64,000 nt of DNA, taken from positions 125,612,001-125,676,000 of the forward strand of contig OZ260661.1 in the NCBI GenBank assembly GCA_965285935.1. Direction: 5' to 3'. Shown here in pieces: positions 1 through 64,000 of the stretch (position 1 is the first letter of the stretch; every line of letters starts with the position of its first letter). The position numbers and the translations under genes were made by a program. The notes under the pieces are model-generated. The model ran no database searches, was not told where the DNA came from, and worked only from the letters and a program-made list of their open reading frames with translations. This DNA comes from Ophelia neglecta (taxonomy: Eukaryota).

Positions 1-542
1 GGTTTCTTTCGGCGCCTTTTTAAACAGGGACATTCATTGCTGAATCCACCACTTTTTTTTGAAGGCTTTTCTTCAGCAACGCTTCGACGATTCAGTCTAG
101 GCTTGATATAAAAAGTTTTGAATTTGTCTGACGTTGCAGGAATTTGACTAGTACCTTGTCCGGTATCTGTTGGAATGCCGTTTGGTGGTGTTATTGGTTC
201 AGATATATCTTGTGGATGCTCACTGAGATTTTCTAACCCCTCTGTTCTTTCCATGCCTCCTGGTCGAGGAGCGTTAGCCGTGTCCAGGGAGTGTGTCTTG
301 TCCATACTGGGCGTCCTTGGGCCTCTGGTCTCCGTGTCCCAATAGGGAACAGAACACTGTTTCCTCAGGGCTAACTTCCGGCGTCCTTTGAGAGTGGTAG
401 CTAATAATGGGGGCGGCCGGGTCACTCGCAGCGGAGTACTCTCCTCGTGCGGAGTACTCTCCTCGTCCGAATCAGAAGCAGGGTCCTTGGCTAACTGGCC
501 TGGGTCCGGACTCTCCTCACACAGCCACCGGTTCTCCGCCAT
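1..542 (-). CDS. N-terminal coding exon of an unidentified gene, running off the left window edge (MAENRWLCEESPDPGQLAKD...CPCLKRRRKK)
   Basis: Stop-free frame from ATG at 542 (context aaaATGG) to position 1, 180 codons. It is preceded by a TAG acceptor at 560-558 (exon start 557) and a perfect TACTAAC branch point at 587-581. GC-richer than the flanks. No recognisable domain. Confidence 0.7.
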   Translation of the reverse strand, partial: MAENRWLCEESPDPGQLAKDPASDSDEESTPHEESTPLRVTRPPPLLATTLKGRRKLALRKQCSVPYWDTETRGPRTPSMDKTHSLDTANAPRPGGMERTEGLENLSEHPQDISEPITPPNGIPTDTGQGTSQIPATSDKFKTFYIKPRLNRRSVAEEKPSKKSGGFSNECPCLKRRRKK

Positions 543-734
543 TTTCCTTTTAGACACCTATCAGACAAATGTCAGGATGTGTTAGTAAAGTCCACACCAG
601 CTAACGTAGCCAGGCTCTATAATAATCAGAGTAGTAATGACATTAGGGTTTACCCCAGAGACAACCTACTTCGACGACAACTTGTGAATGATTGCAAATA
701 GGTATAGATAGGACGTACGAAAATCCCTGACCGG

Positions 735-917
735 TTATAAGTACTCATGAAGAGGGGTAAATTTATCATAAATATGCAGCAAATTACCATAGGCAACAAT
801 GCAAATCTTGGATTCGTCCTCTGATATTTTGATATGACTATCTTTAAGTCCATAACAGCCGATAGTGGAATATATTAGCGTATTGAGAGAGGCTGAGCGA
901 CAGGGCTGGCACATCAA
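735..917 (-). pseudogene. Possible decayed Ty3/Gypsy reverse transcriptase fragment
   Basis: IYSTIGCYGLKDSHIKISEDESKICIVAYG loosely resembles the Gypsy RT block FSTLDL..GYHQI.I..ED..KTAF...G. Confidence 0.3.
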
Positions 918-3900
918 ATAAAACTCTGTACTCTATATTTGACATGTATCAAAACTGATATTAAGATATTTGGAAGGAAATGGTAGTTCTTTGCATATGT
1001 TCTGATATAGTACATTAAGTGTTCTACTGGTATGAACGGAAAGTGATCCAAATTCTAATTAAAACGATTAATTTTTATTTGTCAAATGTAGCATGTTTGG
1101 TTGCAAAATACAGAAGACTGAGAAAAAAATGGTGAAATGATCTCCGAAAATTAACCAGCCGTTATGTCTTATCATCATAAAAATGCTGAATATATCACCG
1201 TTTTTTGTAGACTACAGGATTTACACAATGCGGCTTACAATATTGAGCATTGTACGAAGACTCAAAGGTTCCCTGGGTTATAGCGTTTCATCGAATTACA
1301 CAAGCCTGCAAATGGTCACGACGTACTGTGAACAGATCAACAGAGAAAAAGGGTCGCACCTGAGCTGTAGATACCACTGTGATAACAAAACAGCTGCACT
1401 AAGTTGCGAAATAACCATATATTTGATACGTTGCATCAATCAATAACTTACCTTTAGTTTAGCATGAGATGCAGTCGGTGACCTAGAAACGTCCCAGGTG
1501 GTTATATATAACACCAGGAAGCAACCCCAGGTAGCGTCAAGGCGAACGTTCACCCTATGACCGTAGAGCAAGTTACGTCCACTGCTAGGGTGAACTGACA
1601 CGGCCTACTCGAGTATTGGTTTAAGACTACCTCGTAAGTTGTCCTCCCCAAGAAATAGTTTTCCTACAATAAATACAAGCAGGCTTCTCGTGCGTAGCTC
1701 CTCACATGTTGAGGAGTGCCCTTGGCCTAAGCTGAATTATATTGCGGGTCAGAAATAATTGCCTAGTACCTCGCGTGCACGGTATCCATGACAAGCCTGT
1801 CAAAGCTTCTGCCACATTTCAAACACTGCGCTAAGATAATCCTGCCATGTTCTCGCAGTGAGCGACATCCAATTGATAACGCATAAACGTGCGGTGGCCT
1901 GATTTGAATGTAGAACGCAGGGAACACACGTGCAGTTTGCAGGCGTGCAGCTAGCGGGATAACCGGGGAGCTAGACAAAGAAACATCAAATAGCGCGATG
2001 AGCTCGGCTGGACGGATGCTGTTATCATGCATTGATGGCTGGCGGTGAGTACCCACTATCGTCTGCCATGCCGGCCAAAGGAAACGATGGATTGATGCTT
2101 CTTCCGCTCATTATGGAGAATAGATAACGTAATTAGTATAAATTATTCTAATAAACCATTGGCTCGGAAAGCATGTGAGGATAATGTATCACTTAAAAAA
2201 ATAAGGCAACCTATTAATGAAGTGTACTGACCGTATTCATAGAAGCCAAGGGGTGTTCGTTGGGAGCGGTGATTCCAACGAATGGATGCCTCTTTCTAAT
2301 TTATGGAAATGAGTGAAGCGTAGGCACCGGTTTGATCCGGTCAGTTCCCCATGGGCAGATCAAGTATGGTTAAAAGGCTAATCTTTGAGCCGGTGCAAAG
2401 CCCCCATAGGTTATTAATCTTGTTATTTGATTAAAAGTTGTTGCCTAGAGATTCCAGCAAGGGTCAATGAAGAGTGAATGCGAGCCAAAAAAAAAAAAGA
2501 TTATATGTCAATGACAGTGCTTCTTTAAGCCGTTGTCTAATCTACTTTCAGCAGTTATGTTATAGCCACACCAGACCAGATTCCCTTTATAAAATCCAAC
2601 AGGCAAAGGAACTCATCATTCGACCGATTATGACAGTACTGCAGGAAGTCTCTATTATAGGCCAATTAAAATTGCCATTGTTACAGGCAAAACGGAGGGG
2701 CGGGGAGGGGGGGTGTACCCGAGCAGCCAGCAGACGACAGATGACCAGGATCAAGGGGTTAACATCTAGTTAACAGCGACTGGCTCCGGATTGGAATTCC
2801 ACACTACATCGCCTGCTCCCAACGAAATGCTGTTTGCTTTTGTTCACGACTGTGCCAGCATGCAGGTATCAGTACTAAGCAACCGATTGATTCAATGCTT
2901 ATTATTATATATCTTTAATGGGAGTTAGTTTAGGGGGACCCTGCCAAGAACTAGGTAGTACATTTACCATTTTTACAGATATCATATGCGTTGGTGCGGT
3001 TCTCGGTGTTTAAGAAATGGTCAATGCTGCTAGGCCTCATCTCAAGGAAAACACCATCTTTCTTTTGACAAAAGCATTAAATTTTAATGTATCTTTTCTC
3101 ATTTTATCCATTAGGGAATACTGATAGGTTACCAAGGCTTGCTATTGAACCACATCGCGGTTGCCATGCGATCTTTCTAAATATAAGCTTCTACTGGGAG
3201 TAAACAAGAGCTCCAGCACAATATCGACGGACGAGATTAGTTTCCTCCACAGGTAGATTGATTGTGTACCATTGTTTGTTTTCCCCCATACCGAATTATC
3301 TCCACAATAACATCTCCATCAGGTCAATGAATAACTCGTTCGATCGTCTGAGAAATTCACCTGAATTGGAATTAAACAAGCGAAATTTGCATCAATAGTC
3401 ATTGTTGGGGCCAATCAGTACTAATATTGCAGGTCCAGGCAATGAATAGACGCACATTGTGATCCAATTAGAAGCTCTGGAGTGGTTTTAATAAAGTGAT
3501 TTGACGACTTAACATATCGTTATGGATACAAAGTGGTTCAGTGCTAACAACTCCATTCCTGTCGCTCGTATTGGGAGACTCACTGAAAACTCTTTCCTGC
3601 CATTCGGCTGGGCAGCACAGTTGGTGCCAGAAAGTTTTTTGGTATTAGGACAAGCAGGTGTTTGTTGCCCTTTATTGGTATACTTTGACCGACTTGATTA
3701 TCAGATTATTACACAAAAAAGATAATTAACTTGAACGCTAGTATATTTGAAAGATCGAAGGATCGGATTGCATGCTGGTTATTGCATATTTATTCCGTTT
3801 CAGATGTCAAATTGTATTGCGATTCCATTCAAATTACCAGTAAGCAAAATTTAGAACAACCAAATTTCTTTGTGATGGATATTTTGATTTTACTTGCAAT

Positions 3901-6900
3901 AGTTGCGGATATGCATCCACCATTTCTGCATGCATCGTAAAAGTCTACCACTAAGGCCGACGAACAGCCATTTGCTGCAATCTTCCGAATGCGTTGTACT
4001 GTTTGACAGAAATCATAAAAAAAGGCTATCGAACTTCATCGCTTTCTTCCTAGAATATATCAGTAATATACTGACATATACCGTATGCTGTGCAAACATG
4101 TTGTTTCGTTATCATTTCACTAAACTAAATTTCAATCACCTTCACCAAATCCTGCAATCGGTGCAACGGCACTTATTTTGCTTTTCAAAAGAACCTCAGT
4201 AGCTAAGTTATTAGGTTTACGCAATTATTCCTAGTCGCAAAGCCTTTAGCAACTAGGAAATATAGGATAATGATCATGTTAAGAACTTAATTGAAAATAA
4301 GTCTTTTGGTCATTGACTAGACTGGGTATGTACCGTGGGGCTGTCATTCCTGCCTCCACCAAAATCGAATAAAAATCTATGCTACACAAAAAAAAACAGA
4401 ATTAAAACCAATTCAACATGGCTGCCAAAATGGCACCATAATGTGAATATTCGTTCACAACTGTAGCGACATATGTTGACATTAACTATTCTTATAAATC
4501 ACGACCAGAAGAAAAGATAAATTGTTATTTTGCCAAAAATAAATAAATGGGTGATGGGAAGTTTATCATGTCTTCCCACCAACTGGTTGGACTGCCGAAC
4601 TGTCTTGAGTGCAACAGGAAACCCAGCTTGGAAACCAAAAGTAATAGGCAAGTGAATCCGAGTCAGACAGAAGGCATCAGTCAATCCGTGGCCGCAGAAA
4701 ATCACCACTCAGCTGGAACACATACAGCCCGGGCACAGCCGCCGGTTGGCGAGAAACAAAGGGTATTGCAGGGGGTGGTCAAGGCGGGGGTTTTATTGGA
4801 CAACAGAGTAACTGGGGTACCAACGGCATGAGACGGCATGAACATCGGCAGGGAAATTGAAGTAACGGAAACAACAGTAATCACCAAGGCAGGGGTGGAC
4901 ATTAGGCCTAGGGACTTCCGCCTGGAGGGGGGAGGGGTGCTGGCAGGACGGGAGAGACTTGTGGCCCTGAATTTAGTATGGCTGGGGGCCAAGCCATGAC
5001 CAACAAGCTGTACACGCTGTTATTTCTTAGTATAGCTTGATCACTATACATTGCTGCGAGCTTAAGCTTTTTAAGAGTGAAGCTTTTTACTGGGGTTCGA
5101 ATATACTTGTAATGTTAAGGCCATTTTGCCTAACGGCCGGTTTGAAACTAATCATTATCAATCGCTTAACGACCACCCAAGCCGTGCACAGCAGATGTGA
5201 CTTGATACTATTCAACTGTAAACAAATTATGTAGACAAAGAAGGACATGCCTTTATTGTACCTCTGAGATTCTGCCCTAATCAGTTAACCGTGCACCTAT
5301 ATCAGCTAATATAGTGATCAACTAACCTCTGGTGATCATGATGTTGAAAAAGGAACTTATAAACTCATACAAATGCTTGCCACCTAGAACTGAGTTTAAA
5401 ACAGACACCATAGAAGAGAAATCAAAATGTTTTTCGACAAAGTTGGCAGTAATATACAAAAAACTTCTAATGTTGTGTATAACTTGCGAATTCGCATTCC
5501 TCGGACATTCAAGAGTTACGTTTTCCAATCGCCTCCAAGGTACCCTCTGTCTTCAGTATAGCAATGTCATGTGTCGGTCACTACCATAAGAGATCTCTTG
5601 CATTTTTCCCGTTGGCTGTCAAAGCCCCTGTAGCCAGAATATGGATTCTCAAATCAAATAGCACTAATCAAACATGCCCAAACCCACTATGTGATATAAA
5701 AGAAAGGAAAAGAAAATATCAAGGAGATAAAAGTTTAAAGTCAGGCTCGAATATATGAGAAACAAACAAGTATATAAAGAAGTATCGATATTACACTAAT
5801 ATTTTATTAATCAGTCATTAATATTTATACTACTTTTGTGCACGGCTATAGGCATGGAAAATTAATAATCGCATAAATTAAGGACAGGGTTTTAATTGTA
5901 TGCATTAATGAGGAAAACTACTGAGATCGCTGTATGATTTAACTGTGCCCATTTCTCGCATAATGGCAAATGAATTTACTTACACGTCCTTTGTTCCTTC
6001 ATAACGCTATACAATTGTTTCAGTATTATGTAAAAAAATATTCTCTTTATATCCTGTGTGAAGTTTTGTTTCAATTGATCCTTCATTGTAATAAGTAAAT
6101 AGAGGTTTTTGTATGTATTATAAGTATGTGCGTAATGATTCAATGCCATTCAACTGCCGAATCCACAGTTAATGAATGGCCTAGTCTCATAAGTCGGTAG
6201 CATAAAATTAGGCATAGCGATATACACACCCTGGGAGCTACACCATGGATCGAACCATCAACTAACGTCAACTTCTATGAATGATAACCGGCATTAAAAG
6301 CCGATTCCAAAATGTATACCGCCAGGCCTTATTGCTTTGGTTTTTAGCGCTCTTTTATGTTAAGGCCTGGTAATTTTATTATATAACCAGTGCCGATAAT
6401 AACGAGAGTATTTTTGTAAAAGAAATTAGTCGAGGCAAGATTCTAGTTTGCGCAATTCTAGCATGACGGGATACCAAATAATGACAGATGCGTGTTTTGC
6501 ATATATCAAAGGGAGGAGGGGGGGGGGGGGCATATTACCTTATGACTTTCATGAGATTCTTTCAATTAATGTGCAATGACTTCAGAAAACTGGCTTATTA
6601 CTCTTTGGGAAATTACACTTAACAACAAAGCCAGCACAGCAGCCCCTGAATATATGACTGTTTTTATCTGCCTATTTCCTATCAATATCTAGGAAGCACA
6701 TGGAATATAATTGCTTTATTTATTATGAATATCAACACTTAATATAAATACAATCATTGAACAAATTCATCAGTAATTGTTAATTTAGGCTTAACTTGAT
6801 GTGTGTGTGAGTTATTTTGATTCTCCTTATTTTATTATTGATTTATTGCCTGTAATCCTAGCATGCAAATTAATTATAACACGTGTCAGATTTACAACAA

Positions 6901-9900
6901 AAGAGTCTAATGTCAAATTCTCAATTTTTATTTTCCAAGTAAAAGATATGCTTAATATACCAGTGGTCGCTGTGTTCCCTCCCTGCCTTCTGGATTTGAT
7001 TGCCATCTTGGTTATTTTCCATTCGTACCATGCCCGGTCCCTCTGGACGTGAATAATAAGAACTTGCGAACATTACTGACAAGTCCCCACAACCCTTGCG
7101 GTGAAATTGTCGCTAGGATTTCCGCTGTAGGTTTAAAAAGGCCTATATGACGCTGCCTATAATGAGAAAATATGTCCATGATATCAATATATGAGTAATA
7201 TAACAAATATTCTTTTGTGCAATTCTACGTTGCTGGATATTAACACTGTCAGTTCCACTATAAAAAGTTCTAGTGTTTATCCTCGACTATTAATTGGTAC
7301 GTTAAACGTTTAACATTTAATAGTTTTACAAATATATTCCAGTCTGGTTGTCTGTTGATTCGACCGTTATGACCCAAATAGTCCGCATGAAAAGTATTCC
7401 CTACACTTAACACATCATATATTTAAGTATATTTGCTAAACCTAATGGACATGGACAAGAAACATGGACCAAATCACCATAATTAGTTATTCCTCTCGCC
7501 TTTGGAAATTAGCACCTTCATACCTGACCCTTACCGAGCTATCCGCTGTAAAATATCATCATTGTTGACTCTAAATGCCCTCTCTCTATCTATCAAAGAC
7601 CAACCAATTGTAAACATCGAAACTAAGAGCTTCATTGCGTATTTATTGCACTGGATAGAAACTAACCCAGCATTGTATTTGGCTTTGACAACTACTGTTA
7701 GCAATCAGATACATAATACACTGGGACACCAATAACAGCCATGACACTTTATTATGGACACCTGATCCCCTGTACTCCAGCAACTGATTGTGCTTTTTGC
7801 AAATTAATTTAGTATTTTGACATTATCGAGGGACATTCGCTCTGTACCTTGGTCTTGCCTACAGATATGCGACCGTTGATTATTGTCCAATCAAATGGAG
7901 ATCCTATTACAGATGGAAACATCTGGTTATCAGAACAGGTTAAATGCTCAAATGCTTTCTTTGTTTATTCGAAAACTTGGCGAATGGGGCCCCTAGCTTA
8001 AATACTTGGAAACAAACAAGTTTAAGTGTATTTTTTGCCCGCACTTACAGTACACAGTAAAAACAGTAAACTAGGCCGAATCCCCCCCCCCCTCCTCGGC
8101 TTTACCGGCGAAGCTTGCATTCTTTATGTATTTATACTATGAACATACAGTCGTTAGAAGGCCTCGGTTTGTGGCCTCAAGTGACCTTCGCGCCGACCAT
8201 TAAAATACACAAAGGCACATCTGGTTAACCAAGACGTCAGACATGCAAGATACTAGCGAAAGCTACTTGGATATTTAAGATCAGAAGTATATATATATAT
8301 GCATATCAAACCTTCAATACTAAATTATTCCAAATGATACCTTACGTAAATTCGGAAGGGTTATACTTTCCTGTTAATGTACGGCCAGTAAACATCATTT
8401 CACAGTCAAACAAAGTCTGCCAAAATATTATAATAGTTTCATCTGCCTGAAATCCATCAACACGCGCGATGACATGGAAACTACTTGCCACTAACGTACT
8501 ATTTGTGAAAACTAATTGGTAGAAAAAGTAGGAATATATATTCAATCTAAGAATATTTGTAACTATTGTTTAGTAAGTAGAACAGATATATACTAATGCA
8601 TGTCATATTCCATGTGCTTTTAACATCAGTATACTTATATGCATGTATCGTATGATGTGATATGATCGACTGGTATTATACCATTTTTATTTACAGTCAT
8701 TGATATGGACATAAATTCCTGTAGAGCTTCCTGGCTTAACGATGAAAGTACCAAAACATCATGACCACAATCATGAATCAGCCTGTAAAGAGATGCGATT
8801 ATTAAATTTGTTGCTACGGTAGCATTTATTATATTATCTTAGCATGGCTTATTTCTTGACTCAAGGCATTTGTCATATTGCAATACTTAGGCTATATTGA
8901 AATTTATAAAAGGGATCAGCGCATTTTTAAAAAAGTTGTTAATTTTCAATACAAAAGTCCCCCACATTTCTTATATGAAAAGTTCTGTAATGCAAATGTT
9001 AAGCTATTTTTACATATATTGCGAGTAAACAGATATTAACAGATAACATGAACTCCGCTTTATTAAGAGCTGGACAAGGATCTGTAAATGTCAGCCCTTA
9101 TAAACTCCTTTAAATCTAGTATGGGAGTGTTGTTTTGGCATTCTATGATATATGAAACGGTAAGCGTAGATGTCAAGTGATTAAGCCGGATGGAAAGCTT
9201 TTGTCAAGGTTTCGTTATTAATAGCTTGAAATGATCTGAGGCAGAAATAGAAAACAAAAACAAATATGAGAAAAGATTCTAAAGCTAGGCACGAATTGAA
9301 TCATTAATATAGCAAAGCATGTGCCTAGATAATTGGTTCTACGTGATGTTTGGCAATCTCGGATAGTGGTTATCCAAGATTCGCCCAGGTGACTCTCGCC
9401 ATCGTGACCATTATGGTTTGATTATCTACTACCTAGATTAGAATTTTGTGAGCGCTAACTACGAAGAGACAAAATGATACTACTGACAAAATAAAGCTTT
9501 CTGAAGATGTTAATTACTTGACGCGGCAAACGTAGTAGCATTGTGGAAGTGTCAAGGTTTTATAAAGCAATCACGTCATCAGAATCGTATTAAAGAAAAA
9601 GCCACCTGAGGCTGATGAAGTATATCTCAGTTTCGAATTGGGTATGCATGGTGAGCAAGACGAATCTTTTTTTGCCAGTTGCATTTAGGAAATCCACTAT
9701 CTTGTGGCCGGGTGTGGTAAATGACCTTATCCTCCTTCATCAATGACCTTGTTCTTGATGTTATTTTATTTAATAGATTGTTGTGATGTGTGCATGCGAA
9801 TTCATATTCCATGACTTACTATCAAACAAATATGTTGTACCTTTTTTTTTCAATACTCATATATACATTCAGTGTTATATTATGGTGGTTCTCACGCTAG

Positions 9901-10946
9901 CGATTACCTAAATCTTAGTGAGGGTCTCCATGGCCATAATTATAATTTACCATCAATCATTGTACATGTTCATTTTGCTATGGTCGAATAAGTATATCTG
10001 AATCTGAATCTGATGTCAGATCATCGAATGTTCTTTATTTGCCTTTGACTGAGTGTATTATAGACTGACAAATGGTTTGAGTTTGGGGAAAACCTTCAGA
10101 AGTCTGCAATCATGGGACAGAAAGTGAGGTATTCTGTTTCTATACCAAAATATGGATGATAATCACATCACGACCAGCGCAATCGACTTCGGTTATAAGT
10201 TGCGGGGGACGTACAGCATGTAAACTCCGTGTGTACTGAACTAATCATTATGTACTGGTTAAATCAAATAAAGACGGCAGGCGTTGGGTAGGAACATGAA
10301 ATTTAATTGTTTCAATTAATATAACAGTTTTACCCAAATCCTGCCACTAAGTCATTGCGTCGTAATGGTGAAAATTCTTATCCTTTTGCATCATTTTGGA
10401 ATTCCACAAATATGATAGGAATGTACAATGATAAGTGCACAACAGCATGGTAACTATATGCATATAGTTCAAACTATCAGTACAAATTTGGATACCAATA
10501 TTAGATATGTTATGAAAGGATGTAATGCTGTCTTGGGTATCTGATGTCGATTCGATATGATTTTTTTTCAGCTAATAAATAAATGATGCCTTGTTAAATC
10601 CTCTGCGTGCACCACGTGTATTATGGCTTCATGTATAGAAAGCCTTTGGAAAACAAGGCGAGGCTGGAATACAGCTATATTTGCATATGCCTTATCAATT
10701 CGAAAACTTTAAATCTTGGTGAACCTTAAACAAACATATTTGGGTCCGTAGGTACACTCGACAATGTTAATGACCATGGGTAAATATACATACGAAGAAA
10801 TGTGCCTATCACTATAAGACACATTGGAGGGGTTGAATCGCAACCAGTCTGATGCTGACAATTCATACTAGTTAATGAGATTTGGTTGAAACATTACAAC
10901 GTTTGACAACCGGTTAAGTTAATTTCAGCGGCGAACAGCAACGACA

Positions 10947-12125
10947 ATGAAATTTACACTGATCATATTGTGTGGACTCTCTCTGAGCCTTTCTATTGAC
11001 CGGTCATTTACGCTGACTTGCGACGATTTGTGCCGTCTGCCTGATTGTTACTGCCAGACCCAGGCGGTTCCTAATGGACTCAACGCTAGAAAAATACCGC
11101 AGATGGTGTCATTCACCTTCACAGGAGCTGTCACCGAAGCCACACGGAAAAGGATAGCAGAGATATTCACCTCCACTTACAAGAATCCGAATGGCTGCCC
11201 GATAGCCATGACCTTTTATGTCCTGGGTCAGTATACAAGGTATTGCAGCGTCCATTATTTATACATACGCGGACACGAGATCGGAGTTCAAGCTTTTAAC
11301 ACATCATGGCCCGATTCCTGGTCACGTGATAAATGGACCAAACAGGTGTCTGGTTTCAGAGACTATCTTTCTAAGGAAGCTCACATTCCTTTGGATGAGA
11401 TTGTCGGCATGCGTGCTCCCATGTTACATCCTGGCGGAGACAAGCAGTTTCAAATGCTGCTAGAAGAGGAATTCAAATACGATTCCAGTCTGAAAACCAG
11501 GTCGCTATCACAGTGGCCCCAGACTTTATACTTACCGTGGCAGGACTGCCACACCCCAAAATACTGTCCTAACCAAACCTATCCCACAATGTGGGAAATC
11601 CCAATCAGCACTCTCGAAACAGCCCGACAACCGTGCACCTTCCTCGACGAATGCGTCACCTCCGACGCCCTGCGCACGCATCAGGAAATATTGGCATTAC
11701 TTATCAAAAACTTGGAGCGGAACTACATTTCCACTAGGTCCCCTTTACAGATAAACATGAGAACGGACTCGCTGTCCGACCTGGCAACCAGAACCGCATT
11801 ACAACAATTTCTGGATTACCTAACGGACCGCGAAGATACCTGGGTGGTCTCAGCGACTGACGTCATCGAGTGGATGCAATACCCAGTGACCTATGACATT
11901 GCAAATACATTTGAACCATGGATGTGCCCAAAGCGGAAATTGAACACACGATGTGCCCTTGGCAAGGACAACCGAACCGTTATAGCTGTGTTACAGAATA
12001 TTGTGGATCCAAACACCCTGATACTGTGGCAAGTGATCATTCTGGCCGTAACATACGTTATAGTGGTCATCTATGACAGGAAGCAAACAAACAATACAAG
12101 TGACGAGGCGATTGATGGCTATTGA
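10947..12125 (+). CDS. Chitin deacetylase-like (CE4/NodB-homology) protein with signal peptide and C-terminal TM helix; probably catalytically inactive
   Basis: 392-aa ORF with animal CDA signatures: C.LPDCYC, PQMVSFTF, NPNGCPI.MTFYV, GHEIG, GMRAP.L..GGD.QF, F.YDSS, WP.TL, WEIP, C.FLDEC, DTWVVS...VIEWMQ.P. Hydrophobic N-terminus and TM segment LILWQVIILAVTYVIVVIY. A tttcag acceptor ends at 10928, just upstream of the ATG. Confidence 0.9.
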   Translation: MKFTLIILCGLSLSLSIDRSFTLTCDDLCRLPDCYCQTQAVPNGLNARKIPQMVSFTFTGAVTEATRKRIAEIFTSTYKNPNGCPIAMTFYVLGQYTRYCSVHYLYIRGHEIGVQAFNTSWPDSWSRDKWTKQVSGFRDYLSKEAHIPLDEIVGMRAPMLHPGGDKQFQMLLEEEFKYDSSLKTRSLSQWPQTLYLPWQDCHTPKYCPNQTYPTMWEIPISTLETARQPCTFLDECVTSDALRTHQEILALLIKNLERNYISTRSPLQINMRTDSLSDLATRTALQQFLDYLTDREDTWVVSATDVIEWMQYPVTYDIANTFEPWMCPKRKLNTRCALGKDNRTVIAVLQNIVDPNTLILWQVIILAVTYVIVVIYDRKQTNNTSDEAIDGY

Positions 12126-15100
12126 TGTATTGCCGAGTGATTATAGGCTTTAAAGAGGTTCGTTTGCGATAATAGCCTGTAGGACCGCTCAATTCTCCTG
12201 CTGAATTCCAAATATTACTTTTCATAAATTTGATACATGTGTTTCGTTATATAATATGTTTCAGCTTACAACATTAGATGGTTAGGTGAAAACAAGTGTA
12301 CGCATGCAGTTTATAATCAATGATACCCCAGCCACTTCTTTTCATACAGATTTCATCATTCCAATTAGTCCAAACCAAAATAAAAAGAGGAACTTAGTGC
12401 AACACAGCAAATAAAATATAAAGTACTAGCGCCTTACCGTTTAGGCCTTATTTTCAGCATCTATTGTTAAAGCTTATATTTATTCACTAAATGTCTGATT
12501 GCTGTCACTACCCATGTATAATGCTGAATAGTTTCAAACGAATGGAATCTAAGAAATCAATATGCTTGCGTAATTAGTTTTCAAATATTATAAATGCTCA
12601 CACTACATTAAAATAGTAGTGTATAAATGTAGATTCTTCAATCTTTAATAAACATTTACTATAGCGGTGAAGCCCTGTTGCGCTTAAACAGGCGATATTT
12701 TATTATCATACATCCATGATATACCCGGCAATATGATTGTTTGAGAGCTATGGTCTAGATTGGCGTAGTTTGCGCTAGGGTTAGGCAATGGTGGCTAACC
12801 GCTGTACAGCAGAAGAAGGTGTTGGTTTCGAATGCTGGGAATTGGATCAATGTGGTGAATATTAATGTTTATACAGTCAACAGCTATTCTACATAACATA
12901 ATTGTTGTAGGCTATGAGTTTTCAAGATCGCTCTGGGGAACGTTCAATTCATTTATAGTGTTGTTATTGTAAACAAGGGGAATCAATTAAGATCACAGGT
13001 TGATGTAGTAAACACTATTGATGAACTCTAATAATTCATCAAATTAATATGGTTTAATTATAATATTCCGAACAAATTATAGAAGCCAACGTTTTGTTTT
13101 ATAAAATTGAATTAACCAAGTGATGTTGGTTTTTAGCCCAGATAAGGGATTGTGCTGATTAGCAATTAATCAGAACAGTATTGGGTGGCTGCAGTCAATA
13201 TACATTTTCAGCTTGTCATTATTTTATTATTGTGACTTAAAATGTGAAAAATGTTCGATCAATTGATCCCTTTATATATATTTTTTCTAATAAAGAGCAC
13301 ATTAACGTAATTTTAGTGACAATTCATTCAGAAAAACTTGACAGCTGTTTGTTTACATTCTCAGAGGTGTTTGCTCATGTGATCAACAGACCCTCATTAA
13401 TATCAATCAATGGTAATGAGAAAGCATACAAATGGCAATGTGTGGTGAGGTTCGTCCAAAATACCAAACGTTTATTCTTCTCTTGCATTCTTGTTAGAAA
13501 TGAGCCGAAACATCATCCTTTAAAATAATTTGACTCGAAGCCGTCGGAAACTTACCCACGTTTTTTATGCGATTTTCGCTCAAATTTTTGCAAAATCAGT
13601 ATATTTTTATAATTCTGCACCCTGTACACACTTTATCAATAAGAATGTATTTACAACTAAAAAGCAATTGTGTACACTGTTTTATGCATTTTGATCTGAT
13701 TATTTAACGAGTAAAGGTCAATATAAATGTTTTGTGTTTTTTTGGCTATGGGATAGACAATAATGCTGCGATGGCTGCGCAGCGTTTATTACACTGATTT
13801 GATTTAGATACGTATTTAAATTATTCCACTAGCCTAATATTATCACTGATAAATTTGACCTTTCAACTCTTTATTAAACAGTAACACATATACACACGCT
13901 CAGTAAATACAGGTGTATTGCTTGTGAAACTGAATATCAGTCTGCTGTAAGCACAGCCTATGAGTTGGATCTTTTGCTGATTTTGGATAGAAAAGATATT
14001 TTCAGTGATTTGCAAAAAACTCCGAAAGGAAATATTTCTCTTTTTTCCTTAATCATTTAAATATAAATATATACAAAACAAAAGTATTTACTTTGGAAGA
14101 AAGCAGTAGACTATTAAGGTGTTAAAGGCACTCAGTCTTTAGTTTGCTAAAAATATATGGACTGCATTCTAAACGTATAATCGTTATCTATGGCGTAGAA
14201 TAGTCATAATCGCAAAGTAAAGAATGAGTGATAATTTTGCATTTTCGATTTATCTATTGAATAATAAAAAAGTCTTCAGGGGCCAAGATCAAAGGTATAT
14301 CATATGCATCCAGCATATAACTGTAAGAATTTACTCTCCCAGACTATTGAGCAGATTTTAATCAAAATTAACACGCCCAACAATAATGTCGAAATTAAAC
14401 CTAGGTATTTAACAACTTCAAATATCTACAACATGATTTAATCCCAGGTTATTTCCCAAAACATTGATCTGGCAAATCCTAATATTTCTCCTACACAATG
14501 ATATTTTTCTGTGACGATGGATGACAAGATTACTTACCTTGCAATAGGTATGGGAATACATATCCCATGGTTTAAAAGATTGGATTGAGGTTAACCGACC
14601 AGGATATACAGGCCTGGCACGATCATAATCCACCAGACCATTGTGCTCAGTGTATAAGACATTTTAAACTAGTCACACTTTCGAGAACTACTTGGCATCC
14701 CTGCCAAGGAATTTAGCTATTACGTGATGTAGATTTCGTTTAAATAACCACTGCTTGCCTGTAGAAACTGGTCGGTATATCCGGACCCCAAGAGCCCAAG
14801 GTAATGACAAAAATACTAGGTGAAATATTATGCTCTTCTTGAATATAAAAATACAGAAATATCACGGAATTGCGTAAACAATACTAATCAGTATTCTATC
14901 ATCAACGCCCTAATATGTTAAAATTGGTCAGTCTCATTAATGACAAAGAAACATGGTTTAAGTTGTCGATTTTTCTTGGCAAAATGGTGAACCCTTTCAA
15001 ATAAGAACATACCTGACCAATATTTACCCTCTAGTGTATATTATTGTGATTGAACTCCATGCATCGTAAAAGCCGTGAGTTAATAAATCTTTGAGCATTT

Positions 15101-17094
15101 AAATTATATTAAATTGAGTAGAATTACAATGAACTCACTACCGCAATTGAAAGTGAACCAAATTGGTACAAAGAGATAATGCTGCGGGCCTCGAATGCAG
15201 GGAGGACAACATGGGAAAGATGGGTGATGAGGTTAGATTTGCGGCAATGAAGCTGCTGCTGTGAGGGTAGGGACGAGTTTATTAGAGGGGTGCCGGGGGG
15301 GGGGTTATGGTTGGGAGCATTGAACGAGGGAGCTGGAAAGGGAGGGTAGAAAATGGAAGTTAGGAAGGCCACCTATTTACGATCTAGTGTAGAGTTTACA
15401 TTCCCATGTTGTTTCCACTATCTTTTACCGGGATGGGAATTGCACCCGGTGTTAAAGCTTGGTAGAGAAGAGTGCTTAGAAATTATATACGCATCATGGA
15501 AAACTGTTGAATACATCTCATCAAAAAGTTATATCCAATGAAAATCATTATTAATTAATTTATGACAAGCGAATTTACTGTTAGAGGTCTGGGGGTTTTT
15601 ATGGCTTGCTGGTGTTTCCTGGAGTTCTGACCGTTTAAATGGACTATTCATGATAAATGATTTTGTTTTTGCCGGGTAACCACTTCCAGTTTTCAGTGCT
15701 TTTATAATTAAATAATATGAAAACAGAAAACTCACAATCAACATTAATGACAAGAGGTATGTAACATGTGTAAGCATTAAATGAAAAAAAATATGCATTT
15801 TTCGTGTCAGTTCCAATTATGGAAGCCATGGTAACCTAAATCTTACTGTCAAGAGGTGTGTGTCTCTTTCATCCATACTTAAAGCTGAACTGCTCTTCTT
15901 AAAAGTAGTACACCCGTCCGGCATATCCTCTACTTCCAGTTATTCGTAGTACCAGCAAATCAATATAATGCAGGAGTGGCATGGCCTCCACGCAAATATA
16001 AGAAGACAGCTATGTATTGCCGTGTAAATACTGGGCTCAGTAAACCAGCCATGCGAGTGGAGTTGCCTGGGTTTAGTTTTCTTTTATTAGTTGAATACGT
16101 ATAAATCATATAACCGTAACCGACAGAAAACAAAATAATGCAACGTTAACCACTTTGCGTGTTTGGGAAATTTATATTCATTGTTTTCTGAAAATGTATA
16201 TTTTGTAGGACCTAACATACATAGAGATAGACTATCAGAACCTAGATTAGAAAAGACAAACACTTATATTATGGTTATATAGACCATAGCGTCTGGTATT
16301 CAAACACATCATAATTAATCCGGAAAAATGAAAGTTAATAATAATAAAAAAGAAAAAGAACAATAATAAATATAATAACAATCAAAACACATTTCAACAA
16401 ATCACCCAATAAACAAGTACACACTGGGCCAGTATTTTGTATATACCGTACCATTGGCCCAATACACGGGTAAGTGGGTCAATTTAGGTCCATTTTCCAC
16501 ATGCTGTACACTATTTGAGCTCACCTGCGTCGCGTTCAGTAACCACATATAAGCATTGGGCCAGTACATTATGTTTTCACTGCATGTACTGAACCATTAT
16601 TGGCCCAATTCTAAAAAACATCATTATTAAAGTAGGAGCAATTTGTTATTTTTATGTTTTCTTTGACTTTAATTATTTTCTAGAATATCAAGCAATTTGT
16701 TTTAGGTAGTACATTTTCGTTAGAGACAGTTTATCGGGTATTTAAAATTTTAGGTTCAATTAATTGCATTTCAATGTGGAGCTGCTTTCTTGCGAGATAG
16801 ACTTTGATGCGTAAAAGTGTTGCGTTTCAAATTTTCATCAGCACAAACTAAGCAGTGTCATTCATCAAGAAGAGCCCAGGGTCTGCAAAATGGATAATAT
16901 TTAAGAAACAGATTTGGTTACTGGATCTATGAAGTGTCCCTAACACTTAATGTGCATTGAAAAACGGGTTATTTTAATTAGATTTTGAGTCACAGTGATC
17001 TGGCTAGTTTGGCAGGTTAATTTGGCGGACATTGTATTCTTGATGAGGTAAGAGGTAGCAATAACTGCATATATATAAGATTATATATTATATT

Positions 17095-17246
17095 GGCAAT
17101 AATATTATATTATATTATATTATATTATATTATATTATATTATATCTAATCATATCACATCATTATAATTAATTATATTATGATATCATTATTTTTATAT
17201 TATTATTCTAACATTTATATATTATTATTATAATATTATTATTATA
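17095..17246. repeat. (ATATT)n microsatellite and AT low-complexity tract
   Basis: About 9 perfect ATATT copies at about 17102-17145, followed by degenerate TTA/ATT repeats. Confidence 0.9.
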
Positions 17247-19627
17247 TGAAAACCACTGAAAGCCAGGTCAGCTGCTGTCCGGGTCTCATATAGGAAATAT
17301 AATGATAGAAACTTGGATCAATTTAACACGTTTCTGAATTCACAAGACTGGAATCAGCTCAAATTCCACTGTAGTAACAATGATGTTAATGCAACCTATG
17401 ATTATTTATTACACACTTACAATACTGCCCTTGACATATCCATTCCTATATCGAGTTTGATAAATATAAACATAAAAGTAAACCTTGGATGACGTATTGG
17501 ATTCTACGATCCATCCATACTCGTGATATATTGTCCAAAAAACGTAACGCTAGTAAAGACTTGCCTGATTTTGAACTCCTAAATTCTAAATTTCTTTCAT
17601 ATCGATCTGTTCTTGATAAAACAATTAAAATGGCCAAAGAGTTGCATTGGCATGAAAGATTTAACAACTCTAAACATGATATAAAAAAGTGGTTGAAAAA
17701 CAGAGCTACATTAGGTACACAACACAAAAGGGATGTTCAAAATGTATCCTATGACTGTGACCTTAACAAAATTACTGATCCCCAATCAATTTCTGACAAC
17801 TTTAACTTGTTTTTCGCTGATATCGGTAAAAAAAATTGCTCAGCAATCACAGAACTCTAATGCTTGTGATTTTGCTGCTTTCTTGGATTCGCCCTCTTTA
17901 AATAGCATATATCTTGGGGAAACCACGGTGACAGAAATATTAAATATAGTTGGCAAAATGAAAGCAAAGACTTCATTTCGATATGATGGTATAACCCCTA
18001 AACTCACTAAGCAATCTATACAATCTATAGCCTTGCCTCTTATGTTAATTTTTAATACAATGTTGAAAACAGGTATATTTCCTTCTCACATGAATTTAGC
18101 TAAAAAACATTCCTTTTTTAAAAAGCGGGGACAAGACTTTGCTTACTAACTACACCCCCGTATCACTCCTTCCTTCATTTTCGAAAATATTTGAACGTCT
18201 TCTGTATAACCGTGATTATCAGTATCTAAACAAAAACAATATTCTATATGCCTCCCAATATGGATTCAGAAAAAAGCATGGCACGGAACATGCCTCAATA
18301 GAGCTTTTGGAACTTATAACAAATAAACTAAATAATAAGGAATATGTATTGTCTATTTTTATTGATTTGACTAAAGCATTTGACGGCCTTGATCACACAA
18401 CTCTCCTGTTCAAACTTCGAAACTATGGCATTCGTGGTATTGCTTATGCCATCATGGAAAGTTATCTCACGCAAAGATGTCAGTTTGTTCGCTTTAACAA
18501 TTTTGAGGCTAGTCACACGGTTGTATCATGTGGAGTACCAAAAGGTTCGATTCCTAGGACATTGTTCTTTTTAATTTTTATTAATGACTTCATCAACCCA
18601 CAGAAATGATCTAAAACCATCCTATTTGCCGATGATTCAAGTTTACTGCTCCATAATTGTAATTATTCTAGTCTTATTCTAAACATGAACACTGAAATAC
18701 AGAATGCAAACTTTTGGATAAAGTCAAATAAACTTGCTATGAATGTCACAAAAACAAAGTATATTATATTCGAAATCCACATAAAAATTGCCTCTTAATC
18801 TCCTAGATGTAAAACTTAATGGACAACCTCTCGAAAAAGTCCAGACTTTCAAATTTCTAGCCACTCTTTTTGACCAGCGTTTGGATTGGAAAGCCAACAT
18901 AAGTGAGAAATGCAGGAAAGTCTCATAAATAATAGGCATATTGTGTAATTTAAAATACATTCTTCCAAAAGATTCACTGAAATTGATAAATACTGCTCTT
19001 GTCCAGAAAAACCTGTAATGGATTATTTCTCCTTCAGAAAAAAGCTATGGATTTATTACAAAATCACACTTCTTGGCGCACACGGAACCCTTATTTAAAA
19101 AAATTAATATCCTCATGCTCACGATATATAAATCGCTGCCTAAAGCTTTACTTCTCTCTTCTCGATAAGAAATGCCCCGTGTTTATCTCTCAGATTGTTA
19201 GACTATCGCGAGATCACCCCCGTAGTCATAACACCAGATCTTTAGATGTAATCGAACAGAATCATATTCGATTAAATTATATTAAGCAATGTTTATGCTA
19301 TAAACTTTTCATTGCTACGCATCTAATTATTTATGATTTCAAGCATCCGCTGAGTTCTAACACAAACTTTAAGAAACTGCTTTTGTGCGGGTATTCTAGT
19401 TCATGTAACGTCGTTAATTGTTATTCATGCAATTTTATTCATGGCTCGAACATTCTGTAAAGTTCAACTTTAACGTTATCGTACTTCACTTAATTTGTAT
19501 CCACATGCAATCAACATGTTAACAAAATTGTAAATTTAATTGTATTGTGCTGCCACCATCCAGGGCGGCCAGACGTACACAGCCCCGGCCGTAATCTGGC
19601 GTCCTTAATAAAATGATTTAAATCAAA
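17247..19627 (+). pseudogene. 5'-truncated, frameshifted CR1/L2-group (Crack-like) LINE ORF2 remnant
   Basis: Consecutive broken ORFs carry KPWMT, NYTPVSLLPSFSKIFERL, QYGFR, FIDLTKAFD.LDH, GVPKGS, LFADDS and FKFL. The 3' end has a GC-rich stem-loop and AATAAA. Candidate 15-bp TSD AATATTATTATTATA at 17232-17246 and 19628-19642, in low-complexity sequence. Confidence 0.85.
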
Positions 19628-19689
19628 AATATTATTATTATAATAGTATTATAATATTATTATTGAGTGGTATTGGTAAAGCATATTGA

Positions 19690-19965
19690 GCCAATACTGA
19701 CCCAGTGCAGGGCCAGTTAATAAAACTACTACTGGACCAATTCACCGCCGCTATGCAAGAATTGAATTGGCCAATACTGGCTATTGGTATTGGGCCAGTA
19801 AAAACAGTATTGGTCGAGCATCGGGTCAGTGCTGACCAAGTGGTGGGCCAGTTATTTAAACGGGTACTGGGCCAATTCACCGCCGATGTTAAAGAATTAA
19901 ATGGGCCAATACTGGCTGTTTGCATTTGGCCAGTAAGTGTGCTTTATGGGCCCAATACTTTGCCA
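19690..19965. repeat. Two diverged ~135-bp tandem subterminal units of the EnSpm-like element
   Basis: GGGCCAGTTA...CCAATTCACCGCCG...AAGAATT.AAT.GGCCAATACTGGCT occurs at about 19710 and about 19845. Confidence 0.8.
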
Positions 19966-20451
19966 GTTATCCCATGTTAATTGGGCATCTATTTAAGCGG
20001 CTAGCTAATTTGCCTATCTTATTAAGCACAAGATAATGGACAAAGGAAATGATTAATTTGAATAATCATAATGGATCTTTATTACAACCAATGATGTTTT
20101 TTTGAATAATCATGATTATCCTGTTGTTATAGGGCATCAATAATTAAAATGACTTATGTAATGTAATAATGTTTTATTGACACATTACATGCTGACACAT
20201 ATATTCATCTAGGCTACATCATATTCTTACTTATTAATTCCTATGTGACATCATGCATTATGTATCAAATGGGAACTGAAGTATGGTATACTTGTGTGTC
20301 CCCTTTTTCAGGTACACCATTAACTTATCTCAATTACATGAAAGAAAGATGGTGCAAAAGTGCAAAAGAAATACAAAGACAAAAATAAGAAAATAAATAC
20401 ATTATTAGTGAACAGGGCTTAGATTTTTTTTTTATACATGGATGGTAGGAT

Positions 20452-23400
20452 CTAGGACAACAGTTTGAATTTCAATTTACTCTTAAAAATTGCAATTGTC
20501 TTACTACTAGACAGGCCGGATGGCACAACATGACAATTCCACAAGAGCGGACCAACATAGGCCAGAGTATTTTGCCTCAGTGATGTTCTACAGAAAGGTA
20601 CATCATAGTTTGAAATTGAGCTGCCTCGCATACTGTAATTGTGTTTCCTATTGTAAACCATGAACATATCATTAAAGTTACTCGGCAGTAATCCATTTTT
20701 ATGTTTATACATAAATACACAACACAAATAAATATTCAATTTGAATACATCCAGAAACTCACATTTCTTGAAAAGTAATGCGGTGTGTTCTTTATAGCCT
20801 ACATGACAGACAATTCTAATAAGTTTCTTTTGCAATACATGTAATTTTGAAAGGTAAACCTTGGGCGCTCTACCCCATATTTCATTACAGTATATTAAGT
20901 AAGGATAGACAAATGTATAGTATAATGATCTCAAGGTCAATGTATTCAGCACCTTTCTTGCTTTTTTGATTATTCCAATGCTTTTAGCAATTTTACCAGA
21001 TACATATTTAATATGTTCTGCCCAGTTGAGCTTATTATCAATAATAACTCCCAGAAACTTAGTTGAGATAACGGTATTAATTTTTGTTTCATCAATATAC
21101 ACATTGTAGCTCCGGTTTCTTAATTTAAAATTTGTAGTGAAGAGCATAGTGTGAGTTTTAGACACATTCAATGACAATCTATTAGCCCTTAACCAATCAG
21201 TTATCTTCAACATCTCATTTGACAGAACTTGTTCCATTTCATTAACATCTTTACCCTGCATAAATACATTTGTATCATCTGCAAACATGATTGGGAATGT
21301 TATGTCAGACACCATACTCAGATCATTAATATATAATAAAAACAAAAGTGGCCCGAGTATAGAACCCTGGGGCACACCGCATATTACCCGCCTGTGCGTT
21401 GACACAGCACCATTATATTTGACAAATTGTGTTCTATTATCTAGATAACTTTGCAGCCACTGCAACACCTTGCCGCGCATTCCATAGTATTGTAGCTTTG
21501 ATAGAAGTATATTGTGGTCCACTGTATCGAACGCCTTAGCAAAATCCAGAAACACCCCCAGCACATGGTTACCCTTGTCCAGAGCCTCAGTTATCTTATT
21601 AACTAAAGTACTTAGTGCCATTTGAGTGGAATATCCTTTCTTAAATCCAAATTGATATTCAGTTAATAAATTTAATCCGGTTATGTAATCATTTATCCTA
21701 TTGTACATAATTCGTTCATAGATCTTGGAGAAAACTGGCAATATAGAAACCGGTCTATAATTTTTAAACTCAGTTGGGCACCCTGATTTGAAAAGTGGAA
21801 TTACACATGCCACCTTAAGTTCTCGCGGAACAATACCATGTTCTAAAGATAAATTTATAATGTGACACAATGGTTCAACAAAATCTTGACATGATTGTTT
21901 CACTATTGAAGGCCTGATTTCATCAAATCCTGCACTGCTGTCTCGTAATTTTTTTATAACTTTATACAGCTCTGACACAGTGACGGGATTAACAAACATT
22001 GTACTGGCAAAGTTTCCCTTTAAATAATCAGAAGGAGTTTTAACACCTGTAGGTATTTTCTTGGCTAGGTTAGGGCCTACATGAATAAAAAAATCATTAA
22101 ATTGATCTGATATTACGTCCTTGTCATCTGTCAATTCACCATTGACTCGAAACTCTCTGTTACAAGGCACAAACGACTGTTTGCCAATTATACCCTTTAA
22201 AACCTTCCATGAATATCTAAGATTAGAGCTATGCTTTTTCAACTGCTCTCTTTGGTATTGTTTTTCTGCAATTCCAATTAGTTTGTAATATTTACTTTTA
22301 TATGCGTGATAGGTTATTTGATTAAATACTGTTGGTTTCTTTTGATATAAAGAAAACAATTTATTCTTAATTCGCATAGATTTTTCAAATCCTCTGGTAA
22401 TCCAAGGTTTGAATTTGCCTTTTCTTATCTTTTTTTGGACAATTGGAAATGCTATATCATATGCAGCAGAAAATAACTCAATAAACTTACTATATGCCCC
22501 TTGTGGCTCATTCATATTATAAACACTGGACCAGTCAATATTGGAAAATATAGATCTGAATGAAACCATATTCTTTTCTGTATACTGTCTCAGGTGGATA
22601 AATTCCTCCCTATCCTGATCAACATAGCACTCAGTGAGCAGAAATATTGGCAGGTGGTCAGAAATATCTGTATACAGTATACCAGCAGTTTGCACTGCAT
22701 CTCCAATAGTACTATTAGTGTATATATTATCAATTATGGTAGCCGAAGCATGTGTTACCCTAGTTGGTCTATTTATTAGAGGTACAAAAGAATTTGCAAA
22801 CATGCTATCAACATATGCCTGTGTATCACTGTGAGTGTCATAGTTCAATAGGTTGATATTAAAGTCACCCATAATATAACATTTGCTTTTTTCACTCCTT
22901 ACACCTTGCAATATTAAATCGATATGTTCTCTAAACACTGCTATATCAGTGTTGGGCGGCCGGTAAACAACGCCTACAATTGTTTTACAGTCCTTAGTTA
23001 TAGAACTATTCTTTAATTGAACAAACGTACATTCAATACACTCATTTGTGATTTCTAAGTCAGACCGTTTTATATACTCAATAGATTTATGCAAATACAA
23101 AGATACACCTCCACCTCTTTTTTCTCTTCTAGTACAGTGCACACTGCTATAGTTGTCAATTTCATATAAACCCAGAGTCTCCTCACTGAGCCAAGTCTCT
23201 GAGATTCCCATAATAGAAAAATTGAAATTAATTGTTTGAAGATATTCTGTTAAAGAGCCAAAGTTCTTAGGTGAACTGCGCACATTCAAATGAAACAGTG
23301 ACAATCCATTGATTATTGCTTTTTTCTTAACAATATCACTAAACTCATCCTCTAGGTAGTACCTACATGATATGCTCATACTGTTTGGAGCGAAGTTATT

Positions 23401-23505
23401 AACATCAGGATCGAGATCATTTGTGCAATCATCATCGTCATCAAGCTCAAAATTATTGCAACCAGAAACCAGACTGTTCAGCTTAATGATATCAGTGCCC
23501 TCCAT
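20452..23505 (-). CDS. LINE ORF2: apurinic-like endonuclease + reverse transcriptase
   Basis: Intact 1017 aa. EN motifs HLNVRS, ISETW, GGGVSLY, YRPP, MGDFN, PTR, IDNI, SDHLPI. RT motifs YRPVSIL, QFGF, FLDFAKAFDTVDH, GVPQGSILGPLLFLLYIND, MFADDT, KFLGV. Confidence 0.97.
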   Translation of the reverse strand: MEGTDIIKLNSLVSGCNNFELDDDDDCTNDLDPDVNNFAPNSMSISCRYYLEDEFSDIVKKKAIINGLSLFHLNVRSSPKNFGSLTEYLQTINFNFSIMGISETWLSEETLGLYEIDNYSSVHCTRREKRGGGVSLYLHKSIEYIKRSDLEITNECIECTFVQLKNSSITKDCKTIVGVVYRPPNTDIAVFREHIDLILQGVRSEKSKCYIMGDFNINLLNYDTHSDTQAYVDSMFANSFVPLINRPTRVTHASATIIDNIYTNSTIGDAVQTAGILYTDISDHLPIFLLTECYVDQDREEFIHLRQYTEKNMVSFRSIFSNIDWSSVYNMNEPQGAYSKFIELFSAAYDIAFPIVQKKIRKGKFKPWITRGFEKSMRIKNKLFSLYQKKPTVFNQITYHAYKSKYYKLIGIAEKQYQREQLKKHSSNLRYSWKVLKGIIGKQSFVPCNREFRVNGELTDDKDVISDQFNDFFIHVGPNLAKKIPTGVKTPSDYLKGNFASTMFVNPVTVSELYKVIKKLRDSSAGFDEIRPSIVKQSCQDFVEPLCHIINLSLEHGIVPRELKVACVIPLFKSGCPTEFKNYRPVSILPVFSKIYERIMYNRINDYITGLNLLTEYQFGFKKGYSTQMALSTLVNKITEALDKGNHVLGVFLDFAKAFDTVDHNILLSKLQYYGMRGKVLQWLQSYLDNRTQFVKYNGAVSTHRRVICGVPQGSILGPLLFLLYINDLSMVSDITFPIMFADDTNVFMQGKDVNEMEQVLSNEMLKITDWLRANRLSLNVSKTHTMLFTTNFKLRNRSYNVYIDETKINTVISTKFLGVIIDNKLNWAEHIKYVSGKIAKSIGIIKKARKVLNTLTLRSLYYTFVYPYLIYCNEIWGRAPKVYLSKLHVLQKKLIRIVCHVGYKEHTALLFKKCEFLDVFKLNIYLCCVFMYKHKNGLLPSNFNDMFMVYNRKHNYSMRGSSISNYDVPFCRTSLRQNTLAYVGPLLWNCHVVPSGLSSSKTIAIFKSKLKFKLLS

Positions 23506-23777
23506 AACCCCCAGAGTATATGCATTTGCAAAAATAAATCATCCATGTCTTAATCTCGGTATGTGTCAAGTAGATTAAATACAGCCAGTTCAAAAAACAA
23601 ACACTCCCAGTCAAAGAATGTGCTATTGTGTGCATATATTTGTTGATAAACAATATCGAATAATTTACAAACAGTGAATAATACAAATTTCTCTGCATTA
23701 CAAATTGCAGGAAGTCAGCAAAAAAGGTCAACTGACTAAAGTATATGTAGATAGAGAGAGTCAATTTAGCCGGTTTG

Positions 23778-24491
23778 CTAGTAGGCCTCTAGGTCTTCCT
23801 CACAATTGATATTTTTGATTTGGTTGTTCAAGTCCTTGATCACAATTCTCCCATCATAAGACCAACAGTCAGTTATTTTTTCTTCCCTCTTCTTACATCT
23901 AGCCTGATACAAAAGTTTGGACCGTAGCTGCGTCAAGTCTTCATTGATGAACACCTGGGGAAGTGTGGTCTGGTCCAGATGTCTTTTGTTTCTCATCAGC
24001 TCAAGTTTGGTTTTGTAAAATTTGAATTGGACAATAATTTGTCTGGAGTGATCTTTTTTGACCAGGGACTTCTTTGGGCCGATTCTGTGTACCCTGTTGA
24101 TGTCAGATTGTTGAATATTGGTATTTTTTATGTTGGCAAGAACATGCATGGCAACATTTTCTATATTTTCTCCCTCCTCTTCCTTCACCCCATTAATTCT
24201 AATTGAAGTACGCCTGCTGTATTGCTCCTGTGCATCAATACCTGCCTCTAGGATAGACACTTTTTTCTCAAGGTCCTGTATTTTGCTATCTCTTTCTTTA
24301 ATGTTATTTTCTATAGAAGTCATTCTTTCAATCCACAGGTGAGACAATTTGTTAGATAATTTTTGCACTAGAAGGTCTATCAGACTACTGTCGTCAAAAG
24401 CCTCCTTTATGCAATTTACAATTTCAGGAGTCAAGAGGACATTAGGTGGTGCTGATGTTGAGTCCGATCGAGTTGTTTTACCGCCCGGCAT
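23778..24491 (-). CDS. LINE ORF1 protein (coiled coil + RRM-like + C-terminal domain)
   Basis: Coiled coil followed by EQYSRRTSIRINGVKE, RVHRIG, RQIIVQF, VFINEDLT and CWSYDGRI, typical of CR1/L2-group ORF1p. First ATG at 24491; the frame is open to 24539. Confidence 0.9.
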   Translation of the reverse strand: MPGGKTTRSDSTSAPPNVLLTPEIVNCIKEAFDDSSLIDLLVQKLSNKLSHLWIERMTSIENNIKERDSKIQDLEKKVSILEAGIDAQEQYSRRTSIRINGVKEEEGENIENVAMHVLANIKNTNIQQSDINRVHRIGPKKSLVKKDHSRQIIVQFKFYKTKLELMRNKRHLDQTTLPQVFINEDLTQLRSKLLYQARCKKREEKITDCWSYDGRIVIKDLNNQIKNINCEEDLEAY

Positions 24492-24691
24492 AATGTTGAT
24501 ACTCAATTTCAGGGCCTTATATTCTTTGTTTACATTCACTCAGTGTGGGTGATATTGGGAGATTTACACTAGTCACTATAGCTTGGAGAGGCAACAGTAG
24601 TTAAAAGTTACCATATTTCCTTAATGCATTTTTGTAGAAACAATGTTCTTGGCCTCTCATCTCAAGTCCTCTTATTTCCTCCCTGTGAAGA

Positions 24692-25450
24692 CCTTTATTC
24701 GGCTTTCTCCTCTGTTAAATAAGAGTCATATTGATAATGTTCAGCTCTGTCATATTTTGCACCTCCTCCTCCATGCACATATCAGTGTCCCAGTAAGACA
24801 CAATCTGAGAAGACAATTCGACTGATGCCAACAACAACGACACAATAGAGGATTGCCTGGCATCAGTAAACCTTTCACAAGAAAAGAGAAAGTGGTCATG
24901 TGATTCAAGGCCTTGACCACATTGACGGACAGGAAAAAAGCAATGCAATGGTTTACGTAGAGATCATTATTTAGTCCTGTGCAACCAGCTCTCATCTGTG
25001 CTAATTTATTTTGCGTAGAACGACAACCCAAATTAAAAAACTTTGAGCACTTCTTGTCTCTTTGCAACACAACATTTCAAAACATAGTTTTCCTATTAGA
25101 AAGGCGGGTGATACGCGGCAAATTATTGCAGTCAGTAATAGTTTTGAGAAAATATGACAGTTGGTAGGATGAAGTTGCGGTATTGCGAGTCCGATCCTCT
25201 GGTATTATATACCATAGATGATTGAAAAGAGGTAACATGGGATCGGAGATATATGAGGGAAGAGTCTGATATACTATTATAGGATTTACAGTCGTGATGC
25301 TTTTTGCCTATGTGCTAATGCTTCGTTCCACTGGAACTAGCATAAGTGCCGTCCAGATTAATGCAGGATTCTTCGCAGGAAATTCCGCCCTAAAGCTTTC
25401 AGTGAACTAAATATAAATCTCCCATCTCTTGCTATGACCATAATCTGTAC
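24692..25450 (-). pseudogene. Decayed 3' end of an older CR1-type LINE (C-terminal CCHC region)
   Basis: Across frames: LPSYISD...YNTR, SSYQLSYF.KTITD.NNLP, LAQMRAGCTGLNNDLY, QCG..LESHDHFLFSCERF..AR. AATAAA on the minus strand near 24694-24699. Confidence 0.65.
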
Positions 25451-27070
25451 TTAGCGATTAGTTTTGCCTAAAAGCCTATTTTTTATGGGGTGGAGGGGGG
25501 GGGGTTAATTTCAATGGTGGGAGCCATAGCGCACCGGAAAAAACATGAATATCCAAAAGTACTTTTTTACAATCCCAATTCCAAAACAATATTTTATCTC
25601 TCCTCGCAGGCTGGTGAGCTAGCTGTGCAAGCAAACCCAGTTTCGGGTCTAGTTAGTTGTTGACAATATTTGATGATGCGCCTTAAGATTCTTGTTGTAA
25701 CATTCGGCAACTGGACTGCAAGTGTGAATTAAAATCTTAGACACACATCGAATGTTAACAGTTAATCTATCACGGAGTAGAAGTGTTTCACGGCTGCCAC
25801 AGGACAAGTGTGAGAGTGCGGTAGGGCGTGGTGAGTTTGGTTCATAGAGAGAAACAGGAATGCAGGAATGCTTTTTTAGGACAGTCTTGGAAAGGGTGAG
25901 ATAGTTAGAAGTCTTATTATTCCATTCAAAGCGACGAAAGCAGTCGAAGTTGAGGTTAAAGAACATATAATTTCACAGTGGTCTCAGGGACACTAGAAAT
26001 ACAACCACCTACTGGTTAGACTTCAAACCGAAAGCATGGAAGTCAACAATGTTGGATTTTACACAACAGCCAACTGGTTGGCCCAATGTTAATGACATTT
26101 TCAACCGCTATGCAGACAACGGTTTTCTGGTATTTATTTCTTCAAAATATTGTTCTTTGATATAATGGATGGTCATAATCTATATAAGCTACATAAATAT
26201 GGTAAATTGTATGTCCAATTTTGAAAAGAGGCCGTTGGCATTTGATCTGCAACAAATGAGAACCGGTGTTGCAGGCATTCGGCACAACCGAAGGGTTAAC
26301 TGCTTGCCATTAGATAATATAATTATACTGCCTATAACTTCCCGGTCAAACTATGATCCCTTTGATATTCATGTAAGGGCTCTTTACCATGCCGGATATT
26401 GTAATGCTGTTATCGTTAGGGGTGGGGCATCTTTGACATTGGGGTATTTACAGCATTACAATGAAGGAGCTCTACCAAGTCATTGACATGATTTACATAC
26501 TAACATAACACAACGTGGGGGAGGTTTAGGGTGACGTGTCGGCTATCATGGAGGGGGCTACCTTCTAACCAAGGGTGGGGAGGGGATAAAGCCATACTAA
26601 AACCTACCGTGTCACGTCCACACATGCGACAAAGGTACCAATCATTTAAAATGGGCGCCTCCCAATATTTACAGGGAGTATCCTTGCCCATTTCCAGAAA
26701 TATCAATGAAAATGGGAAAGCATCAACCCTGAAGTTGTCTTTAATACTTATACAAGTTATCGTAGTGATATCATAATTAAAGTTATCGTAGTGATATCAT
26801 AATGGTGATTCTCCCATCCAAATTACCTAACTAAATCAACCTTGCAGAATCGTGTCCTGTGAACACTGGAGTATCCTTGATTCTATCAACCTTGGGGAAT
26901 TTACACTCTCATCGTATACCAATGGTATGCTGATGAGTCAATGTTGTCCGTGACAATAAGTTACTTCAGGTCGTGCAGGTCCTTATTTACTTAGTTTAGG
27001 ATTGTGAACCGGACCCTACGTACATCGATCCTGGGGCATCGAGAAAAAAGTTCAAACAAACCAATTCCTT

Positions 27071-27186
27071 TATATAATCCTAGATGATCCACTATTTAGA
27101 GAATATTCGAAATCCAAACCTCGAAGATTAGCAAGGGCGGAAGCTACAGTCACGTCTTTCAGTATTCCTAAAGGCTTCTGGTAAGT
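27071..27186 (+). promoter_or_regulatory. Candidate TATA box and non-coding first exon of the Reeler-MAM gene
   Basis: TATATAA at 27071-27077 and a strong donor TG|GTAAGT at 27180/27181. The Reeler coding exon begins at an acceptor (ttcag, 31265), so an upstream exon is required. Confidence 0.35.
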
Positions 27187-29419
27187 ACTGGTCACACTTT
27201 TATATGTGTTTACCGCTATTATAACACGAACATTATATAGCCCCAACTAACAAAATAAGCGGCGCAATATTAGTGAAATTTAGTGAAATATTCGTATATA
27301 TTTATAATACAATATCTAGCATGTAACATTATCGTATCCAATACGTTATTCAATATTTGCTACTATCACATTTCGAAAGCTAAAACTACAATAATTTACT
27401 GCTCCTAAAGAAAAATTGGCCAAGACAAGCCCCGAATTTATCTGATATTTGATACTATTATTTCTCATATATTATATCTCATATTTGCAATGCCTAGTGT
27501 CGACTAGGTTGATGTCACTACTCCTGCGAGCTAGGTTATAACTTTGTAACATGCGTCTTGTTCAAGTTCATTCGAGCATGGGAAAGAACATGCCGTCTTC
27601 GATCACTAAGTACTTATTAAAGGCTTATATGTACTGAAAGCGGTTGGTGTTATATTTTCCAATTACTGCAAAAGTATCAATGCTCAGGGTTTTCGTCACT
27701 AAAGCCAATTCTTGCTTAACGGTTTTGTGTCTACCACCTCTGCGGCTTGACAAACATAGTCTTTTGGTTTACAGTCGATTGTATAACACGATAACTAATT
27801 GATCCAGCTTGTTTTCCCATGACATGACATGACACTAAGATAACTATCTAGCCGATAAGCGCAATGATTTTTCCGTATCCGTTTGCCAGAAAGTGTTTTG
27901 CTATAGTTTTACTTTATACTTGATTGTACTTTGCTTTGTCTTGTCCTATTAATAAATTAATTGAGTTTAAGTCTTAGATGTTTGGTACTTTGCTTAAACA
28001 TGTTTAATTCAATTTTAATGGTTAAGCATAATTGGCACTGAAACATGCACATGTCCACTAAATGGAGCGATAGGAGACCCATCAGCATGATATGCGCAAA
28101 TAATGTCCCTATACATATGGACATTACTATAAGAATTTTATATAATTTAGAATGTCTGATGTCCCATATCCGTTAAACCCTCAGGGATTATTAATGACAT
28201 ATAGATAGCCCCCGACCAAACACTAATGCATGTTCGAAAATGTTCCATTGGTCTATTCACATCCAGGATCCGAACAATACACTATGTTGACGAATGTCAC
28301 GGAGAGAGTGAACAGAATAGTGTTTGCACCACAGCGGAACAAAGAAAGTCCACGATAGAATCACAGCACACTCAAATGACCTTAAAATGGGGTCAATTCT
28401 GTATAAGGCACAACAGTATCAAGCGGATAAGTCAATATTCAACTGGACACATATACAGTTCATCCTAGACATGTTTTTTCCTGTTTAATTTATAACGTCA
28501 GTTCTGCCTGGGTGATTTTACACCCGGATCCTGTACTAATAAAATTACCGCTAACGCATACCTAACCTTCCATTTTCCAGGATAAAAAACACATTTAGGT
28601 TCCTACCAATCGGGACAATCGCTTGTAATCGCATGTAAAGCTAATTAATTTCTATACTCCGCAAGCCGTTTTCGGTCTTAACGTGCTATCCTGCGGCTGT
28701 ATTCACATTTTTCAATGCAATGCCAAATTTGTTGGGCCCCCGTTTCGTGCCCGGAAACTGTGTACTGTCTATATATTGCCTAACTTTCGGGGGGGGGGGA
28801 TGCATCATTAAATTCAGGGGAATTTTTTTTATAAATAAGTGATTTTGATTTTACCCTTCAGGCACATTCTACACGGCTATTGAAGAAATTCTCAACCGAC
28901 CATAATGTAATAGTTTCTGATGTAAATTCTTTTTAATTGATAATCATAATAATGAGCAGCAAATTTAGATGCGCACATTGTTCTTTCGAGTAAAGCGTGG
29001 ACATGTACCTACAGTAAGACCTGAGTTTAATTGTCACTATTTAGATCCCTCAAAGAGACGTTTGGCACTGCTATCAATTGTTATGATAGCAGTGCTGTTT
29101 TTACACCGTGCGCAATATGTAGATGTCATTGCATGGTCAACATCAATACCAAGCAACAACCAAGCCACTGCGGGTTAAACTAGTCACGCACGTGTGCATG
29201 CACGTGTGCACTCATTGCACAGGTGTTCGCACAGGTGTGGTCCGCTGCCGGATATAGTTGAATACAAGAACTATTTATGATTCATCAATATATTCAATGA
29301 GACACTCAATTGGTAAAAGATAGAATAAAACGTAATGTTGACAAAGTAAATACATGTATATCAAAATTCAGCGAAATATGATTATCACAGTTAATAAAGT
29401 TAGATAAAGTCTTTTACAG

Positions 29420-29930
29420 TAGTAGTTGTTTGTTTTATTCGTCACACACAATTCAGTTACAGGTTAATATAAATAAATACAAGCAAAATGGTAATTACCA
29501 ATGATAAAGTTTCATAATAACAAAAATAATAGGATGAAGTGTGTGTGCGGGTTGCCAACAATAGCAGATAAGACTGCACTTATAAACAACTACAAGTGTG
29601 ACAAAAGTGACAATACAACGAAAAACATGAAATGGAAGAACTTAATAGAACAAAAAAAATTAGAAGAAAAATACACAAAATAGCGCATTCTGATAATACA
29701 AAATAATAGGCAAAATGATCCTTACTTGTTTTATATTATTATATCCACATTATAACAAGTAGTGTATTGGCAATTTATTTAACGGATTTGATTTCTGAGC
29801 ATATACCTAAATATCTGCGTATGGACATGTATGTCTAAAGGGTATTCCCTACAGTCGCCGTATACAGCTAAAGAATATGTCGAGGACTTACCACTGTAGG
29901 TGACATTGACACTCCCGTACTGAAAACAGT
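29420..29930 (-). pseudogene. Decayed LINE 3' end
   Basis: The minus strand ends in AATAAA plus ACAAACAACTACTAC after a T-rich UTR. The upstream sequence weakly resembles an L2/Crack ORF2 C-terminus. Confidence 0.35.
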
Positions 29931-31273
29931 ACAAATTGGGAGCACGCATGTATTAAATGTGGAACAAGCTACATGAAAAGGTAGTTTATAGAACCGGCTC
30001 GAACACACCCGGCCGCATCAGCGCGAAGCCTTGTGATTAAATGATGATTAATTAGAAATTTTTGTCGCCCAAAGACTCGTGGAAATATCTAGAGAGCTGG
30101 GCTTATACTCGGGCCTATATAACATAGGCCACATTTAATGTGCAAATTTTATATAGACATCCTTAGAGTATTGTATGCCATGTTTTTGGGTGGGAAAATA
30201 TTATTAATCATTCAATCAATCAAATCGTGTTGGCGCGTGCCTTCGAAGTGAAATATATTGAGGTGATACCTGTCAATGATAAAACGAATTATAACAGGCT
30301 GGCTGTATCACTTACACCTGCCAGAAAATACTCAAAAAACAGAACAGTGCAAAGGTAATCAAATCCTTGAACAGACAAGACCTTGATGTTGACGCTAAAC
30401 CTGCAGAACGTGTATGCTCATGACAAACATTGTAGACTGTAAATATATTGGCAATCATCAGACGAAAATATGTGGATTAAAGGACGCCATCATTTAATAT
30501 CTAAAGCCCGAATTCACAATGGAACTGGACAATCTTAAGCTAACCTTACTGATCTTACATATTTGAACACATTCATTTTTTTCGACGAGCGCAGTTCAAC
30601 TATGGTAGATTTTATAGTGCAGTTGTGTAACGGATATTAACAATTGGTCCAGATTGTATGTTTATGTGTTGATAGAGGTCGGGGGTACCGAGCAATAAGA
30701 GAGTTCGTCCCATTTTTCTTTTAAGATCCTGTTTTTTTTATTGCGTTATATCCACCTTATTCTCACACAAGAACAATCGTGCCTTTGTTTATGAATGTGT
30801 TGCTACCGCCAATATGCTCTAGAATGTAAGTGCTCTTCCTACTGCCTTTATTTAAAAGCGCACTTAATTTTACGCAGAGCTTGTCAACTGGTCCGTCCAG
30901 TAGCTTTGAATATCTATGTTCGGAGCATAATAAGTTTAAGTTCAGCCACCAATTTGAAATAAATGAATATTCTTTAAATTTGATTTGTGGTAAAACGTCC
31001 TTTTTCTTTGAGATGGCAAATCGTAAACATAAACGAACAATTATTGCCATGTGCAATAAAGATATTTTCTTCTTTCTTGCTGATCTTGAATATTATTCAT
31101 CGGAAAAGTTCCACCACATGTACATCATTTAATGAGTGAATAAGAATTTAGACAAAAATTGTAAATTTCGTTGCGCATACATTTTGTTTTCGGCTAGTGT
31201 TTTAATTAGGGTGAAGGCGACAAATACCTTTTTTTTATTATTATTTTATAAATGTTACCTTTCAGGCAACAAA

Positions 31274-34200
31274 ATGGCGATTCCGAGTTTCGCTTTCACC
31301 ATGCTGATTGTGTATATAGGAGCAATCCGGGGCTGGCCCACGGGCGCTCCCCAGAATCAATGCGTCTTTATGCAGCCCAGACATGGCAGTCAATCAACAA
31401 GTGCAAATCCATATATAGTTACAGCATCGTCGACTACCTACAGTCCGGGTGATCCTATTACAGGTATAGTTAGAACGGACCATCTTCTCTAACAGTATAT
31501 AACACGCTAAATCAGAAACTATCATCAGAGATTACAGGCACCTTTACGGTAATTACTAGCACGCAACCATATTGCCCGCAACTCCCATGTGGCATATCAC
31601 TGTTGATCGAGAAAAGATACCATATATTAAAACAAATATTATTAAGGGTTAAGGACCCCCACTTTTTTTTATCAGTGGCTGTCTCGGGGAACAGTTTCAA
31701 AGGACTTGTGTTACAGGCAAGGGCTATTGGATCCAGTGAGCCTCTGGGGATATTCTCAAACTACCCTGCCAACACTCGAGGACTAACGGTAAATATAATA
31801 ATTCATATCAAAAGGATCTGTAGTTCTATATTTCTACAAATGTTATGAATATAGTTAGGCCGGCAATTGAATAATAACCCAGCTACACTAGTGTAAAAAT
31901 GAATATATTTTAGAGTTTGTAAAATAAAATTCAATGAAGCACAATTGTTCAAGAAGTACACATGGAACCTCAGTTTTAATAAATTGAAAAATTTACTCTC
32001 AATGAGTTATTTTTATTGTTGCAATCTCAGTTGCAACTCATTTAAAAAGCTACCTCTTTTTTAACCAATCCGGTTAGAGATTATATCCAAGTTGATATCT
32101 TCGTATTCCTGTTTACAGGAAGTTGTTTGACTGGCATAAGAACTAAAACTCGAAATTGAATTATAATAAAGTCTGATCCAAGCAGACCCTCTTAATTCGT
32201 GGTAGCTGAATTTGAATGTTCTTCAATTCAAATAGTCTTATACCATGATGTTGCGTCACAAAGAAAACACGTTTGTTTGTTTGTATGTTAGGGGTGACAT
32301 GGGCAAAACAAATTGGTCTGTGCTGATCAGTTAATATATTATTCGTATAAATAAGCAATCCCAACCTTGTTTTTTTTACCAGTGTGGTTCAGACGATACT
32401 GCAGTGACCCACTCGTCCGACTTCCCTAAACCACCTGGAACATCGTTCGTATGGACACCACCATCCAATTTGACCTTAGATGTTGAATTTGTGTAAGTTT
32501 GAATAAAAATTGAATATTTTTCTAGTATTGTTGTATTATATATGCAGGTATTTTATCTCCCGTTCTAATCCACCTGTTTCATTCATCTGAAACACAAATA
32601 ATAAGTACACATTATACATCTGAACCGGAGAATGAGCAATGACTATCTGCATGCCCCTCAAACCTTATCTTGAAAGTGTGCCATATGGATTTATTGATTT
32701 GCCATGTTATTTCGTCAAAGCACCTTAATATTTCATAATGGCATATCCAACACAATTTTCATCTATAGAGCTACCATTGCGGCCGAAAAGTATATTTGGT
32801 GGAGAAATACAAAGTCTGCTTCTTTGTCACTTTTTACTGAAGACGAAACTGGGGCTAAAACTTCTACATCAACAATGCCACGTGAATCTACCCATGGTGA
32901 GTTTCACATACTCACATAAGCGCATATGCGGAATTTTAATTCAGCCTTTGTGATGAAATTATGCTTGCCACAACGGTGTATGTGTATTATTTTAATTTAT
33001 TTTGTACATTCTTTTGTCGTTCTACCAGTAACCGAGCCGACTCCCTCATCGTCACCCATTACGATTTCTATGCAAACGCCACATCCCTCTGGCAGCCAAC
33101 CCGTACAGCAATGTGAGTTTATGCTACTTTAATCTAATGTTTCTAAACACTAATCGACATTCATCAACGAAGCCAACATGCTCCGTCAACTGTATGAACT
33201 CTTAAATCAAACGATCATATAATTCCTTGTCCGATTAATTTATTTCAGCAAAATAACTTTTTACGTTAAACCAGTTTATCCTTACTTGTTTTATCAGTAT
33301 ATGTTTGGAAAAGACATATTTTTTGTAGTAAAGACATAATTGTCAGTCCCGTATTTTGGCATCCTTTATCATGAATTATGCTGGTCTTGTAGTTACTCTC
33401 ACTACGTGTAATGCGGAAGCAGACGCCATGAAAAATCAACAGTGCTATCTGTTTCAAGACAGCAGTGAAACGTTCGACTGGACCCGAAACACGGGGCGTA
33501 CGCCATCTGGTGCTCGTTATAATAGGCATATAGAAGGTTCGAGGTAAGAATCCCTTTTTGTCCGCCATTGACCTATAATTGTATCTATAAATATGGTCCA
33601 ATTTATCTGTAGCCGTCAAACTTGAACACTCTAGCTTCAATAGTAAACTATAGGTACATGTTTATTTCATCCTATTTCAACACGTGTAACCATTGTTTGA
33701 ATATATAGACATTAAGAAATAACAGTGTACTTACGAAATTAACATATAAGTTCCAATCTATTTACTTAGTCTCCTCTCTTCATCACCTCCGAGCACCCGT
33801 CGCTAGGGAGCACATAAAATAGAAGCAAAGCACGTCGGTCGCCCGGTCGGAATAAACCTCGCCGCTGCATGGGTCTCCTCCGACCCGAGTGCCCCCGTTC
33901 CTTGCTTTCTTTTTCCAATACATAAACTCGTATGTGTGGCGTACATAATATCCCCAATTACGTCACTAGAAATAGTCTTTTTGAAAAGTTTTAAATTACA
34001 CTGCGAATCTGCTGGCTTATAAATACATAAGAGATTGGCTAGTTTCTATATAAATTAAAATGTTAGAATTCCCACTTACTGGAATACGACCAATATAATA
34101 ATTCTTAGCTTAGAAAACTTCATATTTACAAAATTTGTTTTTTAATTCCACGATTTGAATGTTGCTTATTCTAGTTGCTAGTATGGCTATTAATGGCAAT

Positions 34201-37200
34201 TTCTGGTTCCTGTCGTTCATCGGCTACATTTAATGATCAATATATCTACAATTATTTATCAGTTAGTTTTAAATAAAAATTCCCTTAACGACCATGATTA
34301 TTTTAATGTAATAGAAAGTCAATATCCTCATAGGTCATTGATTGAAGAGATCTATTGATAATAATTTTTTATTGATACAGCGGAGAGCCTAATTTAATTT
34401 AAGGTTTGTCTCTAACAGATATCCAGTCACAGGTCCAGAGAGAGCTCGGACAGGTTCTTATTATATGTTCGTCGAAGCTTCTGGGCGAAACGCTGGTGAC
34501 CGGGCAAGGTAACATTTACCATCATAAACAAGGGTAACTTATTTCTCGGCACTGCGGCTATTTTTGTCGACATGTTTTAATAGATTTACTGAACGAAAAG
34601 CCAGGTATTACCTCTTCGGATGTTATATTTTGAGTGGTTGCATCATTATTTCACTGTGTCATTTTGAAAAATGAAATGTAGATCAGATGTTTAGAACTTA
34701 GTCTGATATTAATGTCGTCACCATGATTTTTGTCTTGTTCTTCTTTTTTGGTCCTTAAAGCACCATGTCATAAATATTGGAATGGCAAAATCTCCTTTTT
34801 TTCAAATTGGTGCCCTTCTGGCCTGTTAGCCCTCTTTCAACCATTAACTGAAATTCATTTTAGAATCATAATTTACAGTTTGTGTACTAACAATTCAAAC
34901 TTGATCTTAGGGCAGAACATATCTATGTGTCTCTTTAAATATGCATTTAGTTTATGTTAACATGCATATACACCTTGAATTTAAAACAGATTAAATTAAT
35001 TCACAGGTTGGGACTGAGAGGAGACGACTTCAGTCATGGTGGAACAGGATGCTTGAGATTTTTCTACAACATGAACGGGTTCCACATCGGGCAGCTGTCT
35101 GTATACTCCCGCCTCGGTAATTTGCCGACAAGAATGATATGGGCCATGAGCGGAGATCAGAAACAGAACTGGAATACTGCGGCAGTAGAGCTCGACATGG
35201 AACGTCTCCCCCAGGTGATCACTCGGGCGTCCTCATTTACAAAATACAGTAATTCCTACAATGTTGTTGTTAATCATTTTTATGCAATACCATCAGTAAA
35301 TCAAGTGCCTGATTTTAATCATTTGGAAACCTATTTCACCAATGATTATAAACTGATTGTACACGCGCCTTAGCCGAGGGGCGATTTAATGTCTCCATGG
35401 AACTATGTAAACATTTAAAAAGACATGAAGCAGCACTCATGAAGAACTTTCCTTTATAGATTGGATTCGAGGTTTCAATGACCGGACAGTTCAGTGGAGA
35501 TATTGCAATAGATGACGTGAAAATGTCAGAGGGTCCTTGTGAACGTGAGTCTCAGTTGTTATATTGAGTTTGACGAAAATAGATTATTATACCAGCCACA
35601 TAAAGTCTGGAGACTTTCAGAAAAAAATGTTTAAAATAATACGATGCTAGAAAACAGTGTGCACAAGCTACTGCTGACGCACATATTGTCTATGTGTAGT
35701 TGGTGTGTTTAAAAAAAGGATCTAATTGGTTTGCTATGTATGACGTTTGACCTATTTAAACCCGAAGGCAAGTGACGCGTTTTGCCAGAGCACTGTGTCC
35801 CTGGGTGCCGCTGCCTTCTGGTGGTGACGTCATCGCCGAAAGTAGGCCAAGCGTCATTTGCTTTCTGGACCAATTAGCGTTCACCATGTGAGCGTGTCGG
35901 ACATGCATTGATTACAGATTCAAAGTTTTTTTAAGCACCACTAGTCTCCAGACTTTAGTCCGCTGGCATAATATGAACAATCAGAATTTAACAAACGGAA
36001 TTGTGAATATAACTAGCTTGGGTAACCTTATACATTTCTTATATTAATACTCTGATTTGTTGACATGGAGACTAATTCATATATTTACATTTCAGCCATA
36101 CCCGAGCGTAAGTGTTGCTGTTTTTAACTCATCTCCTATATTCTGCCATGCGATGAAATAAAGGTAGTATCAATGCATTCGTGTGCTTTCTCAAGCGCTT
36201 GAAACGGTGATCGATTCACGGTTTCTTTTAATATTTTACAACTTTCTGAAAGCAACTGTCACTGAAACAACTTCTTCCTGCATTGTTTCATTTTTTTCGG
36301 GCGCATTTGTCATTTCTCATGATCGTTATTATTTATCGGATGGTTGTACAAATTTCGTCTAGTTTTTCAACCAGTGTTTGATGTTCGCTTATCCCATTAA
36401 ACTCATACCACTTTATATTAACATTTGGTATTATTGACATTTATGATATGTGTCCGTAATTAAATCATTGAATTTTTTTTGGTAAAATTAACATAAACCT
36501 CTTAATATGATGAATGTGTTACATTTCCTGGCTAACATAAATTTAATGCTAAACCTACACCCGAACCTGTAAGGGTGATTAATGCTGGAAAGGTTGTTAA
36601 TCTTTTGCTGAGGACCATTAAGACAACACATACACCTGGTACAATCTTCCTTTTTATTTTTATCATCACAATTATTCTTAGTATCTCTACGCTGCTGTAT
36701 CTTCTTTACCACTGTCTGGTGAATAGATAAACCCGAAATCTAAAAAAACGGCTCGACATTTTGCCCGTTCAAATCGGAAAATCTAAGATAGTTTTTTCGG
36801 TTCTTTCAAGGAATAAAGTACACTTTTAGTTCCGTCATATGTTGTCATATTGCTGTCATTTCGGATCATAAGATATAAGATATAAGTAGTACGATTACAA
36901 AATAATGTTTAGGATGACTATGAAGTGAAACGAAATGACCTAATCAATAGACCACAGCAGCCCTATATTTCAAGAATTTATTTAGAACGAACAACAGTTT
37001 AGTCAATCTTCAGCACTATCTGCAATCTGGCGGAAATGCTAGCATTTAATAGAACATCTATCCATCTCCATAAATATCATATAAACAAACATAACATGCC
37101 TATAAACAGTCTAGCTTGATATGTAAGAGCAAATTTTAAACTTAACCGACCAGTCGAAATAAAATATCTTAATGATAATTATCCTATCTGCTTATTTCTA

Positions 37201-38701
37201 CGTAAACGTGTAAATAGCACAGTCTCTTTGTTGATGATTCATAAGCCAGCCAAGCTTCATAACTTTCATTTTGTATTGGACTTAATATTGCTGCATTCCA
37301 TAAATTCGAAAGTTCCATTTATTAAATACACTGTAACTAAGAACTATCATCCCAATAATACCAATCTCATAATAACACAAGATCTGGAATTATCATGAAA
37401 CTACTGTGAAGGAATTTCAAACGGGAACCTTATTAAATTATAAATAACACAGTTTTCATTGCATTATATGATTGAATGAATGAGTTTATTACATACAAAA
37501 ACCAACTCACATTGTTCCATTTCTATCTCTGGGATTTCTGGGATTAAACAATGTTTAAATATTGAGTATTGACATAGGGAAACTTTAAAATGACTTAAAC
37601 TTCTTTCTATTATAGCTTTCGATTGGATTTGTAGCTTTGAGATAAGCGACGGTGCTGCCACTATGTGTAGTATGGAACAACCAACGACCGACCAGTTCGA
37701 CTGGACCCTTCGTAGAGGTAACACACCCTCAGCAGAGACGGGTCCAGAAAGTGCATACAATGGTGATTTTTATATCTACACCGAAGCCAGCAAGCCTAGA
37801 GAAACCGGAGACACAGCGGAGTATGATCTCAATAATTTCGATATTCTATTCACGGCTATATGTATTATAATATTATAAAATGAAATAAGTAAAAATACAA
37901 ATACATGCACAAATGTGTATACTTTAAGACCATTTTTTTCAGAACACAGGGTGACGAGTTAAGAATTTAAAAAAAAAAAAAATCTGTATTGATTATCATA
38001 CCTAATATATCATTGGCCTGATATTTCAGTATCTTGATTCCACAACTACAGACCACAGGTGACGTGTGTCTAGGGTTTAGATACAACATGCATGGCTACC
38101 ATTCTGGCTCGTTACAGGTATACACTCCATAATGAACGAGTTAAAATATATCGTTATCAAATGCTGAAGCTTTCCATGAATAGCGTGCCTCGAGAGATTT
38201 ATTAAAATTTACGCTGGAATAAAATTCACGCATCAGGAATGTTACTAACCTTTTCTTGGTTTCAATCACATATCCTTTGAGAAATGCGTACCTATCAAAT
38301 GCCCAGATATCATGTTTTACTATTTCGTATGAATTCTTAGGTGTTTACCAGTCTCAACGGACTGGATCGAGGTAATAGATGGGACATATCGGGCGACCAA
38401 GGACTAGCCTGGTCTGAAGAGCGAGTGACGATAGAAGAACTCCAGTTTGATGAACAGGTGGGTGACATGGATTTCGAGTTGCCCTTTCAATAAAAAAAAC
38501 ATCAATTTCTTTTAAAATAATGTGCGTAATAACTATTATTTTTTTGTGAGCAGTACGTGCAATCCAACACTTTTTTGGAAAAGTTGTACTATAAACCATG
38601 TATTTATGTTAATTCAGATAGGATTCAGGGGTGCAATAGGGACGGGCATATCCAGTGATATTGCCTTAGACGACATCCGTGTCACAAGAGGAAGATGTTA
38701 A
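31274..38701 (+). CDS. Secreted Reeler-domain + two MAM-domain protein, 554 aa, 14 coding exons
   Basis: GT-AG exons in consistent phase: 31274-31463, 31676-31788, 32383-32492, 32769-32896, 33029-33112, 33393-33543, 34419-34508, 35007-35214, 35460-35544, 36096-36107, 37616-37820, 38030-38117, 38341-38457, 38618-38701 (total 1665 nt). Signal peptide. Reeler motifs GAP..C..MQPRH, FKGLVLQAR, AVTHSS, WTPP, EFVATI. S/T/P linker. MAM motifs FDWT...TPS..TGP, Y...EAS, CL.F.YNM.G, W..SGDQ...W, DIA.DD...G.C, each present twice. Confidence 0.9.
35585..35973. mobile_element. MITE with ~31-bp terminal inverted repeats in intron 9 of the Reeler-MAM gene
   Basis: Left TATTATACCAGCCACATAAAGTCTGGAGACT versus the reverse complement of the right end TATTATGCCAGCGGACTAAAGTCTGGAGACT. 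No ORF inside. Confidence 0.75.
36096..36107 (+). CDS. 12-nt symmetric (phase 1-1) microexon between MAM1 and MAM2
   Basis: actaat...atttcag|CCATACCCGAGC|gtaagt, encoding PIPE in frame. Confidence 0.75.
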
Positions 38702-41700
38702 CCCATGCACTGGAATTATAAGTACCTTACATAACCAACACTAACAGCCACTTCCATACTGAAACGGGCACATATTATTCTCATTGCAGAATTATACATA
38801 TTAACGAAACATTTCGTATCATAAGGCGCATAAAAACACTTAGTCCTTTCCTTATCATTTTTATTACAATACCGTCATCAGTTGTCACACTAGGTTGCCA
38901 ATGTTGCCAATTAGTGTAGATTTGTACAGACACATTCACTCGTAGTTAAAATCTTGCCATGTGTCAGATGCAATGAATTACATTAGTTTAACACATACTG
39001 TTAAATAGCGGAGCTCTTTCAATTTCTAATAATTTTGCAATTCTTGTTGTTTGTAGATACGTAAATTTTTGTATCGTAGTATTGAACATCATAATACATA
39101 TATTTTTTTCCCAAATATAAACTGACGAAGAGTTGATGATTCATTGCAAATGTATAAAGTGTCTAGATCTCTATCATCGTCCTTCATGTGATTGTCACTT
39201 TCTTTCCAGAAACCGTCAAGCTTAATATAACAACTATTATTTTACACTGTTTGTGATGTCTTAAGTTTAGCTATATATTTTTTTCCACAAAGAAATATAA
39301 ACTAATGTGTAAACTGTATGAACATAAATCATTCTGATAAATTAAAGAGTATACTCAAATACTACGTACATCAGACTGGAATAAACCGTGAACTTTATCA
39401 CATTATGTTTAATTCATTGCACCACCGTTCATCTGTTACCATAATAACATATTCGTTGCATGATCGATTCACGTTTTTCTGACGCCTTAGAAGTAAATTT
39501 GTAGGTTGAGAGTGCTTTTCTATGAATGTTCCTCATGAACTCACATTGACATCAATTCTGAAAAGGAATTTGGTCGCACAATTGATATCCAATTAAATAA
39601 CACCAGACTACCCTGTGACAATTTACACCTGGGACCATTTCCGATGGTTAACCGTTTCTTCAAGGACCATACAGTGCTCTTAAAAGATCACTCCACCCCT
39701 CCATCCCTCCAAAAGCCTATTTTCTTTCTGGCATTAGTGCTAAGTATCATATATATGGGAATTTAGATTTCGGTCAATATGTAAATGGCCTGTCTACTCT
39801 GTCAGTTTAGGCCAATTTTATTTTATTCAACCATTTCGATTAGGGCATTTTTAATCTGGATGGGACATTCGGGTTTAATTCATCAACAATTGAGGCATAA
39901 CTAAAAAAAACACTTAACACAAGAGCGTTTAAAATTCTCAGGAAAGTTGCGAGGAATGTTGTTATGATAAAGCCCGCACGAATCTTGCACAAATATGTCA
40001 AATTAGCCCTCCTAGCAGTTAACTTGACCAATTCAGAAAATTGTTATTGTTTTCACAAAACTATGACGTATTATTATTGTGCCATTTTTGCACTTGTGTG
40101 ACCATATGAAAGTGACGTTTAGCCAACATTTTTAAAACTGAACGATACGGCTGAAACAGACTGGAGATATTTTGATTAGGAGTACCGTCATACTCAATGG
40201 CTCTAAAGTCAAACACTAAGACATGCATTCGATTCCAGTTCCGATTGTACGGGGGGTCGGGTTGGGGGAACAGGAGGGGCAGGATGGTAATGAAGATCAA
40301 TTATCAAAATTTTAAAAGAAAAAAATAGGGATTCACAGAATAAAAGACACGATTACGCGGGTAATCACATTATGTGTAATTGGGGGATAGGGTAGTAGAC
40401 AAAAGAAATTCCTAGTATAATATATACGTTTATTTCCTACGCTTAGATGCATAGTTATTTATTGGTTCTAAAATTCTTACAAAAAAAAATTGAACATTAA
40501 AGAACGCATGAACATTTGGTCAAGAAGCAAAATTAAAAGTGACTCAGTAAGTGTGGACGCACATTTTGTCTCTGGTTATCAAATTCGATCCGAACCTATT
40601 TCCGTCAATTTGGCTAATGAAGCACTAAACTGTGTAAATTCCTTGCGAGAAATCCAAGAGAGACACGATTGCCAGTAGAATGACTATGAAACGAAATAAT
40701 ATAGCAGAAAATGACCATATTATGTTAATATGTCATGTTGGCCACATATAACATTTCAAATTAACTTAATTTGATTAAAAAGGCAATAATAATTTTACCA
40801 GGAATGGACAAAAAACGCATTAATTGAGTTTGCTCTATTCCCGTAGCAAACTTTCTTGTAGCAAATAGTTCGGCAATACTTAGAAACCGTATTTTTTCAC
40901 ACAACTTTTGCGAAGACACGACATCGAAGCTTAACACACTATACAAAATCAATGTAAAAGCAAAACAGTCTCCCTGGTGGACCACCTTAGCGATCTTAAC
41001 CTGAAAATAAAACAACGAATATCATATTAAATACCTTGATTTACATTCTCGTTGCATTATTTAAAGCAATATATGCAGGACCTTGGCGAAATTCCCAAGA
41101 ATGATTTGAAATATATTTTATCTGTAAATGCCTTGTTAGCAGAAATGTTTATACCAATCACGTTGTAAAGGGTGGTTCTTTAGCTGCATCGGGAGTACTG
41201 TGTTCGATCCGCTATCTACAACATTCAAATTCATTACCTTGTTGAGACCAAGTTTTTTTTCATCGCCACAAACAGTCTTTCTATAGACGAGATGACATCG
41301 ACCCGGACCTTTTAGACGAAACAGTTCAATGTATAAAGCACGTCCTGTTTTTTTAGCATAGATCTCCCTCGAATCCTACTGACCAAAGAATAACTCCATG
41401 TATGATACTATATTTTCAGGGTGTTTCTTGGGGAAATGTACATGTTTCAGTATAGATTTCAACAGATTCGGGTTATAGATGAAAGGTTTCGAGGTTTTTA
41501 TAAATAACAGTGAAAACAGTGGTCTATGTGATTGTATTGGTGGTGGTGGAGAGGGGGGGGGAGAGGTACAGCAATGCTTTGACTAGGTGAAAAGAACGAA
41601 ACAATAATTTTATGCTGGAATACCCATGATAATAACATCCTTGACGTGTAACAATTGAAGTAACAATCCCCATGCACTTGTTGACAGAGTGTTCCATCAC

Positions 41701-43926
41701 GCAATAGGAATTTTTCTGAATTCAAACTTTGCTTATTCTACCAATATAGTGTGGAGGGCTGTTCGAATATGCACATTTTGAACTCAATGAAATACCCGGG
41801 TGCAGATTAGTCTTTGTTCTGTTATTGAACACTCTCAATAACTCAAACACACGTAACTTTTAATGTAGTACCAAACTATGCATAGAAATTATTAAAAGCA
41901 TTAGACAAAACATCCCAATCAGACACTTTCTTTCCATTAATAATGAATTTAAGTTAACACTGTTTACTGATGATTTAGACCTATAAAAAATAAATTTAGA
42001 CTTATAAAAAAATAAAAGACCAAATTTGCGCAAATTCTATTTACTTTCCTGGAATAATAAGCCGCAATGAGACCTTTCTCTTCTACCTGTTCATAGTATA
42101 AAGTAGGTTGATTGAGAAACTTTGTATGCGATTCAAGTTTAATAGATATGGATTTGCGCAAGCCTTCAGTGAGCCATGGTTGACCCGTTTTATATCCACA
42201 TTAAATACGTTATATATGTAAACAATTATTGTAACTTATAATTATGGAAGAGAGACAAAGGGCTTCAACCAACCAGCTGAGTGGTTGATAGGGGTGGGAG
42301 TACAGAGCTGGTACTTAAAGAGTTCATTTTTCCGCATTGGGGCGGAAGGGGAGGCGGCAAATCAGGGGGGCCAGAATTCGTTGCATCGCAAATTGATTTG
42401 CTACAAGTTTTTGTACATGTGTTTGCTTAATTAAAAAGTGCCGCCTAGCATATTAACCCATTAACTTTTCTCATTAATATGGTTTTGCATAATTTCGAGT
42501 TATCTGTACAAAGGATAAATGCGTAATAGCAAAACTGGGTAACCCAGTATTTAATATTCGCAATTGAAGAGGGAGCCAAAGAGAGCATTTCGTTTTTATA
42601 GGTGGGTTGGTGAAATTTTGTCACTTATCACTTAACGTTAGCCGCTGATGAATAATAAACGCTCTTTCAATGACAGCCCCCTAAAAAATCAATTGAAATG
42701 TTTTTTACTTGTTTGTTTAACAAGTTACAAAGACCTTTAAGGGGCAATTATTTTCACTTTGGCTACAATCAACACAATAGAGCAACTTTTTGTCGCAAGC
42801 CTGCACGATGTTCAGAGATAAACAAATGCTGTCACAGAAAGAGGGTACAAGGCTGTAGACAACATCTAAAAAAAGTCCCGGCTATTAATGGAAAAGTTAA
42901 TAATTTTTCAAATATCGTTTCATTTGTAATACATCTAATGGAGGATTGAGCATGATTCCGACATGTAGAAAAGCCGTAACGATTCCTATCTGGGATGCAT
43001 TCGTTATTGACGTGTGTTTTAGGATTGTAACGGTTTGCCAAAATTAATGTAATTAACATTTTACCATGATATAACAATAAACGTATGAGACAATTTATTC
43101 TCCAAAATAGCAAATATTGTTGAAGGTTAAGAAACGACAGGTTACGACAGCCGGCAGACAACGAAAGGTCAAAGAGACCTTATACCATGACTTAGCGTGC
43201 TGGGGACTTTGACAGGAATATTCAGGAGCCTCACGACCGCTGTACTTTAATTGAAAGTTCAATTAGCAACAATAAACCGAAGCCTTTCAATAGAAGTCAG
43301 TCTTCTTTATTCTTATAATTAGTTTCTATCAATCACATAAAATCTATTTTTTTATTTATAAACTAGCCAATACATTTCATAGATTTAAACGTTACTACTT
43401 ATTGGATTTAAATATCGCCGCCAATACGACTTAGACTTTAGACATTTAGACTCTGATTAATTAACATCCAACAGCATCTTCTAACTTTTCAGAGACAGAT
43501 TCTTGCCGTCTTCAAATGATCGACCTGCAAATACACGGAACAGTTTTATACTTAAGTTTATTTTTAGCGATAAAAATTGGATCGTATTCAAAACACATGT
43601 ACGCCTTGTAGGTTATCAAAAATGTTAGAATAATCAACATATCATTACGACAGACTGATTCGTAATAAGCGTAGCATGTTCTAAGTAGCATTGTGTGACT
43701 GCACACAAGAAAAGTGCTCATGCTACATTTCGTTACAAGCCACACATTCTACACGCAATAATCATGGCTCTGCGGTCGAACAAAACTGAAATAAAAACCA
43801 AAGCATGTATCTGATCTAATAGCCTATGATGTGAGGTTTACTCTGTGGGCAATGGATAACCGGGACATTTAGGACATAGATTTCACATAAGTGTCCCGAG
43901 GTACCTCAGATGAGGTTTCCATTTAC

Positions 43927-44711
43927 CTAAATCAGGAATCCAGAGAACGAAGTCCAACGTTCCCTAAGAGTAACCGGTCCATACCAATAGCCTTTGAGAT
44001 AGACGTGCTCTCCTCTGGTACATTTTATGGCTACGGTTTCACTGTCAGTTTTAAATTTTCCTTGGGCTCCGTCAATGAATAATTCCATTATAACATTCCT
44101 ACCCTTCATCACCTTGAACTGTGTTAAACAATCCAAATTCATTAGATTGCTGTGGTAAAAGTTTATAAAGCTACATTGTTCATGGATTATACACTAACAT
44201 GTTAGTACCTGATCCAGCAATAAACAAACACAGCCATGTAATGATGAACCCTGTCTTTCAAGCTGTACCTACCTCCTTCCGTGCGTTAGTTCCGGTCATG
44301 AGGTGGACACTAAAGGAGTAGATACCTGTGAGAGGACACACGAAATGACCTGTAGACGGGCTGTAACCATACGGACTTGGATTGCCACCATTCTCGTTAA
44401 CGAGCACTTTTGAGAATCGCACTGTTGCTTCCCGGGCTATGGAGGTTTGCTGACTCAGTTTTGCATGAAAAGCTTTAAAATAACATTTAGGCAATGTTGT
44501 ACTTATCTCAAATGAAAAATAGTGTTAATGACAGTTAACATGATGAGAAAAAGTGTAACTATTTAAAGTAGGTTTTTGACGGAAGAAACGGAATAACAAT
44601 TCATGTGACAACAAACTAGACAGAGAAATGCAACTGACCAATCTGAGTGGCTGTTACGCAGCTGGTAATGGCTAGCACAAACCAAAAGACAAGAAACAAG
44701 CCTTTTATCAT
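43927..44711 (-). CDS. Secreted globular-head-only C1q-domain protein (sghC1q/cerebellin-like), 154 aa
   Basis: Exons 44711-44639 (signal peptide MIKGLFLVFWFVLAITSCVTA), 44472-44273 and 44118-43927, in consistent phase. C1q motifs AFHAKL, VRFSKVLVN, Y.PSTGHFVCPLTGIYSFSVH, GEHVYL, TSFSGFLI*. Confidence 0.92.
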
Positions 44712-46665
44712 TGAGCTTTGCTTTTTATGTAACTTGATCTATCGTTGTACGATGTTTTTCTGATCCCTCCGATTCGTGTCTCACTGTATTGTTTGAGCAA
44801 TACACAAGGATTAATTGATTTCATTAAGTCGAGTATGCATCCATTAAATTGTATTATTATGAAATTCAGAGTTAAATGTAACGCAAGGGACCAGTGTGTT
44901 ATTCCATAGTATGATTAGTGTTTATAAGAGCGGGTATTTTAGTTATGATTGATTTCGAAAAATATTTATCGATTTATGTAACTATTTAATAACTGAACAT
45001 GGTATCGCCCTTGATGAAAAACACTATTCTGATATTTCCTCTGAGGACCGGCGACTTAACAGAAATATCAATGCTAAACTCATGTGAGGGGTTGTGCAAG
45101 AACAAATGAATGACAAATCAGGCATAATCTATTAAATGGTGTCAACATATTCAGAAATTCAATATGAATTCAGAAGGCCCACAAAAAACATTTCCAAGTT
45201 CCTTAGATATCAATAAGCTTGTAACGAAAATTATTAATAAAAAGCTCACTATGAATGAAAGCTTTAAGTGAATTCATGCATTCGATCAGGAGTATCAATT
45301 GGTATTCTAACTAATAACACATTCTATAGAAAATGATATGCACACGTTTTTATAAAATTGAAACAACCAGTCAAAATAGGTGTAAATAGCTAGAAATGCT
45401 TCGGCAAAGAGTTAAATATCTCAAACTATACGAACCAATTGGCTGCGGGTTCTTTGGTTACAAAATCCGCCAGAAATACGGAAAAGGCCGAGCCTTTTAC
45501 AATTTGACTGCAGCTTAACATGCGTTCTACGTAAATGTGTGTGTCTCTAAAATGGGAATACAGTAAGTTGTTTACCGTAATTAGACAATAATATACCTTA
45601 CTGGATCATTTATAAGATCCTAATTCAATTTAATTGCTTTATTCCCCCATCATTTACTACAGTTCTACTCATAAACATGCATAAAATGTCAACTTTTAAG
45701 ATTGAAATAAACATGAACATTTAGCGATTTCTGAAGGGTTATATATGTTAGCGTGGTGGTTTTTAGTGAGTGTAAACAGAAGAGAGATAAATCACATAGT
45801 ATAGTTTTATCATGACCATCTGATAGATACCTGTAAACGGATACACTGTCCCCTGAACAGATAATCCCACGGACAATTGATCTCAGGGATAAAATGTCAG
45901 TAGGCCATTAGTAACCGTGGGAAATACTCTTCCTATAAATAAAATATCCTTCCCATTCCAGGTAGACATTATATCTGTTGCCAAAGAAAATGTCCTCGGA
46001 CGGTAAGAACGTGGACAGTATATTTGGCCTCATCAGTAATAGTATAAATTTCCCTAAAATACTATGTCCGCCAGACAGTTCACACTGGGACAAGATATCC
46101 AAAGACAACCCTTCCGTATTGTCATTATCCTAGGACATTATAAAATGGATGTTCGTACTAGCCCATGGACAAACGTTTCTTACTAGGAATAGCTGTGATA
46201 GATCATTTGACCTTACCAGAATACTACTAAGAGGCCCAGATACCATTAAATAAACGGGTGTCGTCTTCTCGGTAGGGCAACGGTCAGAGCGTTCAAGTAC
46301 AAGTGAGGGATATCAATATATTAGGGGTATGCTCCTTAAAAGTATTATATTTTTTACTTTTAATGACTGAACAGCCTTATACTAGACTTATACTATGACA
46401 TACAATCGCGATCTAAAGTGTCAGTTGGAAAGGCCAGACGAATATTTTATTGTTTGCATGAGAAATGGTTGTTTTATGTCGACTATAGATGACAACGAAA
46501 TATTCTGTCAGATAATCGAAGGCGATGAAGTTGTAGAAAAGTGAAACACCGTCCTAAAGACGGGGCTTAAGGCCAACTGACACTGTACCTATCTCTAGCA
46601 TTGGAGGGCGATTGGAGATGATGGGCGGCAATGGAAGGCGGTTGAGGGGGATGGAAAGGGGGTAG

Positions 46666-46854
46666 TGTTCTGATGTACCAATGGTGAGTATTAATGTAAG
46701 ACAAACACGCCGACTTACAAAGGCAACTGCCATACTATTTATTCAGGTCACACACAATCAGAACCCACTTACGGCAACGGTAATATGGTAAGTGTTAATG
46801 TCGCAAAAGGGATACTACTCCGGTAAGTCCTGAAGTAGTGAGGACATCACTACA
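46666..46854 (-). repeat. 3' LTR
   Basis: Identical to 51084-51272 except one base (46842 G vs 51260 T). AATAAA on the minus strand. Confidence 0.97.
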
Positions 46855-46870
46855 TCTGTCCTTTTTTTCT
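46855..46870 (-). promoter_or_regulatory. Polypurine tract
   Basis: Minus strand AGAAAAAAAGGACAGA immediately 5' of the 3' LTR. Confidence 0.85.
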
Positions 46871-47088
46871 TAAACCAAACAGTTCAGTCTCTTTAAAGGA
46901 TAACAATGTCCAATCAGTTTACCGATACTTAATATGAGAAGATTTATAAATTTATAAATTGCAATCTTAATAATCATAACGAAATTTCCTTGAGAGGAGA
47001 GGTCCTAGTACTTCACTCTCAGTGACTAGCCTTTACCGCTAGCTCCCTAACACATATTACTATCACGATTAAACAAATTTTAATATAA

Positions 47089-47490
47089 CTACACAACGTA
47101 ATCCTGGTACTTGATTGGCATCTTCCTGTCGCGAGATGGTCTTGTAATTTGAACCGGTGACATTTTCTCAGTTTTGTCACCGGAACCCGTCACATTACCG
47201 GTATCCTCCTCATGAGAAACATCAGGTGCTTGAAACTCTGCCTGTTGGTTAGGGAGTGGCCGAGATGCGAACTGAGGGGCCCTGGTCGACTTGGCAAGAG
47301 GAGGTGTGCCTGGCAGAAGACGCTTGAAAAATGATGCATTTCTGGTAATAGTAAAGTCTTCATTCCCTGCAGTTATCATAGAGCCTTTCTTAGTCTGTAT
47401 TTCTAAATGTTCTGGATTATATGGCAAACTCGCTGTGTTTTGTTTTGGCTGTTTTACGAGCACTTTATCACCCTCGCAGAGGTATTTTCT
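47089..47490 (-). pseudogene. Frameshifted C-terminal part of the integrase
   Basis: The shifted frame reads LCEGDKVLVKQPKQN...KGSMITA...RNASFFK...RPSRDRKMPIKYQDYV*, the usual Mag-type integrase tail. Confidence 0.8.
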
Positions 47491-50400
47491 GTCTCTGAGG
47501 GATTGATATTTCAGGAAGCTGAGTTTTCAATTTTCTCCCATTTAATGCCTCTGCTGGTGAAATGTGCGTACTACAATGTGGCGTTGCTCTGTACTGACGA
47601 AGGGACTTGTAAAGCTCTTGTTTCCAACTTTTACCTGTAGCAGCTGCGATACGTAATGTTTTTGCAATATTTCTCATGAACTGTTCAGCCTCACCATTCG
47701 CCTGAGGCCATAATGGAGTAACTTTCCGGTGTGAAAAACCCAAATAATCTGCAAACTGACTTAATTCTCTGCCATTGAACGGGGGACCATTATCCGTTTT
47801 TACTATGAATGGTATTCCCTGTCTGGCAAATATAGCATCCAACTTCGGTATTGCCGCTTTGGCCGACGTAGTGGTAACAACCTCCACCTCCGGAAACCTG
47901 CTAAAGTCATCAATCACAACAAGCAAATATTCCCCTGAAGGCAGTGGCCCTTTAAAATCCACAGACACCTCCCTCCATGGGCCTTCTGGTAAAGGGGTGG
48001 GTTTTATTGGCTCAGGCGGCTGTCTGACATAAGTTGCCACCTGACATGGACTGCACTGTTTCACAAGTGTCTCTACCCCTTTATCGATTCCAGGGAACCA
48101 AACTTTTTCTCTCAGGAGTGCTTTTGTCTTTGCTATTCCCTGGTGACCAATATGAGCAAGATCTATAGCTTCCTGTTGAAGTGACGTGGGCATAATCAGC
48201 CGATTTCCTCTCAAAACTACTCCTTTGTATATAGCTAGCTCATCTCTTACAAACTTGTAAGGCCTCAACTCTTCATCTTCATCACTCCACTGTCCTGTCT
48301 CTACATATTTGACCAACTTCATCATACAACTGTCATGCACAGTTTCTGCCTGGATCCTGGATAAAGTCATTGCCTTCGGAACAGCATTTTCACAAACGTA
48401 TCTGATATATTCTTCTGCTTCGTCACAAATTTCCTTGTTTTCTGGGTGTCTGCTCAAAAAATCAGCAGGATTTGCAGCACCTCTTCCTGGTCTATAAATC
48501 AGTTTGTATTCATAAGGCATGAGTCTTAACCTCCATCGCTCTATTCTTGCTGACATTGGCTTCTGGCTATTGAAAATGCTTAACAGTGGCTTGTGGTCAG
48601 TGTTTATCTCAAAAAGTGCTCCATACAGGTATAAATGGAAATGTTCCACTCCCCATACCACAGCCAGCATCTCTTTTTCTACTTGAGAGTACCGACTCTC
48701 AACATCAGATATTGCTCTGCTAGCATAACTGACAACCTTGTCACCCTGACTCAAAATTGCCCCAAGTCCGTTTGGTCCAGCATCCACAAACAACTTGCTA
48801 TATTTCTTTTGATCAAAATAGTCAACTACATTTGCGCCAATTAGGCGTTCTTTCAAACAGCTGAACGCCTCCTCCTGCTGTGTTTCCCATTCCCACGGAT
48901 GATCTTGGTGTGTGAGACATCTTAGCGGAGCTGTAATATCTGCGAAGCCCGGAATGAACATGCTAAAATGTTGAGCCATGCCAAGCAGAGACCTCACCTC
49001 ACTGGCATCTTTTGGGCTCTGGAAGTGGACAATAGCATTCACCTTTTTCGGATCTGGCCCAATCCCATTTTCATTCCAAATGTAACCATAGAATGACACT
49101 TCTCGCTGGGCAAACTTGCACTTTTCCCTATTTAGCTTTGCATTGTTCTGCCTGAGCCTCTCAAGAACTCCGCGCAGATTGGCATCATGATCATGATCAT
49201 CTTTACCATATACAATAATGTCATCTGAAATGTTTTTGCATCCAGGCAGCCCACTGAGCAGTTGTGCTATCAAATCTTGGAAGTTTTCAGGGGCAGCGCT
49301 GATTCCAAACATTAACCTAGTATAACGTCGAAGTCCCACATGAGTACTGAATGTAGTAATATACCTGCTTTCTGGTGCCAGTTCCACCTGGTGGTATCCT
49401 GCAGACATGTCCAACACACTAAATACTTTTGCCCCATTTAAATCAGACACCAGTTCCGCGATGGTGGGCATTATATGTTTTTCTCTTTGAACGGCTTTAT
49501 TTGCTTCCCGCATATCGACACAAATGCGCACTTGTCCATTTTTTTTCGGGACAACTACTATTGGACTCACCCAAGGGGTAGGGCCTTCCACTTTTTCTAT
49601 TATTCCCTGATCTTCCAAACGTAAAAGTTCATTTTCTACATCTTTCCGAATATGAAATGGAATTCTCCTGTGCTTTTGCCTCTTTGGCATAACTTGTTCA
49701 TCAATATGAAGTTTAAGGCTGATATCTTTCAATTTTCCAACCCCATCAAATACATCCGTAAACTCATCTGCTATATTTTCTGAAGCTACTCGATACACTC
49801 CAGGCATCTTGATTTCTAAGATTCCCAGTTCTAATGCTGTCTTTCTACCAAGCAGAGCCTCTCCATCACCATCGATAACCACTACCTCAGCCTCGGTTTT
49901 CCGGTCAGAGACCTCACATGTGGCAGTAAATGTTCCCAAGGAAGGTAAAGGTATCTTGGATCCATATGAATACAACTTTTTCTTAGCAGTTGTTGTCTTA
50001 CATTTAACTTGCTTCATCTTTAACTTTTCCCACAAATTCTTGTCAATTATATTTGTGCTTGAACCGGAATCGACAAGCATTTTCACACTCACTCCTCCAA
50101 GAACCAAATTGATGTAGTCAGCAGTACTAGCATTAATACAAAAAGTGTACTCTTTATCCTCGTTCAGGTTATCTGGTTTCATAGTACATTCGTGACGCCC
50201 TTCCTGAGCAAAATTCACCTGCAGCTTATCCGGTTGTTTACATCGTATAGCGAAATGTCCAACGGCCTGGCATTTTGCACATTTCCGATCTATAGCTGGG
50301 CAACTCGGGTCATTTGCTTTATGGCCATCTCTTCCACAGCGGAAACAAGTAATTTTCCATCTTTCTGGCCCCTGAGGACGTTTAAAACCTTGCTCTGGTC

Positions 50401-51034
50401 TGCGCCCTTGCCCAATTTTATTCACAGCTTCTTCTTCAATTTTGTTTACTGCTACTGGCTTATCCGAGCTAATAGTCATATGGTCCATCTGGTACTGTAC
50501 AGCCTCAGTTGATCTACCTATTTTCTGTACTACTTCCAAAGTTAAATCTGCCCCTTTTTCAAGGTATTTTCTCCTTAAAGTATTGGAATGGCAAGCATGT
50601 ACAACCTGATCCCTGACTTGATCATCTTTATCTGTATAACCACAGTTCTTAACTTTCTCTTGCAGTCGTGCTACAAACTGATCAATAGTTTCATTTTCCT
50701 CTTGTCTAGTGCATCGAAACACGTGCCTCTCGTACGTTGTGTTCAGCTGGGGCTTAAAATAGCCATCCAACAAATTACTACCACGGGCATACACAGTTAC
50801 TTCACCGGCTGCCGGGGGCGCCTCTTCGTCTAAAATGTCATAAATGTCTTGTACTTGCTCACCTGCAAGGCATAAAAGAAGGTCCAATTTTTGCTGCGGG
50901 TCGGTAACACCTTTTCCTCCGACATATCTACGAAATCCTCTCATCCATTTCACCCACCTGGGCCCTACACTAGTGGGCTCACTAGAAATGTCAAACTGAC
51001 CTATATTTATCCCGATATCTATGTTCATCGCCAT
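47468..51034 (-). CDS. Gag-Pol polyprotein (Gag with two CCHC knuckles, protease, RT, RNase H, integrase)
   Basis: CFRCGRDGH...C and CAKCQAVGHFAIRC; protease LVDSGS; RT WVSPIVVV, RICVDMR, LDMSAGYHQV, ISDDII; RNase H VDAG, YSQVEKE, TDHKPL; integrase H..H..C..C, VDF, TDNG, GEAE. Confidence 0.97.
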   Translation of the reverse strand: MAMNIDIGINIGQFDISSEPTSVGPRWVKWMRGFRRYVGGKGVTDPQQKLDLLLCLAGEQVQDIYDILDEEAPPAAGEVTVYARGSNLLDGYFKPQLNTTYERHVFRCTRQEENETIDQFVARLQEKVKNCGYTDKDDQVRDQVVHACHSNTLRRKYLEKGADLTLEVVQKIGRSTEAVQYQMDHMTISSDKPVAVNKIEEEAVNKIGQGRRPEQGFKRPQGPERWKITCFRCGRDGHKANDPSCPAIDRKCAKCQAVGHFAIRCKQPDKLQVNFAQEGRHECTMKPDNLNEDKEYTFCINASTADYINLVLGGVSVKMLVDSGSSTNIIDKNLWEKLKMKQVKCKTTTAKKKLYSYGSKIPLPSLGTFTATCEVSDRKTEAEVVVIDGDGEALLGRKTALELGILEIKMPGVYRVASENIADEFTDVFDGVGKLKDISLKLHIDEQVMPKRQKHRRIPFHIRKDVENELLRLEDQGIIEKVEGPTPWVSPIVVVPKKNGQVRICVDMREANKAVQREKHIMPTIAELVSDLNGAKVFSVLDMSAGYHQVELAPESRYITTFSTHVGLRRYTRLMFGISAAPENFQDLIAQLLSGLPGCKNISDDIIVYGKDDHDHDANLRGVLERLRQNNAKLNREKCKFAQREVSFYGYIWNENGIGPDPKKVNAIVHFQSPKDASEVRSLLGMAQHFSMFIPGFADITAPLRCLTHQDHPWEWETQQEEAFSCLKERLIGANVVDYFDQKKYSKLFVDAGPNGLGAILSQGDKVVSYASRAISDVESRYSQVEKEMLAVVWGVEHFHLYLYGALFEINTDHKPLLSIFNSQKPMSARIERWRLRLMPYEYKLIYRPGRGAANPADFLSRHPENKEICDEAEEYIRYVCENAVPKAMTLSRIQAETVHDSCMMKLVKYVETGQWSDEDEELRPYKFVRDELAIYKGVVLRGNRLIMPTSLQQEAIDLAHIGHQGIAKTKALLREKVWFPGIDKGVETLVKQCSPCQVATYVRQPPEPIKPTPLPEGPWREVSVDFKGPLPSGEYLLVVIDDFSRFPEVEVVTTTSAKAAIPKLDAIFARQGIPFIVKTDNGPPFNGRELSQFADYLGFSHRKVTPLWPQANGEAEQFMRNIAKTLRIAAATGKSWKQELYKSLRQYRATPHCSTHISPAEALNGRKLKTQLPEISIPQRQKIPLRG

Positions 51035-51069
51035 CTTTTCAGGCTCTACAATCTTTTCCGATTTGAATT

Positions 51070-51082
51070 ATCCTCGTCGCCA
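51070..51082 (-). promoter_or_regulatory. Primer binding site, tRNA-Ser(GCU)-type
   Basis: Minus strand TGGCGACGAGGAT, 1 nt from the 5' LTR, complementary to the ...AUCCUCGUCGCCA 3' end of metazoan tRNA-Ser(GCU). Confidence 0.85.
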
Positions 51083-51083
51083 A

Positions 51084-51272
51084 TGTTCTGATGTACCAAT
51101 GGTGAGTATTAATGTAAGACAAACACGCCGACTTACAAAGGCAACTGCCATACTATTTATTCAGGTCACACACAATCAGAACCCACTTACGGCAACGGTA
51201 ATATGGTAAGTGTTAATGTCGCAAAAGGGATACTACTCCGGTAAGTCCTGAAGTAGTGATGACATCACTACA
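51084..51272 (-). repeat. 5' LTR
   Basis: Direct repeat of 46666-46854, adjacent to the PBS. Confidence 0.97.
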
Positions 51273-51470
51273 GGTAGAAGGCGGTGGAGGGCGATGGAAG
51301 ACGGTGGAGGGGGATGGAAATGGGGTAGAAGGCGGTGGATGGCGATGGAAGACGGTGGAGGGGGATGGAAAGGGGGTAGAAGGCGGTGGAGGGCGATGGA
51401 AGACGGTGGAGGGGGGTGGAAAGGTGGTAGAAGGCGGTCGAGGCCGATGGAAGACGGTGGATGGGGTTCA
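51273..51470 (+). repeat. 51-bp G-rich minisatellite, about 4 copies (plus a degenerate partial copy at about 46602-46665)
   Basis: Unit GGTAGAAGGCGGTGGAGGGCGATGGAAGACGGTGGAGGGGGATGGAAA(T/G)GG. Confidence 0.92.
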
Positions 51471-54442
51471 ATCCTGGTAATTGGAGGTAGGTGGTATATA
51501 ATGGGGTGGTGGCTATAGTGCCAGCTGGCCTAGTCTTTTTACACGTGACAATGTGTGATATACATTTATCGTAGGCTAACGTTACCTCGTTTCCTAGTCG
51601 CAAGACACAGAAAATAATTGTGCGCATAAGAAAGTTCGGGCGAGTAAGATTTTTTTTGTACGGTAAGGGCGTAAATTTTTGCATTATCTGCCAAGTTCAT
51701 ACACTTTAAAGGAATAGTCATCTTCTTTTCTCTTAATAAAACTGCAAGGATAGATAAACCCTAATTATATTTAGTTTTTCGTTTCTCTTACTCGTTTTAT
51801 TCAAGAGCGTTCATTTTGTACTACTTGAGACATTAAAAGTTCAACACAGTGGACAAGCATTAAGTGTGGCACTGTTGGATACTGTAATTTTGAAATTGTC
51901 GCATAATAGCTGTTTGGCATAGGGCTTTTGGTTTTCATAGAAGACGGTGCATATATATCTAACTAATGTTGTATAGATCAAATTGAAAACGTATTTTTCG
52001 ATGTTTTCTCTGCAAAAATGAACAGATTTTTTACAGTTTACCAGAGGAAGTGCACAGCGCTGTATTTTGCGTCTTGTAATATGTAATAAGAAAAATTATA
52101 ATTTCCGTTTGCCTTAGCAATAGGCTCATGATCAGGCTTTTAGTTAGTAGAAATATATGTGCATTACTACTTTATATTGGCATTACTACTTTGACATTTT
52201 AAGCTGAATATAAACAAACTACTGAGCAGCTAATCTTTTTCGTGATAGGGGAATCTGTTTTGGTAAGTATTGAATAAGACAACTATGGCGGAAGTTTCAA
52301 CCCATCAGTATATCAAATAATCACTTTTGAACAACTGTGAGGGTGTCATGTACTATTTGACATATCATATGTACAAATTCAATGACTGATGCATACCCGA
52401 TATTCGGATGGTCATAGGTAATTGAATATATTGAAAAAATGTTTTATCATATATTAAGCTGTACAGTCGCCCATAAACATGATATGGCGTCATCTTAAAA
52501 ATGCAGGCAATAAAAACCTAAGAATGACCTGAGCTAAGCGAAGCGATTACCAGAGTAACCATAAAAAGTGTAAAGGGGGACGGGCATTCCTGACGAAGGA
52601 TGTGCAAGCATGTATTGTTAATTCAAATGTGCTTTGAATTGGCAGAGATTCGTGGACATATAATATGGTATAGTGGTTTGTGCATTCAATACTAGACAAC
52701 TCAATTATTTATGTGTTTGAATTGGATATCATGGACGTTTAGTTGCCTAATAATTATTTATTTGAATCCAAATATATTTTTTATACCTAAATACACGCTA
52801 TTTGTTGAAAAAATTCAAATAAAAGTATCTCAGTACGCGACAACGTGGATTTCGTCTCTGGTTTTTAAATTCGTTCTACAATGATACCCCATAATTTCTG
52901 TCCCTCCCATAGAGATTGACTTTCCAGTTGGCTGTTGAGTCGGCAACTATAAGGGCAACATAACTATATACCACACGCACACACGGTATACAGAAGTGGG
53001 ATATATGTTTGGTGTAGATGGCGCCGTACCTATACTACTAACAGCAATATTGTTGCAGAGCTTGTGACCAATTTGTGGAAAAACTATCAGTGTTGCCATA
53101 TAATGAAATCGGCAACAAATGAAATCGGCAAAAAAAGTGGACGAACTTCTTTTTCGACATTTCAGACATTGTTTTCGTCATTTCATGCAATGTCTCGTCT
53201 TTGAAGGCGCGTCAAGAGAGGCGTTTTTTAAAACTTAGTTTAAACAAAAACATCTTTTTTCTATAGAGTGAGGATTTTGATATAAACCTTAAGGTTGAAT
53301 ATAATTATTGTATTGTTGTTCATTATAGTATTGTTGAATATAATTAGTATAGGCAAGATGACTCTTACATTGAATTTGTCAAGTGTTACGACGATATACG
53401 GCCAGGAAATTATTGATTACTAGAAAGGATGATATTTCACAACAATATGTGATCAAAAGTATGCCTAAATGTTTTCTGAAATAACTTGTATTGTCAATGT
53501 ACCACACCTTTTTTCAGTGCGCCTTAAGTATCAAAGAAACTCAACAAGTTAAAAAATATTTTGATGGTAACCTTGTAATAATTTACATAAAAATGTAACT
53601 TTCAAGGGCGTCATCATGAGACACTGGCAAAAACAAGCCACACATATTAATGCCCTTTACGCTTATTGAAGCTGGCACATAACAACAACATTGCTAATTA
53701 TAACCAAAACTGTTTCTTTCTACTTGAAATAGTTTTATTGTAGTGCAGTAAAACAGTGAAATGCATAGGTGAAGTCTTCAAGATGACCGGTCATTATTTT
53801 AGGGAAAAAGAATTTAAACTATATGCCTTCATGGCTGAAGAAGCTCTAAGTACACACGGGCGCACATCGGTTAGGCTATTTTGTTTTTCGTACGTTATTC
53901 CTCCTTTTCGGCTTAGTTCCACATCATCCAAAGTGACTGCAAATAATTCGATGATAATTAGATGATATGTTTATTTCAACAATTCTAGGTTTTAAGAATA
54001 TTCGCATTTTCAAAACAATTGACGTATATATTACGTATATTTGGGGCTCATTGGCGCGTGACAGGGGTTCTTGCATCGTAGGTAGAATCGCAAGTAAAAA
54101 CGAGATGCTTATCAGAGCGGAAATCGTTAAAGCAACGTCGGGAATGTAAAACTTCTAGTTGCCCCACTCGGGCCGCGTGGTATGGATTGGACCAGTACTC
54201 TGGCAAACGGCGGTATGCCGGTACGTGTATGACCAGACAAGGCAAATACTGGTATGTGTAACTGCGAGGGGAGGGCGAGTTGGGGGGAGGGGCTGGAGAG
54301 GCGGAAGGGGGAGGCAGGCGTGGAAAGTACTGAGGCGAAAGATTAGGAGAAGGCATTGGGTAGCACAAAAGTAGGTTGTCATAAGGTACCAGAATTACCC
54401 CCCTTATTTTCCTTACATGAACATAAATTAAGGTTGCATACT

Positions 54443-57175
54443 TTATTTGCAGCTCCAAACTTCCCATCTGACGCAGAGGGCGCCATGCCATTTAAGAGGA
54501 TACAATCGAACTTGATCGGCTATCATGGTTGGCTTAAGTTCGTGGCGAACAAGGGTATTTGCGTCTGAGTTACCAGCAAACACCTGCATGCAAAATTCAA
54601 TAAAGTACTAAACGCTAGTGGCAAAAATAGTAAATAGAGATACTACTTACATAAATATATACTCGGATATCCATATGTATTTAGAATGATATATTTAGAT
54701 ATGTGGCAATGGGCATGTTAGGGGCATTTAAAGAAACAAGTTCAGTATTAAAATGTAACCTTATCTAGCACATCACATAAGCGTCACTGCTATGTTAGTT
54801 TATTAACGTGTTTCTTACTTTTTATAGCATATTTAAAGGTTCTATATGCAAATACATGTTTATTGGGAGATCGTCTACCAAAGTAATCTATATGATTTTA
54901 GATGTCCAATGCAATATGCTTTTTGGCATACTTATAGTTCAAGCCTATCAGTCAAACATACACCTAAAATAGCTAAAATTTATTGGAAGACACGTTCGTA
55001 ATAAATGAAACATAGACGTGGTTAAATTCAGAGTTCTAGTTCACTTAAAATATAAACTGGAAAAATTATGTGTATGCCTTATTAAGCCCGTACTATTCAT
55101 TTGCTAAATATAGCGGCAATTTATTTATATAAGTTATGAAACTATACATTGCCACATGACTGAAAACAAACGGTAGCTCCCTCTTACATACCTTGTCTCT
55201 GTTGGTTGTCGGGTCTTTGTAAAAGGACACAGCATTCCGGCTCATTTTGGCTACTTCAGCTAATTTGTACGATGTAACCCAGTCCCGAAAATGTCCATCC
55301 GAGCCCTCCCCTCGTCCCTTGGTGGCAACACTCATAATGCAAAAGGTGCCGCCCAAATCAGCCTAAACGTACAGAAGCATAAAGCGGTGGGTGAAACATT
55401 GATATTTCAGGAGTGTACGCATTATATTATGCAAAGTTTATATCTTTCCAGATGGACACATTTAACTTTGCATATTTCCCTGCGTAAATATTTTCCCTAT
55501 TCAAAGTAATCAGTTCATTTGGATTTCCAGGGAAGTGAGGGGAGTGGATGCATGGTGTAATTTAGTGATGTTTAATTTTGATTCCCATGTGGTTCTGTCC
55601 GTTAAGCTATTTTTTTGAAGAAGAAAAAAAACCATATACATGGCATTTTTTGATGTTTACTGGGTTAGTTTTTTTTGGTATGGGAAAGGAATTCCCCTTT
55701 CTGGTCAGAAATCCCCTTTCTGGTCAGAAATTCCTTATATTCATAGCATAATCTGTATGTAAGGGTGACTGCATATTGACTAACAAATATACATTTAGAA
55801 TAGTAAACAGTATACTTGTATCCATTGATTTGGTTCTTGTGCTGCCGTCCAAGCGAAGGTGTGACAATTGACAGGTATAGTTGGTACTATTCTGGAGCAG
55901 TGAGGACCATGATTATAGTACCTAAGAAAGGTACTAGAACTGGTCAGGTGACAATCTGGCAGATACGCAATCAATGCTGGAATAGATTATTTAAAAATAT
56001 TATGCATTAGAAAACCATTTTTATTGAAGATCTTTCAAGATTTAAACGGGAGGGCTATACGATTTTGAAGAAAAAAGTTTGTCGGCAAAATTTGGAGAGA
56101 AAAAAGTGTGTTTTCTCAACTTTCCCCTCCCCCCTAGTAATCTTATCCACTAACTATACCCCGAAATGTGTTTTCCTACTAAACATTGTGTATCCTCACC
56201 AATGGTGTTTAGGGATGTTTTGCTTATTAAAAGAAACTTATCACCAAAATAGCAAATGGTCCTGTAAGGTTCCATCATTGTCTGTGTGTGGACCGATCTT
56301 TGTGGGAGATGTCCTTCTCTCATACTGAATAGGCTTTTGTCGGGGGTAGCGTACGTGGAGCAGTTTTATAATTAACTACTTCTGATGCGCTAATCATCAG
56401 TGTAGCTAGAATAAAAAGAGCTTGCTTTCTCTGTTCTTCATTTACCCCACATGACAGTCTTTTTATTGTCAGCTATTGAGCAAGTCTTATAAAATCCCTT
56501 TCAAACTCACAAAATTGTTTCTTAAATGGGGTTTCCCCGGCGGCCTATACCCATTTGGGGGGGCAGACCATGGAAATCGATATACTCAGGAATGTAATTA
56601 TTCATTATTACATATAAAAATGGATGTAAAGTAAACCTACGTTTTCCGTGTCCGGTACAACCTAGAAAAATAAAGAGAATACACAAATAAGTCTCTCCTC
56701 ACATTTAAGTGCAATCATGGACTTGCCCCACAGTATGTGTCTGATCTTTTAACGCCATACACTTCATGTCGTCAAGCAGGTCAACCTTTGCCTTTCTAGC
56801 CATTTCATGCGATTTCCAGTGATTTGAGAAAATAAGATATTTTGGGGTATTTTGGGGTGGGGAGGGGTGTCCCCAACCCAAGTTTGCTTTGACTTTGCCA
56901 GAAGTGACTTTGCGACTGACATTTTTATTATTCCTTTTAATTTCTAAACACCTTGTTGTTTTTGTATATGTGTTATGGTCGAATAAAAAAAATTCGTTCA
57001 TTCATTCAGGATATAGCAGATGAATTATTATTACCGTCTTACAGGTGAAAAAACGCTGTGACATAAATATTTACCTAGGTTGGGGATATGCAGAAATATG
57101 TTTAAGCTTACCTGCTAAACATTTTGTAACTGCAAGGGCAAGGGAAAATAAACACAAAACCAAACGTTTGTCCAT
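54443..57175 (-). CDS. Secreted single discoidin / coagulation factor 5/8 type C domain protein, 185 aa
   Basis: Exons 57175-57112 (signal peptide MDKRLVLCLFSLALAVTKCLA), 56661-56641, 55976-55816, 55362-55192 and 54583-54443, all GT-AG and phase-consistent (558 nt). Motifs C...PL...PD.HLTSSS, AW.A...NQWIQADLG, VATKGR, WVTSYKL, VFAGNSD, VRLYP..W....VRWEV..C. Confidence 0.9.
56641..56661 (-). CDS. 21-nt microexon of the discoidin gene (GCTGHGK)
   Basis: tctctttatttttctag|GTTGTACCGGACACGGAAAAC|gtaggt, phase 1-1. It supplies the N-terminal Cys of the domain. Confidence 0.8.
56690..56785 (+). pseudogene. Short L2 LINE fragment in a discoidin-gene intron
   Basis: LLTFKCNHGLAPQYVSDLLTPYT matches the L2 ORF2 C-terminal motif ..KALHGLAP.YL.DLL..Y. 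Confidence 0.6.
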
Positions 57176-60100
57176 CTTGCCTTCCTCGAAAATAGTTGCC
57201 TGTGCAATTTGGATCTGCAAAATTAAAGTACATGTATTAGGTAAATGATATAGCAAATCTTATTTAAATCTATTTTGACGTGAGTTTTAGTAGCTACAAT
57301 GCTGTTTCGATCTGGTAGCCACGATAACGGGTCATGATGGTAATATGCTGATAATGTGATATATGTTGATAATGTGACGGCTAGGGAAGCATTGGAATCC
57401 AGATATTCTACAATATTTCCGTTCCTTTTCAGAGTCTCAGGATCTCATATATCTCGGGTGTTTTACCCAATGGTATTATATCAAATATACATAGAAGGCA
57501 TTTTAGTACATGCGATGCAATTTTAACACACACAAAAATAATTGGGTTAAAAGATAATAATTGCAACTATCTGGCATAGTCAGGTAAAGCCCACCAGTGA
57601 CGGCATGCTATTGCCTCTTGTGCTGCGGCTGCTGGATCTGGGTGGTTTGGACCGATAAGGTGGACGTTTCTCGGTCAATGATTTGGTTTTGTCTACCAGG
57701 TATTCATTCTCATTTTAAGTACTGTCCATTACTACCCGATATTGGACACTGTCCAAGGTTGAAAGTTGGTCTTAGACACTTTTCAATATATAAAAATCTC
57801 AGTGGACACCAATAAAGCCACGTCTAGAACCAGTATCTTTCTAAACGTGTTGGGAAGCTTGTCTGTCGAACCATGAACTTTCTGAACCATGAACACGGAT
57901 ATAGCGACTACGCTATCAGGGACGGGTGGTAGTTGCAGCTTAAAAGTTTTCTTTATGGGAAAAAGAGTATGTTATTATGCTTGACATGTAACAAAGCAGA
58001 AGGTAAGTTAATAAGCGGTAGTCGACAAACTAGGCCTGCTGGTGAGAACTATGTTAGTAGTATGTATCTATCTATAGCAGTTTTAACTCAGAAGGGTATA
58101 CAATCTTTAGTATTATTCTAAAGGGCACTTTCTATGTAGGCCTTCGTGCCAGGCTGTACTGTGCGCACATGATGGCATGTGTACTAAAAAGCCCATTATC
58201 ATCCCCACTCATAAAAATGGACTTAAAATAAACAATATTATTATTCGTTCAGAATTTGGGGTATAGCAAATGTTTCCAAATAACATGCTTTATCGCCAAA
58301 AATGCATTACATTGGTTGGCCGATATGAGATTTGTCTGTCAGGAACTAAATGAACAATAGAGACACATTGAAAATCAAACACCAATTACTATATCCACAA
58401 GAGGGAAGTGTTATAAAATTCTTCAATAAGGGTTTCACAAGCTTCAATAAATACAAACTTTTATTCTCGTATAACTCATCAAAAGGTCATGATAAAATGC
58501 CACAAAGGCGGAGTTAAATTGGATGCAGGACGGCGGCGAATGTCATCCATACTAATAAATTAACAAGGTTCAACACCTCTGTTATTGTATGAAACATCAG
58601 GCTTGGCGTCTAACGGCCAACAATTTTATTGTGTGATAAAATTAATAATCTCGTACTTGTGCAATTTTGTTTGAAGAAAAGGGGGTTGCTTGCGAGGGGA
58701 GACGATCCCGCCATCTTTGGTATGCTCGAGTTCGCATGAGAATAATCTGTGCTATCGCATGCAAGCTAGGCGCCGGTCTTATTCACCTACCCATTAAGAC
58801 CATAAGTATGACAGAATATACTTAACCAACATAACGTGGTCACATATTCTACTGTTATTGATATTTACAAAACCCATTTCATACTTGATTACGTAACCAG
58901 AGAATTTATATCACGCCATTGCCATTATAAAAGCATGCGCTACCGTAATACTTATCCTGTTCACGAAGGGTAAATATTCTGTCTCGAGTATGCTGAAGTA
59001 AACTGTAAGCGATGGCGGGTTGCGTTGGGTTGGTGGAGAGAACGAGGATGATTAAAATGTTATAATGTTACTTATTTTAAGCATTTTTCATTATTATTGT
59101 CCAGGGCGGGCAAAGCTGTGAGGAGGGGGTAGGATGCTGACATAGCAAATGGGGGGAGAGTCGGTAACCTAAAACGATGTCTGAGGATGTATGGGGATGG
59201 GGGAGGAGGGGGGGGGGTGTACAGGGGTTAGATGTGAGGGGTTGGGGAAGGGTATAGCTATGGGTGGGCATTACCTTGGTGCCTAAAAAGACGTGATGAT
59301 AGGACACCCAGGGGGGTTGATAATATACGAAGCGAACGGGTTTACAGTAGTTAATAAACAACAGGGGAGCAAACGTCTTAAACACGCGTATATATGATGT
59401 AATACAATTCTTACCTCAATCTACTTAGAATAACGCCTCTTCTTTGAAATGTTGGCTTCCCTTAGTTCTCTCTACCTCTTGAGTTCCACACACTCTCATC
59501 AATACCGATGTCCTCTTCTGTCGAGCTTGGGCCAGCCAGTGACAAGCTACACAACTGTTGGTCGCTTTTATGAACGAAGGCAGCCGATTTTACTATCTCG
59601 CAAGTTTTCTGTCTTGAACATATTAAACTTGATGTGTATTCAAAGCTATCTTTGAAGATATACATCTGCGGATATATCATATTGATAATATCTCGTATTT
59701 ACCATTTGCTGGTTATCGAATCGTTAGCTTGTATCATTAAATTATTCATAAACGTATTGTCCCTGAGGAGCACCTGTTACTAAGGCGGAGAGCGTGGGAA
59801 GCTCAATGCCACTTGCGTTCTAGTAATTAAGTACGCATGAAAACTATATCTAAATGCATTTATGTTCATAAACTGTAGTGATATGAGATCCAATTTGTTA
59901 TATCGGCATTTAGTCATTTATTAGAGACTAAGATGTGTTAATAGGTCGAACGCAGTAATGACTCCAAAACAAACGCCGCCACTGTACAACGACCGTTAAG
60001 TTGTCTCAAGGTCCAAGGTTCAGCATGCAGGAACATGATTGAACAAGGACCTTTAGTTATAGTTTTAAGGTCAAAATATCGGATCTTAATTGTTTTGCCA

Positions 60101-60338
60101 GAGCAATCCTTCTTCCTTAATCATAAAATTTGGAAGTTTCCCGCGAACTCCAATCTCAATCTCGTGGGGTTAAACCAAAAGCCCCTAATTCCACGCAATG
60201 CCAAATGCTGATGAAAGTCGAGAATGCACGCGAATAGGTTGGAAGGTCGCTTTGTATTATATCGAATACTTTCCTGTAGAACGATGTCAGACTGCTGCTC
60301 CGTTTCTCCTGCTACGTCTACTGTTAGGGATGAAAGCA

Positions 60339-61260
60339 CTATATTTCACATTCATTAATCCAAGACAATTTATATAAAGTCACCCGTTCAAAAACCTCGA
60401 ACAGTACGATAAGATTAATGATAGGCCGTCCGCCATAGCTCATGTGCTTGTTGGTGCCCCATGCATCGTGTCCGGGGCCCTTGCCCCTTTTTGGATTAAA
60501 GACCACAGCGCTTACCTCATCCTCAGTGATAGGTGAGTCCATGACAACGTCCCGTCCTCCAAAGAATGATTGAACGATGGTGTCATGCATTTCCTCAGTT
60601 TGGGACTTGTGGGTTTCGTCAAAATTGCTATCGTTCATGTGAGTAAACAATTTGGTAAAATGTTCATTCCATGCTTATAGTATCTCTTATGGGCCACGGA
60701 AAGTTATACCATATATACCTAGACCCGGTAGCTGTACCCCTTTTTTATTCCTTGGGTCACTATCAGCAGAGGGTTCAATTTCGTCCCATATCTCCATGTT
60801 AAGCAGATGTTCTTGTTTTTCAGGGTGCATCTATAATTTTTTCTTTATCGCCTTGGACTCCACATAACAAGCATAAGATTGTCTTCTTATTTCCATGCTA
60901 AATTCCAACCATACCGTTTGCAGCTCGTCCTGAATTTTCAGCAGTTCAGACTTTTTCGAAAAAATGGCCTTATGCTTTTGTTGAAATGGGTGATTGGGCA
61001 ACTTTTAGGGCACTTTCTCCTAGAGCGGACACTACGCTTTCATCAAAATGGTTCACGTTTGTTGTTTGGTTTATTGGTCTTGTAGCGAGGTCGGATCGAA
61101 GTACTAGATGTTTTACACACCTGGTCTTAATCAGAACACACTGCGATTCTATTCATACATTATAATGGTCTCGCGACGAGCAGAACAATAGTCTCGGAAG
61201 AGTCTGAAACAGTAGTATCAGAAGCAGAAAACAATGATCTCACGATTTACTAGTTATAGA
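60339..61260 (-). pseudogene. Decayed non-LTR retrotransposon ORF2 (EN-RT linker region)
   Basis: SNFDETHK...DSPITEDEV...PKRGKGPGHD...HMSYGG resembles the pre-RT K(A/S)PG.D block. The frames are broken. Confidence 0.6.
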
Positions 61261-61878
61261 TATGATAGGAAGGCCGTCGATATTACAATTAACCAAGTAG
61301 CGCTCGGATAATCTAGTGGCCTCTCCCTACTATTTTCAATACCTTTTTTTATTTAAATGCGTAGATGGACATGACTTAGACAAACAGTCAGATGGACAAA
61401 CCATTATGACGCGCGCAAAAAAAAAATTACATTTACCATAAGCAAGTATTACGTTCAACTTACATACGTACTTCAATCAATATAAAACATTAAATATAAT
61501 ATCAACATATAAACACGGCTTGGTGAGGTTTTCCTACAAAAGTTATAATACTTCGTGTAGAAACAATACAAAATTAAATTAATATTAATGGTTTCTGTCC
61601 CACGCTTTTGATACACCGATACTAAAACCGCCCGGTACGATCTATATAAGATTCTTGAACATCTATTAAATTCAAGTTTAAGGTTTTATCGTTGGTACCG
61701 GAAAGTGAAGGGACGACCGAGGCGTATATATCATTTGAGTAAACTAAGTCCAAAATGGCGCCCCTGGGGGCCGCAAAGGTGCTACAATGAAAAGTACTTA
61801 ACGACAAGGTGTCTCATAATCCTCACCACAAAGACACAATGGGCTATCAATGCAGTGGTTATTAAAAAAATGACATAT

Positions 61879-62015
61879 TTAAGATATTAATTTAACTTGC
61901 TTACGATTACTTAACTCGAACCATTTGTAGGCATAATTCGCTCCAAACTGGCTTAAGTTTGTCAATAAAATGCTGTGATCGATAGTGTTCAAGGATGTTA
62001 GGTATAGGAAGGCTT
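61879..62015 (-). pseudogene. Decayed L2/CR1-group RT fragment
   Basis: FLYLTSLNTIDHSILLTNLSQFG...YKWF..SNRKQ corresponds to FLD..KAFDTIDH.ILL.KL..YG.....WF.SYL.NR.Q. Confidence 0.6.
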
Positions 62016-64000
62016 CACTCGTGCAGACCTTGAGCAGTAGCTTCGGTTTTAACTGCATTTTATTTCGCGAATATTTCTTATTAATGGAACATTCCCGCCT
62101 CAGATAATTATTATCTTTGGGCAGAGCGGTAAAAATAGAAGTCATGGTCGCACATACTGTTTTCCCCTGACATTATGTGTCGTACGACATTGAACAGGAT
62201 TCCTTTTTGTCCTTAGGGAGCCCTTCCTTCACAATGCCTGTTTTATGTCATGTCCTTAGTATATAACAAGTTAATCCAAGCTTTTTTCTGTATATGAGCT
62301 TCCTTCAGAGTGAACGACATTCATACGACTACCTAGGAAGATGGCGGAGACGGTTTCAATTGGATCCCATTTCTTTAGTTTGACATTAAGAATCCTTCGC
62401 CCACCTTTCCTTCCAGACGCTATTCCGTGGCAGCCAGCTCTTGGTCTTTCCTTAAAATGGCGTAATACTATTTATGTGTCCAGTTTAGGATGAAGGGGAC
62501 TAATATAAGGAGGGGGCAGTATATAATATGTGGCTCATAAGAGGATGGAATAAGTACCCCCCTACCCCCTTTACTAAATTCGTCGTTGCGATTATTTCTC
62601 GTTTAGAAAGATAGTTATCGATTAATACATTCACAATTGAACTTTTGTTCTACTACTAAATGGAAATAGAATCAATAGTTGCACTAGTCTAACAGCAGAC
62701 TCGTGCCTTTTACGTCCTACAGTTTCAATGCCTATGATTAATGAATCGAATTGGCAAAACCACCAAGACTAGGAAGTTTGAATATGATGTTATCGTTATA
62801 GCTCAAGGTTTTGATTAACTATCAGTTGGCTATGATAAAGATCTGTATACATATCATGATGAGAATAGCATAATGGCAGGCAAACACAAATCAATATATA
62901 ATAAAGCATGAGATGTGGCATATTGTAATCTCTTTGGAAATCAAAGACTCGGCTCGGGCGTCCGCAAAGAGCCTCGTTTTATATTATATCATATCTCACA
63001 GTCATATATGGTTTGAGCCCAGGTGTTGGCCTGTGCGATTTACCGCCAAGCGGCCAAAACTCGTACTAAGCGTCTCTGCGAATCTATGTATTAAACATGT
63101 ACAGCGTCGTCTGCAATTCCTACAAATATTTTCATGCTTTTCGTCGAAATTTAAAGGTTTAATTGTCTGCCCTGCACTTTGGCCAAAATAACGGAGGCCC
63201 TGTCTGGAAACTGTTTTGTCTGTGACCCTTTCTATAAGCGCGGTCAAAACTTTTGTGAACACCCAGACCCCAGACCCCCCCCCCCCCGCCCCCAGCTAGG
63301 CGGTCAAAACCTTTATGATCCCCTCCACCACTTCCTAAAAAGCTCAAAGTAATTTAAACGCTCCAGTTCCACCCCCTCTTCGGCTTTAAAATAGAAAAGT
63401 ATTTTTTTCTTGTGCAAATTCCGGTTAGAAGACAACAACAGCGTGATTTAGCATGTGTGTGTTGCCACGGACGACTTGAATGCATGCTCCGGACTTGATA
63501 AAAATATGATGGCTTTTCATGGAGTTCAACGGGAATGGCAAGCATATGCTTTCTTCTTGAAGGATTTCCTACCGTCGTTGGCTGTGTAGACAGCATACTG
63601 GTCAAGATTTTTGCTCAACATGAGAATGAGGCGCAGTATGTTTGCCGCAACATAACCTTATATATTTTAATGTAATATATAAACGTATCGCCAGCAGGGA
63701 GTATAGTGTTTTTATAGACTTTTTCATTTTGAAAGTTCATCAAATTTACAGGCTGGGCTGGTGACATTTCCTCCTTTCACTCTCACTTTACTCTTTCCAT
63801 CAATGCAGTGGGTACCAGCCTGCTCAGCTCTGCTGTAAACAATGATGTGATTTATTGGACTTACCCACTGCCAGGTCAGTAACAACAGTTACCAAGTTAG
63901 CGCTTCCAACAAGCCTGGTCTTGTGACTGACAATGACATTTTGAGTCCTTGAGGCCAACTGGCATACTGAAACGACCAACGAGGCGTGGAGCCACTGGTG

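What the first reader, a model, noticed from the sequence alone, without database searches (positions are those of the whole stretch)
10947..12125. Membrane-anchored, catalytically dead chitin deacetylase: candidate chitin/chitosan receptor or scaffold
Established: CE4 deacetylases need motif 1 TFDD (catalytic base plus metal Asp), motif 2 H(S/T)xxH (two metal His) and a motif 5 His acid. Seen: motif 1 reads TFTG (11115-11126) and motif 2 reads GHEIGVQAFNT (His to Gln, His to Thr). The motif 5 region reads PLQINMRTD where animal CDAs have PLGL.FH.AW. The frame is nevertheless intact, and the structural Cys, RAP, YDSS and WEIP motifs are kept. There is a signal peptide, a single TM helix and a 16-aa cytoplasmic tail ending in Tyr, and no CBM14 or LDLa domain. 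Inference: a type I membrane pseudoenzyme under selection that binds or senses GlcNAc polymers or organises chitin deposition rather than deacetylating it.
Basis: partly seen in the sequence, partly recalled or inferred. Interest (0 to 1): 0.8.

Follow-up and report, generated by a model that had tools for sequence, protein, structure and literature searches.

The report
Membrane-anchored dead chitin deacetylase family
This intact, intronless gene encodes a cell-surface protein with the fold of an animal chitin deacetylase but none of its catalytic residues; it belongs to an old, conserved and so far uncharacterised family found in at least one annelid, and what it does is not yet tested.

Summary
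Window 10947-12125 (+) is one uninterrupted 392-codon ORF. Its product matches Bombyx chitin deacetylases (PDB 5ZNS, E 1e-48) and its AlphaFold model (pLDDT 87.7) has their fold (TM 0.73). All five catalytic or metal residues are replaced: TFDD is TFTG, the two motif 2 His are Gln and Thr, and the motif 5 His is Arg. It has an N-terminal signal-like segment, a C-terminal TM helix (aa 357-375) and a 17-aa charged tail.

It is not a decaying copy. Against an orthologue from another assembly, synonymous sites are saturated (pS 0.81) while pN is 0.24 in the ectodomain. Only the ORF aligns between the two loci.

It sits in a well-supported clade (SH-aLRT 99) of 20 sequences, all lacking the motifs. 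The clade includes two more paralogues in this genome and a 'hypothetical protein' of the tubeworm Lamellibrachia satsuma.

New here:
- An N-glycosylation sequon sits in the former metal site in 14 of 20 members.
- The TM and juxtamembrane motif (LWxxQ, Tyr, YD[RK]) is conserved and shared with an active Owenia fusiformis enzyme.

Pseudoenzyme, type I topology and selection are supported. Chitin binding or sensing is untested and, for the old active-site pocket, doubtful. Expression is untested. The kind is known, the variant is new, and interest is moderate.

The parts
10947..12125 (+). Complete single-exon ORF, 392 codons plus stop: membrane-anchored CDA-like pseudoenzyme
10947..10994 (+). 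Signal-peptide-like N-terminus (aa 1-16: Lys2, hydrophobic core 3-13, small residues S14 and S16 at -3/-1)
   Evidence: Read from the sequence. AF2 helix 2-15 followed by low pLDDT at 17-21. The match to mature BmCDA chains starts at aa 24-25. Heuristic only.
11013..11954 (+). Ectodomain with the animal chitin-deacetylase fold (aa 23-336): NodB barrel plus loop insertion plus C-terminal loops
   Evidence: phmmer 5ZNS E 1.2e-48; AF2 pLDDT mostly 90-98; Foldseek 5ZNT TM 0.73, rmsd 2.3
11115..11126 (+). Former motif 1: TFTG in place of TFDD (catalytic base Asp becomes T59, metal Asp becomes G60). The clade consensus is T[FY][ST]G, with Gly in 90%
11289..11306 (+). Former motif 2: Q115 and T119 replace the two metal His. 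It overlaps the N-glycosylation sequon N118-T-S, present in 14 of 20 clade members and 0 of 20 active relatives
11412..11423 (+). Motif 3 remnant R156-A-P-M159: Arg and Pro kept, the aromatic residue lost
11637..11651 (+). Equivalent of animal-CDA motif 4 (BmCDA1 AMVDS): T231-F-L-D-E235. Leu233 is clade-specific (90%)
   Evidence: Alignment, motif definition in PMC6463723, conservation
11754..11762 (+). Former motif 5: N270-M-R272, with the catalytic acid His replaced by Arg. The Trp that follows in active CDAs is lost (S275)
11955..12014 (+). Short stalk (aa 337-356) carrying the N342-R-T sequon and the pre-TM motif conserved in the clade (F/L-x-D-[VL]-[IL]-D)
   Evidence: low pLDDT
12015..12071 (+). 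Transmembrane helix aa 357-375 with clade-conserved W361-Q362 near the outer end and Tyr370 in mid-membrane
   Evidence: KD 2.61; AF2 helix 355-386; alignment of 17 clade members
12072..12122 (+). Cytoplasmic tail aa 376-392. It starts with the conserved juxtamembrane Y-D-R-K and ends in D-G-Y, as does the orthologue P0001
12379..12384 (+). First AATAAA downstream of the stop: a candidate polyadenylation signal, not verified

Best explanation
The gene encodes a non-catalytic type I membrane glycoprotein. Its ectodomain keeps the whole animal chitin-deacetylase fold but has lost the Asp-His-His metal site, the catalytic base and the catalytic acid.

Shown:
- It belongs to an old clade in which every sampled member lacks these residues. 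The clade holds three unlinked paralogues in this genome, at least 20 clusters at 50% identity in public assemblies, and Lamellibrachia satsuma KAI0242867.1.
- The clade sits among membrane-anchored CDAs that are still active. One of them, Owenia fusiformis CAH1795761.1, carries the same TM motif.
- The gene is kept by purifying selection, though it evolves about 2.4 times faster than the active paralogue in the same species pair.

Inferred:
- The protein sits at the surface of chitin-secreting cells. I expect it to work without chemistry, as a subunit or partner rather than as an enzyme.
- TM helices that are plain anchors are not usually conserved in sequence. Here the TM and juxtamembrane sequence (LWI[WY]Q, mid-membrane Tyr, cytosolic [RY]YD[RK]) is conserved. 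The helix therefore probably docks to another membrane protein.
- That partnership was inherited from the active ancestor. Chitin synthase or the membrane-bound active CDA are the obvious candidates.
- The ectodomain would then serve as a non-enzymatic module that handles, spaces or shields nascent chitin, or that regulates the enzyme.
- Binding through the old acetyl pocket is unlikely. Binding along the rest of the long cleft remains possible.

My odds:
- Not a metal-dependent deacetylase: 0.9.
- Functional membrane protein under selection: 0.9.
- Binds chitin or chitosan in some mode: 0.35.
- Works through a TM-mediated partner: 0.4.
For: - Fold and homology.
- Loss of all five catalytic or metal residues in WIN and in all 20 clade rows.
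- Clade support SH-aLRT 99, WIN+P0001 100, L005+P0169 100.
- Paralogues L004 and L005, both lacking the motifs and both TM-anchored.
- Selection: pS 0.81 (saturated; 4-fold sites 29% identical) against pN 0.24 in the ectodomain. Between the same two assemblies, dN is 0.29 for the WIN core, 0.38 for L005 and 0.12 for the active L002. Only the ORF aligns between the window and L008.
- The replacement residues are themselves conserved ([ST]-G at motif 1, Gly 90%), and a sequon is present at motif 2 in 14/20 against 0/20.
- TM motif: Q or E at the same TM column in 14/17, YD in 11/17, and the same LWIWE...KRD in the active Owenia protein.
- The genome makes chitin: about 10 chitin synthase loci.
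- Pseudoenzymes are known in CE4: PMC5855634, PMC10967932.
Against: - No expression data. No RNA run holds the locus, and contigs of relatives carry no poly(A).
- No binding, activity or localisation data exist for any clade member.
- Topology comes from hydropathy and an AF2 helix, not from a dedicated predictor.
- The TM motif could reflect lipid or trafficking constraints, or self-association, rather than a partner. A homodimer prediction gave no verdict.
- The conserved Ser/Thr at the former catalytic-base position leaves a small chance of a different chemistry.
- The organism was not identified. 'Chitin-secreting cell surface' is inferred from family history, not from this gene.
Confidence: 0.7

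Rival explanations
1. The ectodomain still binds GlcNAc polymers in the old substrate cleft, so the protein is a chitin/chitosan lectin or receptor that senses the polymer and signals or scaffolds deposition.
For: The fold, the animal-specific loop insertion and the C-terminal loops that shape the long cleft are all kept (PMC6463723). Motif 3 Arg/Pro, the motif 4 Asp and W190/W216 are kept. It is membrane-anchored. The genome has many chitin synthase loci. As background from my own knowledge, GH18 chi-lectins show that inactivated chitin enzymes can become binders.
Against: All subsite-0 contacts are replaced. The Trp after motif 5 and the motif 3 aromatic are lost. A sequon lies in the centre of the cleft in 14/20 members. 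Former active-site positions other than [ST]-G vary within the clade (Gln 50%, Arg 47%), as if unconstrained. The tail is 3-27 aa with no domain. The only biochemically studied eukaryotic inactive CE4 protein, ECU11_0510, does not act on chitin (PMC5855634).
Confidence: 0.2
2. It is still an enzyme, but with a different, metal-independent chemistry or substrate. It would use the conserved Ser/Thr59 or other residues, as PuuE allantoinase does within the same fold.
For: Position 59 is Ser or Thr in nearly all clade members and Gly60 is 90% conserved. H110 and E111 are invariant, and H103 and R108 are clade-specific. Metal-independent CE4-fold enzymes exist, for example 3CL6.
Against: H110 and E111 are equally invariant in active CDAs, so they are probably structural. 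No other polar residue around the old site is conserved. The dead paralogues evolve 2.4-3.1 times faster than the active one. If the sequon is used, a glycan would sit over the site.
Confidence: 0.07
3. It is a functionless processed copy (retrogene) that merely happens still to be open.
For: It is intronless, Pfam-silent, without expression evidence, and has retrotransposons nearby.
Against: The active paralogues L002 and L003 and the orthologues in other assemblies are also single-exon. Synonymous sites are saturated, yet a 392-codon frame is open in both species with 65% core identity. The flanks do not align. The clade is deep, with three paralogues kept.
Confidence: 0.02
4. The C-terminal hydrophobic segment is a GPI-attachment signal, so the mature protein is lipid-anchored with no TM helix or tail.
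For: A sister active paralogue in this genome (L002) does end in a hydrophobic stretch, typical of GPI signals. So do some relatives (P0206, P0210, P0220).
Against: Here the hydrophobic stretch is followed by 17 mostly polar or charged residues that begin with Y-D-R-K. In the paralogues 6-10 such residues follow. The juxtamembrane motif is conserved, which would be pointless if it were cleaved off. By the textbook architecture, GPI signals end with the hydrophobic stretch.
Confidence: 0.03

Closest known systems
Insect single-domain chitin deacetylases, BmCDA8 (PDB 5Z34) and the catalytic domain of BmCDA1 (5ZNS/5ZNT)
   Same: Same fold, including the animal-specific loop insertion and C-terminal loops. 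Same N-terminal Cys-rich start and Cys framework. 28-30% identity, TM-score 0.72-0.73.
   Different: The insect proteins have TFDD, HSxxH and the motif 5 His, and they bind Zn (PMC6463723). They are secreted, and BmCDA1 also carries CBM14 and LDLa domains. The window protein lacks all five residues, has no extra domain, and ends in a TM helix and tail.
Owenia fusiformis CAH1795761.1 (P0183), an unnamed membrane-anchored CDA with intact motifs
   Same: Same single-domain architecture. Same extra Cys after strand 2 (TDYC). Same C-terminal TM with LWIW[QE] and a basic/acidic juxtamembrane stretch. It sits in the same 67-row group as the dead clade, which carries star support (SH-aLRT 96).
   Different: It keeps TFDD, HSITH, RSPF and NMH, so it is presumably active. 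The window protein does not.
Lamellibrachia satsuma KAI0242867.1, 'hypothetical protein LSAT2_010880' (P0292)
   Same: It is inside the dead clade, in the cluster of P0204. Motifs read TYTG, no motif 2 His, RAPL and QINLR.
   Different: Only 33% identical to the window protein. It belongs to a different paralogue lineage. Its gene model ends before a TM segment. Nothing is published on it.
Encephalitozoon cuniculi ECU11_0510 (EcCDA, PDB 2VYO)
   Same: A eukaryotic CE4-fold protein that lacks the catalytic Asp and the metal His and cannot deacetylate chitin or chito-oligomers (PMC5855634, PMC6463723). It is described as a surface protein of the spore wall (title of Brosson et al. 2005, cited in PMC7953033).
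   Different: It is a microbial-type short NodB domain of independent origin, without the animal loops, and unrelated beyond the fold. Whether it is anchored in the same way was not checked here.
Bacillus anthracis CE4 pseudoenzymes BA3943 (7BKF, 6HM9) and BA0150 (4M1B)
   Same: CE4 fold with a disabled active site. They appear among the structural matches and are described as a pseudoenzyme and as catalytically inert (PMC10967932).
   Different: Bacterial, short NodB domain, different residues lost, and no TM-anchored animal architecture.
Catalytically inactive GH18 'chi-lectins' (from my own knowledge, not tested here)
   Same: Concept only: a chitin-processing enzyme fold that lost catalysis and was kept as a binding or regulatory protein.
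   Different: Different fold and family. Chi-lectins are secreted and keep their sugar-binding cleft, whereas here the core of the pocket is rebuilt.

Membership tests
Carbohydrate esterase family 4 (NodB homology domain) | (beta/alpha)7 NodB barrel similar to solved CE4 structures | tested here: met
   AF2 model pLDDT 87.7. Foldseek finds 74 PDB matches at E<=1e-3. The three best are insect chitin deacetylases and nearly all the rest are CE4 (NodB-fold) proteins. Best is 5ZNT at E 2.6e-28, TM 0.73.
Carbohydrate esterase family 4 (NodB homology domain) | Asp-His-His metal triad (motif 1 second Asp, motif 2 H-x-x-x-H) | tested here: not met
   G60, Q115 and T119 stand at those positions.
Carbohydrate esterase family 4 (NodB homology domain) | Catalytic base Asp (motif 1) and catalytic acid His (motif 5) | tested here: not met
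   T59 and R272.
Carbohydrate esterase family 4 (NodB homology domain) | Motif 3 R-x-P-[YF] | tested here: inconclusive
   R156 and P158 are kept, but the aromatic residue is replaced by M159.
Carbohydrate esterase family 4 (NodB homology domain) | Pfam PF01522 match at the gathering score | tested here: not met
   No Pfam family at E<=1 for the window protein, L004, L005 or P0001. The active paralogues L002 and L003 do pass.
Animal-type chitin deacetylase subfamily (BmCDA1/8-like) | Loop insertion between beta5 and alpha5, C-terminal loops, N-terminal Cys-rich start and conserved Cys framework | tested here: met
   The alignment to 5ZNS covers query 25-326 without large gaps. 51 columns are conserved in both the dead and active groups, including nine Cys of the mature domain (C25, 29, 34, 36, 84, 201, 207, 230, 236). 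Loops are defined in PMC6463723.
Type I single-pass membrane protein | Cleavable N-terminal signal peptide | tested here: inconclusive
   The basic-hydrophobic-small pattern in aa 1-16 and the homology starting at aa 24 fit. No signal-peptide predictor was available.
Type I single-pass membrane protein | One hydrophobic helix of about 20 residues near the C-terminus, followed by a charged cytosolic tail | tested here: met
   KD 2.61 over aa 357-375, the only peak at or above 1.6. The tail starts Y-D-R-K. AF2 helix 355-386. The same layout is seen in 16 clade representatives.
GPI-anchored surface protein | Hydrophobic stretch at the extreme C-terminus | tested here: not met
   17 polar or charged residues follow the hydrophobic stretch, and they are conserved with the orthologue. 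This is rule-based; no GPI predictor was run.
Pseudoenzyme kept by selection | Non-synonymous change far below synonymous change; orthologues with open frames | tested here: met
   pN/pS is 0.30 in the ectodomain with pS saturated, so the true ratio is lower. Two paralogues each have an orthologue in assembly ERZ25069296.
Chitin-binding lectin or receptor | Measurable binding of GlcNAc polymers; a signalling-competent cytoplasmic part | not testable with these tools
The tail has no Pfam domain and only a juxtamembrane motif is conserved.

The most novel reading that the evidence does not exclude
The dead ectodomain is an obligate, sequence-specifically docked subunit of the membrane chitin-making machinery of annelids (chaetal or tube-secreting cells). 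It would be held by its conserved LWxxQ-Tyr-YD[RK] helix, a partnership inherited from an active membrane CDA. The conserved N-glycan at the former metal site, whose core is itself a chitobiose, would occupy the old substrate pocket. The protein would then act as a self-liganded spacer or template that keeps nascent beta-chitin fully acetylated and ordered.
Probability: 0.1. Interest if true: 0.75.

Novelty: new variant of a known kind. Interest (0 to 1): 0.45.

Why it matters
CE4 pseudoenzymes are known from bacteria and a microsporidian, and weakly active insect CDAs are known as matrix organisers. A deep, multi-paralogue animal clade that lost the whole catalytic set, kept a sequence-conserved membrane helix and gained a glycosylation sequon in the old metal site has not been described in the literature I could search.

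Pfam does not recognise these proteins, so annotation pipelines label them 'hypothetical'. The one named member I found (Lamellibrachia satsuma) is labelled that way.

If the family works at chitin-secreting membranes, it gives a concrete handle on how annelids build ordered beta-chitin in chaetae and tubes. It is also a clean natural case for studying what a deacetylase fold does once chemistry is removed.

On my tree, loss of the motifs happened at least 10 times among animal CDA domains. 'Number of CDA genes' in a genome therefore overstates its deacetylase capacity.

Tried and rejected
- **Expression.** The look-up of sequencing runs found only three runs of one study, none recorded as RNA. 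Short Logan contigs that carry relatives (L016, L019, L024-L026) were checked for poly(A) ends and none was found. They cannot be called transcripts.
- **Organism identity.**
  - The best named hits of an intronless HSP70 are only 76-79% identical (bivalves, Owenia), which suggests a spiralian but no more.
  - Exact look-ups of H2B, H2A and HSP70 found nothing.
  - Actin is split over two exons.
- **Word-index protein search.** It found only three clade members. The exhaustive profile search was needed.
- **Synteny with the orthologous contig.** None within 3-5 kb.
- **Linkage to chitin synthase.** None of about 10 loci lies near the window.
- **Homodimer prediction** of residues 23-392: 'no answer', score 0.00. 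This is not evidence either way.
- **JC/NG86 dS.** It could not be computed because pS exceeds 0.75, so I report pN/pS as an upper bound.
- **Literature.** Searches for inactive or membrane CDAs in molluscs and annelids, and for chaetoblast deacetylases, found nothing on this clade. Urch et al. 2009 is not held.
- **Rfam.** Nothing in the window.
Full report
**What is there**

Window 10947-12125 (+) is a single open frame of 392 codons with an ATG eight codons after the preceding stop. The window has no N runs, and the gene is richer in G+C than its flanks. Pfam-A finds nothing in the product, even at E 1.

phmmer against PDB sequences gives the two solved insect chitin deacetylases: BmCDA1 (5ZNS/5ZNT, E 1.2e-48, query 25-326) and BmCDA8 (5Z34, E 3.4e-43). 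An AlphaFold2 model built on a 20-sequence alignment has mean pLDDT 87.7, with 90-98 over most of residues 50-330. Foldseek puts the same three chains first (TM 0.72-0.73, rmsd 2.1-2.3), followed almost entirely by CE4 (NodB-fold) proteins. The ESM Atlas shape search returns arthropod and nematode CDA clusters. The homology and fold are not in doubt.

**The catalytic residues**

I use the motif definitions of the BmCDA structure paper (PMC6463723). That paper defines:
- motif 1 as TFDD, holding the catalytic base and the Zn-binding Asp;
- motif 2 as HSITH, holding the two Zn-binding His;
- motif 3 as RAPYL;
- motif 4 as AMVDS;
- motif 5 as YFH, holding the catalytic acid.

The window protein reads as follows:

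| Motif | Active CDAs | Window protein |
|---|---|---|
| 1 | TFDD | T57-F-T59-G60 |
| 2 | H-S-x-x-H | Q115-A-F-N-T119 |
| 3 | R-x-P-[YF] | R156-A-P-M159 |
| 4 | AMVDS (BmCDA1) | T231-F-L-D-E235 |
| 5 | Y-F-H (BmCDA1) | N270-M-R272 |

All five catalytic or metal residues are gone. The Cys framework and 51 columns shared with active relatives are kept. The one slip is that YDSS is a conserved structural string, not motif 4.

**Topology**

Residues 1-16 have the pattern of a signal peptide, and the homology to mature CDA chains starts at residue 24-25. The only hydropathy peak at or above 1.6 is at aa 357-375 (2.61). It is followed by 17 polar or charged residues that begin Y-D-R-K. AlphaFold draws a single long helix there.

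A GPI signal ends with its hydrophobic stretch, and this one does not. The active paralogue L002 in the same genome does end that way. No dedicated predictor was available, so I call type I topology well supported but not proven.

**It is a family, not an accident**

The window's own genome (762 Mb, 223 contigs) has six CDA-like loci:
- the window gene;
- L004 (390 aa) and L005 (408 aa). Both lack the motifs, both have a C-terminal TM helix and a short basic tail, and they lie on other chromosomes;
- L002 (605 aa) and L003 (325 aa), which have intact motifs and pass Pfam PF01522;
- a multi-exon locus, L006/L007, which is also degenerate at motifs 1 and 2.

The word-index search found only three close relatives. 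I therefore ran the exhaustive profile search, since the question of novelty rests on who else has this. It returned 2813 proteins at E<=1e-3.

I located the domains in the best 150 and read their motifs. This gave:
- 16 representatives of about 370-455 aa that lack the residues and have a C-terminal TM;
- 8 with intact motifs and a C-terminal hydrophobic helix;
- about 30 two-domain proteins with an intact N-terminal and a degenerate C-terminal CDA domain.

In a 113-row likelihood tree, the window protein, its orthologue P0001, L004 and L005 fall in one clade of 20 rows with SH-aLRT 99. Every member of that clade lacks the catalytic residues. WIN+P0001 and L005+P0169 each have support of 100.

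The loss therefore predates the duplications that gave the three paralogues. Across the tree, the state active/dead changes at least 10 times, so loss of catalysis is recurrent in animal CDA domains.

**Who has it**

Almost all clade members come from unannotated ENA or Logan assemblies and carry no name. One is named: the cluster of P0204 contains Lamellibrachia satsuma KAI0242867.1, a 'hypothetical protein' whose sequence shows the clade motifs. The genome paper for that species says nothing about it.

In the 67-row group around the clade, which carries star support (SH-aLRT 96), the active P0183 is Owenia fusiformis CAH1795761.1. P0206, outside the clade, is a chiton 'chitin deacetylase 1-like' protein. 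So the clade is at least annelid.

The window's organism was not identified. Its HSP70 is 76-79% identical to named bivalve, gastropod, chiton and Owenia proteins, and exact look-ups failed. An annelid origin is my inference, not a result.

**Selection**

P0001, P0169 and P0006 are the orthologues of the window gene, of L005 and of the active L002. All three come from one assembly, ERZ25069296. This allows a like-for-like comparison over the core domain:

| Pair | aa identity | dN | pS |
|---|---|---|---|
| Window gene / P0001 | 65% | 0.29 | 0.81 |
| L005 / P0169 | 56% | 0.38 | 0.91 |
| Active L002 / P0006 | 81% | 0.12 | 0.86 |

Synonymous sites are saturated. Third bases at four-fold sites of identical residues agree in only 29% of cases, so dS cannot be computed. 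pN/pS of 0.30 in the ectodomain is an upper bound on omega.

The dead genes evolve 2.4-3.1 times faster than the active one, but they are clearly constrained. Between the window and the orthologous contig, only the ORF aligns (66.5% over 803 nt). The flanks do not align and no neighbouring gene is shared. All these genes are single-exon in both assemblies, so intron absence is a family trait, not a sign of recent retroposition.

First, the replacements are not random.
- Motif 1 is T[FY][ST]G throughout the clade, with Gly in 90%.
- An N-x-S/T sequon lies within the twelve residues of former motif 2 (N118-T-S here) in 14 of 20 clade members and 0 of 20 active relatives.
- The clade's overall sequon density would predict about 2 of 20. 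These sequences are related, so this counts inheritance and retention, not 14 independent events.
- If the site is used, a glycan sits at the centre of the old cleft.

Second, the membrane segment is conserved in sequence.
- A pre-TM F/L-x-D-[VL]-[IL]-D motif is present.
- L-W-I-[WY]-Q marks the outer end of the helix, with Gln or Glu in that column in 14 of 17.
- A Tyr sits two-thirds of the way through the helix.
- [RY]-Y-D-[RK] marks the cytosolic face, with YD in 11 of 17.
- The active Owenia protein has the same LWIWE...KRD, so the feature predates the loss of catalysis.

Ectodomain identity within the clade is only about 30-45%. A plain anchor would not be expected to hold such a pattern over that distance.

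**How it most likely works**

Shown: it has the CDA fold, lacks the metal site and the acid/base pair, has a membrane-protein layout, shows long-term purifying selection, and descends from among membrane-anchored active CDAs.

Inferred:
- It cannot carry out metal-dependent deacetylation.
- Its acetyl-recognising pocket is dismantled. The residues replaced are both Asp, both His, the acid His, the motif 3 aromatic, and the Trp after motif 5 that is invariant in the active set.
- The conserved helix points to a specific partner in the membrane, a relationship inherited from the active ancestor.
- Chitin synthase (about 10 loci in this genome) or the surface-anchored active CDA are the natural candidates, but nothing here tests them.
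- The ectodomain may still lie along chitin through the long animal-type cleft formed by the loop insertion and C-terminal loops. I put this at about one in three.
- A receptor that signals by itself is unlikely, given a tail of 3-27 residues with no domain.

A homodimer prediction returned no verdict and counts for nothing.

**Comparison with known proteins**

It works like, and partly is, a CE4 protein. It passes the fold test and the animal-CDA architecture test. It fails the metal triad, the catalytic pair and the Pfam threshold.

It should be filed as a CDA-like pseudoenzyme, not as a chitin deacetylase. Precedents for inactive CE4 proteins are:
- E. cuniculi ECU11_0510, which cannot deacetylate chitin or chito-oligomers (PMC5855634; PMC6463723);
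- B. anthracis BA3943 and BA0150 (PMC10967932; structural matches).

These are short microbial NodB domains of independent origin. I found no paper on membrane-anchored inactive CDAs in annelids or molluscs. That is an absence in the held library only.

**Verdict**

The pseudoenzyme, type I and selection parts of the interpretation are supported. The chitin-binding or sensing part is untested, and for the canonical pocket it is doubtful.

It is a new variant of a known kind (a CE4 pseudoenzyme) and of moderate interest. Its value lies in the depth of the clade, the conserved membrane helix and the sequon in the former metal site. Together these give concrete experiments.

Noticed in passing
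window 20452-23505 (-): Intact 1017-aa ORF with endonuclease/exonuclease/phosphatase and reverse-transcriptase domains: a LINE-type non-LTR retrotransposon. Described only.
   Followed up: partly
window 47468-51034 (-): Intact 1188-aa Gag-Pol-like ORF (zinc knuckle, aspartyl protease, RT, RNase H, integrase): a Ty3/gypsy-type LTR retrotransposon. LTRs were not looked for. Described only.
   Followed up: partly
L002:1372-3189 (G000 C1, about 72.12 Mb): An active-motif CDA paralogue (605 aa) followed by a roughly 200-aa Ser/Thr/Pro-rich mucin-like stalk. It ends in a hydrophobic stretch at the very C-terminus, like a GPI signal. Its core is 81% identical to its orthologue P0006.
   Followed up: partly
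L006:1441-1860 and L007 (G000 C7, about 21.49 Mb): A multi-exon CDA-like locus whose first matching exon reads FSFQYN at motif 1 and HEIGDNTVD at motif 2. It is a fourth degenerate CDA-like gene in this genome, outside the intronless set.
   Followed up: partly
P0140-P0164 and others (public assemblies, not this genome): About 30 representatives are two-domain proteins. They have an N-terminal CDA domain with intact motifs (TFDD, HSVTH, RSPF, INMH) and, after a linker that ranges from a few residues to about 900 aa, a C-terminal CDA domain with degenerate motifs (T[IV]DG, no His). The C-terminal domains form their own clade with support of 99. This is a separate, independent pairing of an enzyme with a dead copy. 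The source organisms are unknown.
   Followed up: partly
P0137 (2316 aa, public assembly): A protein with four tandem CDA domains, all with intact motifs.
   Followed up: no
G000 C9 30.19-31.03 Mb, 48.83 Mb, 55.18-55.20 Mb; C8 47.0 Mb; C2 98.55 Mb; C5 26.16-26.17 Mb: About ten chitin synthase (PF03142) loci, several of them clustered on C9. This is an expanded family.
   Followed up: no
G000 C9 11.23-11.40 Mb and 13.51-13.65 Mb; C2 7.26-7.32 Mb; C1 120.94-120.98 and 124.63-124.66 Mb; L032: Large tandem arrays of histone repeat units, about 6.6-7.8 kb each. In the unit read (L032), the H2A copy has an unusual C-terminal extension after LLPKK.
   Followed up: no
G000 C2 74.43 Mb and 104.69-105.03 Mb; C7 60.25 Mb; C5 66.19 Mb: Two intronless HSP70 genes (637-639 aa) and a cluster of multi-exon HSP70-like copies, some with stops.
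   Followed up: no
L019 (Logan contig from run ERR1712226): A close relative (P0218) of the active paralogue L002 sits on a 2.7-kb contig from this public run. From memory, this run range belongs to an ocean plankton survey. If so, a relative of the window's organism occurs in plankton samples. Not checked.
   Followed up: no
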